A DNA stretch of 64,000 nucleotides from assembly GCA_030390025.1 (NCBI GenBank), contig CM059429.1, positions 22,196,001 to 22,260,000 of the forward strand. Reading direction: 5' to 3'. This document shows, one piece after another, positions 1 to 64,000 of the stretch (position 1 is its first letter; every line of letters begins with the position of its first letter). Source of the DNA: Squalus acanthias (taxonomy: Eukaryota). A program made the translations under genes and the position numbers. The notes beneath the pieces are model-generated. The model searched no databases. It had not been told where the DNA came from and saw nothing but the letters and a program-made list of their open reading frames with translations.

Positions 1-395
1 ATGCTTACATGTCGGGGGAGATTTTAATTCCCACTGCCTGGTGGAAATGGGGTAGCAGCAGAGTTAAAATGGAGATTGTGGACTGACTGACCCATTCCCG
101 CGCCACCGCCATTGATCCGGGGGCCTTCCATCGGGCGGCCAAGGCACCCGCCCGAATCAGGCGGGAGCCTCGTTAATTTACGCAGACGGGTGGGTCCTGT
201 GACGTATATAGGACCCCGGTGCAATTTTAACGGCTTGCTGAGGGGAACGTGAACCGTGGACACTCCGCTCAGTAAACCCTGGCGACACAACAGAAGAGGC
301 CCCAGAAAGGTAAGTGCTGAAATTATATTGGTGGAGCCAGGAGGAGCAGGAGCAGGGGTGAGTTTTTAAACTTTTGAAAATAGGAAGAATTTATT

Positions 396-866
396 GAGTG
401 TCGCAGAATGAAGGGGTCGTAGCAGCTGCCAGTGAAACTGGGGCAGACTTGCAATAGCCTTGATCTGTGGTCATGGAAGGGGTGGAAGCCCATCCTGTTC
501 ACAAAAAGCTTCTGGTTCATCTTCTTATACCCTGATAGCTACAGGAGTGTAATCTGTTGTGCCCTGGACACGAGGGAAGCCGGCCACTGCGGCAAATCCC
601 AGAGCTCTCTCATTCTGGCTGTTGGCATCCATCACAAAGATAATGTACTGGTTTGCTCTGACAAGGAGGGCCCTGGTGGTCTGTTTGATGCAGCTGTGCA
701 CTGCAGACTGGGAGATGCGGGCAACTTACCTTGTGGCAGCCTGGAAGGAGCCTGTGGTGTAAAAGTTAAGGGCGGTGGTGTATTTTGACAGCCTCTGGCA
801 AAGCATGGTCACCTGGACCAGCAGTCAGCAGGTCCTGCTGCAAAGGTCAGTGACTGTCTGTCTGGA
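396..866 (-). pseudogene. Harbinger (HARBI1-like DDE) transposase pseudogene, central fragment
   Basis: Manual minus-strand translation: SRQTVTDLC / LQQDL..HALPEAVK / TTALNFYTTGSFQ..ISQSAVHSCIKQTTRAL..GFAAVAGFPRVQGTTDYTPVAI / FVNRMGFH / DHRSRLLQVCPSFTGSCYDPFILRHS. These match the Harbinger motifs GFPxVxGxIDCTHV, VNRKGFHS and PGSxHD. Stops and frameshifts are present. Confidence 0.88.
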
Positions 867-1520
867 TTTGTGAATGGTAGGTCATGTCTGACTAATGTAG
901 TTGTGCTTTTTGAGGCGATCACTGACAAGGTAGACAGGGGAGTCTTTATAGATGTTGTTTATATGGACTTTCAGAAGGCAATTGATAAAGTTCCACACAA
1001 GAGATTATTAGCAAAAATGAGAGCGCATGGAATTGGGAGTAACCTTAGGATATGGGTTGAAAATTGGTTGGGAGGTAGGAGACAGAGTGCACAGATTTAC
1101 AAAAATGCTATCTGGGCTAAAAGGGTTAAATTATGAGGACAAGTTGCATAAAGTTGTGTTGTATTCCCTTGAATTTAAAAGGTTGAGGGGTGATCTGATT
1201 AAAGTGTTTAAAATTATAAAGGGATTCGATAGGGTAGATACAGAGAAGCTATTTCCTCTGGTGGGGGAGTCCAGAACGAGGGGGGGCACAATCTTGAAGT
1301 TAGAGCTGGGCCATTCAGAAGTGAAATCAGGAAGCATTTTTTCACCCAAAGCATAATAGAAATATGGAACTTTCATCCCCAAAGGACTGTGGAGGCTGTG
1401 AATTGAAATTTTCAAGACTGAGATTGCTAGATTTCTGTTAGGTAAGGGTATCAAGGAACATGGATCAAAGGTGGGAAAATGGAGTTGAGGTGCAGATCAG
1501 CCCTGATCAAATTAAATGGT
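867..1520 (+). mobile_element. CR1 LINE, 5'-truncated and internally deleted; left part
   Basis: RT motifs GRSCLTN..DVVYMDFQKAIDKVPHKRLL, then the C-terminal LYSLEFKRLRGDLIKVFKIIKGFDRVD..LFPLVGESRTRG, then the CR1 3' UTR up to AAATTAAATGGT. Confidence 0.93.
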
Positions 1521-2571
1521 CAAAAGTGAGAAGTCGCACAACACCAGGTTATAGTCCAACAGTTGTATTTGAAATCACAAGCTTTCGGAGCTGCTGACGA
1601 AGGAGCAGCAGAAGCAGCAGAGTGGTGGTCTCTGTGAGCAGGAAGAGGAGAAGCAGAAGGAGACCAGGCAGCAGACCACCACCAACAACCAACTACAACT
1701 GAGGTGCCTGGAGAGGGAGGACAGGAGAGGAGAAGGATAAGAAGGGAAGGCCAAGGCCATTAACAACAGAGGAGAGGCCTTTCCACACTGCCTCCTCAAT
1801 TGGCCTCCATTTTAGGAGAGGGAGAGAGGGGAGAAAAACATCACAAACATCCATCATCTGTTTGGAAGGAGGGAGGAAGGAAAGAATATCAGCTACAGGT
1901 GGGTGTGATTCTGGGGCACTCTCCCAGAGACTTTGTTTTGTAGGTGGGGGGAGGAAAGAAGAAAAGAAGAAGGCCGGAACATCTAAGGGGTGTGTGTGTG
2001 TGTGGCTTTTGTAAAAACTAGGCCGCACACACCATATTAAACACCCCTTTCCCATTGCCTGACCTGGGACAGCTGGAGCTGCCTAGGTGAAGTTCCCCAA
2101 TTAATTATATCCAATTGGGCATCGTTAAGACCTGGTGCAGGACTGAGCCTGGGCATCTCCAGCTATCCCAGGTGAAGACATCTTCTCCCCCCACCAGAAG
2201 ACCACCACCAAAGACTTTTTTACATCGGAGAGTGCACCCCCCTGCCAACACCCACCCACCCACCATCCTGAGTGGCGACCCTGCCCTTGCGGCTTCCCTC
2301 CTTCCCACCCCCCTCTCTCTCTCTCTCTCTCTTTGTCTCTTGTCTCTCTCTGCCTCTCTCTCTCTAAGAGGCACCTCATCTATTTTTAATTAAGTACCCA
2401 TTGAGCAGAGGGGAGAAGGCCCCTCTCCCAATTCAATCAACTAAAGGGAGAGGTGTGCCTTCAATTTAAGAGCTCCCTCTGCTCAGGGGAAAACCAAAAA
2501 AAAAACCGAGGCCATTAACACCTTCAGGCCTGTGACTTGGGGTGAGTGTAGCCCTTAAAGAACCCTCCATT

Positions 2572-4722
2572 ATGGCGAGTACATCTTCGTCGGTGGCGGG
2601 GGCAGCGAGGACGTACGCGAGCGTGGCAGCCGCGGCCACGGCCGCAGCCACGAGTCCTCCTGTTACCCCGTCACCTTTTACCCTCCTTACGAGGAAGAAT
2701 GGGGTCAAGAGCTACACTCACCCCAACATGACTATAGAGGCGTGCGTTAAAGCCATGGCTGGGGTTGTCGGCCCTTCAGCCATCGTCGCCGCCTCTAAAA
2801 TGTACGGCAAGGCTGTGTTCTTCCTGGGGTCGGAGCGGGCGGTGTCCCTGGCCATCGAGAAGGGGCTCACCGTGGGCGGGACCTTCCTGCCGGTGGACCC
2901 CCTTGAGGCCACCGCGCAAAGGATTGTGGTCTCCAACGTCCCGCCCTTTGTTCCGGGTGAGCTCCTCCTCCCCCACCTACGTCAACTGGGGGAGGTGAGG
3001 TCGGGGATCACACCCATCCCGCTCGGCTTCCGGGAAGCCAGCCTTCGGCACGTCTTCTCCTTCCGGCGCCAGCTTTTCGTCCGGCTGGCGCGGGAGGAGG
3101 ACGCGGACGGCGCGTTCACGGTGCTCCACGGGGGGACCGCCCACCGCGTCTTCTGGACCTCGGACGGCGCGCGGTGCTACGCCTGTAAGGAGGTGGGGCA
3201 CGTCCGCAAAAACTGCCCCGCCTCCAAGGCCGCCACGACACCTGGCGCGGCCGGGGTTGGCGCCGCCGCCCCCCCTCCCCCTGATACTGTCCGCGCGTCG
3301 ACGGCGACGGATGCGCGGTCGAAATCGGAGGCCAACGCCACCACGGCCTCCGGCGGGGAGGAGGGAGAGCGTCCGGGGGGAAGGAAGGCGCGTAGGAAAA
3401 ATAAACACATAAGGGCGGATCCCCTCGCGGAGGAAACATCTGAATTGGCCGAACTCACGCCCGAGTATATCGCGGAGTTGGTCGGGACGCATGAGACTGG
3501 GGGGGTCCTCGTGCCCGGGCCCGTGACCGCAACCGCCGAGGCGGCTAAATCAAGACCTGCGGCCGGGCTCGGGCCCGAGGGGCCCAAGAAACCCAGTCGT
3601 CGGAAGGGGGCAGAGAGGGAGGCCCCAGCAGACATGGAGGCCTCCCCCTCTCCGGGCCCCAACTTGTTAAAAAGAAAGCTCCGCCCCCAGCAGGAGGACT
3701 GCGAGGAGGAAGGTCCCTCCGCAAAAGGGGGGCAGTCGCCCGCCGCGGGTGCTGCGCCCCACCCCACCACCGTCATCGTCGCGCGCGATCGGCAGGGGTC
3801 GTCTGTCCCTCGGGAGGGTGAGACAGACGAGTCTGTCCGACCTGTGCCTCCCGGGGATGGGGAAGAGACCCTGCCCGTGGGGGGGGGCGCGGAACAACCC
3901 GCGGAGGGAAATGTAGTACCGGAACCGTTGCTCCTCGCCGGGTCGGGCGTCCTGGGGACTGGGGCGGGCGAGGCCAAAGAGGCTGAAGCCGAGCCCGCCT
4001 TTTATAACCCAGACATCTCCCAGGGACTGCTCGACCTGGTGGAGGAGTGTAGCAATCCCCAGCCTGCTGGGTCGGAGGTTGGTGGCGGGGAGACGGAAAG
4101 CCCCCTGACTCCGTCTCTGTTGTTGGCGCCGGACGTGCTGGAGGAATTTGGGATTATTTTCTCCCCGGTTTCTCCGGTCGCCCCGGCGCCTGAGGCGGGG
4201 GGGGGCCCCGAACCGCCGCCGCCGCCTCCCGGCCCGGCGCCCCTGAAGGAGCCCAGGGTGGACTCCTCTGCCACCGATCCTGGGGGTGGGATCGTGACGG
4301 AGGCGGGGCCGGCCGGTGCGGCCGAGCCGTTCGCTGCACCCCGTGCGACGGACGGGTCGGCCGTCGGTGACGACCTCCCGGAGGAGGACGGGGACTCGGT
4401 GTTGGGCAACGAGGACGATTTGGAGTCCATCGGCAGCGAGGTGATGGACGCCCTCGTGCCCTTCACTGACTCTCCCCTCATCCCCGTAGGGGAACTCCGG
4501 GATTTTATGGCCGTGAGCCAGGGTCGTCACAAGAAGATCCGGCTGGCCCTCGACAAGTGGTCGGAGCTGACGCTGCTCGTCGTGTCCGTCCGCGCCGCCG
4601 TTAAAATCATGGGCGCGGACAAGGACGTTGACCGGCTCGAGCTGCGTCGGCTCAAGACGTTCCACACTGGGCTGCTGAGGGAGTGGCGGTCGTCAGTGAC
4701 CGCCCTCCCTCCCCTCCGTTAG
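2572..4722 (+). CDS. Tx1 ORF1 gag-like nucleic-acid-binding protein, about 716 aa from the first ATG
   Basis: YASVAA motif, VG..IVAASKMYGKAVFFL, RIVVSNVPPF, LRHVFSFRRQ, zinc knuckle CYACKEVGHVRKNC, a long Pro/Glu/Ala-rich linker and a C-terminal helical region. The ATG at 2572 lies within track ORF 2542-4722. Confidence 0.93.
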   Translation: MASTSSSVAGAARTYASVAAAATAAATSPPVTPSPFTLLTRKNGVKSYTHPNMTIEACVKAMAGVVGPSAIVAASKMYGKAVFFLGSERAVSLAIEKGLTVGGTFLPVDPLEATAQRIVVSNVPPFVPGELLLPHLRQLGEVRSGITPIPLGFREASLRHVFSFRRQLFVRLAREEDADGAFTVLHGGTAHRVFWTSDGARCYACKEVGHVRKNCPASKAATTPGAAGVGAAAPPPPDTVRASTATDARSKSEANATTASGGEEGERPGGRKARRKNKHIRADPLAEETSELAELTPEYIAELVGTHETGGVLVPGPVTATAEAAKSRPAAGLGPEGPKKPSRRKGAEREAPADMEASPSPGPNLLKRKLRPQQEDCEEEGPSAKGGQSPAAGAAPHPTTVIVARDRQGSSVPREGETDESVRPVPPGDGEETLPVGGGAEQPAEGNVVPEPLLLAGSGVLGTGAGEAKEAEAEPAFYNPDISQGLLDLVEECSNPQPAGSEVGGGETESPLTPSLLLAPDVLEEFGIIFSPVSPVAPAPEAGGGPEPPPPPPGPAPLKEPRVDSSATDPGGGIVTEAGPAGAAEPFAAPRATDGSAVGDDLPEEDGDSVLGNEDDLESIGSEVMDALVPFTDSPLIPVGELRDFMAVSQGRHKKIRLALDKWSELTLLVVSVRAAVKIMGADKDVDRLELRRLKTFHTGLLREWRSSVTALPPLR

Positions 4723-4747
4723 GTAGAGGTTGCACTATGCTTCTGAG

Positions 4748-7700
4748 ATGAAGATAACCATAGCCAGCCTCAACATCAACGGCAGCAGGGAGGCGCGCCG
4801 TAGATTCAATAACTTCTCGGTCCTTCGGGACGGGAAATATGCGGTGTGCTTCCTGCAAGAAACCCACACCGTTCCGGGAGACGAGGCCACGTGGCTCCTG
4901 GAGTGGCAAGGAGGGGTCAGCATGAGTCACCTCTCCAACAATTCCTGCGGGGTGGCTGTCTTGCTGGCCCCGCATTTTCAGCCGGAGATCTTGAGGGTCA
5001 AGGAGCACGTGCCGGGCCGCTTGCTCCAGGTCACTGTTCGCCTGGGAGGCGTGCCGCTCCATTTAGTGAACGTGTACGCCCCCCGGACCGGTGCGCAGCA
5101 AGTGCGCTTCTTCGGAGAAGTGTCCGCTCTTCTGGGCTCCATCGACGTGGGCGAGTGCGTCATCCTCGGGGGGGATTTCAATTGTACCCTCGAGGCGCGG
5201 GACCGGTCGGGTCCCCCGCGAAGCCCGGCGGCGATGGAGAAGTTGCGGGACCTGGTCGGGTCCTTCGACTTGGTGGACGTCTGGCGAAATCTCCATCCCG
5301 ACTCCAGCGCCTTCACGAGCGTGAGGTCTGGAGGAGGAAGGTCCAGAATCGACCGCCTTTACATTTCCCGGGCGTACGTCTCCTGCGTTCCGGCGGCTTC
5401 CATGCGGCCGGTGCCGTGCACGGACCACCACCTGGTGTGGGCGGAGCTCGCTCCGCTGCGCGCGCGGGGGGGGTCCGCGTACTGGCATTTTAACAACCTG
5501 CTGCTGGAGGACGCGCGGTTCCGGGATTCGTTTCGCCGGTTCTGGGCCGACTGGAGAAGGAAGCGGGGAGGCTTCCCCTCCTTGAGGCTATGGTGGGACG
5601 TGGGCAAGGCTCACGTCCGCGTCTTCTGTCAGGAGTACGCGAAGGGGTCGACCAAGAGGCGGGAGGCCCGGGTCGGGCGATTGGAGAAAGAAGTGCTCGA
5701 CCTGGAGTCCCGTCTCGGTCAAGTCGTCGAGGACCCGGCCCTGCGGAAGGTGTACGAAGAGAAGAAGGGCGCGCTGAAGGACCTGCAGCTGGTCGGGTCC
5801 CGAGGCGCGTACGTGAGGTCGCGGATCCAGTTCCTGCGGGACCTGGACCGCGGCTCCCCCTTCTTCTACTCGCTGGAAAAAAGACGGGGGGTCCGTAAGC
5901 AGCTCTTGGGGCTGCTGGCCGACGACGGATCTCTGGTCTCGGATCCGGAGGGCATCAGCGCGGAGGCCCGGGCCTATTACGGGGCTCTGTTCTCTTCGGA
6001 TCCGTCCAGCGAGGATGCGCGCAGAGTTTTGTGGGAGGACCTGCCGAAGGTCGGCCCGGAGGGCGCCGAGAATTTAGAAGCTCCGCTAAGCCTGGCGGAG
6101 CTGACCGGCGCCCTGCGCCAGCTCTCGAGGGGCAAGTCCCCGGGGCTGGACGGGCTGACCGTGGAGTTCCACAGGGCGTTCTGGGACGTCTTGGGGGACG
6201 ACTACGCGCGGGTCCTGGGGGAAAGTCTGGCGACCGGGGAGATGCCCCTCTCTTGGCGCAGGGCGGTCATCGTCCTGCTGCCCAAGAAGGGCGATCTCCG
6301 CCTACTTAAGAACTGGCGCCCGGTCTCCCTCCTCAGCACGGACTACAAAATTTTCGCCAGGGCTATGTCTGCTCGCCTTGGCACCGTGCTGGCCCGCATG
6401 ATCCACCCCGACCAGTCCTACACGGTCCCGGGCCGGAGTATCCACGATAACATCCATCTGGTCCGGGACCTGGTCCACCATTCCCAGAGGGCTGGTCTGT
6501 CGGTCGCCTTCCTTTCCCTGGATCAGGAGAAGGCGTTCGACAGGGTGGATCACGAGTATCTTTTCGGGACTCTGCGCGCATTCGGGTTCGGGACGCATTT
6601 CGTCGCCCGGATCCGACTTCTGTACGCCGCCGCGGAGTGTCTCATTAAAGTTAACGGGTCTTTGACGGCGCCCCTTCGCTTCGGGAGGGGGGTGCGTCAG
6701 GGATGCCCCATGTCCGGTCAGTTATACGCCGTTTGCGTGGAGCCTTTCCTGCGCCTCTTGCGGAAGAGGTTGACGGGACTGGCTCTGCAAGGGCCGGGCG
6801 TGGAGGTGGTCCTCTCGGCTTACGCCGATGACGTGCTCCTCGCGGTCACGGATCCCGTCGACTTGCGGAGGATGCGAGAATGCCAGCAGATTTACTCGGA
6901 CGCATCCTCCGCCAAGATCAACTGGGAGAAATGTTCTGGACTCCTGGTGGGCCCATGGCAGGTGGACTCCCTGCCGGAGGAGTTCGGGCCTTTCGCCTGG
7001 AGCACCACGCACCTCCTCTACCTGGGAGTCTACCTCAGCCCGGCCGAGGACGCCTGGCCGGCGAACTGGCAAGAGCTGGAGGCCAAAGTCACCGCTCGCC
7101 TAGGACGCTGGACAGGACTGCTCCGAGTGTTGTCCTACAGGGGTCGAGCGCTGGTCATAAACCAGCTGGTGGCCGCCATGTTGTGGTACCGGTTGATCAC
7201 TTTGATCCCTCCCCCTGCGTTTGTCGCCAAGATGCAGAAGAAGCTCGTCGACTTCTTCTGGGACAAAAGGAAGCACTGGGTCTCTGCCGCGGTTTTGAGT
7301 CTCCCGCTTAGGGAGGGCGGTCAGGCGCTGGTGTGCCTTCGCACCCAGGCGGCGACTTTCCGTCTTCAGACGCTGCAGAGATACCTGTACGTGGAGAATC
7401 CTCCTAGGTGGCGTGCGCTGGCGACGTATTTCTTCCGCCAGCTGCACGGCCTCAATTACGACACGCAGCTCCTGTTTGTGAGAGTGGGTGGCACGCGTGC
7501 CAGCCTGCGGGAGCTGCCTGTCTTCTACCAGGAACTGCTATGGGTTTGGAACAGCGTCGCCTCCGAGCGCAGTTCTCCCCCGTCAGGAGCGGCGGCCGTC
7601 CTTCGGGAGCCGCTGTTCAGGAATCCGCACCTCCACGACCGCGGGTTCGGCTGGCTGGCGGAGGGCAGGGCTGTGCCCGGTAAGGTGACCAGAGTCGGGG

Positions 7701-8647
7701 ACCTGCTCGATGGCGGAGGAGCGGGCTGGATGGCGCCGGAGGAGTTGGCGAGGCGCATGTCTTGGGTCAACGTCCGGCTCGCGGTCAAAGCCATCGAGTC
7801 GCTAAAAGTGGCACTGGGCCCCGTCTCCACTAGGTGTGTCGAGGAGGCTCAAGCACGTGGGGCGATCCCGTCCGAACTGACCCCCGTTCGGACGGAATTC
7901 CTTATCGGCGCCCGGCCCCGAATCCTCCCTCGGGAGCCGCCGCCTCACCACTTGAGCCTTCTCGGAGAAATGCCCTCCGTGCCCTTTCAATCCGCACGGA
8001 GGCGTTTCCTGTACGGGCTGCTCCTGCACACTCTCCACTTTGCCATCTTCGTCTGCCGTCCGGACACGCCTTGGCGTACCATCCTGCCGTCCGGCGGAGG
8101 CGAAGGTCCCCATTGGAAGGCTCTCTACGCGGGAGTCTTCCCTTGTTCTATTGGGGACTTGGCCTGGAGGGTGTTGCACGGAGCAGTCCCGTGCAATAGG
8201 ATTTTAAGTAGGTTTACGGACTCCCAGGCTGCTTGTCATTTTTGCGGCCTGGAGGAGTCCGTTTATCACATTTATGTTGAATGTGAGAGGTTGCAGCCCC
8301 TCTTTCATTATTTGAAGGGGCTGCTCCTCAATTTCTGGTTGCACTTCAGCCCCACGCTCCTGATCTACGGTCACCCGGTGCGGAGGGGACAGGGTAGGTC
8401 GGAGGACTTCCTCGTAGGACTGCTCCTGGGCCTGGCCAAGAAAGCCATTAATTGGTCCAGGCAGCGGGCGGTCGAGGGGGTCGTTCGGCCCGATTGCCTG
8501 CCTCTCTTCCGCGGCCATGTTCGCGCCCGGGTGGCCCTGGAGATGGAGCACGCGGTGTCCGCCGGCACGCTTGAGTTTTTCCGCGACCGGTGGGCGCCGC
8601 GGGGACTGGAGTGCATCGTCACCCCGGACTTTCAAATTTTAATTTGA
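4748..8647 (+). CDS. Tx1 ORF2 endonuclease/reverse transcriptase, about 1299 aa
   Basis: APE motifs SLNING, FLQETH, NVYAP, GGDFN, SRIDRLY, TDH. RT motifs KSPGLDG, NWRPVSLL..DYKI, SLDQEKAFDRVDH, GVRQGCPMS and YADD (6821-6832). C-terminal CHFCGLEESVYHIYVEC. No stops or frameshifts. Confidence 0.97.
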   Translation: MKITIASLNINGSREARRRFNNFSVLRDGKYAVCFLQETHTVPGDEATWLLEWQGGVSMSHLSNNSCGVAVLLAPHFQPEILRVKEHVPGRLLQVTVRLGGVPLHLVNVYAPRTGAQQVRFFGEVSALLGSIDVGECVILGGDFNCTLEARDRSGPPRSPAAMEKLRDLVGSFDLVDVWRNLHPDSSAFTSVRSGGGRSRIDRLYISRAYVSCVPAASMRPVPCTDHHLVWAELAPLRARGGSAYWHFNNLLLEDARFRDSFRRFWADWRRKRGGFPSLRLWWDVGKAHVRVFCQEYAKGSTKRREARVGRLEKEVLDLESRLGQVVEDPALRKVYEEKKGALKDLQLVGSRGAYVRSRIQFLRDLDRGSPFFYSLEKRRGVRKQLLGLLADDGSLVSDPEGISAEARAYYGALFSSDPSSEDARRVLWEDLPKVGPEGAENLEAPLSLAELTGALRQLSRGKSPGLDGLTVEFHRAFWDVLGDDYARVLGESLATGEMPLSWRRAVIVLLPKKGDLRLLKNWRPVSLLSTDYKIFARAMSARLGTVLARMIHPDQSYTVPGRSIHDNIHLVRDLVHHSQRAGLSVAFLSLDQEKAFDRVDHEYLFGTLRAFGFGTHFVARIRLLYAAAECLIKVNGSLTAPLRFGRGVRQGCPMSGQLYAVCVEPFLRLLRKRLTGLALQGPGVEVVLSAYADDVLLAVTDPVDLRRMRECQQIYSDASSAKINWEKCSGLLVGPWQVDSLPEEFGPFAWSTTHLLYLGVYLSPAEDAWPANWQELEAKVTARLGRWTGLLRVLSYRGRALVINQLVAAMLWYRLITLIPPPAFVAKMQKKLVDFFWDKRKHWVSAAVLSLPLREGGQALVCLRTQAATFRLQTLQRYLYVENPPRWRALATYFFRQLHGLNYDTQLLFVRVGGTRASLRELPVFYQELLWVWNSVASERSSPPSGAAAVLREPLFRNPHLHDRGFGWLAEGRAVPGKVTRVGDLLDGGGAGWMAPEELARRMSWVNVRLAVKAIESLKVALGPVSTRCVEEAQARGAIPSELTPVRTEFLIGARPRILPREPPPHHLSLLGEMPSVPFQSARRRFLYGLLLHTLHFAIFVCRPDTPWRTILPSGGGEGPHWKALYAGVFPCSIGDLAWRVLHGAVPCNRILSRFTDSQAACHFCGLEESVYHIYVECERLQPLFHYLKGLLLNFWLHFSPTLLIYGHPVRRGQGRSEDFLVGLLLGLAKKAINWSRQRAVEGVVRPDCLPLFRGHVRARVALEMEHAVSAGTLEFFRDRWAPRGLECIVTPDFQILI

Positions 8648-8715
8648 TTTATTAAGTTTCATTTCAAGTTTTAATTGATTTACAGTAAATTTGCGTTCTG
8701 TCAAACCAAAAAGAT

Positions 8716-8825
8716 CAACACCAGGTTATAGTCCAACAGTTTTATTTGAAATCACAAGCTTTCGGAGCAGCCGCTCCGAAAGCTTGTGATTTCAAATAAA
8801 ACTGTTGGACTATAACCTGGTGTTG
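8716..8825. repeat. Perfect inverted repeat, 53-bp arms with a 4-nt loop
   Basis: 8716-8768 is the exact reverse complement of 8773-8825; the loop is AGCC. Confidence 0.97.
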
Positions 8826-8889
8826 TGCGACTTCTCACTTTTGTCCACCCCAGTCCAACACCGGCATCTCCGCATCAAAATTAAATGGT

Positions 8890-8934
8890 GGAACTGGCTT
8901 GAGGGCCTGAATGGCCTCCTCCTGTTCCTATGAT
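8890..8934 (+). mobile_element. CR1 LINE 3' terminus; right part of the 867-1520 copy
   Basis: GGAACTGGCTTGAGGGCCTGAATGGCCTCCTCCTGTTCCTATG is the CR1 end also seen at 20550-20605, 28300-28360 and 46200-46260. It resumes right after the second AAATTAAATGGT. Confidence 0.9.
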
Positions 8935-9100
8935 GAAATGCAGCCTCCTCCTGCACTGCTCCTCAGAAATATCCAAGAGAGTAACTCTTCACCGATAGAC
9001 CCTGTGGGCTGGGTAAGGCCTTCTACGAGCAGACCTCCGCACCTACTGTGATCTAACAGGCCCACCTGCTGCTTGTTCTGGTTCTTCCTCTTCCTCCAAC
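8935..9100 (-). pseudogene. Harbinger transposase pseudogene, N-terminal fragment
   Basis: Minus strand reads EEEEPEQAAGGPVRSQ*VRRSARRRPYPAHRVYR*RVTLLDISEEQCRRRLHF. It joins in frame to SRQTVTDLC at 866 when 867-8934 is removed. Confidence 0.82.
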
Positions 9101-10656
9101 TGTTTGTCCATCCAAAAGAGTGAAGCAAAAACAGCACCAAGGATAAGCAGTGTGTACTTAACGAGGGTAGATAAAGTGAGGGGGCGGAGGGGAAATCTGA
9201 AAGAAGCAAAGTAGAGGCTCAGAACTGCCTTGGAAATGCACTACTCACAATGGCACACAGATCCTAATGACCTAAGTGCCTGCAGGTGATTGGCCCTTTA
9301 AATGCAGCTTACAGGTATGCTGGTCGGTTCGCGAAGCCAATCCTGCTAAGTTTTAATCACGTTGCGGTCCAAATGATGTCGTTGGACCCCTATTTGAATT
9401 TATTGATCAGGCACCCACCTTTTTATGGCAAGTGCGTTTGTGAGCTGAGTCAGCTCCACAGTAAAGCTGGCGGTCGGCGAGTTTCCGGCAGGAACAGGCT
9501 GGTAAATCGATTTTCGCTATTTTAACCGGCGGGCGGGTTGGGTGAACATTGGGGGCGTAGATTCCGAATTGCTTTTGTTGTTCTCGAGAGGGTCCCCACT
9601 ACATCATATGCAAAAAATCCCCAGACCAGGAGAGTGGGCAGCTGGCTTGCTCTTGGATTTCTTTCTATTTCACTTGGGTAAGTGATTCTCGGTGATTCAC
9701 CTGTCGACTTCTTAGCCTCAGGCAGCACCTCCACCAGTGAGGAATTGCAGGCTTGAACCCATGTATTCCTGGCCCATCACACAGCACATCAGAGCAACAG
9801 TGGCCCTGAGTCACAGAATGCAACACAATTTGTGTTGCATAACCGGCAGATGTTACATTGTCTATTTCTATCTTGTTTCATATGTTGACTAATACTGATT
9901 AATTTGTGTAATCATTTGGTGGAAAGCAGTCACATGCTGCAATGTGGACCTGCTGCAGCAGGAGTGACTGTCCTGATCTGGTGCCTGTTTGCCCTCTATT
10001 GGTAGTGGAGAGTAACTGCAATGTTTATCTTGACTTCATTCAGTTGTCCTGTACAAGTTCCTGAAAAGTGGGCAAAAGGAAATGTTTGATTTTTCCACTG
10101 ACTATTTGAAATTGTTAGAGGGAGGAGTTACTGTAAAATAATTTCTGAACTATATATTTAACTCCTTGAAATCTTGTTCCGATGGTTATTGCAGAAGTAC
10201 TTATATGGAGTCGCTATAGACTCATGACAGATAAAGTTTCAGCCAGAAATATTGCATTTTGCTGCTGAGAAGTTGCAGCAGGCACTCAGCCAAGCTTATT
10301 CTGAGGGCAGTCATTCCATTTATTATTACACCACTCTTGATCCTTTAAATCTGCAACATTAAAAGTGCAGTTTTGTGTCGTGCCACAGAAAAAAACATTA
10401 CAACTAAATCTACATTCACCCGTTCCCAGCTCTCTGATGACCATCTTCAGGTTCCATGCATCAGGAGTGAAGCATAAAATTCACGGAACACTGTGTTTGA
10501 AACAAGACACTTTATTGTGCCCAATCATGGGAGGCAAGAATTGGAGGAACACAGAGTTCTCTGAGGGTTGTAGGGTTGTAGTCCCAACATGGTTTTTAGT
10601 GGATGAGTGATCAGCTCAAACTGTCCATAATCTTGCACTAATAGATATTAGATTAA

Positions 10657-11019
10657 CCAGTGCAGTGCTGAGGGAGTGCTGCACTGTTGGAGGTGCCGTC
10701 TTTCAGATGAGACGTTAAACCAAGGCCCCGTCTGTTCTCTCAGGTGGGACGTAAAAGATCCCGTGGCACTATTTCTAAGAGGAGCGAGGGAGTTATCCCC
10801 GGTATCCTGGCCAATATTTATCTCTCAATCGACATCACTTAAAAAAAATGATCTAGTCATTATTACATGGCTGTTTGTGGGAGCTTGCTGTGCGCAAATT
10901 GGCTGCAGCTTTTCCTACAAAACAACAGTGACTACACTTCGAAAATACTTCATTGGCTGTAAAGCACTTTGTGACATCCTGAGGTCGTGAAAGGCGCTAT
11001 ATAAATGCAAGTTTTTTTT
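10657..11019 (+). mobile_element. DeuSINE-family SINE (SacSINE1-like), 5'-truncated
   Basis: Deu-domain core GAGGTGCCGTCTTTCxGATGAGACGTTAAACC..AAAGATCCCxTGGCACT and tail GGCGCTATATAAATGCAAG. Homologous to 13350-13806 and 25105-25545. Confidence 0.85.
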
Positions 11020-13349
11020 CACACTCTAGCAAGTCCACAAAGGCTGCAAGTGTGAGGAATGGAAATGCTGCAGGTGAATTTTGGCTAATTGATGGGGCAA
11101 AGCAGAGACAGATTTCCTTGGCAGCTAGCCCATTTTATTCATGACCTGCTTTGCAATGTTACTGGGTGCTGCAAGTGGAATAGTGTTACATTCCCAGCAC
11201 TGACATCACTCGCCTGTATGAGAAAATTTACCGCAAAAAAAAATGGCCTTGTTGGACTATCTTTACAATTCTGCTAGCAAGAATGAACAAAGGAAAGCAA
11301 TAGTTGTTTTAATGACTAGCCAAGTTTGGAAGTACTGCAAAATCCAATGTGTAAACTACAGCTTCATATTGCTTTATATCTCGCCAATATGTTTTAACTA
11401 TCAAAACAACCACCATGAAGACGGTTGCATAGAATTTGGCACTGGCTTCGATTGTTGTGGCACACATCTTTCCATATCAAACTATAACGAGCATCATTGT
11501 CTATTTTGATCAACTGATCAAAGGTCAAGTTACCTTCAGGTGTTATTCCTGTGTTGTACCATCGAGGAATTGTGAAAGAATCTCTGTGTACGACACTTAC
11601 ATTTTACCATTCACAATTTCTACTGATTATTGGATAACCTCAGCAGCAACTAATTAGAATTTGCCATTGAGGAATGTGCTTTTTAAATGAGACCATTGAT
11701 ACTATAGGGGACTAACCTTGGGATCGCTGAGCAATGTCCTCAATCAATTAGTAGCTATCTATATTCATCATCGTACTGACAGGGAATGGGTTTTCTTCCT
11801 TGTTTGGAATAGTAGATCATGTGTTGGCGAAATTACTAGCAATCTTAATGCGCCATGTGACAAGCATAATGAAAAGCATAAATGGCATAATCAAGAGGAC
11901 TACAACAACTAAATAATAACAGTATCACAGCGAGGTTCTGGACACGTACATTTAAAAAAAAATCAATGATGTAAACAAGGAAACGGATTTAAACTGGAAG
12001 CACCAATAAACTAATGAACTCTCCAATCAGCCACACCAGAATGGACGTGCAATTGGCTGTTACTAACAATGACTATAAAAGCAGCCTGACAATGAATGCG
12101 GTCCTTAATGAAAACTGTTCCAGCAAAATGGTAAGTTCAACAAGGTTTGCTTTTTCATTCATTTTTCTCAGGAGATTAAGTAGGTTGAGCAGACTCCTGA
12201 TGCAGTGGATGATATATGGCCTATGAAAGGAACAAACTTGTTTAGGTGAATGGACTTTTCCTCTTTATATTCTTATGCTTCCTGGGAATGTGAGTCCTTT
12301 TAAAAGCAGAACGGCCTGGGCGTTACAATGCCAGGCATTGAGGGTGTGCTGGTTTTTATAAAGCTATAGCTTTTCTTTAACCTCATCACCACTAGAGCTG
12401 TTTTTCCTTGAAGGGGGCACCAGTACTTAAATAATAAAAAGGTCGAGTCCCACACCTCTAGATCAATGAACAAGGGGTAGGGAGGGTGGGAGTTTTGCAT
12501 GTGAAAGACAAGTGTATTGTCAAAATCTCAAAACCCCTATTGGATGTAGGTAATCCATGTTATTCATCATCCTTCACTTGTTACTGTTCTTCTTAACCTT
12601 CTTGTGATGCGAAAGACTAACTTTTAACGAAAGATATGTGTGTGGAAAAACCAGATCCACATCTCGATCATTGGGTCGGATTTCTTCCATCAAACAATGC
12701 AAAATTTTCACTGTTGTTTTAATCCCTTCAGAAAACTCACACAATGAATTCTGTATAGTGACTAAATGGTTCCAGAGAACGGCCATCTCAGCCTGCGATC
12801 ATGGGCATAAGAGACAGAAAGGGCTTTGTAACGGCCAGTACAAATACTGAATAGAAGCCAGGAATACAGATCAATACAGAGGCGGCGGAGGGAATGTTAA
12901 CAACACATGTCAAAAATGACACTACCAACCAGTTACATTTGTAAATATCAATAACACAACTTGCCTTAAGTGATTGAACGAATTACTGTTCCAGCCTCCG
13001 ATTTCACATGGCAGTATGAAGTCAAATGTTGTATTATTCAGCCAGAGTAAGTCAGGGGCTGATATTGAGCTGAGGACAGTGGGGCAGCTGTTGTGTAGTG
13101 TATCACATTGCTTTGAACACTTCTTCTTTCAAATGATCTTTAGTCATGAGGCAGTTAGGTGGTAAAAGAAGCCCCGTGGCAGGGCCCATGACCCAGGAAG
13201 AAGCTGACTGGCAATTTTTCCAAACTAAATGTTCCGTTGGTCCGGTCAGTGCGTATATCCAGCCGTTAGTACAGGGCCTGAGATTTAACCTAACGAAGGA
13301 TCACTGAGTCCCTGATTTAAGCTGCACTACATTGTTCCCTCCTGCCCAT

Positions 13350-13806
13350 AAAAAGACTTACATTTATATAGCGCCTTTCACGACCACCGGACGTCTCAAA
13401 GCGCTTTACAGCCAATGAAGTATTTTTTGAAGTGTAGTCACTGTTGTAATGTGGGAAACGCAGCAGCCAATTTGCGCACCGCAAGCTCCCACAAACAGCA
13501 ATGTGATAATGACCAGATAATCTGTTTTTGTTATGTTGGTTGAGGGATAAATATTGGCCAGGACACCGGGGATAACTCCCCTACTCTTCTTCGAAATAGT
13601 GTCGTGGGATCTTTTACATCCACCTGGGAAAGCAGACGGGGCCTCGGTTTAACGTCTCATCCGAAAGACGGCACCTCCGACAATGCAGCACTCCCTCAGC
13701 ACTGCACTGGAGTGTCAGCCTAGCTTTATGTGCTCAAGTCCCTGGAGTGGGATTTTAAACCCACAACCTTCTGACTCAGAGGCAAGTGTGCTACCAACTG
13801 ACACAG
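13350..13806 (-). mobile_element. DeuSINE-family tRNA-derived SINE, near full length
   Basis: Reverse complement of the 25105-25545 copy, including the tRNA-like head, Deu core and L2-like tail. Confidence 0.88.
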
Positions 13807-14759
13807 GGAAGTGCTGAGTGGAGGCCAGAGAGTCTGAGGGAGATTAGTCATCGACTGTTGTCACCTTCTTTCTACTAACATAGGCAGAAAGCTGAGAGCA
13901 GGTCACAGGCTCACCCTGGCAGGCCCAGGAAATCTGCTTGGGGAGAGAAAAAGGCGGGTTTCATACACTCAATAACAAACTATATTTGCGCTGCAAGTGA
14001 ATCATAATCTTACAAATTTAAACGAGCAAAATTAATGAATTGCTAACATGATTGAGGAACTACCAATGGCTGAGTTGAGTCAGAAATGAGACTTCATTCC
14101 CACACCTGGATAAAGTATTTAGTTGAAGGGCTATCAATGAAACAATTGACCAGACCCCTCACAATTGGTGATGTGCACTATTCACAACATTCTCATAGAA
14201 TGCTACAGTGCAGAAACAGGCCAGTTGACCCACCAAGGATATGCTGGTGTTTTTCTCCACATGAGCCACCTATTCTAACCCCACTCTCCTGCTCAGTCCT
14301 CGTGCCTTTTAATATTCCTTTTTTTAGACAACCCAGTGACTTATTTATTTCTGTTTCACAAGCTACGCAACCTCCGCACTGGTTCAACTGAATTCTGTGT
14401 TTCACAAATACCTGTGTGCTTGCACTCTGGCAGTTGCAAAGGACGTACCAATTCCCCAGTGTGTTTTTTTTTAATTCTGCACATTAGGCAAATATTGTTC
14501 CAGGTATTAAAAACTACACATATTCTGGAATGTGGCAGTGTGATCTTCTCGCTGGCGACAGCGGGAGCAGAAATTGAATTTCTTTTTGTTGATCAGTTTC
14601 ATTCGGTGATAGTTTTTACGCTTTAACTTTACGACATTGTATTCTGTAGATGGTTGTGGATATTCTACATTAACCATCACTACTTTCCCACCCCCTTCAC
14701 TGGGTTTTGTACAAAGCTATTTTATTTAAAAGTAGGTTAGAAAAACATTAAACTGGATA

Positions 14760-15062
14760 TTAATCTCCAGCACTGTAACCCCTCTGGACTCTCCGTTGCT
14801 CTGAGTCTGGCATCTTGTGCATCTACCCGCTCCCCTCGCCCTCCATTCTCAGCCGTGCCTAGGCCCCATGTTCTGGAATTCCCTCCCTAAACTCCTCTGC
14901 CCCTTCACCTCCCTCTCCTCCCCTTAAGCCACAGCATTGACCAAGCTTTTAGTCACTCCTCTCCATCTTTGGTTAGTGTCTGTTTATTTTCCTTATGCCT
15001 CTGTGAAGGGCCCTTCAGCCGGTTTTTCTACATCCCATTGTATCAATGCAAGTTGTTGTATT
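14760..15062 (+). mobile_element. Degenerate L2 LINE 3' fragment
   Basis: CTAGGCCCC..TCTGGAATTCCCTCCCTAAAC..TGACCAAGCTTTT..CCTTATG..AATGCAAGTTGTTG is the reverse complement of the L2 ends at 16855 and 61425. Confidence 0.65.
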
Positions 15063-16854
15063 GTGATCCATTGAATAGCACATTTTAAGATGTACCCATT
15101 TCTAGTTTGTTACAGTAAAAAGATGAGACATCGGGTAGGTATGTCTACAAGGTATTGCATCCTATATTGCCCAGATTCTTGGCTTGGTGTAATGCACATG
15201 TTTTTTTTTATTCTGGTCTATTTTCACGTCTAACAAATAAAAAATCAATAATATTTAAAGTAGTATGAATCCTTAAAATATATCTTTTACGATGATGAGA
15301 AGCTATTCCTGTAACTGGCCACTTGGTGGAGTGGTGAGTTTGGCATCATTTTAGTGGAGCTTAAATTCATGCAGTAAGTGGCTCAACAACAGGGTGTGGT
15401 GGCCTGAGACGGCTCGAACAAGGATACATGACTCTGAGTTCACCCCAGTGGCTGCTGGGGACAAGTCGCCAATTTACCACAGTCTAACGTTCGACAACAC
15501 AGAACCGAGACCCAGGTAAGAGCAGGAGAGAGATCCACAGCCAGGAGAACTGGTGCAAGTATTTGGTGTGAAATGTTTGCATTAACACTGAACATTGTGG
15601 TGCTCCCTGCACAAACCTGGAGCTGTAACTTACTGTTGGCTACTTTTGTGGTGCTGGTTCAGTCATAATCTTGTAGAGGACTGATGGCCTGGCCGAATCT
15701 ATTCACGTTGTAATGGCAATCGGCTTTCTCGGCCAGTTGTCAAACAATTTTTTTTATGTGCCAAAAGATAATTCTGTCCAGTGCTCTGGAATTCACATTA
15801 AGCAACACTATTCTAAGTTTTCCAGGTAGTATACCTTTTCTTCTTTGCCTCAGATGTTCTTCCTCACTTCTTTGATCTCCGTGTACCTGAGGATCGGCCC
15901 ATTGCCAAATAGGGACCGGGACCAACATTCCTTTGCAAGCTGTGATCTCCCCCACTGCACAGTACTGCAGTCACAGATCTCAGTTCTTTCACTCCTGTCA
16001 TCAGCAGCAGCATTTCTGAGCTACCCGTTGCTGCTAGTGTCAGTTTCTGTTGGGTTACAATGTCATCCGTCCTTTGAGTCTGTGTCAACATAAGCCCCAG
16101 TACTGTGCATTTCTTGGTTATCGGTTACAACTGTGTTTTGATTGAATTAAAGACACTTCAAGCTTTATAACACTATGGATTGAAGTTTTAAGTGTTCTAC
16201 TGTGCAGTCTTTCCAGGTGGTGACAGTCATCACATGTAGCTCTCTTCTTATCAGGAGTAACTTCAAGGACTGTAAAGCTTGCTGAACCTTTCCAAACAGC
16301 CACACTGAGAAAGAATGAAATGTTGTCAGATTATCCTTAAGGCCACAATGGCTCAATTAAATGTACAACCTCCAAACACTAGGAGTGAGCCTTTTAGAAT
16401 TGGATTCTCAAGCCGAATAACAGGTACTCCAGCCAGAAAGAGACTCTTCCAGTACTGTCTCTGCACGGAACTGACACAAGACCATTGGTCAGACTCTGTT
16501 CTGTCCTGCTGGACTGAAGGTACGAGCATTGGCCTAATCTGCTACCTGGAAGAGTCTATTAATAGCTGAGATGGAGCTAATTCTCTACAGTATATGAGCC
16601 TGGAGATTTGGAGAGGACTATGCTTGGCATGGTTGCTTCAATGGTGAATAAATCTGAAACTCGGACACCAAGACCTATTGGTAACAACAGCTTGTGGTAT
16701 TTTCAAATGAATGGGGATATTGATTTAGTTGCACATGGCCTGCGAGGCTCCATCATATGTGCCTAAGCAACCCACAAGGTCTAAAAGCTTGGACATTCCT
16801 GCCCCAGCTGGATTAAAAAGACAATATGAAGTGAAATATATATATTTTTAAATA

Positions 16855-17697
16855 CAACAACTTGTATTAATATAGTGCCTTTAACGTAGTAAAGCGTCCC
16901 AAGGCGCTGCACAGGAGTATTTTAAGACAAAAAATTTGACACTGAGCCACATAAGGATAAATTAGGGCAGGTGACCAAAAGCTTGGTCAAAGAGGTAGGT
17001 TTTAAGGAGCGTCTTAAAGGAGGAAAGAGAGGTAGAGAGGCGGAGAGGTTTAGGGAGGGAATTCCAGAACTTGGGGCCTAGGCAACAGAAGGCACGACCA
17101 CCAAAGGTTGAGCGATTCTAATCAGGGATGCTGAAGAGGGCAGAATTAGGAGCGCAGATATCTCCTGTCATCAGCAGCAGCAGGGGGGTGGTGGGGGGGG
17201 GGGGGGGTGGGGGGGGGCGGCTGAAGGAGATTAGAGACCGGAAGGGGCGAGGCCATGGAGGGATTTGAAAACAAGGATGAGAATTTTAAAATCGAGGCGC
17301 TGCTTAACCGGGAGCCAATGTAGGTCAGCGAGCACAGGGGTGATGGGCGAACGGGACTTGGTGCGGGTTAGGACATGGGCAGCCGAGTTTTTGATGACCT
17401 CAAGTTTACGTAGGGTAGAAATGTGGGAGTGCGTTGGAATAGTCAAGTCTAGAGGTAACAAAAGCATGGATGAGGGTTTCAGCAGCGGATGAGCTGAGGC
17501 AAGGGCGGAGACGGGCGATGTTACGGAGGTGGAAGAAGGCAGTCTTTGTTATGCTGCGGACATGTGGTCGGAAGCTCATTTTAGAGTTAAATATGACACC
17601 AAGGTTGCGAACAGTGTGGTTCAGCCTCAGACAGATGTTAGGGAGAGGGATGGAGTCAGTAGCGAGGACCGAAAACAATGGCTTCGGTCTCCCCAAT
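16855..17697 (-). mobile_element. L2 LINE 3' portion
   Basis: ORF2 C-terminus VRNLGVIF..FFHLRNIARLRPCLS..AETLIHAFVTSRLDYSN and HWLPVKQRLDFKILILVFKSLHGLAP; (CAA)n tail at 16855. Confidence 0.92.
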
Positions 17698-19180
17698 ATT
17701 TTTTTTTTATTCGTTTATGGGATGTGGGTGTTGCTGGCAAGGCCAGCATTTATTGCCCATCCCTAGTTGCCCTTGAGAAGGTGGTGGTGAGCCGCCTTCC
17801 AGAACCGCTGCAGTCTGTCTGGTGAAGGTACTCCCACAGTGCTATTAGGGAGGGAGTTCCAGGATTTTGACCCAGCGACGATGAAGGAACGGCGATATAC
17901 TTCTAAGTCAGGATGGTGTGTGACTTGAAGGGGAACTTGGAGGTGGTGGTGTTCCCATGCGCCTGCTGCCCTTGTCCTTCTAGGTGGAAGTGGTTGTGGG
18001 TTTGGGAGGTGCTGCCGAAGAAGCCTTGGTGAGTTGCTGCAGTGCATCTTGTAGATGGTACACACTGCAGCCACGGTACGCTGGTGGTGGAGGGAATGAA
18101 TGTTTAAGGTGGTGGATGGGGTGCCAATCAAACAGGCTACTTTGTCCTGGATGGTGTCGAGCTTCGAGTGTTGTTGCAGCTGCACTCATCCAGGCAAGTG
18201 GAGAGTATTCCATCACACTCCTTACTTGTGCCTTGTAGATGGTGGAAAGGCTTTGGGGAGTCAGGAGGTGAGACACTCGCCGCAGAATACCTAGCCTCTG
18301 ACCTGCTCTTGTTGCCACAGTATTTGTGGCTGGTCCAGTTAAGTTTCTGGTCAATGGTGACCCCCAGGATGTTGATGGTGGGGGATTCGGCGATGGTAAT
18401 GCCATTGAATGTCAAGGGGAGGTGGTTAGACTCTCGCTTGTTGGAGATAGTAATTGGCTGGCACTTCTGTGGCGCGAATGTTACCTGCCACTTATCGCCC
18501 CAAGCCTGAACGTCGTCCAGGTCTTGTTGCATGCAGGCATTGACTGCATCATTATCTGAGGAGTTGTGAAAGGCGCTGAACACTGTGCAGTCATCAGCGA
18601 ACATCCCCATTTCTGACCTTATGTTGGAGGGAAGGTCATTGATGAAGCAGCTGAAGATGGTTGGACCTAGGACACTGCCCTGAGGAACTCCTGCAGTGAT
18701 GTCCTGGGGCTATGATGATTGACCTTCAACCACCACAACCATCTTCCTTTGAGCTAGGTATGACTTCAGCCAGTGGAGCGTTTTCCCCGATTCCCATTGA
18801 CTTCAGTTTTACTAGGGCTCCTTGATGCTACACTCGGTCAAATGCTACCTTGATGTCAAGAGCAGTCACTCTCCCCTCACCTCTGGAATTAATTTCCTTT
18901 GTCCATGTTTGGACCAAGGCTGTAATGAGGTCGGGAGCCGAGTGGTCTTGGCGGAACCCAAACTGGGCATCAGTGAGCAGGTTATTGGTGAGTAAGTGCC
19001 GCTTGATAGCACTGTCGATGACACCTTCCATCACTTTGCTGATGACTAGACTGATGGGTCCGTAATTGGCCGGGTTGGATTTGTCCTGCTTTTTGTGGAC
19101 AGGACATTCCTGGGCAGTTTTCCACATTGTCGGATAGATGCCAGTGTTGTAGCTGTACTGGAACAGTTTGGCTAGTGGCT
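17698..19180 (-). mobile_element. CR1-clade LINE, second family, 5'-truncated and frameshifted
   Basis: RT motifs NPANYGPISL, QFGFRQDHSAPDL, ALDIKVAFDRV, MFADD, WQVTFAPQKC, YKAQVRSVMEYS; A-rich tail appears as a T-run at 17698-17708. Clade assigned by motif recognition. Confidence 0.88.
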
Positions 19181-19230
19181 GAAAGATTTGTAGATTTTTG
19201 TTTCTAGTCCACTTGGCACCAAAGCCAGTA

Positions 19231-19499
19231 CAGGTTGAGCATCCCGAATCCAGCAACCTCGGGACCGAGGCCGAGCCGGTTTTTGAGTTTTTCCGGACTT
19301 CGGAATGTGTTTCTGATGTCCAAAGTCCGGAAATGCCTGGGCCCAGGTTGCGCTATTTCCGGTTTTTGGTAAGCCTCCCTCAGGGTGTCCGGATTCCGGA
19401 ACATTTTACGGATTCCGGACCCCTGCCACCAATCGTCCCGGAGTCTGGATTCCGGAACATTCTGGATTCCGGAACTCTGGATTTGGGACGCTCCACCTG
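19231..19499. mobile_element. Tc1/mariner (pogo/Tigger-like) MITE
   Basis: TIRs CAGGTTGAGCATCCCGAATCCAG / CTGGATTTGGGACGCTCCACCTG with TA on both sides (19229-19230 and 19500-19501). Confidence 0.85.
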
Positions 19500-19699
19500 T
19501 ATTCAGTGATGAAGGAAGATGATTGAAAGCAAGCCAGTGTGGCACCTTCTTAAAAAAATGGTGAAACAAACCTGGGTAATTATCACTTTTTAACATTCTT
19601 TATTAGTCTTTAATCAATAACTAGGAAAATAATGGAATCTACCATCAGGACCAAACTTAAAGAATAGTTATATGGAAATATTTTAGTAAATGATGATGG

Positions 19700-21092
19700 C
19701 AGGCTGGGGAGACAGACTAAGTGGCCTGCCCCAGGGGTTCTAATCTACATAAATAACCGGAATCCAAAAATATTATGGAAATTCATGGATGGTAGCTGGG
19801 TAGTCAAGACCAATGAAGGTCAGCTATGGAAGTATGGAAGGATCTAGACAAAACTTACAAATTGCCAGAATTCTGGCAGATGAAATTCCATTCAGTTAAA
19901 TGCAAGGTGTTAAACATTAGAACAATGGGAGGGGCATACACAATGAATGGTGTTGAACTAGCAATGGGAGAAACCGAGAGATCTGGGAGTGATGGTGGAC
20001 TTAATACTTGGTATGTTCAGTCATTACAGAGCAGCAATCAACAAACAGAATGAGCTATATTGCCAAATAAGTGGAATATGATTTGGTCTCCTGACCTAAG
20101 GAAGGATATATTTGCCTTCGTGTGAGTGCAACAAAGGTTCACTAGATTGTTCCTGGGATATGAGGGTTGTCCTCTGAGGAGAGATTGAGTAGAATGGGCT
20201 TATATTCTCTGGCGTTTAGAAGAACGAGAGGTGATCTCTTTGAAATATATAACATTCTCAGAGGGCTTGACCGGGTAGATGCTGAGAGGTTGTTTCCCCT
20301 GGCTGGAGAGGCTGGAACTCGGGGGCATAGTCTCAGGATAAGGGGTCAGCCATTTAAGACTGAGATGGGGAGGAATTTCTTCACTCGGAGGGTTGTGAAT
20401 CTTTGGAATTCTCTACCCCAAAGGGCTATGGACGCTGAATCGTCGAGTATATTCAAGGCTGAGATAGATAAATTTAGATAGGGAATCGAGGGATATGGGG
20501 ATCGGGCGGGAAAGTGAAGTTGAGGTCGAAGATCAGCCATGATATTGAATGGCTGAGCAGGCTTGAGGGGCCGTATGACCTACTCCTGCTTCTATTTCTT
20601 ATGTTAATATAAATCTGCGGCTGTTGTGCTGAAGTGGTATAGTTGTCTATTCAGACTGTACCTTGAGTAATGTATTCAGTTCTGGTCATCAAAGTACAAA
20701 GGAAACATCTAAGCTCTAGAAGAGATGCAGCGATGGTTCTGGTATCATCGGACTGTGTTCTGAGGAAAGATTAGAAAATCTATGGAATGAGCCAAATGTG
20801 AGGGAACAGAATAAAGGTAAGCAAGATACTAAGTGGACCAGAAAAGATTAATCCTGCGCATTATTTCAAGTTAAACCAGGACAAGGGAATATAGATACAA
20901 ACTAATAATGGGCAAGTTCCGGCTTGAGGTTGGGAAGCACTTCAGTGCACAGAGTGCTTATTAGCTGGAATGGCCTTCCGAGTAGGTTAAGGAAGCAAAA
21001 TCACTGGCACCATTCAAGAAGCAGTTGTGTGCTATAGAACCATGGGTTCCTATGGAAGGATTAGTTCAATGGCCCGAATGGCCTGCCTCATC
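19700..21092 (+). mobile_element. Old, highly decayed CR1 fragment interrupted by a younger CR1
   Basis: WQMKFHSVKCKVL before 20082; CCTTGAGTAATGTATTCAGTTCTGGTC (LEYCIQFWS-like) after 20605; GGCCCGAATGGCCT end near 21080. Limits approximate. Confidence 0.55.
20082..20605 (+). mobile_element. CR1 LINE 3' fragment
   Basis: EERLSRMGLYSLAFRRTRGDLFEIYNILRGLDRVDAERLFPL..RNFFTRRVVNLWNSLPQ followed by the CR1 3' UTR. Confidence 0.92.
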
Positions 21093-22015
21093 TGTACTGT
21101 GTTGGCCTTCAGTTTAGTTCGAGAGTTCAACACAGTATCAACTTGCCATGGCAAATTGTATACTGTTGTGGGATATTTGGAATTCTCTTTTTTTGCATTA
21201 TATAATAGTTCTTGCAGTGCTTTACTGGAATGATGTGAGTCACTCTTTCATCCATTTTGATTGGCTTAACTTTAGTTAGAAGGACTTGTAAAAAGCCAAA
21301 AGTGTAGTTTAAAAAAAAAATAATAATTGCAATGAAAGAGGCAAATAACAAATGAAAGCAATTAATTTGCAGTTGCTTATGCTGCATCATGGCAAACTAA
21401 TTGTGAGTGAATTGAAATGCTTTTTTGGAGAATATAATTATTTACAAAGAGAGGAAATATCCAAATGAATCAATTTTCACAAACACCAACTGTCGGGCTC
21501 CACTTGAGTCTGGCTGGCAGTAAATGCTGGCATATCTAAACTCACCCTGGACATGCTGTGACCTAACTGGCTGTGTTGTAAATGGGTCAAATGCTTCTTA
21601 ATCCTGGCTAGGTGCAGTTTTGCGATAATGCCAGAGATGGCATTTCCACTGGTGCGGTGTACTTCAATTCCAATCATCTGTGTGGCTTTTTTGCTAGGAA
21701 TTATTTACAATTTGTGTGTTCTGTATCTCGTAAAAGGATATAATAGCAGTCTTCAGTCCATTTTCACATCAATGTTCAGAGCATCAAATTGGATGCTTGA
21801 TTTAAGGAAGCATTACCCTGTTGATTTCCATTCCAAACCTAATTTAATTGTGAAGAAATACTTTGGACCATTGTTTCTGTTTGAAACTGTTGCAGAGATG
21901 AACCAATTCTAAATTAAGAAACTTCAGTTTGTGACAGATTTATTTCTGATATCTTGCAGATGGCCAAGGTTAGAAAATAAATTAAATGCACCTGAAATTA
22001 CCTGCCAATCGCTGA

Positions 22016-22550
22016 TTAGAGTCATAGTCATAACGGCACAGAAGGAGGCCATTCGGCCCATCGAGTCCGTGTCAGCTCTCTGTAGAGCAATCCAGTCAAT
22101 CCCATTCCCCTGCTCTATCCCCGTAGCCCTGCAAGTTTATTTCCCTCAAGTGCCTATCCAGTCTCCCCTTGAAAATATTGAGTGTCTCCGCTTCCACCAC
22201 TTCCGTCGGCATCGTATTCCAGGTCATCACCACTCGCTGTGTAAAAAAGTTTTTCTTCACATCCCCCCCTGTATCTCTTGCCCAAAACCTTAAATCTGTG
22301 TCCCCTAGTCCTTGTACCATCAACTAGTGGGAACAGCCTTTCCCCGTCTAGCCTATTCAAACCCGTCATAATCTTGTACACCTCTATCAAATCACTCCTC
22401 AACCTCCTTTGCTCTAATGAAAACAAATCCAGCTTCTCCAACCTGTCCTTCTTTCTAAGATCCCCCGTCCCCAGAACCATTCTGGTAAATCTCCTCTGCA
22501 CCCTCTCAAGGGCCTTCACATCCTTCCTGAAGTGTGGTGACCAGAACTGG
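22016..22550 (-). mobile_element. CR1 LINE 3' fragment
   Basis: QFWSPHFRKDVKALERVQRRFTRM..FSLEQRRLRSDLIEVYKIM..KNFFTQRVVMTWN plus the 3' UTR. Confidence 0.92.
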
Positions 22551-25104
22551 AAGATGTTAGTTGTGTGTTTTTTTTTTAAATGCACTTGAGTTTCTTCAGG
22601 AATTGTGATGTCCTAGGGCATCACTCCCGTGGTCTGCATTTAGGATGTTTAAATGTTTTGAGTTTGTGATTGGGACTGTGTCCCCTTTAAATACGGTTTG
22701 AACAAAAGATTTTTTTTTTTTACAAAAAAATTTAGGGGGATTGTTTCACTTGAAACAAAAGAACAAGTAAACCTTTTAGGGACTAGATTTTGCAGTGTGG
22801 GGACGGTAAATGAGACCAAACTCTGAATGGCTGATTCCCTGCTTTTTAGACTGGGGAACGATAAATTGAAGCCACCTGATCAGTGGTAAACTGAAATCCT
22901 GTAGATTCATTGGCTTAACTAGAAATTAACCACATGACTTTTCTTGCTGAGTTGCGCATTACTTTATACTGAGGAAAATGGAAGTGAAAACCCCGTTAAC
23001 CTGTGAACTCAAAGAATTTGAAGGACTTTACGAACAAAGCTGAAGGTACAAATCTCACGAACACTATCTGAGCATCATTAAACAGGGAAATAAATTTCGT
23101 CCCAAAAATTTCAAAAACCACAAGAGATGCTGAAGATTGTTTTAAATGTCTCAGTTATTTAAAAAGAGGGCCGATAGAAACTCCAGAATAATGGGCTGGA
23201 ACATCACGGAGAGTTGTGGAGTAGAGGGAGAAAACTGTTGTCCATGGCGGGATAAAGGGGGCCTTCACCTTGGGCCTTTTTTGATGGACCACTAAAGGTG
23301 ACGCTGGGTTGTCCCAAGGTCACCAAGCAAGAATCATCACAACAGGCGCCCCTTTTAGGACCCCACTAACATAGGGAAGAAACGTATGGTCCAATCAAAG
23401 CTGAAAGAGGCCAAAGTGGCTTTTACCTTGGGACCAGGGCATGGGGTGGGATCCTGGATTGAGTCCTAAAGCAGTACCATTACAAACCGTGAAGGAGGGA
23501 CTGCAATTTAATCTGTCCGAGAACTGCTCCAGAACTATCAAGCTCTGGAGAAATCATGCCACAAACTGGTAAATCTGCAGTCCTAGGCCCCAACATTCCT
23601 GGGGGGTGGGGTGGGGGTTACCAAATTTTAAAGGCAGGGTCATTTGCACAGATATGGTAGGCACATTGTGCATGCAAGGTGTGATTCGGTGTCGCCTGCC
23701 TTGAACTGCCAGCCGGAATGTTGCTCCAGCGAAGAGGAGGTCTGGCAAGGGCCGAATGAAACTTCTGCTCTTCACACCTCCTGCTTCCGATGTAGCAAGT
23801 GGTCATCTTGGGGAAGGTAACGGATCCCCTCTGTGATTGATTGCCTTTCCCTAGTAATGAGTTGGCATCTCTTAAGGCCCTCAGCAGGACTCATGCCAGC
23901 TCTCCGCTGGCGAGAGTGTCGCTGAGGCCTATCGAGAGCGTAAGGGTGGAATTCCCAGATTGGTCCAAGAAGTCCCCAGACACAGCCTCGTGACTGGGCG
24001 GAGGAGGCCTGGTGGGACATCTGCTCTTTCCCCTCCCCATGGAATGCAAACGGGGAAGAATCCCAGTGTAACTGGTTTCCACCCCAGATCCCTGGCAACC
24101 CCCGATAGCCTGCTCCAAAGCCTCTGTTGATTCTACCAAAGTGATCAGTCACTCGTTCAATGTGTGAGGAAAACCCAGAATGACTCTCCTAATTGTTTTT
24201 GCCCCAACCCACCTTCTTGGGAAACGTTCATTTTATGTGGAATTGGTGAAAACCTGCAGTTTACAACACTTTAATGTGTTGTGCCACCAAGTTGCCTTTT
24301 GTGAATGGGTTTGCACGAAGATCCTGGAATTGAGACTATCCAGAGCATTGTCTATATCGTGGTGGCGCCGTAAATCATAAATTTTTGCAGGCATGGAGCC
24401 TGTTAGTGACTTCAGTACTGGCCAGTGACCCTTTAAGAAATCCATGATAAATCTCTTTATCTGAGGTCACTAAAATGAGAGCACCAGACACACGAGCTTG
24501 CATTTACAAAGCCCTGCCTTGTTGCTGAAACATGGGTTGTATTGGGTGACACTTTATGCCCTTTCTCATTGGTTACTGTTAAGAATCCGTGATTGTCAGC
24601 AGATCAGTTGGTTTTGTGGTTTGAATTCAGTTAGCTCGGCTCAAATGGAGCTGAATATCCAAACCGAGGAAGATGTGCTCGTCCCTGATTTAAATGACTA
24701 ATCCCACACCATTGCAAAACAATGTTCTGATGAGCTGAATGAACAGTCTCCCAGAGAGATGAGTCTGAAAGAGTTAAATAAGATTAATATCTCTGCTGCT
24801 TTTGGTTACTTGGTGTTTTTAATTTACAAAGTCACATTTAAGTATCTCTAATTTCTTTTAATTTAAAAAATATATATTTATATTAAGTCTGCTTTTGTGA
24901 TCTTAAGGTCGATTTTCCTCTCCTGGTGCTATCCGGGAGAAATTAACGAAGAGCACACGAGAAGTGCATTCTGGCACAACCGAGAGCTCCATGCCTGAAC
25001 TTGCTCATGGGCCTAATTAAAATAAAGGAAGCACCAAGTGGGCACACTTCGGGCAGGATTGACTGCAAGAGGAAGTCTGGGCAGGTCCTGAGCCTTGGAA
25101 AGTG

Positions 25105-25545
25105 TCAGCTGTGGCTCAGTGGGTAGCACACAAGCCTCTGAGTCAGAAGGTTGTGGGTTCAAGTCCCACTCCAGAGACTTGAGCACATAAAGCTAGGCTG
25201 ACACTCCAGTGCAGTGCTGAGGGAGTGCTGCACTGTCGGAGGTGCCGTCTTTCGGATGAGACGTTAAACCGAGGCCCTGTCTGCGCTCTCAGGTGGACGT
25301 AAAAGATCCCATGGCACTATTTCGAAGAAGAGCAGGGGAGTTATCCTCGGTGTCCTGGCCAATATTTCTCCCTCAACCAACAAAACCAAAACAGATGCTG
25401 TTTGTGGGAGCTTGTGTGCGCAAATTGGCTGCCGCGTTTCCCACATTACAACAGTGACTACACTCCAAAAGTACTTCATTGGCTGTAAAGCGCTTTGAGA
25501 CGTCCGGTGGTCGTGAAAGGCCCTATATAAATGCGAGTCTTTTTT
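25105..25545 (+). mobile_element. DeuSINE-family tRNA-derived SINE, full length
   Basis: A-box TGGCTCAGTGGG, B-box GGTTCAAGTCC, Deu core, and tail CTATATAAATGCGAGTCTTTTTT. Confidence 0.9.
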
Positions 25546-27209
25546 AAAGGAACCAGCATTAAAGGGGCAGTCACAGTTAAAGCCTCCTGGGAGAGCCAGA
25601 TGGCTCTTGCTTTTTATTAGATAATGGGGGGCAGGACTTTTTTCTGGAGACTTTTTGATAAAGAATGGTAATTTCTTAAATTAATATCCAATGCCAGAGG
25701 CTGTGAATTGTATATTGATGGACTCGACATTTAATTAAAGATTCCGTCCCCTTTGAATGAATTTTTGCTGTTTTGCTGGGATGGCAGCAGCATTGAAGCA
25801 ATAGTCTGGGCACCCCTGCAATCTGCCTTGCAGGGGGAGCTGGTAAAAGGGTGGCACCATGATGCCAAGGAGTAGATAGAGGCACAGGAAAAACATGATG
25901 ATGATGAAGAAGAATGGTATGGGAATAGGAGTAGATACTTGTTTGACTGTGAGGGTTCTCTATTTATTCTAGGTAGCATGAAGCAGTGGCACCATCAGGG
26001 AGAGGGGAGAGTTTCTACTTTGTGGTAGGGGATAAGTTGTTCATAACTCGGGAGAGGCCAAGTGAATAACTTCAGCAGCTGTCAAGGGGGTTTGTGGTTG
26101 TCTGTTGCCATTTGCCTCCAAATAAGTCATATCGCAAGAAGAAGGGTGGCACAGTACTGAACACCGCCTCCATCACGAGGTGTTAAAAAGGCTAACCACA
26201 TTCTGCAACATGTCCTGAAGCTGCAAAACCATTTTTTTTAAATTCAAAAAGCCAAAAGAAAGACCTTTCTTGGCAAGACCAGCTTGTCCATTAAGACTGA
26301 AAACAGCAGCGCAGGAATCGGTAGCATCGGGACTTCCTGGGAACAGTCTGCCCCTGATCTGCACCTGTTGGAGGAAATTGGAGTGCAGAGGTCTCTGATA
26401 TTCATTTGCACAAAGTTTACAGCTCCTGTTCCCTCTTCAGGTACAAATGCCAGAAAAGCCATCAAGGAAGTTTGTGTGCAGTGTTGTTTAGGAGCAAAGG
26501 ATTGGTGCTGACTTTTTTTCCTCTGCATTGCACCCTTTTTTTTCAGGCACGATGTGGGAGCAGGGCAGTGGAAAGTCGGCCCTCTTATCTCCTGTTTGGT
26601 GCCTGAAGTGGTTTAAGATGTGACATAACTCATTGACTGCTCCTCTGGCTCAATTTCTCCTGCCACTAGATGTTGTGCATAAATTAATATTTTTTAAGTT
26701 GAGTGAAATTAATGCTTGTACAAAACTATTTACTCTGAAATTAATCAGATATACTGAAAGAGAATCTACTGTGGTCGATTGGTATTATCTACATTTCACT
26801 AAATGCAACTGCTGCATCCCTGGTGTTGTTGATTGCAGGGCTGAGGTCAGGAAGTACTCTTGCCCTTTGCTGCACTCTACTTTCCTCCCAAGATGCTTTT
26901 GCACTATAGGCAGACATTTAGTTCTCCCTCCATTAGCTGCACTCCTAAGTGTAAACCAGCTGTGGTTTACGGAGCTAATGGGATTGTAACTCTCAAAAAT
27001 GTAGGTCTACAAATGTTGAAGCCCTGGTTTTGGTGAAATGAATGCAGGAGGCCTGTCCTGCATGTTTGCACTCTGGGTCTCTGCGTTATATGGTGCAGCC
27101 CAGCGTGCTTATTAAAGAGTGGTTCCCGCGGGGTATGCAATCTAAAAGCAGGAGAGGGCCGTGTGAGGTGTCTCCAGGAACAGGGTCCCCCAGAACCTGA
27201 TGTTGCAGC

Positions 27210-28360
27210 ATGTGCCACACAAGAGGTCATTAAACAAAATTAGGGCTCATGGGATTGGGGGTAATATACTAGCATGGATTGAGGATTGGTTAACGGACAG
27301 AAAACGGAGAGTAGGAATAAACTGGTCATTTTCGGGTTGGCGGGCTGTAACTAGTGGGGTACTGCAAGGATCAGTGCTTGGGCCTCAGCTATTCACAATC
27401 TACATCAATGATTTGGATAAGGGGACCAAATGTATTCTATCCAAGTTTGCTGATACAAAGCTGGGTGGGAATGTAAGTTGTGAGGAGGATGCAAGGATGC
27501 TTCAAGGGGATATAGACAGGCTAAGTGAGTGGGCAAGAACATGGCAAATGGAATATAATGTGGAGAAATGTGAAGTTATCCACTTTGGTAGGAAAAATAG
27601 AATAGCTGAGTTTTTTAAATGGTGAGAGATTGGGAAATGTTGTTCAGAGGGACCTGGGTGTCCTTGTTCACGAATCACTGAAAGTTAACATGCAGGTACA
27701 GCAAGCAATTAGGAACGCAAATGGTATGTCGGCCTTTATTACAAGAGGATTTGAGTATAAGAGTAAAGACGTCTTGCTGCAATTATATAGGGTCCTGGTG
27801 AGACCACACCTGGAGTATTGTGTACAGTTTTGGTCTTCTTACCTAAGGAAGGCTATACTTGCCATAGAGGGAGTGCAACGAAGGTTCACCAGACTGGTTC
27901 CTGGGATGGGGGATTGTCCTATGAGGAGAGATTGAGTAGACTAGGCCTATATTCCCTAGAGTTTAGAACAATGAGAGGTGATCTCATTGCAACATACAAA
28001 ATTCTTACAGGGCTTGACAGGGTAGATGCAGGGAGGATGTTTCCCCTGGCTGGGAACCAGGGGTCACAGTCTCAGAATAAGGGGTCGGCCATTTAGGACT
28101 GAGATGAGGAGAAATTTCTTCACTCAGAGGGTGGTGAATCTTTGGAATTCTCTACCCCAGAGGGCTGTGGAGGCTCAGTCGTTGAGTATATTCAAGACAG
28201 AGATCGATAGATTTTTGAATATTAAGGGAATCCAGGGATATGGGGATAGTTCAGGAAAGTGAAGATGAGGTAGATCAGCCATGATCTTATTGAATGACGG
28301 AGCAGGCTCGAAGGGCCAAATGGCCAACTCTTGCTCCTATTTCTTATGTTCTTATGTTCT
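27210..28360 (+). mobile_element. CR1 LINE, 5'-truncated and frameshifted
   Basis: VPHKR..VTSGVLQGSVLGPQLFTIYINDLD..SKFADTKLGG..WQMEYNVEKC..LVRPHLEYCVQFWS; 3' tail (TTCTTATG)n. Confidence 0.94.
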
Positions 28361-31300
28361 AATAGTCACTGCGCTTTCTCCACGCCTGGGTCTGTCCATG
28401 GTATCTAACTCTACTCTCCTATTGTATCCGCTGCTACTGCTTTGTCATTGTCCCTTTCCCTACATAACCTGTAAAAACCACCAGCACATGTTCTACAATT
28501 GCATCATAATTGGAAAGTCAGTGATGTCACAGTAATAACAGTAATGATGCTGCTGCAGTAGTTATTTGCTGTAAACACTCGAGGTAGGTTGGATCCAAAT
28601 GGTAGGGATTCCTCACTGGAAAAGAGGGTTTACGTTCACCTGAATGCTCCCTATGGATCTAAGCCTAGCGAGTACTAAGTTTTGTATTTGTGCTGGTTGT
28701 TGTCACTGCTGTATAAACGGGACTGTGCCTAAACCACCACTTAGCCTGCCTTTATTGGTACTGGCCCAGAGCCCTGCCAATCAAATATGGAACAATCAGA
28801 CATCACAGGAGTACTGTTGGCCAATGAAATTGCTGGAAAGTAACACCAGCCCTTGAAGGGTTGCGTAATTACTATTGGCCAATAAGCTGACTCAAACGGG
28901 ACAGTGGTGTCCAAATTATGGTCCATGTTTTGAAACTGGACCACGTGCTCAGGGTATCCAGCTCCCTGTCCCTATCTCCCATTGTTGCTGCTCTGTAGGA
29001 GTGTTGGCAGGAATTCTTGAGATCTCATAAATTTTGCACTGATAGGGTGCAGCAGTATTCATTCCCAGAGCAGTAAGCAATATGACATAGCACTCGGAGA
29101 TGAAAAGCTGAGAACCATGATAAAAGCAGTAGTGTGGCAGTGTAAAATTGGGAGAGGGGGCAACAATGCCAGTGTGAAACTGGAAAGTGGAGGAGAAGAT
29201 TGCCACCTTGGACTGCTGGGGAACAGGAAGGGAGGAAAGTGCTAAAGCATCAAAAGAATGTGAAAAGGGTAAGAAACCCTGGGCCATTCTCAGCAGGTGA
29301 CCAGTAATAACAGAGGTAGCAGTAATAGACAACTCTTGATATGTAGCCCTTGGGCTCTGTGGTGAGAAACTGAGTTAGCCACAAAGAAAAGGTTTGGACA
29401 CCCTGATATGCAGATAATCAGTTCTGTGGAAATTCAGCTTTTTCAGTGTAATCTCCGTGGATGTTGTTGATATGATGAGTATTCTCCCTTCCCGACAACA
29501 TATAGTTAATTAAATGCTGAGTTGCATCACCGCAGGCTTTGATGATGTCGGTGTGAGTCTCTCCCCTCCAGGAGGGCATTAATGAAGGTAACCCGAAGGA
29601 GATTACAGCAGTAATAATGTGGCACTTAGGAACTGGCTTAGCAACATATTCTTCCATTTTTCAAGCTTCCTCACTTGCCGTATGTTGCTTAAACTCCCAG
29701 TGGCTATTTAGGTCACTATATTTTAAACTGTTTTTTCTCTCGCTGCACAGTAATTATTTTCATGCTCAAGAGACCAGGAGCAAAGCAACCATGATGTTTG
29801 CTAAAATCTTCAGTTTATATTTGATGGGCGTTTTAAAAAATAAAAAAAATAAAAATCTATCTAATCGTTTTTTTAAAAAAAAACTAAAGGTAGTGGAATT
29901 TCACATTGCATCCTGGTGTTGTGAATACAGCATAACCCTGCAGCAACTTGCAATGCTGCTGTTTCCATATTAAATATGTTCTGTAAACACCAATGACTAC
30001 TCATGTGACTTGAGATTCTGTCTCTGGTTGTTGGTGCAGAAATAGACCGATTTTAATTACAGCATCGGAGCTGAGAATTCGAGGGGCTGAAGGCTTTTAA
30101 GATTTTTGCGTTTCAAGGAGAATCTAAACATTCAAACATTTTACTTAACGATTCAGTGAGAGATAACAAGATCTGTATTAAATTGCATTTTTGACGAACA
30201 CGACCTAGGATTGCCTGGTTCTGTCAAATACTTCCACCTAATGGTGATGCTCCTGCCATCCTTTTCTTTTTTTTTTCTTGCACTGCATTCGCGATGAAGT
30301 ACTGGGTTTCTCGAAGTGAGCTGTAAAGCAGACTGACTGGACAGGAAGCAGTCAGCTTCAAGTGTGCGATGTGCCTGTTTTCCCATCACTGCAGAATTTG
30401 GTTGTGCTGCTGTAATTTTTAATTTGGTGATCGGGGCTCGTCTTGCATCATCAGTGCACGACAACAGGGTTTTACTGTTGCCTCCTATCCATTTGAACCA
30501 GCACCATGTAGTTGACAGCTACTGAATTTAAGGTGAGCTGCCCCTCCCCCCTCCCCTGGCTATGGTGCAGTGTACAGCAGAACTAAGCTTACTCCTGCAA
30601 ACCAAAAATGGCAGGCAGGTTTAATACTGCTTCTTTTTTGAACGTGCCATGTATTGATTACTGTGTCCGATGCCTTGTGTTTCGAATGTGAGTATGTAAA
30701 TACTGTGCATACGTTGCCTTGACAGCACCGGTGAGAATAGTTAGGACTGCATTGCAACATAGAGTAGATAATCCTTTTTTTTTTTAAATTGCTTCATATA
30801 GCTTGAAGTAATACATTACTTAAAATACCATCCAAGTGCCTTGAAGCTGTTTACACGGAGATCGTTTTTAAAAAAAATAAAAATAATTTCTTGCATTGTA
30901 ATGCCAATTGGTGTTGCTGGACAAATCTCGGTCCAAATATCTTTTCTTTTGGTATTTACCAGAATTCAGATTTGAATTTCTAGATTCAGAGTTTACTCGG
31001 GTTTATGATGCAGATAGCAGATGCAACAAATCTATTTTTAGCAATAAAGTAGTGCACATTGTCTACCAGCGCTTGTATGTCTCTGACTGGTATTTTCGGC
31101 AGTGATATCATGGGTTGATTCTCACCTAGTGTGACAAGTGGCCTTTGCAGTGGTCAGCTTCAGGCTCTGAGCCCTGGGAGAAATTATCTTCGCGCAACAG
31201 CTTTCACAGGTTTTTGCAGATGGGGAATTTTTACAGAGCAGTCTTGTTGACGAGCAGAATTTTCAGGAACACCGTTTCTTCGAGAAGTAGCACAAGTGCG

Positions 31301-34300
31301 ACGACAGCTTCCTGAGAACTGGAGCATTTTGATTTATTTTTTTCCAAAAAAAGGTAATTACGGCAGTTGTCCAGTGCCTGGTCTCGTGTTTTGTTTTTGC
31401 ATGAAAATCGTAAAAATATTATATTGCGCTTCGTGCTTTCATTTACTCCTCGCAGATAGATTTTAGCATGCATGGCGCACAATATTTTCCTGTTTTGATA
31501 TTTACGTGCAACTGGCATTTAAAAAAAAAAAAAATCTTTTCGCTATGTCCTTTTTTAAAAGGATGTTTATCAGAAGAGTTTGACTGCTAGTCAGAATTCG
31601 CCATTATTCAATCTAGACTGAGGTACATAAAGCTTTTTGGGGGGGGGGGGCGGGGAAGGGACGTTGTACTTAACAGTAACAACAAGCAGCAGATAATGTA
31701 GTATATAAATGCACTGAGTTTTTTGTTGTGTTTACTGGTGTGCAGGATTTTGGCATGCAGCATCTTTATCACAAACCTTTTGAAATGCCCTCTTTTTGTT
31801 TAAAAGCTGCAGTGGCAATTGCAAAAAGAGGAAAGCATCTTGAAAAGAGAATATTCCATTTTTGTATGAAACAGAACTGGGTGCTTCTTTTCAGGGAGGG
31901 GGGGGGAAAATGCATTTCCAAAATCGGAGCGCATCTGTGAAGCACTGCCATTCATTTTCTTTTTAGTTCTCAATGGAAAGTTCACAATCAGAATTGTGTG
32001 CACATTTTACTGGTTGTGTCATTCGACATTCACTGTCTTCCAACCGGCCTGCTGGTCTTCAACCACTGAATTCTAGGGAGAACAGGTGGAAGTTATACTA
32101 AAAATAGCTGCACGAATGATTGTCCATGAAAACTGTCCCATTCTCTAATTTGATGGTTGCTAACCTACATACCTGCAGCACGAACAGTTTACTGAATCAA
32201 TTGCTTGGCAATTAGTCACTGCAAATGCTGAAAATACAATTTGCTTCCCAATAACTGCTGCATAACAGCATGTTTCCTTGACAACCACATCCTGTCAGCA
32301 CGAGCAGCAAAAACCAGCGTTGGCACCCCAAGCTTGGGATTTTTCCTTCATCTGCATGCGTTTATCAATGCCTATTTTTCTTAATGGTTTGACTTTATTC
32401 CGTTAGCAACATTTGCGCTCACCTTTTGGCTTGGCATTATAACAGGAAAAACTGGTGTATTGCTGTAAATTGGTATTCGAGTTTGGACGAAATGGGTGGA
32501 GCCATGGGCTAGATTGAAAAAAGGCTACCTATTTAATTAAGGTGAATTTAAACTTCAGGGAACTTGATTTGGATTTGTGCTTTGGGTGGTAAGTGCATTA
32601 TCTAATGTGGAAGTAAACGGGAAGAGAACACCTTTAATTCTATGTTTTAAATTAATTTTTCAGTTTTTAAGTGTACAACGTTTGTTAGTATCCAACACAA
32701 TTAACATTCTTCCGTTGATCTGTCAAACTGGCAGACTAACCTTCTGGGTGCAGTCCAATTATAGTGTTAAATGTTTGCAAATACAGTAGAATGCAGCGTG
32801 GAAAATAACATTCAGCGCTGATCACTGCTGAAAATACTTGCGCTCTTGAAGAGGTTTACTGTTTAGTGCATTCAAGTGGAAAAAAATAACTGTACAATAT
32901 AACCTAAAATTATACGGTTTAAAAAAAAAACTCACCTCCGTAATGGTGTTTAGGACGTAATTTACTGAAATAGAAATTGCCCTATTTTACTTGAAGATAT
33001 CCACAATTGCTGTAGAGTGGTGCTGTTCAATGGTATCAGCACTCTGAATTGATATGCTTTCAGCAGCAGCCATTTTACAGGAGCTTATGGCATTCTGTCT
33101 TTCTGCAGTCGGTTTCAAAATGGCTGTTTTCTGTTGTGGTTAAGTGTTCACAGCCTTGCAGCATAGCATTACGATGTGCTGAAAGAGGTAGAATTTGCAG
33201 TACTTGGCTACTGGCGGAAAGTAGTAGTGTAAATTAGTTGTAAAAATAGCAATTTTAAAAAAGATGTTGAACTAACACCAGTAATTATATTCTAATTCAT
33301 GTCACCAGTGTCTTCAAGCAGAATACTATGTTGCATTGAAATTGCATAGTTATTATATTTGAACAATTAAAATGACTTGCTTCAAAGATTATGAAATGGC
33401 TGCAGACCGATTGGTGGCATGATAATGGTACCATCACACATTGCAAAAATATTTAACTGTTTAATTCATACAGGTATAAGGTGGCAAGCGTACTGATGTT
33501 TGTAATAGGATTGTTGCAACATAACTGTACTTCGCATGAAATATGAAGGAAAAGCATGCGTCCTAATCATGGCATCAGAGTGACCCATTTAATATTTAGG
33601 CACTTTCATTTAATTAAAAAAAATCTCCTTGCTGCTGCTTCAGTCACTTCAGCATTGAAAATGTGCTGGTGCATTACAGTTGACTTATCTTTAACATTGG
33701 AAACTAAATTTGCTCTAAGGCAAGCTGGTGGTTGGGGCGAGGGGCTGGAGGGGGCAAGAGAAGAAAGTGAAGGGTAATGGTAACTAAATGATGAGGAGTT
33801 GATGAGCAGACTTCATAGAAGCCTCAGCTTATAAACCCAAACAAAATAAGTGTTTGGACACTAATGGAAATGCTGAGTTAATAGCTCTGCAGCTTGTACC
33901 GTGGAACTAGGTCGTGTGTGTGTGTGTGTGTTGCAATATTGTGCTGAGCAGAAACACTTGCAGTTACTCCAGAGAAGCATTCAGCACATTTTTCTATAGC
34001 ATTTAGACCACAATGTGGACTAATACAAAGTCATAGTCAACCTCACGTGGTTTCACCTGTGCACAATAGACTCTACTCTTTTTAGTATAAAAGACAGAAA
34101 TGTTCCTTTCTGCGTGGGCTTGTTGTCTGTTCTTCCACAGCAGTCAGTAAGAATCTCGGTTAACACTATATGACTCAGCACTAGTGGGGAAAAATTGTAG
34201 TTGAATTCAAAGCTGTGCATAAATAGAACACTTTTTTTTTAAGGGTAAATTCTCTCTTTTACTCCACTAATCTCCCATGCCCCACACACAGATTTTAGCT

Positions 34301-34699
34301 GAGTGGGCAGGTGGGGTGACCTACTCTTAGACCTTCATCTGTGTTACTCTGAACCCGCCAATGGGAGGTCCACAGGAGCACCTTAGACCCCATTGATTCT
34401 GTATGGAAGTGTTTCCCTCTGCTGTGGGGAGACGTTGAACAGAAGCTGCTTCTCCGCACCAAGTGGCTGAAGTTGGGAACTCAGCAGGATGGGGTGGAGG
34501 GGAAGGGGTGCAGGGGTTCAAATTTTCACCTATTTACACTGGAGCATTGTATCAGTGTGCTACCTTAAATAAAATGCAACCTTAATGTGGGAAAAATATG
34601 GTGTAATAAAAGTATGATAAATTATGATTTTTGATTTTTTTTTAAAACTGTTGCAACAATTATTGAATTAAGAGACTGTTAGTAATCATCAGGTACTTA

Positions 34700-35060
34700 C
34701 AACAACCACTTGTATTTATATAGCGCCTTTAACGTAGCAAAACATCCCAAGGCACTTCACGGGCGTTAGCAAACAAAATTTGACACCGAGCCACATAAGG
34801 AGATATTAGGGCAGATGACCAAAAGCTTGGGCAAAGAGGTAGGTTTTAAGGGAGGGTAGAGAGGCGGAGACAATTCCAAAGCTTAGGGCCTTGGCAGCTG
34901 AAGGCACGGCCACCAATAGTGGAGCAATCGAAATCGGGGATGCTCAAGGGACCAGAATTGGAGGAGCGCAGATATCTTGGAGGGTTGCAGGGCTGGAGGA
35001 GATTAGAGATCGAGAGGGGCGAGGCCATGAAGGGATTTGAAAACAAGGATGCTAAATTTT
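34700..35060 (-). mobile_element. L2 LINE 3' fragment
   Basis: Homologous to 16855-17290 and 61425-61820. Confidence 0.85.
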
Positions 35061-35611
35061 GGAGCAATCCTACAGCAGTAAGGAAGGTAGAGGTGGATCA
35101 GAAATATGCATCTAGGCTCATCTGTAAAATCTCTGATCTCTTGTCCTGTGATTATTTTTTTAGATAATATCGGTTATAATTGGCAGAACTGAGGGGCATT
35201 CAATCTGCAGTACTTTAGAGAAAAATAGTCAGCTAAAATCTAATTACCTCAACACTCTCAAACTTCAGAATGTTGAATTCTGCCCAGAATTACTACAGAA
35301 CTGCAACAGAGGAATGTATTTACAGAGGACGTATTACCTTGAGCCCTTATGCTGAGGAAGGAACAAATACATTTTTTCAATTAGAATGCTTCACTACAAC
35401 AACGCTGTTTTTTTTGTTACTATAGTCAGAAATGTAATTCATTTTTATGCAATTTTTTTTTTTAAATCGTTGCCACACAAAAATAAGTAATCATCGTGAA
35501 ATCGGTTGTCAAAATTTGATCTGAGGTTTTGACCTATTCTGTTTTAGCTTCTGATCCATGGTCTGTGATGAGGTTCCCTTTTGCCAAGGTGTGGTGGATA
35601 AAAAGACAGTC

Positions 35612-35770
35612 GGGAGAATTTTAACTTGGGGCGATAGTGTGAAATGGCCGCCCATTATATACCCCACCTGATTATTTATTTTTCCTTCCATTGGCTTCAA
35701 TAGAAACTAAAATCGGGTGTGGTGTATCAAGGGTGGCTAATTGATACCGCCCATGGTTCAAATTAGCCCC
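35612..35770. mobile_element. Short palindromic GGG...CCC MITE, Harbinger-like
   Basis: GGGAGAATTTTAAC ... GTTCAAATTAGCCCC with central CCATTGGCTTCAAT. A related remnant lies at about 61155-61302. Confidence 0.5.
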
Positions 35771-36354
35771 GTGTGTAAGTTAGCATGGATGTAGAGTGAA
35801 AACATGAAACCACAATAAGCTGCACTACAGTGACGTTCACAGAAAACAGTTTGTGCTTTGGACCCCACTGGATAGAAATTAATTCGATCGCCACATCTCG
35901 GCTATTTGATCTGTATGATGTTCACCAATTAACAGTACACCGACAAAAGTGGGCAAGCAAAATGGCAAACCCGAGTGTGTGAGACATGGTTAATTCAACA
36001 TACTAATACTGTGGAAAGTGTGATTTACCCTGGGAGCCATAGTATACCCTGGAATTGTAGCCACCACTTGAGGAGGTGGGATTTTTTTTTTAACTGGCCT
36101 CTGGATCATGCAGTTACAAGTATTGGGAAATTATAAATTGGCTTTGGATGTTGCAGCGTGTGGGGTATAAATTACCAATTTAAGGAATTGGAAAATTGCA
36201 TTTTCTTGCATTTATTTGTATATGCAGGATTGTTGGTTGATAGTGAGCTACCATCTTTTGACATCTTTTTTTTAAGGTTGAGCATCCAACACTGGTTTAG
36301 TGTTAACTCTTTACTTTTGTATTCTGCCCATCTCATCCATACTGGATCTCAAGA

Positions 36355-36830
36355 AGGAGCTATCCACTTAGTCCCATTGTCCTGCCCTTTCCCCATACCC
36401 TTTTTTTATTAAATATTTATTCGCTTCCTTTTATTAAAAAAAAACCGATTAGATTCTGCTTCCACTACAGTTTCTGGTACATATTCCATGTCCTAATATC
36501 TCTGTGTAAAAACAAACTCCTACCTCTTCCATTACTCGAGTTACTGATTCAGCGACCAGTGGAAATAATTTTTCACTATTTACCTTATCAAAAACACTCA
36601 ATTTTAAACACGTCTTATCAGATCTCCTTTTAACCTTTTCTATTCTAGTGAAAAGAGCCCTGAATTCTCTAGTCATTTCTCGTAACTAAAGCCTCCAGTA
36701 CCATCTTAGTGAATCTTTTCTGTACTCTGACTTGACATCCTTTTTAAGGTTGTGCGTCCAAAACTGGGTACAGTATTCTAACTGGCCTAACCAATTGTAT
36801 TCTATGCCTCTATTTATAAAACTCAAGATC
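36355..36830 (-). mobile_element. Degenerate CR1 fragment
   Basis: ILSFINRGIEY..LEYCTQFWT..KKDV and FDKVNSEKLFPLVAESVTR. Confidence 0.75.
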
Positions 36831-37889
36831 TGCTGGGGTATATTTTCATCTTGCCTGGCATGAAGCCTCAACTGGGTGGACCAGAGGAAAATTGGGGAGA
36901 ATCTAATACCTGTAATAGATCCCATCTCATTTGTACATTATGCAATTTCCCCTTATAATCTTGCATACAAATTGTGTATAATGTTATTGGATTGAACCAG
37001 GTCTTGAGTGTGTGCAAGATATGAACCAACGTACTGAGTCACAGAATTGGAGGCCTAACAAAACTTGATTTCTTTGAGATTCAGAAGTAAAGAAAACAAA
37101 AGCAGAGGATGAATAATCTAGAGAGTTTACTTATTTTAGTAGTTCTGTAATTGAATTGTCCTGCCCTTGTAGTGTTACAAAGACAAAAGTAACTAAAATG
37201 GGTTTAATAGGGTATTACCCTTTCAGCTGGGGAAAAACGAGGACAGTCATGGTTACTCTTTGTGGTTTTGTTAAATCTGCTGCATTTTCTACCGGCAGAG
37301 CACAGGTCCCAGGAATTTCCGGGGCCTCTAACTTTGTTGTTCATTTATGCTCCAAAGGAGGAGTAAAGACCACAACTATTGTGAAGTGTAAAAAACTTGT
37401 AGTCGCATCTCTTGGGTTTGGAGTCTAATATTCAACCTGGTGAATACCCCTGCAAAGCTTTCTCAGTATTCCTGGTTGTGGATGTATGGTGATTGTATGT
37501 CATATTTGTAGGTTCTACCAAAAACTGAATCTCAATGTTGCATCATCTAGTTTTGCAATAGTTGTTTTAGCTTGTTTTAGCAGATATTGGCAAGGACATT
37601 TAGGTAGCTTGCCTGTAGCAGGTTGCAGTAGACACTCAAAATAGAAGCATCGAAGTATGGGGTGTCGAGTTCTTTGTCTCAATTCTTGGATGAAAGCCCT
37701 CCCCTAAAGGGGTCTCAGGATCACAGCCAGTTTGTCTTATTGTTTAATCTTTCTGAAGGTTCTTCCTTTGGAATTCGTGTCTTCTCTCCCTGGTCCCTAT
37801 CCTCCCTGGTACAATTGGTACTAGGCCTGGCCTTGTACCCTTTCAATCAAGAGGCCCAAGCCAGAGCTGTCCCACTTCAGCCAGTCATT

Positions 37890-38630
37890 GGGCCAGAAAT
37901 TCGGCTCTCCGGCTTCCCGCGGGTGCAAGGATTGCGCGCGTACTTACCTACCGCGCCTGCCGTTGTGCTTCGGGCCCGCGTGGACTTCGGCTCCTGGGCC
38001 TCCTGCAGCTGCCGGTGTGCAGTGCTTGCGTATCCCAGGGGCGCATTTAGTTCGAAGCGTCCCCTGAGATCACGTGAGCCACGGAGAGCCAATCGGAGCA
38101 GGGAATCTCCATTCATAGATTTTGACAGGAAGACCTGTCAAATCTATGAATAGAGATCACCCCCCAAAACCTAACTAAAACTTCAAATAAATTTTTAAAA
38201 ACATCACATTTTTAAAATAACTATAAATTACATAAATTAACTACTTTAAACAAAAATTTAAATTTTTGAAAAAATTAATTACACTTTTTAACGATGCTAA
38301 AAATAAACTTACTATGTAAAAAAGATAAACTTGTTGAAAAAATGTTTAAATTGTACTTAATTCACCACTTACCTTGTTAAAAGCAGGCCTTGCGCCTCCT
38401 TTTTTCCTGCACAGCTTCTCCGTACTTACCCTCACGGAGAAACCTGAAAAAAACCCGAAGTTCGCTGCGTGCGCGCTGCCTCTTTGGCGCACGCAGTTGA
38501 CCCTCGAACCCCTTCTTTCACGAGACCGGAAGTTCCGGTTTCCCGTGCATGCGCGAAACCGGCACTTCCGGTGGCCCTACGGGTGAGTACACAGCGCATA
38601 CTCACCCGTGGAGACCCGAATTTCTGCCCC
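37890..38630. mobile_element. Harbinger-like MITE
   Basis: 21-bp TIRs GGGCCAGAAATTCGGCTCTCC / GGAGACCCGAATTTCTGCCCC (2 mismatches), flanks ATT/AAT, CpG-rich arms and an AT-rich centre. Confidence 0.8.
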
Positions 38631-39582
38631 AATATCTCTCTTTCATCTAGTCAAACCGTTCCATCCTGAGATGGATACCTTAGCCTCCCCAAATTCCTTC
38701 TATTCTAAGTGTTTTTATACTAATTAACTTTTAATTATCTTCACAAGCAGTTTTGTTAAGCTAACTCCAATTCCTACCTTAGCATTATATCCTGGTTATT
38801 AGTAATAATAGAAGAAACGTAGGCATTGAGTCTTAGTTGGTCCAATTAGAGATACATAAACAAAGTTGAAATCCTAACTTGAAAACAGTAGATAGTTAGC
38901 TTGGAAACAAGATTATTTATGACTGTCACACTGCAGAATGCTGTAACATCCGCAGAGAAACAAAACACAAGCCGATTCTAAGCATCTATCTAATTATTGT
39001 AAGACTAGTCTGAAGAGACTTTTTGTCTCCGGTTCTAATACCATCATGGAAACACAGCATTATTCGCCTCACAATTTTATCTGCATAACCATATACAATT
39101 TGGACACCCCTGATTTCTAACACGTATAATCAGGCTTTATTCTACTGCATAGTTATGCAAGGGCTATACCCTTAAATTCACATCTTGCTATTTTGCTACA
39201 CCTCTCTAATTCTACGGTTCAGTATATCGGTTTATATCTTGCAGTCTGGTTAGTTAGTACTGTCTTGCAGTTTTTGATATTAATGTGATGTCCTCTATAA
39301 AACCAAGGTATCTTCAGGTGTTGTTTCTGATCCAGGGAATTCCTACTTACTTTTCACAGGGATGCTCCGGAATGTATTGCTACATAGAACCATAGAAATT
39401 TATATTGCAGAATAAGGTTATTTGCACCATTGTGTCTGTGCTGTCTTGTTTGCTAGAGCAATGAATCTGCTGCTGTAAGAACCTCATTTGGGAAAGTATT
39501 TGCACAGGAAGATTACAGATCCATCCTCACTGGCTATCCGTATTTCAAACGAATAGTGTTTCGACCCATGCTTCAGCTTGTT

Positions 39583-39835
39583 AGAATTATAGAAATGGTT
39601 ACAGCACAGAAGGAGGCCATTCGGCCCATCAAGTCCGTGCCGGCTCTCTGCAAGAGCACTTCAGCTAGTCCCACTCCCCAGCCCTTTCCCTGTAGCCCTG
39701 CAATTTTGTTTTCCCCCTTCAGATACTTATCTAACTCCCTTTTTGAAAGCCATGATTGAATCTGCTTCCACCACCTTTTCAGGCAGTGCATTCCAGATCC
39801 TAACCACTCGCAGCGTAAAAAACATTTTTCTTGTC
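39583..39835 (-). mobile_element. CR1 LINE 3' end fragment
   Basis: Homologous to 22016-22260 (CACAGAAGGAGGCCATTCGGCCCATC...). Confidence 0.88.
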
Positions 39836-40719
39836 GCTTTGGTGTTTCACAAGAAAAATCAACTATAGCTTTTTTAAACTGGGCTTTGAAGTTTAGTATC
39901 AACCAATAGGTTAGTTGGAGAGCAGAACTGAAGCGTGGCAGAAACAATGAGATCAGATGCAGTGTGTGGCTGGTAATGGCAGCGTCCAGGCAACGCTTTC
40001 TTTCACATGTACTTGAGACAGAAAGCATTAAGATGACTCGATGGTTTCTGAGATTCACACTGCAGATGTATAATAAATACTTGAACTATTTGGGCACCAA
40101 CACTATTTGTCCTTGAAGATTTATCAACAGCTTTTACATTTTATAAAATCTTTCTCCAGGGAACATTGTATCAAGACCATGTGACAAGTGAATTTTTTGC
40201 ATTCGAATTTTTTTTATTTTGTAATGCGTTCGGAGTGACGGGTGGGTGAGTCTTTTTCTTTTGCATGTATCTGAGAGTAAACAGAAACAGGCCGAGAAAG
40301 GGTTAACTTAAATGAGGGAAATCCCCTGGAAGGACTGTATCATCATTCAAGCAAAGAAAGGTACGTCTGTATGAAAAGGTCTACATTTGAATATGGTGCA
40401 TAAATAAACAGGAGCTCACTAATCCCAATATGCCCTATTGCAGAAATGTTGAAGGAAAGCTGTCAGTTAATTTCATACTTTTAGTTTTGGGTAATTGATA
40501 GTATAAATAACTCCGCCTCGAATCCCATGGATCAGTCTGTTCATTCTTTCGGAATATATTACAATTTGTATGAATTTTGTTCAGGACATTGTATTTATAC
40601 CTTTTAAATATTTTGAATGGCTGAGAGAGTGTCTATTTTTCTATTGGTTTGTTTGTTTTTATTGTGCAATCGCCTCAATTAAATCACTTCAGTGGCCAGG
40701 TTCATAGTGAAAAGTCAGT

Positions 40720-41435
40720 GGGCTAGAAATTGGCCTCCTTCGCGCTTCCCGTTATCGCCAATGGGGCACTAACGACTTACCGCCCAGGCGTGACGATGTT
40801 ACCGCCGCCCGCGTAATTCACCTGGCAGTTTGCGGCGGTGGTAACCCCTAGCGCCGCTATCTCCTGGGCCCGGAGGTCGTGACGTCATCCGGCTGCGTAG
40901 TGCCCCGGACCCGAACTTCGGTTCTGCCCCCTACAGCATCGCCGGGTGAAAACACCGGCAGCTGCAGGAGGCGTTTATTGGGAGGCCGGGTGCTTGGGGG
41001 CGATACTTAAAGGCGAGGTGGCCGAGGTAAGTAAAAAAAATTCTGAATTATTTTTTTTTTTTTCCTTTGTCAACAATCAGCCCAGAACTCTGCTGCAATG
41101 CATCGGGCTGATCGGGCGGCTGCCGTCGGGGACCAGGTAAGTTTTGCCCTTGCAGAGCCTGCAGCGATGGCCCTTCCCTTTAAGGGAGGGAAGGAGCCTT
41201 CCAACGCGGCAGCGCTGCACGGCCCATTGTGCAGCGCTGCTCACCTACCGCCCCTCCTGCTGCCTGTTGCGCTCCAGGAAGAAAGTGGAGCGCTTGATTT
41301 AGCGCTCCACTTCATTCCTGGAGCGCAAAAACCCAATTTTTTTTTAAAAGCTGGGAATCATTAGCATTTGCCGCTAAGTTTCCCAGCTTTCAAAAGTTAC
41401 CGCCCCCAAATGGGACGATACTGAATTTTTCCCCC
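40720..41435. mobile_element. Harbinger-like MITE
   Basis: GGGCTAGAAATT ... AATTTTTCCCCC imperfect TIRs around a CpG-rich island that contrasts with its flanks. Confidence 0.6.
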
Positions 41436-42284
41436 AGAGTGCCTGATCAACACACTTCCTCACCCCCTTATACCCAATATGATGAAGTTTATTTTCTTCA
41501 AATTAATTGTAACTGCTTTTTTAAAAATAGAGTGTTCTCAGTGTAACAGATTCAGACGTGATGCCAAATGGTGATCAGTGTTTCACTTATTAATAGTTAA
41601 ATCAATCAAACAAGTAAAAGTATCAAAATTAGTAGACAATTAAAATAATTCAGAGATCAAAACAACATTAGGCTTCCGCACCAATATTCGAGATTAAAAC
41701 AATATTAGCCCTTTTAATCTCTGGGCAGAGGTCGTCATTAAGTTGTTGTTTCAAGTTCTCTGACAGCTCGGCAGTCTTCTGATAGTTGGGTGTTCTTCGA
41801 ACAGCTGTATAATCTTCTGACAGCTGGATGGTCTTCTGCCCTGAGCTCAAAAGATGGTGGTTTTTTTATGCCCCCGGGTAGAAACCTTACACCATATATG
41901 GGGTTATTATTCACAAGACCCTTAGATTAATAACTTGCTTTTCAAAGAATTTAAGGTGGTCAATTTGTTTTAACATTACTCATCGACCCACAAGACTCTT
42001 TGCAAGGTTGTTTTTCAAGGTGGCCAGTTTGTCTGACTGCACTTGCCTAGCTATCTCCTCGGTGTCCTGGTTTTATCGCTATCTTTGGATTATCATTCTG
42101 CTTTTTGGGGTCATTGTTCCTCTTTTATCATATAACTGCTTTGCCTCACAGTGAGGATGACCAGGGTCAGTCACTGGTCAAAGGTTAACCGTTTGAAATT
42201 CAGCAAATAAGCCACGCACTCAGCAAAATGTGCTGCACAGCCTGCAGAGCATGATGGTTAGTAGCATTAAGAAAATGATGTCAA

Positions 42285-42400
42285 TTTTCCCACATTACAA
42301 CAGTGAGTGCACTCAAAGTACTTCATTGGCTGTAAAGCGCTTTGAGACGTCTGGTGGTCGTGAAAGGCGTTATATAAATGCAAGTCTTTTTTCTTTTTTT
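42285..42400 (+). mobile_element. DeuSINE 3' fragment
   Basis: Matches 25437-25545. Confidence 0.82.
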
Positions 42401-42725
42401 CCAATACTCTTACACCAGGTATGAATGTATTAATAGGCTTTACTTAAGCATTGGTGTCACTGCACTTGCAAAGCTACTAGGGGTTGGAATTAAAATTGCG
42501 AGTGGGGTTTGAGGTTTTATTTAATTTCAATGCCAAGTTTCCATATTTACTACAGTGTATCACTCAGATGTGTGATGGCTTGTTTGTGGATAGGTTGTAG
42601 CCCCCGTTCCATTCTGTACCTTTTGAAAGCTGTTTAGTTTATTTATATGTTTAAGGGAGTTCCGTCGGTTACCTGAGGAGGGATATAGAGTGGTGACCAT
42701 CCATTTGAGTCTTCGTAGACTCACT

Positions 42726-43364
42726 GACTGGAGTTTGCTGGAGCGAGGTGTGCCCGGTTAGTTAGACCTTTTTTGTCCTGCAAGTTACTGGAAGTGCAAG
42801 CGCGGAGAGGGCAACAGGGCATTTGGGACCTTGGTGAACGACGGGTCCAACAGTGTATCTCCTTAATCAATGAGATTTAAGGATTCAGAAATAAACAGAG
42901 GAAGGACTGAGAAGGGGAGTGAATTTAGAGTGTGTGAATTCAATGTCAAGGCAGGTGCAGAAAGAGGGAAAGAACGATTGGATTAAGAGAGAGAGAAAAA
43001 AGAGACAAAGGAAAAGTAAGTTTTTTTTAATTTGACCTTTTTAAAATATCCAACAATTCACTACCTGAAGGAATGAAACGCCACACTCTCAATTGTTCAC
43101 TTTCTATGCCAGAGAGGTTGATTGGCAGTCATTAACAATTATCACTTTGTTAGAAGGGTAGTTGTGCTATTAATTACTTGACTAATGGGCAATTAATGTG
43201 CAAATCCAGCACCTTCATGAAATTCACGGGAAGGTTAAGGGCGCGATGCTGTTTATGCGCAATTCACCGGGTCTCCCTTCCTCGCCACAAGCTGCTGATC
43301 AATTTGCACATTAATAGCGGAGAGCGTTGTTCGCACGCCATTATTTTTTCAGTAAATTCTAGCC
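42726..43364. mobile_element. Harbinger-like MITE, degenerate
   Basis: GACTGGAGTTTGCTG ... CAGTAAATTCTAGCC imperfect TIRs; internal organisation similar to 54234-54979. Confidence 0.45.
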
Positions 43365-43697
43365 TAATGCAGAGCAGCAATTAATAGTCAATGGAACGAG
43401 AGTCAAAACAGTAAGAGGAAGTTGTGATCAAACTGTACAGTGCTCTAGTCAGAATGCACCTCGAGCACTGCGTCTAGTTCTGGGCACTGAGACATAAGGG
43501 AGACAGTCAGGTGCTGGAGGTAGTGTAGAGAAGAGCCACAAGGTGGAACCCTAATGTCAGCGGTCGGAGTTGTGAAGAGAGACTTGAGCCCCGATTTTTA
43601 ACTCGCGGTGGGGGGGGGCTGAGGTGGGCGGCAAACAGTCCCAACCGCGGCAGCATTCCCGCTCCTCCTGGCCCCACAAGGAAAGTCAAAGAAAGTC

Positions 43698-43878
43698 ATC
43701 GTCGCTGGGTCAAAATCCTGGAACTCCCTCCCTAACAGCACTGTGGGAGTACCTTCACCAAACGGACTGCAGCGGTTCAAGAAGGCAGCTCACCACCACC
43801 ACCTTGAGGGCAACTAGAGATAGGCTATAAATGCTGGCCTTGCCAGCGACGTCCTCGTCCCATGAATGAATAAAAAAA
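43698..43878 (+). mobile_element. 3' end of the second CR1-clade LINE family, inserted in a GC-rich MITE-like element (about 43587-44187)
   Basis: Reverse complement of 17698-17883; ends CCCATGAATGAATAAAAAAA; imperfect flanking duplication AAAGAAAGTC / AAAAAGAGTC. Confidence 0.85.
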
Positions 43879-44242
43879 GAGTCTTGGCTTTTTGGCTTCT
43901 TCTGGGCCCGACTCCTTTCCCACTTCGTGGGCCTGGTGGGAAAGCCACAACCACTTACCCGCTCAGGCCCAGTGTTAAAATAGCAGTCTGACATCAACGG
44001 AGCCTGATATTCATATTTAACGAAGGACCCTGCCGGTTTCTCACGCCTGCTCAGAAGAGCAGATTAAATCGTAGCCTGTGGGATCGGTGAGAGATCAGCA
44101 GGTGAGTCCCACGGGCGATTTTTTTTTTTTTTTTTTTTTTTTAATTCTCCGGGTTTCCACCGAGCGGCTAGGGTTAAAATCGCCACCTTGGGCTTTATGG
44201 CCTGGAAAGGAGGAATCTTGAGGTGATCTAAAAATGAGATAC

Positions 44243-44350
44243 ACAACAACAACAACAACAACAACTTGCATTCATATGGTGCCTTTAACAAAAAAAGGTC
44301 CCTAGGCACTTCACAGCTGCATTATCAGACAAAAATTGACACTGAGCCAA
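44243..44350 (-). mobile_element. L2 3' tip with (CAA)n tail
   Basis: (CAA)n-CTTGCATTCATATGGTGCCTTTAAC..TTGACACTGAGCCA, as at 16855. Confidence 0.75.
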
Positions 44351-45510
44351 AAGAGTTACATTCAAGCCCACTTGCATGAATAACTGATAAAAGAATAAAT
44401 TGTTTGAGAATAAAATCTCCATGCACAAATGCCTTTTCTATCTTTTCCAATGATCGCTGTCATTATTAGATGAATAACTGTGAGATGAATAATAAATTTG
44501 AATGAATTGCAGAAGTCTGAATTTATTCACTTAGGTGCTGTACTGCCTCTCTAAAGCCGATATTGTAAGTTCTTTTTACAAGCGTTTTTGTCTAGGTGGG
44601 AAAATTGCCTAATGACCATTTCGGTGATGTTTGAGTCTTTTTCAGGAGCTTGGGCTCGAGCACTTTTGACAATCAATGTGACCGCTTTGGTTTCGGTGTG
44701 AAAACCACTTCGTCAGGTGCTAATGCTCGAGCTTTGTGATTCTTAGAACTTGCCCAGTTCATCTGCTGTCTTAGCTAAAAGGCAAGCGTAATTGCGGTTT
44801 TAAAAAAAAAATAAAAATAATTATTAACTGCTAAATACTGCACGGTATTGCTTGAGGTGATTAATCTGTTTATTGTAAGCTAATAAACCCTCTTTTTAAG
44901 ATTTTTGTACTGTAAAGTGTATATTGTAATGAAGCAAATGACATAAATACACTTTGTTATCCATAACAACTGTGTAACCGTTGCAATTCCAATACTGTAA
45001 TTGCAATCCAATTTGCATTCTATTGTTGGTTTCTTGCCAAATAAAACAGATAAAAGAAACGGTTAAGTGAACAAAATGTCTTGGCAAAATCCTTATTCAT
45101 TTAAACAGTTTGCACTGTATTATGAGGGGAGAGTAAAAGCTTGTTCAAAGCGGCCGACTTTAAGGAGTGTCCGAGAGAGAGAGGTTAAGGGAGGGAATTC
45201 CAGATCTGAAATCACAGGCGGGTGAGCGCAGAAGCAGAAAACCCCAGCCAAGTTGTCAAGGTCACAACTTAGAAATAGCAAGCTGGGAGACTTTTTAAAA
45301 AAACAACCGTCATTTTATCTGGAGTTCTTCAGTTCCTTTGTTAATGAAGACTAAGACGTTGTTGCCATCTCATGCCACTCTAAAGCAGGTACTGGCCACA
45401 AAGCTGCATTATAAATGGTATGGAATGCTACTTTAAGTTAAACTATGAGAGTAGGACAAGAGATTACAGGTTCAACTAGTAAAAGTTAACTTTAGGATTA
45501 TTAGGAAAAT

Positions 45511-46260
45511 AGATTGGGAGAAGGGGAAGTGCAACGAGACCTGGGTGTCCTTGTGCACCAGTCGCTGAAGGTAAGCATGCAGGTGCAGCAGGCGGTGAAG
45601 AAGGCAAATGGTATGTTGGCCTTCATAGCGAAAGGGTTTGAGTATAGGAACAGGGATGTCCTGCTGCAGTTGTACAGGGCCTTGGTGAGACCACACCTTG
45701 AGTACTGTGTGCAGTTTTGGTCGCCTTATCTGAGGAAGGATGTTCTTGCCATGGAAGAAGTTCAGCGAAGATTCACAAGGCTGATACCTGGGATGGCAGG
45801 AATGACATATGAGGAGAGATTGGGTCGATTGGGCTTATACTCGCTGGAGTATAGAAGAATGAGAGGGGATCTCATCGAAACATATAAAATTCTGACAGGT
45901 CTGGACAAACTAGATGCAGGAAGAATGTTCCCGATGGTCGGAGAGTCCAGAACCAGGGGTCATAATCTAAGGATAACGGGTAAGCCATTTAGGACAGAAA
46001 TGAGGAAGAATTTCTTCACCCAGAGAGTGGTGAACCTGTGGAATTCTCTACCACAGAAGGTAGTTGAGGCCAAGTCATTAAATATATTCAAGAATGAGTT
46101 AGATATATTTCTTAAAGCTAAAGGTATCAAGGGATATGGGGAGAAGGCAGGTACAGGGTACTGAGTTTGGATGATCAGCCATGATCTCATCGCATGGTGG
46201 CGCAGGCTCGAGGGGCCGAATGGCCTACTCCTGCTCCTATCTTCTATGTTTCTATGTTTC
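45511..46260 (+). mobile_element. Young CR1 LINE 3' fragment with an uninterrupted 216-codon ORF2 C-terminus
   Basis: QRDLGVLVHQSLKVSMQVQQAVKKANGMLAFI..LVRPHLEYCVQFWSPY..KNFFTQRVVNLWNSLP; tail CTATGTTTCTATGTTT. Confidence 0.95.
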
Positions 46261-49200
46261 TTTGCAGAGTGATCCACTTTGAAGTAAAGTGGTGGAGGCA
46301 AATATCCTGCAGTCATTAAGAAACAATTCGATACGAGGAGCGGGAGAGAAGTGCAGGCTTGTTCTGGATGGATAAATTAAGATTGGCTCAATGGCCTTCC
46401 TCATCTGAAAGTATCTGGTGACGCCAATAGGCCAGTTACACTGCAGTCATTAAAGTTTGTTAATGTACCAACTGGAGTTTAATTGGAGCAAAGTTGCTGG
46501 TCTGATGGTATTTCAAATTCTGGAAAGTCTCGCAAGAGCACCAGGGTGGCCGGCGACGGGGGCGGGGGGAGTAATCTCGCACTACGTGGGCTTTGCACCA
46601 GCTGCAGTATAACTACTATCCGTGTGATGCTGTTTTTTTAAATACCTCAGGTGATTGTGTGCCCAGTTTTGATGTTTGTAATTAGCTGATGTGACAGTTG
46701 GCTCTTCACGTGTGAAAAATTGAATTAACAGAGCTTTGTATAGTATTTAAGCACACGTGTGCATGAGAACAGACCAGCACACAGCTGGCGGTATAACTTT
46801 TTGTGTTGCCATCTCGTACCGCTCCAACAGGTACTGGCCATGGCCACAAAGCTGCATTATAAAAGGATCAGAAGAGGGAAAGAATGCATTTTCGCAATAC
46901 ATGTGATTCCTTTATTCTTCATTCCAGTTCACAAACGTGTCACACAGCTCGAGCTCATTCCTTTGCAGGAAACCATGGCACGCTTCACCTCCCTCAGTCT
47001 TTCCTGCCTCCGACAGCTTTCAGGCTTTTAATATCCACTTAATCACCACTCTCTGATCAACCTCCTTTTCCCTTTTGCAATTGTGAACCCTTGGTATCCT
47101 GCACATTGGTTTCTCAATTTAAAAAAAAAAATGCCTCGGTTTCAGAATGAGGGTTTTAACCCCTTCCTTATCTGAATCATGAGAACAGTCCTGATCTGCT
47201 CATTGGGTAAGTCCAGTCGCCATTTGATAACTGCTGTGTTCTTGTTATAACTGTAGCGAAAATGCCCTAACATGGTGACTTAAAGATGTCCTCAAAATGG
47301 AGTTTTCAGCAATCTGGCTGACCTCAGCTGGGGGGTGGGGGTAAACACTGGGAATGAGAATCATGGATGTCTGTATAAAATGAGAAACCTTTCACAGTAT
47401 TGGTAGATACAAAGGCCTGGGTCTTCCACCAGCCCCCGATCTTCCACACTTTCACTTTAATAGATGGAAAATCACAGGCGGGTGAGCGCAGAAGCAGAAA
47501 ACCACAGCCAAGTTCTCAAGGTCGCAACTGAAAAATAGCTAGCTGGCAGACTTAAAAAAACAACAGTCATTTTATCTGGAGTTGTTCAGTTCCTTTGTTA
47601 TTGAAGACTGAGAAGTTAAGGAAGTACACTCGCTACCTAACATGCCTGGGTTTTTGTTTCAGAACTAAGATTTTTCACGAGAGTGAAGATTACAACTCCT
47701 TGACGGGTGTCTGTTTAAAATGATTGACACATGCCCTGCAAGAATTCACTTCTTAGGTATCACTTGGGTTGGTTAAAGATTACATTTATTTGAGATCGAA
47801 GGTATAATGTTTTGGACACACAAAATCGGGCAAAGTGTGGGTAAGAGCGAGCACAGCAAGAATACACCGAAAAATCAGGCCAAGAAGCCAGAGGAAAGAT
47901 GGATAGAAGGTTTAGAGAGAGAGTTCGAGATGACAGAAATTGAGATTGATGGACTACATGTCTTAAGTGTGCCACTTGGATAAATGAGAAGTTTCCTTGC
48001 GAATAAGGGAAATGAGATTTGAACTAGCTCTAGTCCAAATATATCTACTGATGTGTAAGGTGGATCTACCCAGGAAACAGATGATCCAAGAGGGAACGCA
48101 TAGCACATCAGACATCCCAGGAGGCTGGCACAAGCATCCCAGAAGAATGCGAGGCAACCAACTCTACACTGCCGACTCCGAGGGATGAGGTTCTTTTCGC
48201 ACATCGGTAATAAGCTGAACTAATTAGAATTTTAATGCAGCAAATGGACTTGCTATCTAAAGCTGTTAACTTGGCAGCTATATAAGGAGTCTAACCATAA
48301 ACTAATCTCGCCAATTTTACGTCAATCTCTGACATTGATCTTGCTATCAACTTGTAATAAGTAAAACCTACCTGATGCTTGGTTACTGTAACGTATTTTA
48401 GTGCCTTTGTGACCTCCAGTATTAATTCTGCCAGTTAATAATATCTACCTAAATAGTTTGTGCACTTTAGAACTATTTAATTGTTAAACACTAATCATGT
48501 TATCATACAAGTGGTAGTAAAGAAATGTTAGTCCGTGACTCATGGTCTGACTTCCTCTTTAATGATTGTCAAGACGGGTATAACTCCTTCACTCCAATTA
48601 TATGTATCCTAATAGGGGGTTGGTAGTCTAAATGCTAATATAGGACTGGTTAATGTAAGACGGTTCGTGTGAGCTAAATTTAGGCATCTAGTACTTTCCT
48701 CGACGTAGACTGGATGGTAACTCCATGGTTACCATTGCAGCAAAGAGTTGTTAGTCCGGTGAGACTAACTTCGCTCATGGTTTACGCACAAGTGGTTTTT
48801 ATAATAACAAGCTTGATTACATTCATTGATTTTATATAACTGTTCTATGGTGTTATGTTAAATGACAAGATGACATGCAAATAATTCAACCTGGTTCCCA
48901 GGCCCAGCATGATCACTGTCATTTCTAGGCTGCCTGCGTGTCTGTGGGCCTTGCGACTGACCCTGAGAGCACTCTGACCTCCGAGGAAATCGCACATCCC
49001 GTGCTTCCAAGGCATGGAGCAACTAGTTCCAGCTCTTCAGGCCATCTCCACAGCTGCATGGCTCCTGACCACCCCAAGAACGCCCTGCCTTGGGGATGGG
49101 GGGGATGGAAATAGGTTCTATTCTTATACTATAATACAAACTTGGCCTGTGTCTACATAATACGTAGTTGCACGTAATACGTAGTTGCACATTTAGTTGA

Positions 49201-49426
49201 GGCCACATTTTTAGGTGTTTACCCCACTTATAAACTTTTCGGCCTTGGCCTCTGTTCTTTGTCTATAATACAATAAGTGCACAGGCCAATCTTTATCTTT
49301 TACTCTGAATGTGGTGTCTTGGCAACTAGTCTCTTATTAGGGTATGAGCCTTTTTCTCAACCTGGGCATTTATCAATCTGTGTCCTTGCCTTTCCAAACT
49401 GTCTGGTGCTGGTACATGGAGACAAG

Positions 49427-52400
49427 GGGCTCGATTTTAATTCCCGAGTCGGGTTGCATGGTGGGCGGGTTCGGGAGCCGCTTCCAGCGGGAACAGCTGC
49501 AGAGTTGCAATTTTTATTCAAGTACCTTGTTAATTTCATGAAGGCGTGCTGGCCAGTCCAATGAGTGGGATCGGGTCGGCTGGCCACCTCTGATGACGTC
49601 ACAATAGCCGCTCCTTTTAAAGCGGCCATGCAGCCTGAGCCTTTCCATTGTGGTTTCCTGCACTTCTTTTCAAAGCTATGGCTTCTTCCAGAGGCAAGGC
49701 AGCTCCTTGGTTTAATGATGACTCCCTCCAAGTTCTTGTGGATGCTGTCAGAGGGCGCAGGGAGATTCTCTTCCCTCCTGATGACCGGAGGAAGCCCCCC
49801 TCAGCAGACCAAGTCAGCCTGGCTGTACATTGCTCAGGAGGTGAGCACAAGGTTCATTTATGCACAGTCATGGATCCAGTGCCGCAAAAGGTTTAATGAT
49901 CTTGTGAGAACATCAAAAGTGAGTATCCCATCTCACTTGCCTTCACTCTGCTTCCCTTCTCTTCTCATCACCTGCACTCTGCGTTGTAAGCCTCCTCCTT
50001 CACATCCCACCTTACTCTTACTTCCCTTGCACCCTTTCCTATCCATCTCTGTCTCTGCACTGAATCACTTCAGCATCCTGCCTATGCACCCCTTAGACTC
50101 GCTCTCACTGTTGTGCAGTGACAACAACTAACAATGCACAGGGAAATACTTCCTCTTGGCACCTTACCCCATCTTTGTCTCACTCAAAGCTTCTATGGTA
50201 GGGATTAATCACACTCACTCCATCACTGTGGCTGAAACATCGCTTGTGTCCCTCCTTGCAGGAAAAAATAGCCCACAATAAGAGGGAGAGAGCAATGACT
50301 GGAGGAGGAACACCTACCCTTGCAACATTGACCAGTACTGAAGAGGCAGCAAACTATATTGCTGGAGGTGGCGAGGACCTGTACGTGGGCAATGGAGAGA
50401 CGGGCACACTAGAGGAAGCTGGTGACATAATAGAGTTTCATCACTCTCCGAAAGCAATGGAATATGATGCTCATAGAGAATCGCTTTGTATCATCTGCTC
50501 AAAAGGATCTGTCTGCTACATCAATATCAGATGTCTAATTCAAGCCTTTACTCTCCCACAGGACCATCGAGCGCCCCCCTCCCCACAATCCAGGACGAAG
50601 AACCAGACAACTCCTCAGAGGAACCTGAAGCCTCTGAGGGAGCAGCGTCACCAGGACTCAGCGCACCCAGCACCAGCGCAGCAACGCACCCCTCGGTGGG
50701 GCCATCGTGCGTTAGAGTAGTGTTGCCACCTGGTCGATCACAGTGCACAAGTGAGCATTAGCAGATGGTGGAGATAGTGACAGCAGTGGAGAGTCCTCGG
50801 CGGAGGTCGCAGGACTCCTAGCTCTGCTGAGCTGCATGCAGACGCTGTGCCTCTGGGGCCATCCAGAAAAAGAGCGGTTTGTGAAATACAGGAACAAGTG
50901 CAGGTGTCTCTGGAAGGGTTTGCCTCCAGGGTTAGTGCGAGTGTGGAGAGAATGGAGGAATCCATCTGTAACATCAACACTGCCGTGGTGGAGGCAATGG
51001 CGCATGAAAGCACCACCATGGATAGGATGGCAACCTCCGTGGAAAGGCTGGCTACCTCAGTGGAAAGGATGGCTACGGCCATGGAGGAAATAAATTGCCA
51101 GAGTCAGGAAAACATGGTGACTGTTCAGAATAGAATGACATCTCTGGAGGAGCGATGGGCAGCTATTGAGCAGAGAGACCAGAGCTTCATGGACGTCCTT
51201 TTGAGGAGGACTGCCAGTGCAGATATGGGTCCTCATGGCCCCCCTGAAGTGCAGCAAGGTGCTCTCCTGCCACTTGCCAGCACTGAGGTGCAGCTGACCC
51301 ATGAGAGGGATGTTGTTGGCAGGACAGAAGGAAGTGTGGGCTCCTCTCAAAGCACTCGCACGACCATGCCAGAGACCCACTTTGCAGAGACAACTGAGAT
51401 GGCCGTTTCAGCTCCTGCACAGCCGCAGGAAGAGCAGGCTGTTGCAGAGCTCCCAAGCCCAGAGGACGCCTGCCAAAAGGCGTCTAAGCAGGCGCAGCAT
51501 CCTAGTCAGCAAGGTGCCTCTACATCTGCTGAAGCCACAGGGGAAGCACCATGTAGAAGCACTCGTAATAGAAAGATTAAGCACCTATAGTCACAAGGGG
51601 ATTCACTTGGGTGCTACTTCTTTTTTTATGACTCTTGCTGGTATATTTTGTCATGTGTTAAAGATAAATTATGTCAAACAGTTGATTGTGTGGCCTCTGT
51701 GTTCTGGGAAATGGCAAAAGCACATTGAGGGCTCAGGGCGACTTACATTTGTAATGCTGATGGTAAAAGTGATAGGAAATAAGCGGGTATAGCAGAGATG
51801 AAGTATGACGTTGGACAAGTGTCGCCTGCAATTACAGAGCCATATGGTAGCCACCTATGGTCGAAGGGTAAGCTTATGGTAGTGCGGCATGGCAGTGTGC
51901 ATACCCTGGTTGAAGGCAGCAGTGAACTGGAGGGATGCTGCATTGGTCACAACAGGGCATGCAAGGCTCCCCTCGTTCTCCTCCTATTCCTCTTCTCAGG
52001 AAGATCTGTGGTGAGCCATGCAGCTGCTACTCCCCTGATTGAGGACCAGGATGAGAGGACATAAATGTTTCCCATCCCCTTGCTATAGATTTCATTTGAG
52101 TTAACAATCTTGCAAGCGCACAGTTGAAGTGGCCTGAAATATTTCCATTCATGACACACTGCAGATGGGTGTCAGCTTGAACAGTCAGAAGGTCAGTAGA
52201 TGTGCAAAATGTTATCCCATACCTACAACAGCAAAGTTGTTGCATTTGAATGTCAGCCATGTTTCAGGGGCGCTTTTAAAGCGCTCCACCAATGAATACA
52301 AATCATGTCCTCCAGCAACTCATCTCCTTGAACCTGGCCTGTTTCTGACTAGTCAGGAAACAGGAGCCAGAAGCAGGAAAATGGGAAACCACTATGAAAA

Positions 52401-52606
52401 TAGGTTTAGCAAGGTAGTTAACAGGTTGTTAACTGCCTTAACTACCTGTCCCACCGGTTGGAGACGGGTCAGTTTGGTAGCGGCTAAACAGACACTCAGG
52501 AAAATTGGGTGGGCGGCGGGATGGAGGTGGGTTGGGTGTCTGAAGCGATTTTTCCCAACAGACCCGCCTCCAAATCCGCCTCCTCAGGGCTATTAAAGTC
52601 GAGCCC
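49427..52606 (+). mobile_element. Non-autonomous PIF/Harbinger element carrying the Myb/SANT-like partner gene
   Basis: 15-bp TIRs GGGCTCGATTTTAAT (49427-49441) / ATTAAAGTCGAGCCC (52592-52606), 1 mismatch. Contains a spliced Myb-like gene but no recognisable DDE core. Confidence 0.85.
49678..51590 (+). pseudogene. Harbinger Myb/SANT (NAIF1/MSANTD-like) DNA-binding protein pseudogene; exons about 49678-49918, 50262-50421, 50562-51590
   Basis: MASSRGKAAPWFNDDSLQVLVDAVRGRREILF..[frameshift]..AWLYIAQEVS..SWIQCRKRFNDL | GTGAGT..TTGCAG | EKIAHNKRERAMTGGGTP..| GTGACA..CCACAG | acidic/Ser-rich region and coiled coil. Splice phases are consistent. There is a premature TAG at 50759-50761 and another frameshift before 50847. 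Confidence 0.85.
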
Positions 52607-53073
52607 TTGATTCAAGTTCCCCTTTCTCCCACATTTGCTCTAACACTAAAAATGCTAAGGGAAATGATGCTGGGATACCTTGACCATTTAAATCATGTTA
52701 AAGCATTCTTACAGTAACCACTTCCCCAAATATCCTTTGACTAAGAGTTATGGATTCATCTGGTGCCTTTGATCAATGTAATAGTTTAACAATTCCCAGT
52801 GTCCTTGTATAACCTAATAGCAAAAGTGAGAGGATGTTATGAGTCACATTAAATTCCAACTAAAATTTTGGAAGAAATGTTGAAAAAACAATAAATTTTT
52901 ACTGTTGCTTATACACCAGAGATCATGGTGTCTAAACTGTTGTGGTTGGAAAAAGCTGAACATGCCTATTGAGAGTATAATTTAGTGTGGGGTGGGGTGG
53001 GGGGGTGGGGGGGTGGGGGGGGGCGCGGAAAAAGTTGAAATCTTAATTCTGCAGAATGGAATGAAAAAACATT

Positions 53074-53580
53074 GGGATGGATTTTAACTATCGGGTGGCT
53101 GATCAACAGAACTCACCAGGCAGTGCCTGGTGGTGCCAGCAGGAGACCAGGGCATTTTGAGGACCCGACTTCATTAACATATATGCTGCAGGAACCAAAC
53201 GGGCATCCCAGTGGCTCTGGGCCAGTGTAATATCGGATAGAAGACCTGGAGTGGCAGTGGCCCACATTATTAATGTAGAGTTCGAAGAGCACTGGCCCCA
53301 CAAAAATAAATTTTAGCATTCCCCTTTTTGAGCCTCTTCTGCCATCCCACCAGGTTTTTACTGAGCACAGTGTCCACTAAGGACTCGCTGCCCAATAGGC
53401 AGTTACAATGGCATCAGTATCCTTTGTACGTTATGGGGCCCAGATTAATGAGGCTCCCGCCTGATTCCGGCCCTCGGAACAATGACAGTCGAGCGGGATT
53501 GGGGTGGGTAAGTCTACTACCTCTATTTTAACTCCGCTAACATCCCATTTTCGCCAGGCCGCGGAGTTAAAATCGAACCC
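53074..53580. mobile_element. Harbinger-like MITE with ATT TSD
   Basis: TIRs GGGATGGATTTTAACT / AGTTAAAATCGAACCC with ATT at 53071-53073 and 53581-53583. The right arm is homologous to window positions 14-230 in reverse. Confidence 0.82.
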
Positions 53581-53639
53581 ATTGTTTATATTTGTGAAAA
53601 GAACTATTCGAATGATTGAGGCCTAGAAAACTTAGGAGG

Positions 53640-54025
53640 AAAGACACTCGGAACTTGAATTCAATGGGCAGGAAGAAACAGAGAATGATCTGATGGGAAT
53701 ATGCAAATTAACAAGACTGGCGATGCAGAGGATCAATCGGGGATATTTGGTTTGATGTGGGATAGCAGAGCAAGGGGACATGATTTTAAGCTGAAAAAGA
53801 ATAGATTCAGGGAGGATGTAAGGAAGTATTACTTCAGAGAGGATGACTGATTTTTAGAATAGTTTACCAAGGGAGGTTGTGGGGACAAGTAGCTTGGATC
53901 GCTTAAAGTCAAATTGGACAAGTATCTTGAAGAAAAACACATCATTGCTTACAACTGCTAGGGCAACAAGACGGCAGACTAAATGGACATGTGGACTTTT
54001 CCAGCAATGAGATTTTCTATGTTTC
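53640..54025 (+). mobile_element. Old CR1 3' fragment
   Basis: AGAGCAAGGGGACATGATTTTAAGCTG..GTAAGGAAGTATTACTTC..AATAGTTTACCAAGGGAGGTTGTGG, an RTRGH/RKxFF/WNSLP-like pattern. Confidence 0.6.
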
Positions 54026-54233
54026 TTTAAGCTAGCCACTCCTATTTTTTGTTTTAATATGATTGGTCAATGTTGCACTGTAGCAAGTGATCTTGGCTTC
54101 TTGCTAAAACAAAACCTGGCCACCTGTTACTTTAAGGGACTGTTGTAATTATGAGGGATTTGCAGGTTGGAGGTGTTAGAACTGTCTGCACTGTGTTGCC
54201 TACTAGGGCAGAGTGTTTACTACAGCAGACATT

Positions 54234-54979
54234 GGCCTGGAATTTGTGGTCAGCGGCGAAGTGACGGCACTTGCCGGTGACCTCGAAGAAAGCTGTCCAC
54301 CAGGATCTAGCAATCTCTGTGGTGTGAATTTCAGCTCTCCCGACCTTTGTTTGAATCTGGCGCCAAATCAAACGAATCCTAAGCGTCCAGCAACAGTGAT
54401 GTCATCAAGCTGGCGAAGCAGCCAATCACATTGAAGAATTCTCACAGACAGCAAACCAGGAAGTAAAATACAGAGACTCTAATTTACTTTAAATAAATTT
54501 TAGAGTGCGAAATAAAGATTGGGACATGCACATGATTAAGGTCGAAGCTGAAATATCATAAACAAACTTAAAAAATATATTAAACTTGAAATTCTTATTC
54601 ATATTAATGGAATAATTTGACATTCCACAAATCTAAAATTAGTTTTTCAGGGCCAGAACGTTTGATCAGCAGTCAGTACATCGTTAAAAACCTAGTTACA
54701 CCTCTTTCAACAAGGCTTAAAGTATATGGGGGGTTTTAACAGCGATATTCCATCGTAAAAGGGGAAGTTTTCATCCTTGTATGTGATTTCAACGGATTGC
54801 CAGCTCTGGGGAGTTCCACAGTGCAACCTGTGGCGGAGCAGTGAATGACTGTCCCCAGCTTCAGGATTTCCGCGTTTAGATGCACACGCGCTAAATCCTG
54901 AAGTTGCGGTCAGTTTCAGAGGGGTAATGACTGCAAACGCTGACAGTTTCGCCGTCATTACCACCGCAAAATCCGGGCC
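54234..54979. mobile_element. Harbinger-like MITE with ATT TSD
   Basis: TIRs GGCCTGGAATTTGTGGT / ACCGCAAAATCCGGGCC with ATT at 54231-54233 and 54980-54982. Confidence 0.8.
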
Positions 54980-56624
54980 ATTGTTTATATTGCAGCATAT
55001 TTTCGCAAATGGTTTTAATAGAAAATAAGTTCAGCTTGCCTTCAAATAATTTTGTTGGTGGTGGGGTGAGGCAAGCTTGCAGCACTATCAAGTGCACCAT
55101 GTTTATATTCATTTTATTTGCTTTGTGTGGGAAATACAAAGTACAGTGGCTCACAGAGGTTCTAGCACCACCTTGTGGGGGAAAGAGCTTATTTAAAAAA
55201 AAATGCTTAATGGTGAAATGTATTTGAATCTTCTGAGCTTCCGGCCTAAAATTTTGTTTATGTAAGTGCGTATATTCCTCTCATTACAATATTTCAGACT
55301 CTTTTTTTAGATTTCTTCAAAAATCTGATATCGGGGCGTGTCAAATAAATTGGTCATAAGGTGAATTTTTATAAAGAGGTATGTCCTGATGCTGGACTTA
55401 AATTTGTGTGTTTGACTTAAAACCAGTTTAACTAAGACATCAGTCTGAGAATTTCTGATAGAAAAATCATTTTTTCCGGAAACCAGGAAAAGATATTTCT
55501 GGTGGGACCGCTTCATTTTACACTTTGTGCTTCGAATTGAGCCTCTGTTTTATACCTGAGCAACAGAATTCCTAATTTATTGTGACAAAGTGAAGGTAGG
55601 TTTTACAAGCTAATGCTCCCAGCGCAAACCTATTACATGATGGAGGTCGGCGCTCTTTGCCATCCATTAATGGACCCAAAATCAAATGTGCTGACCACTA
55701 CACCCAAATTCTCTATTTATTCCCAGAAAACAACAGCTAGGATGCGGAATGTTTTGCCCCACTTGATTTTTGAAACTGCGTCAACCACAATATTCAAAGG
55801 AGAACTAGATTAAAAGCTCGAAGAAAAATACTGGGGTATAGGGAAAGCTCAGGAAGATGTCATTCGAGTAAAGTGTCTCTGGTTAGAGGGCCAGCACTGG
55901 CACACTCATTATGGGGCAAATAGCCACTGTCTGTATATTTTTTCATGATTTCTAAGGTGGGTCAAGACTGCAGTTTGTTTTTTTCCTTCCCATCCCTTCA
56001 TTTCTCGTAGACCCTGATGTCCATCTCTTACTCTGTACCCAATACTTGAATTTACTGGGGGTAGTGGAACACTTTGACAATTTGATTTTCAGTGTCAAAA
56101 TCACTGTGGCAACACATTGCCATCGCCTGGCTCCATAGACACAGGCATGGAACTTACACACGCATTTCCTCTTCTCGTGTAGCTTTTATGGCAATAGCTT
56201 TTAACCATGATGTTTATTATAAATGAATCTGTTTTAATGTGGTTTCAAATATACTATTTATTAATGACTGGCAGCACTTGGAGCTGCACATGGCAATTCT
56301 ACATAGATTCCCCAGCAACAGAAGTAGAATACGATTGGTAACAACCCTGCAATCCATAACTATGCCAAATAATCTATAATAGCTGATTTTGACACCTAAT
56401 ACAAACAAAGCATTGAAGCTAATATTACACAATTGTCAATATTCAGTACTAAACATTCTGCTGCAGATATTTTCGTTACCTTCCAGTCAGATGATTATTG
56501 TGCAACGAGTGTTGCAGTTTAAGGAAGCAAACTTCTTCAGCTTGGATAACATTTTGAATATGTCATTTTTATGTATATTTTTATTTCAGCCCCACTTTCT
56601 CAGTGACTTTTCAACTTGGACCAT

Positions 56625-56680
56625 CAGCATTGTTTTGTTTTTATTTCAGATTTCCAGCATCCGCGGTAATTTGCTTTTGT
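56625..56680 (+). mobile_element. Probable 3' tip of a Penelope-like element (a different family from 1521-8877)
   Basis: CAGCATTGTTTTGTTTTTATTTCAGATTTCCAGCATCCGCGGTAATTTGCTTTTG resembles a common shark repeat terminus. Recognition only. Confidence 0.45.
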
Positions 56681-56970
56681 ACATGGTCCTCTCTCTGGGT
56701 CAGAGGTCAAACCACTCGCATGAACTTTGTTCCACATGCCTTGTGCTAAGCTAATCGATGTGAGATGAAATACTGTGAATTTTGAGCTTCTGAAAGATGA
56801 CTCGATGGACCACTAAGTGTAGCCCCAAATGGTACAGTCCAGAACCGATAAAGCTCATTATAATTGTTACTGGCAGGTTTAGAAGTGTCAGTGTACACTG
56901 GATTTTAATGAAAAGTCGTTTTCTTTTCACTTAAGATGTGAATTGCTGACAGCAGTGCTTGACTACATAA

Positions 56971-57339
56971 TTTTTTTTTTTGTTCACGGGATGTGGGCAT
57001 CACTGGCAAGGCCAGCATTAATTGCCCTTGAACAACCGAGTGGCTTGCTGAGCCATTTCAGAGGGCAGTTAAGAGTCAACCACATTGCTGTGGGTCTGGA
57101 GTCACCATATAGGCCAGACTGGGTAAGGACGGCAGATTTCCTTCCCTGAAGGACATTAGTGAACCAAAAGGGTTTTTACGACAATCCGGTAGTTTCATGA
57201 TCAACATTACTGATGTGAGCTTTTTTTAAATTTCAGATTTATTTAATTGAATTTAAATTCCTGAACTCATGTCCCTGGATCATTAGTCCAGGCCTCTGGA
57301 TTACTAGTCCAGTAACATAACCACTACACTACCGTTGCC
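56971..57339 (-). mobile_element. MetaSINE-type tRNA-derived SINE
   Basis: Minus-strand core TTCACTAATGTCCTTCAGGGAAGGAAATCTGCCGTCCTTACC..TGACTCCAGACCCACAGCAATGTGGTTGACTCTTAACTGCCCTCTGAA, a tRNA-like head near 57300-57339, and a 3' tail shared with the LINE at 17698. Confidence 0.8.
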
Positions 57340-60300
57340 TTGACATTTGAAATGCCTGCTAAGCACCTGTCTGAAGAAGGTTGCCAGTTTACATTTTTAA
57401 GTAGCCTACCTTAACAAAAAAAAATTGTCAGCGAGTTTTCTTGTGACCTTTTCAGTTTAGTTTTGAGACAGCTTGGTGCCATAGTGTACAGGCGTAACCC
57501 TGACGTGCCAAAGAATGATATGACATAGCTGTGCCTGCAATTTTCTCAGTGACTTTTCAATTTGGACCATCAGGAGGAGGTGGTGAGCAGAAGCTAGAAG
57601 CAGAAGCATTCCCCACAAATGGGGGAGGAAAATTTTTCATCCGAGGTCATCCATGCCACTTTCTGGAGGCCAGATATTGAGCAGTGTTGGCAGAGGCCTT
57701 TCAACGGTTTGTGTATCTGGCAGTGGATGGCAATACTGCTGGGGGGCTTGGGGCTAGAAAATGCCTATTTTAAACACGAATGATTTGAGGGAAAGGGTGC
57801 AATATATTAGGCTGCCTGTGTTGTTCCATCCTGGATAGCGTTGCCACTAGGATCTGGGTTGGCGAGAAAATCAAAACTCAAGAGGCCATCAAAGTGAAGG
57901 TGAAATGTGATTGGCCAACATGTGGGGGAGCAGTTCACCTTGCATTGGTGAGTTCGCGTCTTTAATAAAGCAACTATGCAATATTTGGTTATATAATCTT
58001 TCCCATTTATGTTAGACATTTTCAGTCCAATTTTATTGATTTCAAGTAATTGAAAAGGGAGAGCAGTCCAGCTTGGGCGCACCATTTGTTTTTGTTTTAG
58101 GAAGCTATGATGCGGGAAGCGTGTTTCAGCAGGAAGAAGGTGTTGAATCCGAACAATTGGAATTGGGGAGTGGTGGCTTTGCAAGGCCATTAATTTGTGG
58201 TTTTCATAGAAAAACAGATGAACTCGTGGAATGTGAGCCACAAAACGCTGTTTGATAATCCTGGAATCTCCTGTCGTAAAAGCAGATGTTGAATTATTAG
58301 TCACAATAAAGCAATGGCTCTGGTCATAACTCTGACTGCATCAGGAAATTGAGACACAACAGAAAGGGATGCTATTGGGTTTAGCTTCTAACTAGACAGA
58401 ACATGTACGGCCCATCAAAACAAGAGATTTTGAAAAGAACAGAGCTCCATTGTACAAGCGGTGAGTTATTGAGACAGTGACGGCGACTGGAATGTCTATT
58501 CACATATTTAATTATCAGACAGAAATAGCTTGACACATTCTTGTCACTGTTCTCTAAACCCTTAATCATACCTTCATTCATAGTGATGTAGCACTGGGAA
58601 AACAGATTGAACAATCTCTCTTCCTGAGGCGGAACGGTTTGTAGCGGAGATGTGCAGGAGACTGAATTGTGCAAGAAAAATGCACAACTGCAATGGTTAT
58701 ATCGGAAATATTTATCTTTTCTGTTGTCCACCTCTTTCCCTTCCCTCTCCCCTCTCCCCTCCCAACTTGCCACCTATACACAAATCCTGGCAGGCAGAAG
58801 TGGGTCACCCTCTTCTACAAGACCTTCTCCTTTTTGCGTTTTGTAACTGCCCACCAAATATCCGATGGCAGCCTGTTTTCTTCTCTGATGACACAGCTGT
58901 GATTCGGATGCTGACGGGTCAAACCCATCGTTTGCCGTGTTAAAGGTCGGATTTACAGTGCCAGCGTTTTGTTCTTTTATGCTGAGAATTGCTTTGGCCC
59001 CTAATTTTAGTGACATTGTAAATGCGTTCTTTTTAAATGTAATCCTGATTCGCTCTCGCCACCCCACATTGCTTTCTGAAAAAGTCAGATACTTAATATT
59101 CACGTGTCTCTTAAGACTGTCCAATAATTATTTTAAAACTAAAGTACTTGTCTGATTTCAGCTTGGTGTTCATTTTACATCCAAGGAGTGGGATTGAGAA
59201 TTCACTGGTCGCTTCAAGGACTGGGGTACAAAGTCATCTCAAAAATATGAAAATCTTCCCCTCTACTAATTCTAAGTGAAGGCCACGCTATGTGAAGCTG
59301 TTGCTGATCATTTTTTAAAAAATGAACCTTCTCTTGGGCATCTTTCTTGAACCATCTTCTCTCCCTTCCCAGATCACACTGCTGAGCCCTGAATACTGGC
59401 ATTTCTCACCCATTCGAAGTTGGTCGGGAATTTCAATCATGGACAGTTCTGACTGATGTGTTGCTTTGGAACACCCTCTGCATCGCTGCACTCAGGCCCA
59501 CCACTAATGTGCCGGCTCCCATTCCCAGCACGATGGTTTCTCTCCTCAGCCCTAGGCCAGCGGTCTTGCTCTCCCCGCTTTCTCTGTGTACCTGCTCCCA
59601 ATTCCATTGAGATTTCCACACCTCTCTGTCGGGCCTCGTTTTTTTCTATTCCCACCTTGAAGCCCGTAAGCTCAAGCAACCCATGTCTCCAGCCATGGTC
59701 TCAAGCTGCCCTAGCTTCAGGCTTCTGTGATGTTTCTTTCACTTCACCTCTCATCTGCTCGTGTGTATATTTTTTTAAATGGTGGAGAACTCCAGGCACA
59801 ATTTCAGAGGTCTGGGAAAAAGTCAGCAGAGGGCAAAGCAGTTGTGTTGGGGAAAGCAGGAAGAGGCTGAAGGAAGGAGAATAGATTTTGATTGGGTGGA
59901 GAAGAGATGATGATAAAACCAAAACGAAGGTAAGGAGGGGCTATGGAAGATCAGGAAGCCAAGGAGAAGCACCAATCAGACGGAAGTGTGGTATGAACCA
60001 AAGTGATTGACAGTCCGTGGTAAACATGTGGCCAATCAGATTCCACAAAATGGAGCTTCAGCGATAGATGCACATTTAATTTTTTTAATTTTATATCTAT
60101 TAATTTAGGTGTGTTCCTAGTGAGGCTGTGTCATGAATTCAAAACTGGCTTGAATTCAGCATTAATTTGCAATCCCACTCAAAAGACTACAAGGCTAGAG
60201 TGGAAAATAAAATGGTGGCCGCTTCACCAGGGATGCTTGTGTATAAGGTTGAGTGAAGTCACATTGATGCAGGGTTGGAAGAACAATACTTTGCATTTGG

Positions 60301-61424
60301 CTCAGAACTGCTATCATTGATAAAATGTTGGGAGTGACGCTTATGATTGATCAGTTGGAAACCTTCCTGATGATGTGTGTTTATTTTTTAACAGTAATGT
60401 TGATCAAACTGACTGGATTTTTAAAATTAAATTGAGCAACTGGCACTCAAAATGAATGATGCTTGGCATGACCCTGTGAGCTGGACCTTGTCACGGCTTA
60501 AAGTGGAGCATTCACAATGGTCACGCTCTCACTTTTTAGTAAGCACAAAAATGTGTACCAAATTTATAATTGCACCATTTTCTATATTTTCCTTTTCAGC
60601 TCTGTCTTGTTTGACCTAAAGAGACCACCTCTTCATCAGGAATATGTTGGTATTTTCACGCATTGTGTTCAAACTGTCACTGGCCCGCTCTGCCAGAAGT
60701 GACTGAGCATCCAGAGCAGGCTTTGGACAGTCAAATGAAGATTCATCAGGGTTTTTTTTTTTAATTCCTTGATTGGAGGCAAAAGAAAGCAATTTCCTTT
60801 TTTTGATAAATGACCTAGTTCTTTCTTTGTTTCTCTGTTGCTCATATGCACACTTCTCTCATTTATTCTTCTTGTATATGGAGGCAAGTGCAAACATATT
60901 CCCAATGGTACATAATATCAGACAATTAAAAAAAAAACCAAGGTATTGAATTTGCGCCACTGCATTGCCAATAGATTTTTCAAACTATTGCTGTGGTTAA
61001 CATAATGGCTGCCAACCCCCTCTCAGCAGCAGTGTAGACTTTGACTACCCACCTTCATTATAAGGGCTGTCGAAAGTATCATTTATTAATGAAAAGCCAT
61101 GTTCAAACTGTTGTTTCATTGCTCCTTTTAAATTATTTATATTAAATCAGACATGGCCGGGGACGCAAAGCAGGCGATATCACATTGGCCGCCTGTTATA
61201 CGCCCCGCCTGATAACTTCTGTTGAAGTCAATGGAATATCGGACGGGCAGCAAAAGCGATTCCGCCAATTCGGCATACCCCGTCCATATCCAATTTCACC
61301 TCAACTGTGATTAAGGAAATGTTCCAAAGATCTATACACTAAACAATGTCAGCAGATTTCTATTACTCTTGCCTGTGGGCTTTGGATGTGAATTTTCATA
61401 CTTTGGTAAGCTGCTCATGCTCAC

Positions 61425-62080
61425 AACAACACTTGTATAGCGCCTTTAACTTAGTAAAATGCCCTAAGGCGCTTCACAGGAGTATTATAAGACAATAAAA
61501 TTTGACACCGAGCCACATAAGGAGAAATTAGGGCAGGTGACCAAAAAGCTCGATCAAAGAGGTAGGTTTTAAGGAGCGTCTTAAAGGAGGAAAGAGAGGT
61601 AGTGAGGCGGAAAGGTTTAGGCAGGGAATTCGAGCTTAGGGCCTAGGCAACAGAAGGCATGGCCACCAAAGGTTGAGCGATTCTAATCAGGGATGCTTGA
61701 GAGCAGAATTAGAGGAGCGCAGATATCTCAGGGGTGGGGGGTGTTGTGGGGCTGAAGGAGATTACAGAGATGGGGAGGGGCGAGGCCATGGAGGGATTTG
61801 AAAACAAGGATGAGAATTTTTAAATCGAGGCCTTGCTTAACCGGGAGCCAGAGTAGGTCCGCAAGGACAGGGGTGATGGGTGAACGGGACTTGGTGCGAG
61901 TTAGGATACGGGCAGCCGAGTTTTGGATAACCTCAAGTTTACATAGGGTAGAATGTGGGAGGCCAGCCAGGTGTGCATTTGAATAGTCAAGTCTTGAGGT
62001 AACAAAGGCCTGGATGAGGGTTTCAGCAGCGGATGAGCGGAGGCAGGGGCGGAGATGGGCGATGTTACGGAGGTGGAAAT
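61425..62080 (-). mobile_element. L2 LINE 3' portion
   Basis: Colinear with, and highly similar to, 16855-17533. Confidence 0.92.
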
Positions 62081-62349
62081 ACGAGTTTACAATGAGAAGG
62101 AAGCAACTTCACTAATGTGATTTTAGAAGAACTGTTATTTTTTGTACCTGTTGGATAAACAAAAACAACAGGATAACGCAGCACCTTTAATACTAACATC
62201 ACAAAACTTAGGATAAAGCTTCAGTGTGTGTAGGGGTGGGTTGTTTAATGTATAACTACAAATATAAGATCCGGATAAATCCTTGATGTGCACTTAGTCA
62301 GAACTGATTGATTTCTAGCACTGATTGAATTCATTTATTTTCTTTCCAG

Positions 62350-64000
62350 ATGATTGTCATGCCTTCAAGTGCAGATATTATGGACAACTCCCACAGCCAG
62401 ACTGTCCTTTGTTGCTTGAATGAACAACGGACCAAAGGTGTCTTCTGTGATGTCACCATTGTTGTGGAAGACACCAAGTTTAAAGCCCACAAAAATGTCT
62501 TGGCAGCATCCAGCGTTTACTTTAAGAACCTTTTTTCAAGCCAGGAGTTATGGTTGGTAGGCCATATCCTGGAACTGCCTGACTTCAAGGCAGATGTGTT
62601 TGCAGAAATACTGCATTTCATCTACAGTGCAAAGGTGGTTGTCAAAGGGTCTGAGAGAGTAAAAGATCTTATCGATGCTGGGAAAAGATTAGGGATATCA
62701 TTTTTGGAAAATCTGATGCCCATCCCTCAGCAACATGTTGGATCTGTAGATACTCTATACAGCTGTTCACCTAATTCTTCTCAGTCAGTTTCTCCTGCAT
62801 CTTCCCTCTCCTTGTCAACATGCCTTCAGAATCTCAAAGCAGAAGTCTGCAATTCTGCGAGTGACAAAGGCAGTGAAGATTTCCATTTTGTAAATGGACC
62901 CCGAATCACAAATGCATTTTCAATTTTCGACATGCAGGCTGGCACTGACTTGTATTTTCCAGTTGACTTAACAGCTAATGTCAACAAAAAAGCAATAGAA
63001 TCTGATAAGCTGTCCATGGTATGTGTTACCCAGGATGCAAGTGGTGTACAGCAGATGCCTGCTCATACTTTCACTGAACATTCCTATGCTGTATCTTCTT
63101 CTACAAAAGATCAGCAAAATGTTGATCCTTCTTATGGTCTTCATCAAGTACAAGAACCTATGGAAGAAAATGAAAAGCCTTTATGCAACATTAAGAGCAA
63201 TACTGCTAGCTCTGGGGCTATACAGGATCTACACTTGGAAGACCAAATTTGCAAAGCCTCCCAACCACTGTACACTGCCAGCTCAACTGGCTTTAAGGTT
63301 CTACGATTTAACTTGAATGCATTACAAACCGCAAATGATAGCAGCCCAGTAAATTTAGTGCCAGTTACAGGCCCATTAAATGGACCTACTGTGAATACCG
63401 AGGAAACTGTAGGTGGAGTCACTGATGCAGAGAAAGGTTCTCCTCCTATGGAAAACATGAGCAAATCGGTGCCTAATGCTGTTTGGTCTGAAACGGTGCC
63501 AGCGATCACGCGTCAAACTGCTTACAGCTGTAAATATTGCCCACGGTCTTTTAGCACTCGAGTATCCTTGAATGTCCATTCCCAAATCCACACAACGCTT
63601 TTAGAAAAGCCCCTATCTTGCAGGCATTGTGGTAAACCTTTTGTTCATCTGAAGAGGCTGCAGACTCATGAGCATCTTTGTAGAGGACCAGGAACAGTTG
63701 TGTCTGATCGTGAGTCAACCGATGAGCAAGTGGAAAATTTTTCCAGCGACACTGAAGTTGCCAGTGGCGAGGAAGATCCAAATTTGATTTCGCATGCTTT
63801 GGAACTGGAGAATTCCAACACGTGCTCGGTGAATTTGGTACGCTCAAGAAGAGGCAGCAGCTCACCAGAACCAGAACACTTTGTAAAAGTTGTCGAGGGA
63901 CACATTTTGTATTTTTGCAGTGTTTGCAAGCGTTCCTATGTAACTCTGTCCAGCTTAAAGAGACACGCCAATGTTCATTCTTGGCGGAGAACCTATCCCT
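62350..64000 (+). CDS. zbtb38: Kaiso-family BTB/POZ C2H2 zinc-finger protein, most like ZBTB38 (CIBZ); partial, runs off the window
   Basis: Acceptor TTTTCTTTCCAG immediately before the ATG, then 550 open codons: MIVMPSSADIMDNSHSQTVLCCLNEQRTKGVFCDVTIVVEDTKFKAHKNVLAASSVYFKN (BTB), NGPRITNAFSI, PVDLT (CtBP-type motif, 62959-62973), EHSYAVSS, fingers CKYC..H..H and CRHC..H...C, and CSVCKRSYVTLSSLKRHANVHSWRRTYP (first methyl-CpG-binding finger). ZBTB4 and ZBTB33 are paralogs that fit less well. Confidence 0.9.
   Translation, partial: MIVMPSSADIMDNSHSQTVLCCLNEQRTKGVFCDVTIVVEDTKFKAHKNVLAASSVYFKNLFSSQELWLVGHILELPDFKADVFAEILHFIYSAKVVVKGSERVKDLIDAGKRLGISFLENLMPIPQQHVGSVDTLYSCSPNSSQSVSPASSLSLSTCLQNLKAEVCNSASDKGSEDFHFVNGPRITNAFSIFDMQAGTDLYFPVDLTANVNKKAIESDKLSMVCVTQDASGVQQMPAHTFTEHSYAVSSSTKDQQNVDPSYGLHQVQEPMEENEKPLCNIKSNTASSGAIQDLHLEDQICKASQPLYTASSTGFKVLRFNLNALQTANDSSPVNLVPVTGPLNGPTVNTEETVGGVTDAEKGSPPMENMSKSVPNAVWSETVPAITRQTAYSCKYCPRSFSTRVSLNVHSQIHTTLLEKPLSCRHCGKPFVHLKRLQTHEHLCRGPGTVVSDRESTDEQVENFSSDTEVASGEEDPNLISHALELENSNTCSVNLVRSRRGSSSPEPEHFVKVVEGHILYFCSVCKRSYVTLSSLKRHANVHSWRRTYP

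Follow-up and report, generated by a model that had tools for sequence, protein, structure and literature searches.

A young Tx1-clade LINE of Squalus acanthias targets one base in the tail of a Penelope-like element and has an inherited copy of that target at its 5′ end

Why is an intact retrotransposon bracketed by a direct repeat of more than 50 bp that also forms one arm of another element's inverted repeat? The question is raised by a stretch of Squalus acanthias DNA, 64,000 nucleotides long and here called the window (assembly GCA_030390025.1, contig CM059429.1, forward-strand positions 22,196,001 to 22,260,000), in which a Tx1-type LINE lies inside a hairpin derived from a Penelope-like element. 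The original prediction, made from the sequence alone, offered two answers: either the Tx1 family targets the multicopy Penelope terminal repeat, possibly with nicks placed by its cruciform, or Penelope machinery moved the whole composite as cargo. We are fairly confident that this is an intact, young Tx1-clade LINE using one fixed base of the Penelope tail, and that the target copy inherited at its 5′ end likely lets the cDNA pair with the cut end.

The Tx1 element and its Penelope-like host

The Tx1 element proved as intact as predicted. A 5′ untranslated leader (1610..2571, + strand), common to full-length copies, is followed by two open frames on the same strand: ORF1 (2572..4722; 716 aa), with one zinc knuckle (zf-CCHC, E 5e-4, narrowly missing the curated cut-off), and ORF2 (4748..8647; 1299 aa), with an APE-type endonuclease (Exo_endo_phos, E 1.7e-11), a reverse transcriptase (RVT_1, E 8e-38), and a C-terminal zinc motif (zf-RVT, E 4e-5, below the curated cut-off). 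The 3′ untranslated end (8648..8715, +) is short and without poly(A); base 8716 may also be supplied by the element, because the first junction base occurs as C and G variants among copies and is C in hosts. Membership in the Tx1 clade is indicated by the two ORFs, by the endonuclease, reverse transcriptase, and zinc motif of ORF2, and by the grouping of the reverse transcriptase with Tx1L. Over its full length of 1299 aa, ORF2 is 50% identical to the Xenopus Tx1 149-kDa protein (Tx1L), and in a midpoint-rooted tree of 25 rows drawn from 120 listed matches, with no labelled Keno, Kibi, or Koshi rows, it belongs to a supported group of eight rows (99/100) with Xenopus Tx1L and sturgeon, turtle, and stingray proteins. 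The family counts about 1,100 copies in the genome and is young (mean ORF2 divergence 0.6%). Both ORFs were open in at least 3 of 30 copies, a lower bound, as the start of ORF1 went undetected in 11 of the 30. No transcript start, strand, expression, or same target in another species was read out from sequencing runs X1, X7, and X17 (contigs of guessed type); the element is present in these three and absent from the raw-read run X21. Across 18 runs with 7 organism labels (two unlabelled), 0.73–0.81 of the element's words were present.

The host is a 180-bp Penelope remnant in the form of a hairpin. It is enclosed by identical 12-bp copies of a target-site duplication (TSD; 1509..1520 and 8878..8889), as the original prediction had stated. 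Within these lie the outer end of an inverted Penelope tail arm, situated before the Tx1 insertion point (1521..1538, − strand; reverse complement of 8826-8843), the rest of that arm, which is the target downstream of the nick (8716..8768, −), and the sense Penelope 3′ tail (8764..8877, +), cut inside the hammerhead and missing its core. The sequence duplicated around the Tx1 is indeed one arm of a host inverted repeat, which is perfect over 53 bp (8716-8768 and 8773-8825, 100% complementary). The predicted hammerhead was not confirmed: no core pattern was found anywhere in the window, because the host copy is cut inside the hammerhead. An Rfam scan of the window gave 0 matches. Hosts of this form that hold no Tx1 are flanked by outer duplications of their own (e.g. 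L239). The order of events in the window is that the 180-bp Penelope hairpin was inserted first, with its 12-bp duplication, and the Tx1 later.

The assignment of the host to Penelope-like elements (PLEs) draws on other loci as well. The window's tail also follows an 808-aa reverse transcriptase ORF at two of them (L086 and L161), and at L161 some 280 nt separate the end of this single ORF (RVT_1, E 1.6e-7) from the tail. Searches of Pfam and PDB did not find in the host the C-terminal GIY-YIG endonuclease with CCHH motif that marks PLEs; a candidate GIY-YIG-like pair with two Cys in between can be made out by eye in the ORF translation. Among unselected hosts, the hammerhead core was recognized as a sequence pattern in 17 of 30 and the hairpin arm in 14 of 30, and hosts with a core near the tail, an inverted truncated copy, and a one-sided tail were found. 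In the available text of PMC8557442, PMC11167929, and PMC6155905, Penelope/Poseidon PLEs likewise have an inverted truncated copy, a one-sided tail of 30-40 bp, one reverse transcriptase ORF and, in many of their copies, a minimal hammerhead core; the window host differs in being a 180-bp remnant without the core.

A fixed target in the Penelope tail

When the flanks of other copies were tabulated they did not prove unrelated, and most 3′ junctions fell at one Penelope base. Among the first 100 copies in genome order, 86 had the exact 22-nt junction at the same base of the Penelope-like tail, in antisense orientation, and 29 of the 30 best-scoring 3′ ends (the window's own copy included) lay at the Penelope target. 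These junctions strongly support the first of the two predicted answers, and far more than 20% of flanks fall in one repeat class, the level that marks a target-specific Tx1 family in PMC4494074. Genome-wide there were 1,040 exact junctions and 1,134 matches to the ORF2 end, counts made with different patterns, so that their ratio is only rough. In 3.71 Gb there are 65,792 occurrences of the target 35-mer, or about 1e-5 per random insertion by our own arithmetic; the target is neither U2, a microsatellite, nor any Rfam family. The 14 copies away from the junction comprised six at three non-Penelope sites, three of sister subfamilies, one inserted elsewhere in the Penelope tail, two target variants, and two others. 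The duplication is not an assembly artefact, a possibility that the original prediction had allowed for: the same junctions recur about 1,000 times, and in contigs of a separate run (X1) 1553 is joined to internal Tx1 positions (7763 and 8702). The suggestion that a cruciform places the nicks is not supported: a hairpin arm within about 400 nt was present at 17 of 36 occupied hosts versus 14 of 30 unselected hosts, that is, without enrichment at occupied sites.

Use of one transposon as the target of another has been described for Tx1L of Xenopus laevis, which inserts in the non-autonomous piggyBac element Tx1D, and for the crocodilian families Tx1-Mar, Tx1-8_Crp, Tx1-4_AMi, and Tx1-9_AMi, which prefer Mariner, LTR, or Harbinger elements (PMC4494074). 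The shark family is set apart from Tx1L by its target, the tail of a Penelope-like retroelement, and no Penelope target appears for the crocodilian families in the available part of PMC4494074. Some crocodilian families carry captured 5′ heads, and one SINEU-2B extension resembles its Mariner target, but in the portions available these families are old (85-87% identity to consensus) with U1/U2-derived heads, whereas the shark family is young. Its 5′ end carries inherited downstream target. A search of the freely accessible literature listed no report of a Tx1 element with a Penelope target. With Tx1 families that target other transposons already published, the Penelope tail extends a familiar behaviour only modestly, in that it adds a retroelement tail to the transposons these families use as a safe landing site.

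The direct repeat and the inherited 5′ head

The predicted 53-bp direct repeat with a single G/T difference is present on both sides of the Tx1 (1539-1591 and 8716-8768) and continues to 56 nt at 96% identity (1539-1594 and 8716-8771). The G/T difference was seen in none of the other heads read; it may be an error or a mutation private to this copy. The repeat is not the long target-site duplication that had been proposed; it is a head inherited with the element plus a duplication of about 15 bp. The latter, the TSD made by the Tx1 (1539..1553, +; first base ambiguous), is delimited by 5′-truncated copies, which are flanked by 13-16 nt of it; some truncated copies have a short duplication or none (L103, L115, L132, L137, L140, L143, L144, and L146). 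The head (1539..1609, +) is captured target, composed of antisense Penelope tail and a small part of the hammerhead core in sense orientation. Its junction occurs 531 times, and 27 of 30 examined loci continue into the Tx1 leader. The heads fall into three classes that are found repeatedly on different chromosomes (16, 9, and 6 of 31), and four short-head copies have in common a G at +12 that their hosts lack. The original prediction had stretched the match to 71 bp by supposing that a 15-nt segment was lost on the right; such a loss need not be assumed, because the hairpin centre on the right has the usual form of the host, which was seen at 22 loci, in 21 cases without an adjacent Tx1.

Could the long repeat still be a true local duplication, made by a second nick 50-70 bp away and possibly set by a cruciform? 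The left and right copies do match for 53 nt in the window, 6 of 24 long-headed copies match their own host through 46 nt, and at L141 and L142 host-private variants at +20/+21 are repeated on the left. However, the other 18 of the 24 differ from their host within those 46 nt, at L128 and L148 no more than 18 and 24 nt of target are left in the host beside heads of 46-53 nt, truncated copies show only about 15 bp, and hairpins are not enriched at occupied sites; we regard this explanation as largely refuted and very improbable. Transport of the composite as Penelope cargo appears more improbable still. One 12-bp duplication does bound the composite, and PLEs can move host genes in trans (PMC8557442, as far as its available text goes), but the window's host form carries Tx1 at 1 of 22 loci, occupied hosts vary in subfamily, structure, length, and hairpin centre, and truncated Tx1 copies, each with a duplication of its own, occupy that base too. 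Identical host-plus-Tx1 units with different outer duplications were not seen among the loci read.

An inherited head suggests how insertion may proceed. By analogy with target-primed reverse transcription in Tx1L and R1, the ORF2 endonuclease would nick the Penelope sense strand at the junction and prime cDNA synthesis there, and a second nick about 15 nt downstream would leave a 3′ overhang; cDNA that reached the head could anneal to this overhang, giving a precise full-length insert and an apparent repeat of 46-70 bp. Full-length copies are frequent in this family with its inherited target copy (18 of 27 not pre-screened for length), and the host-private variants at +20/+21 on the left of L141 and L142 also speak for annealing. 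R1 of Drosophila, a site-specific APE-type LINE of 28S rDNA, makes a 14-bp duplication and forms arrays whose members are separated by the duplication, and for melanogaster-type R1 it has been proposed that target sequence within the RNA anneals to the cut end (PMC2718515). As described in the part of that paper available, the target carried by R1 is upstream sequence and 9 bp are deleted, whereas the shark family carries downstream target and shows an apparent long duplication. For the question of how LINE cDNA is joined at its 5′ end, about 1,000 young copies, three head classes, and many arrays constitute a natural experiment; the intact copies make the idea testable in cells and, if it is true, the element offers a natural design for precise 7-kb site-specific insertion.

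Tandem arrays

Copies stack, as would follow if every insertion regenerated the target: 55 of 100 had a same-strand neighbour within 7.4 kb. Where a truncated copy lay behind another copy, both had exactly the same 5′ cut at 11 of 16 sites, the cut differing between sites, and the 3′ alleles of neighbours at shared-cut sites were mostly different. Three further arrays (6, 4, and 3 copies) also had a shared cut and kept private target alleles. The exceptions were three of the 16 sites with a longer upstream copy, one mixed site, and one off by a base. In full-length arrays, 4 of 6 consecutive pairs differed by at most one base in 2400-3300 and by 4-9 bases in 6700-8640; so small a difference in 2400-3300 was found in 0.2% of 465 unrelated pairs. 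A shared 5′ cut with mostly different 3′ ends suggests that new cDNA pairs with the neighbouring copy. In this less firm step of the scheme, a copy beside the nick would be available to the new cDNA, so that the 3′ part would come from the new RNA and the 5′ part and junction from the neighbour. The arrays may record such pairing, and we lean slightly towards a LINE that carries a downstream-target copy for 5′ attachment and finishes many of its insertions by pairing with a neighbour. If this is true, retrotransposition itself enlarges the arrays, whose units are chimeras in which the 5′ junction stays fixed while the 3′ end is new, a route to tandem arrays distinct from double insertion and from unequal exchange.

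Tandems formed by double insertion are known from Drosophila, where LINEs keep the target duplication at the junction; 6 of 10 jockey dimers have clearly distinct 5′ truncations (PMC5932611, in the part available), in contrast to the exact shared cut of most shark sites. The available text of PMC2718515 has no R1 counterpart to shared 5′ truncation with new 3′ ends, and a search of the freely accessible literature listed no report of shared-cut arrays. A possible but less probable alternative accepts the targeting and the head as described and lets shared-cut arrays grow by unequal exchange, their 3′ ends being replaced later by gene conversion or aborted insertions. Growth of TE dimers through unequal exchange is described in the same available part of PMC5932611, some array members are near-identical throughout (copies 1-3 of C2_150M; copies 2 and 5 of C2_154M), and the 3′ end is the family's most variable part, so that differences would cluster there anyway. 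Yet 3′ ends are already unlike in arrays of only two copies (L209, L210, L218, and L219), the first duplication would need to use only 15 bp of homology, and the breakpoints between shared and unshared blocks lie at varying depths, as cDNA of variable length would give.

Locus L112 also looks different from the shared-cut pattern. Two comparisons bear on the direction in which arrays grow, without settling it. The test of whether G-type 3′ ends are older than others was not significant (p = 0.13). In a non-independent sample, G/A-type 3′ ends were commoner beside the host (24/77 versus 8/72, p = 0.005).

Structure and target of the Tx1 element

In the window, direct repeats at 1539–1594 and 8716–8771 (96% alike over 56 nt) flank the Tx1 leader and two uninterrupted reading frames, ORF1 (716 aa) and ORF2 (1299 aa). 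As originally noted, a direct repeat encloses the element, its right-hand copy forms an arm of an inverted repeat of the Penelope-like host (a perfect 53-bp one), and an outer 12-bp duplication surrounds the whole composite. A domain search identified endonuclease, RT, and zinc domains in ORF2, which is 50% identical along its full length to the 149-kDa protein of Xenopus Tx1. An RT phylogeny, run with 25 rows selected among 120 listed matches, recovered a supported group of the element's RT with Tx1L and sturgeon, turtle, and stingray proteins; the closest matches, among those listed, were from cartilaginous fish, which points to a host genome of that group.

The suggestion that this family targets the Penelope terminal repeat was upheld when 3' junctions were tabulated across genome copies. 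The same target base follows 29 of the 30 best-scoring Tx1 3' ends; the remaining end is found in the leader of the element itself. A 33-mer at the end of ORF2 occurs 1,134 times in the genome and the exact 3' junction 1,040 times; the junction was exact in 86 of the first 100 copies by genome order. The 3.71-Gb genome contains 65,792 exact matches to a 35-mer spanning the insertion point, a count from which the random chance of landing on the target base is about 1e-5 per insertion. Twelve of the 14 off-junction copies were classified: six occupy three non-Penelope sites, three belong to sister subfamilies whose targets differ, two sit in target variants, and one uses another, look-alike site in the Penelope tail. 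A hairpin accompanies 17 of 36 occupied hosts and 14 of 30 unselected ones, showing no enrichment; a cruciform is thus not required, and we discard the idea that it places the nicks.

Published Tx1 targets include piggyBac, Mariner, Harbinger, and LTR elements (PMC4494074). Our literature search, with Repbase, Dfam, and most subscription papers outside its scope, returned neither a Penelope-targeting Tx1 nor shared-cut arrays. We conclude that this is a real site-specific Tx1 family whose Penelope target was not found in print within the literature searched; the array pattern merits a test.

Several individual loci deserve mention. Sister Tx1 subfamilies at L104, L105 (a three-copy array with a single shared cut), and L139 have a near-identical ORF2 end and a different 3' end, and occupy non-Penelope sites with a common TACAC core and 12–13-bp duplications; together with the present element they form a natural pair for mapping the determinants of target choice. 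The look-alike site, on the sense strand of the Penelope tail, is used by two arrays at their 3' junction (L097:1608–1640; L222/L223). Facing Tx1 3' ends 140–870 bp apart on chromosomes C2 (~164.56 Mb, L157; ~164.78 Mb) and C4 (~43.98 Mb) appear to occupy both arms of one Penelope hairpin. The copy within the family's own leader (L003:1815–1830; window ~1890) has three extra target-like bases at its junction; the 3' end of Tx1 RNA may include a few bases of target.

An inherited head at the 5' end

The long repeat had been read as a 53-bp target-site duplication. Duplications of truncated copies are mostly 13–16 bp (shorter or absent in eight), and the extra target-like sequence at the Tx1 5' end (the head; 1539–1609 in the window) departs from its own host within 46 nt in 18 of the 24 copies compared. 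That reading therefore fails, and we conclude that the window repeat is an ordinary duplication masked by an inherited head. Heads of 31 full-length copies were long (16), 46 nt (9), or short (6), and at L128 and L148 the head sequence is wholly missing from the host. The long-head junction occurs 531 times in the genome; among 30 examined, 27 continue into the Tx1 leader and three are empty Penelope hairpins, the latter being the likely source of the captured head. In contigs of one sequencing run (X1), position 1553 is linked to sites inside the Tx1. In four short heads, a common base at head position +12 is absent from the hosts, and the Tx1 RNA thus likely extends at least to +12. Private host variants at +20/+21 are present on the left side at L141 and L142, indicating that the place where host sequence gives way to head is variable.

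Tandem arrays and their origin

Same-strand neighbours lie within 7.4 kb of 55 of 100 copies. The junction followed by exactly a 15-bp duplication has 31 genome matches, of which 24 of 30 examined continue into Tx1, at 16 sites. At 11 of these sites the 5' cut is exactly identical in every visible copy; among the other five, three contain a longer copy upstream, one departs by a single base, and one is mixed. The cut varies between sites, and 3' alleles within a site are mostly unlike. Three more arrays of truncated copies (6, 4, and 3 copies) show the same pattern, with private target alleles repeated. This differs from jockey dimers in Drosophila, of which 6 of 10 had distinct truncations (PMC5932611).

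The data establish the insertion site, orientation, duplication length, inherited head, and mosaic arrays. We propose that the Penelope sense strand is nicked and the nick primes Tx1 cDNA; a second nick ~15 nt downstream would leave an overhang that anneals to head cDNA. This scheme resembles the one put forward for melanogaster-type R1, whose RNA has been proposed to carry upstream target (PMC2718515). Next to a resident copy, the new cDNA might, more tentatively, pair with that copy instead. The main rival explains arrays by unequal exchange and then 3' replacement. In two full-length arrays (an N-gap copy was omitted, hence one pair is non-adjacent), four of six consecutive pairs show no more than a single difference across window 2400–3300, compared with 0.2% of unrelated pairs (n = 465), but 4–9 differences across 6700–8640. 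One array repeats a 1.9-kb fragment along with the full copy.

The array unit at L176–L178 (C21) reads head, 1.9-kb 5' fragment ending in ORF1, ~11 nt of upstream Penelope, head, and full copy. A lone truncated copy (L233, C22) matches an array copy on C5 (L213/L214) in its 5' cut (window 8537) and its 3' allele and keeps a target-duplication remnant, which suggests that a short Tx1 derivative moved in trans.

Host copies, age, and other occurrences

At L086/L161 the Penelope tail seen in the window is preceded by an ORF of 808 aa that matches RT; its putative GIY-YIG end is discernible by eye only. Penelope-like elements typically show inverted truncated copies and a one-sided tail (PMC8557442). 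The host copy in the window (1521–1538 and 8716–8877; 180 bp) is cut inside the hammerhead. Of 30 unselected hosts, 17 contain the pattern of a minimal hammerhead core; it was absent from the 64-kb window, and the description of the host as a hammerhead palindrome is not confirmed on these grounds. The window host's hairpin centre is present at 22 loci, with an adjacent Tx1 only at the window locus; consequently no deletion is required, making the postulated loss of a 15-nt segment unnecessary, and Tx1 and host did not spread together as one unit, contrary to the proposal that Penelope moved the composite whole. Contigs connect ~1502–1520 to ~8900 in window coordinates. By eye, the Penelope hairpin apparently splits an old LINE 3' fragment (845–1508 and 8890–8935), which we take to be CR1-like.

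The family is young: in pairwise comparison, 31 full-length copies differ in ORF2 by 0.6% on average. Of 30 copies, 17 have an open ORF2 and at least three have both ORFs open, as does the window copy. Full-length copies occupied 18 of 27 loci, which were not pre-screened for length and were chosen as not visibly arrayed.

Sequencing runs X1–X18, under seven organism labels, contain 0.73–0.81 of the element's words; in X17 the element is ~99% identical and the Penelope tail thinly covered. Close relatives, horizontal transfer, or contamination could each account for this. Elsewhere in the window, inverted copies (84–92% alike) of a ~360-bp interspersed repeat, likely a common SINE, lie at 10657–11018 and 13350–13710, with additional copies near 25200 and 42300.

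Follow-up and report, generated by a model that had tools for sequence, protein, structure and literature searches.

A Tx1-type LINE in Squalus acanthias with a long structured leader that pairs into ORF1

The element and its insertion target

The window analysed here, a stretch of 64,000 nucleotides from the genome of Squalus acanthias, contains an intact non-LTR element in which ORF1 and ORF2 are both open (Table 1). The ORF1 product shares 44-58% identity with proteins of sturgeon and turtle, and its zf-CCHC match, at 20.4 bits, lies just below the Pfam cut-off of 20.8. ORF2 matches Exo_endo_phos, RVT_1 and, below its own cut-off, zf-RVT. The element thus has the traits of the Tx1 clade: an APE-RT ORF2, a separate ORF1 with a CCHC knuckle, and a target preference with a TSD. 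It is a Tx1-type, target-specific LINE, where the clade name is provisional and follows the architecture.

Table 1. Features of the element, its leader and its target, in window coordinates.
Feature	Position	Strand	Remarks
Left part of palindromic host repeat (insertion target)	1517..1538	+	inverted arms, shared left flank
5' TSD of about 16 nt, up to 24 nt at L023	1539..1554	+	repeated at 8716
Target-derived, inherited 5' element sequence	1555..1609	+	unlike the 3' flank at the same locus, common to copies
First hairpin (1622-1631/1673-1682), lineage-restricted	1622..1682	+	pair probability 0.99
Main nested rod	1700..2378	+	no AUG in 681 nt
GT/CA arm	1971..2060	+	1971-1974/2057-2060, 1985-1993/2041-2049, 1996-2008/2020-2032
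25-27 bp arm, most conserved module	2062..2173	+	alignment of 38 copies
Hairpin 2096-2102/2113-2119	2096..2119	+	specific to youngest subfamily
Three-segment hairpin	2401..2486	+	
AGGCC/GGCCT hairpin, variable loop	2509..2531	+	
Clasp helix, 5' strand	2537..2556	+	19/20 complementary to 2707-2726
ORF1	2572..4722	+	716 aa, CCHC knuckle
Clasp helix, 3' strand	2707..2726	+	ORF1 codons 46-52
ORF2	4748..8647	+	1299 aa: APE endonuclease, reverse transcriptase, zf-RVT
3' UTR, short	8648..8715	+	
3' TSD and rest of palindromic target	8716..8847	+	

The family is very young and has recently been very active. We searched the 3.7-Gb genome for copies and found that all 150 ORF1 matches scored, out of 1797 candidates, are identical over 176 residues. 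Likewise, 39 other copies of the UTR are 94-97% identical (40 of 1510 candidates were scored), and many of these lie about 7.17 kb apart. A 26-mer from the UTR end has 1069 exact matches and a 25-mer from the 3' end has 2073. This suggests that about half of the copies reach the UTR, a crude estimate from two patterns that differ in subfamily range. The UTR end is retained in about 1,000 copies, and a pattern from the 5' side of the rod gives a count of 466, which is uninformative since most young copies differ at 1873; in 20 of 29 young copies the base at this position of helix 1864-1874 does not pair. A sturgeon-like ORF1 pattern had no matches.

All 30 loci compared are inserted at one and the same site. 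Twelve lie in a palindromic repeat and 18 directly behind another copy, whose 3' end precedes them; the former twelve have the left flank seen at the window's copy. The inverted arms of the target are 80 nt long (1517-1596 and 8768-8847), and a core resembling a minimal hammerhead sits at the centre of the repeat, which we take to be Penelope-like. This assignment draws partly on the hammerhead-like core (excerpts of PMC4209133). Rfam gives no confirmation of it; the Rfam matches are all sub-threshold, most of them to miRNA models on the palindrome. Each insertion probably brings a new target with it, which would explain the tandem arrays.

The 5' ends of the copies carry sequence inherited from the target. 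At L009 and L010, element sequence joins right after the 5' TSD, and at L023 the 5' and 3' flanks are alike for the first 24 nt only. Roughly 40 bases that follow the TSD are target-derived yet inherited, because they are unlike the 3' flank at the same locus. A descriptor scan places half a hammerhead core, target-derived and without stem II and GAAA, at 1594-1600. Targets and 5' ends differ between subfamilies, and the domain is the same from 1700 onward.

Within the young family (L001-L030; window 1539-1615) there are at least four distinct target/element 5' junctions, pointing to repeated capture of target sequence at the 5' end. Subfamily B (L031, L055, L061, L067, L068) has units of about 150-200 nt before the domain, repeated in some copies; these are either target-derived or promoter monomers like those of mouse L1.

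The leader fold and its conservation

The leader forms a nested fold that is larger than previously described. All 11 helices listed in a sequence-only reading of this DNA do pair at the coordinates given there, nine of them with Watson-Crick pairs throughout; helix 1996-2006/2022-2032 includes a single G-U, and in the 25-bp helix 22 pairs are Watson-Crick and one is G-U. That reading confined the domain to 1864-2485. The domain exists, and its true extent is wider, running from 1700 to 2378 and then from 2401 to 2531. The list of helices was also incomplete, as it missed 2537-2556/2707-2726 around the ORF1 ATG, a helix that we call the clasp. In the rod, the outer helices (1700-1709/2369-2378, 1710-1720/2353-2363 and 1816-1831/2310-2325) enclose those beginning and ending at 1864/2305, 1898/2256, 1916/2235 and 1943/2195.

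The arm at 2062-2173 includes a tandem purine-purine loop (2089-2090/2145-2146), a 5-bp helix (2091-2095/2140-2144) and a distal hairpin (2120-2123/2134-2137) whose AAGAC loop is conserved. CTGA..TGAAG motifs had been described as bracketing both strands of its long helix. The distal bracket corresponds to an internal loop of the tandem purine-purine type, which is conserved. Most of the proximal bracket extends the helix, and it is fully Watson-Crick in subfamily B. The recurrence of AGGCCATTAACA at 1754 and 2509 also holds in the window, with nine of 29 young copies differing at 1757. The AGGCC/GGCCT stem at 2509-2531, with 215 of 220 cells paired, is preserved.

Folding exceeds what shuffled sequences achieve. 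Region 1850-2500 has an MFE of -267.8 kcal/mol, which gives z -9.0 in a comparison with 20 dinucleotide shuffles. It might be objected that the pairing only reflects purine-rich and pyrimidine-rich halves; this objection fails, because block shuffles that preserve the gradient fold worse. With shuffle blocks of 100, 50 and 25 nt, z is -8.8, -11.6 and -7.7 for 1864-2305 and -6.6, -6.2 and -5.9 for 2395-2490, and none of the 30 shuffles folds as well in either region at any block size.

The stems are conserved across related subfamilies. Divergent relatives were collected with a codon pattern that excludes the young family, which gave 208 ORF1 matches, 70 of them taken (64-94% identical to the window), and a search with the most distant copy added 12 further old copies. 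The stem/loop analysis comprised 74 sequences, with 5'-truncated or interrupted copies left out. The alignment shows conserved stems and loops of variable length and sequence. Ten of the 11 earlier-listed helices have 85-97% of cells paired in 44 older copies, in which the outer helix 1700/2378 is paired in 262 of 325 cells. The remaining one, hairpin 2096-2102/2113-2119, is real in the window but is paired in only 71 of 236 cells (30%) of these 44 copies. Paired cells amount to 100 of 120 in the first hairpin (1622-1682), 228 of 259 and 430 of 451 in the GT/CA arm helices, and 457 of 472, 242 of 253 and 325 of 340 in the three-segment hairpin.

Of 16 lineage representatives, 13 have a significant core fold (z -3.6 to -11.7; better than 15/15 block shuffles). 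The cores of the three most distant, decayed copies fold no better than shuffles (z -1.3 to -1.7). The lengths of the outer purine and pyrimidine arms show no positive correlation (rho -0.49, n 17).

Eight older copies from several subfamilies (L033, L048, L065, L066, L075, L080, L084, L094) carry MITE-like insertions at one site in the rod, at the position matching window 1931. This suggests a sequence-specific MITE hotspot, presumably Harbinger-like.

We show that paired sites evolve slowly. On internal branches, changes number 203 of 23193 at paired sites and 477 of 17615 at unpaired sites; on terminal branches the corresponding counts are 300 of 22706 and 386 of 16919. Paired sites are thus slower by about threefold on internal branches versus 1.7-fold on terminal ones (Fisher p 1.3e-7). 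Variation at pairs is also biased. At the 156 pairs that are Watson-Crick in the window, the variants that 9 or more of 55 sequences have in common comprise 13 G-U and three A-C (p 0.011), or 13:1 without the unconserved hairpin 2096-2119, and G-U exceeds A-C at every sharing threshold (35:21, 23:9, 16:5, 13:3, 8:2). The long arm, aligned over 38 copies and 36 pairs (L036, L040 and L094 left out), has 91.7% of its cells paired, and slid registers pair at most 43.5%. Double changes occur in eight of its 36 pairs, which 10 of 500 shuffles reach, and in 21 cells, which none of 500 reaches, in both cases against a control that ignores relatedness. With stems conserved, internal-branch change slow and variation biased towards G-U, the leader has very probably been selected at the RNA level, as the sequence-only reading proposed for this Tx1-type 5' UTR.

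Formal covariation is weak to moderate. The covariation check suggested with that proposal gave no pair at E<0.05 in a phylogeny-aware, R-scape-like test of 158 pairs in 55 sequences (L036, L037, L040, L071 and most young copies left out); the best values were 0.15-0.26. Power is low because the G-run and CACCC-repeat helices misalign easily and most pairs are invariant. Counted as tree events on internal branches, Watson-Crick pairs changed to G-U and to A-C in a ratio of 37:27 (p 0.13), or 23:20 in the 11 earlier-listed helices alone; the ratio is 30:17 (p 0.04) only after post hoc removal of three helices. The keep/break ratio does not differ between internal (58/81) and terminal (76/143) branches (p 0.22).

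These results bear on whether the conserved blocks are instead internal Pol II promoter DNA (GA, GT and CACCC boxes), with the pairing a relic of an old fold-back duplication. Most pairs never vary, a pattern that constraint on the sequence by itself could produce, formal covariation falls short of significance, and both strands fold with similar energy (sense -317.5, antisense -304.6 kcal/mol). However, promoter DNA does not account for the sense-strand bias of G-U over A-C among lineage-wide variants, the double changes in the long arm and the clasp, the A/C-rich variable loops, or the position of one clasp strand in coding sequence. We therefore regard this as an unlikely origin of the pattern. 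It is less likely still that the rod only compacts the RNA or shields it from 5' exonuclease and dsRNA sensors through short, interrupted helices in which the purine and pyrimidine tracts are hidden. No uninterrupted helix is longer than 16 bp, a length below that which dsRNA sensors usually need; but so generic a role would permit free compensatory exchange, and the stems keep their sequence.

The clasp, the AUG-free leader and ORF1 translation

Inside the clasp (16-20 bp) lie the AUG of ORF1 and its codons 1 to 45. Thus, a long-range helix joins the leader and the first ORF around the start codon, as in leaders of the retroviral type. Over 16 bp, 663 of 689 cells are paired in the 44 older copies, and the helix is worth -34.1 kcal/mol versus -21.7 for the best alternative partner upstream. 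An A-U to G-C double change that is synonymous in ORF1 occurs in two lineages (L063/L066 and L047/L049), and a third lineage has the G-U intermediate. Internal third-position changes number three in six clasp codons, against 34 in the nine codons before the clasp and 30 in codons 54-59; measured against the downstream codons of ORF1 as a whole (157 changes in 120), the clasp codons show only a moderate slowdown. The protein segment that they encode is variable in the sturgeon and turtle homologues. In the context of the AUG at 2572, position -3 is a purine and position +4 is G.

A second in-frame ATG at 2728, two bases past the 3' strand of the clasp and with A at -3, is nearly invariant and could be the start of a shorter ORF1p.

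The leader is depleted of AUG. Its 981 nt (1591-2571) contain no ATG against 9.9 expected, and none of 2000 shuffles lacks ATG. The depletion persists against block shuffles of 20-100 nt (4.9-9.0 expected), and the rod alone has none where 4.4-7.5 are expected. ATG is the most depleted of the 64 trinucleotides in the leader, its complement CAT occurs 18 times, and neither ORF1 nor ORF2 has an ATG deficit. Forty older copies together hold 29 ATG against 343 expected, counts that share ancestry and are not independent. The leader lacks ATG in 10 of 14 lineage representatives; in some older subfamilies ATG is present in the target-derived 5' part. Loss of AUG is expected in a leader that ribosomes scan, not where they enter internally or jump. 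The AUG-free leader therefore points to ribosome scanning and argues against an IRES or shunt.

An IRES or ribosome shunt could be needed if tandem and host-repeat copies are read through from upstream. Read-through transcripts are plausible, given that 18 of 30 copies lie directly behind another and that the 5' ends carry target sequence, and a rod of about -317 kcal/mol would be a large barrier to scanning. Leaders of this kind tolerate upstream AUGs in the bypassed region, however, so that no AUG loss would be needed there, yet the rod has no upstream AUG anywhere inside it. In addition, an Rfam search of the UTR gave no IRES family at E<=5. The IRES-like function that had been put forward for the domain is thus disfavoured, and we consider it, like a shunt, quite improbable.

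We tentatively favour a sense-strand RNA structure of short helices whose most likely role is control of ORF1 translation, a reading that we hold with somewhat less than even confidence. Ribosomes would be loaded close to the 5' end and then move through the rod by scanning, with initiation dampened. The clasp (2537-2556 with codons 46-52) would have to open 16 nt before AUG 2572, and ribosomes elongating in ORF1 would cross its other strand and hold it open. When ORF1 translation falls, or when ORF1p builds up and chaperones the RNA, the clasp could close and enclose the AUG. The RNA would then be committed to RNP assembly and target-primed reverse transcription, with the invariant arm at 2062-2173 as a likely protein-binding handle. 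The geometry of the clasp suggests a switch analogous to HIV-1 U5-AUG.

A bolder proposal is that a vertebrate LINE has evolved a retrovirus-like leader of kilobase length, in which the clasp couples ORF1 translation to the commitment to copying and the invariant arm is recognised by protein. We consider this conceivable, though doubtful. If true, it would mean cis-recognition at the 5' rather than the 3' end and a switch mechanism for APE-type LINEs, and it might account for the large proportion of insertions that are full-length and site-specific.

The main rival is a structure that serves chiefly as a scaffold for the RNP and for integration, binding ORF1p/ORF2p in cis and helping to complete reverse transcription and form precise 5' junctions, while translation merely tolerates it. 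The stems and some loops are near-invariant in sequence, as expected of protein contacts, and the counts of UTR-end and 3'-end matches (1069 versus 2073) hint at many full-length insertions. Published excerpts offer precedents: the R2 protein binds 5' and 3' regions of R2 RNA (PMC5814959), and a 5' pseudoknot is needed for reverse transcription of Ty1 (PMC7969010). However, a scaffold alone leaves the helix across the start codon unexplained, and the domain was preserved through changes of target and 5' end. As the principal function it seems rather unlikely, although a scaffold role is compatible with translational control.

It is very improbable that the leader is a new self-cleaving ribozyme whose activity would release the element from upstream transcripts. 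Other non-LTR elements have 5' HDV-like ribozymes (excerpts of PMC5814959), and the fold here includes a junction with conserved unpaired bases. Nevertheless, the Rfam search gave no family at its cut-off, ribozymes included, but only sub-threshold matches. HDV-like ribozymes are nested double pseudoknots (P1-P4) with a catalytic C in J4/2; a loose HDV descriptor, used without a positive control, gave no match, and the hammerhead scan found the half core at 1594 only, with no stem II plus GAAA. Moreover, where an HDV-like ribozyme would leave a precise 5' end at its cleavage site, the 5' ends here vary between copies and include inherited target sequence from upstream, which cleavage is said to prevent. 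As this inherited sequence lies 5' of the domain and the Rfam and descriptor searches were negative, the catalytic function once suggested for the domain is unsupported.

A spliced ORF2 mRNA was considered and rejected. It had been prompted by a consensus-like donor in the 5' strand of the clasp and an acceptor-like ORF1 stop. None of six genomic matches to the donor followed by other bases is a splice junction (the pattern covers only exons starting GT), and the donor is spanned unbroken in contigs of two presumed-RNA runs, in which rare forms are lost. A contig fork at 4748 is accounted for by 257 genomic matches that have another base before the ORF2 ATG. Summed contig depth in the presumed-RNA run X9 is 862-2066 over 1627-2007, in the 5' half of the leader, versus about 43 over ORF1; this excess could come from short derivative transcripts or shared simple repeats.

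Comparison with known systems and further observations

Structured 5' ends of retroelements are already known, and what is new here is the unusual size, the lack of AUG and the helix into ORF1. How LINE RNA switches from translation to copying is, to our knowledge, not settled. The LINE RNA structures that we found in the literature are 3' tails or small 5' ribozymes. Literature searches on Tx1, with most subscription journals and Repbase outside their scope, gave papers on targets, 3' tails and other clades. They gave no published description of a Tx1 5' leader of this kind, which Repbase entries or supplements may nonetheless contain.

The palindromic, apparently Penelope-related target is unlike those of other Tx1 LINEs. 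According to excerpts of PMC4494074, Tx1L, Keno, Kibi/Koshi and Tx1-Mar share ORF1 plus an APE-RT ORF2 and a specific repeat target, and Tx1-clade LINEs likewise show tandem insertions around the TSD; these excerpts contain no structured 5' leader. In human L1, a leader of similar length (about 900 nt; 913 nt as reported) precedes ORF1 and is reported to be scanned cap-dependently (excerpts of PMC6769788); the leader here differs in forming one nested rod with long-range helices, one of which extends into ORF1.

The likeness to HIV-1, an unrelated class of retroelement, is one of layout. U5-AUG is likewise a long-range pairing between leader and first ORF, tied to a switch between translation and packaging; there the start-codon region itself pairs, whereas in the present leader a domain of 150 nt surrounds the AUG (HIV-1 from excerpts of PMC3794615). 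Ty1 RNA also has a 5'-terminal long-range structure, but Ty1 is an LTR element with a pseudoknot (excerpts of PMC7969010), and the present leader is modelled without one. R2 and L1Tc similarly have a structured non-LTR 5' end, possibly co-transcribed; their HDV-like ribozymes are double pseudoknots of about 77 nt that give a precise 5' end (excerpts of PMC5814959), unlike the leader described here, with its length of about 1 kb, lack of an HDV match and ragged 5' ends.

The family provides discrete helices that can be mutated and for which compensatory variants exist in nature, within an intact element that has many near-identical copies. As a site-specific LINE of which about half of the copies apparently reach the 5' UTR, it is also of interest for retrotransposon-based gene insertion.

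Several minor observations concern other copies and the rest of the window. The target of an older subfamily (L042, L073, L090) starts with the same eight bases as the 3' strand of the clasp. At L054 and L086, the 3' end of a copy is joined exactly at the position matching window 2712, an apparent insertion into the ORF1 of another copy. Short ORFs at 49628-51792 resemble what we take to be the remnant of a Harbinger-type Myb/SANT protein. Finally, an open ORF of at least 550 aa at 62350-63999 looks, by inspection, like a host gene with BTB plus C2H2 zinc fingers.
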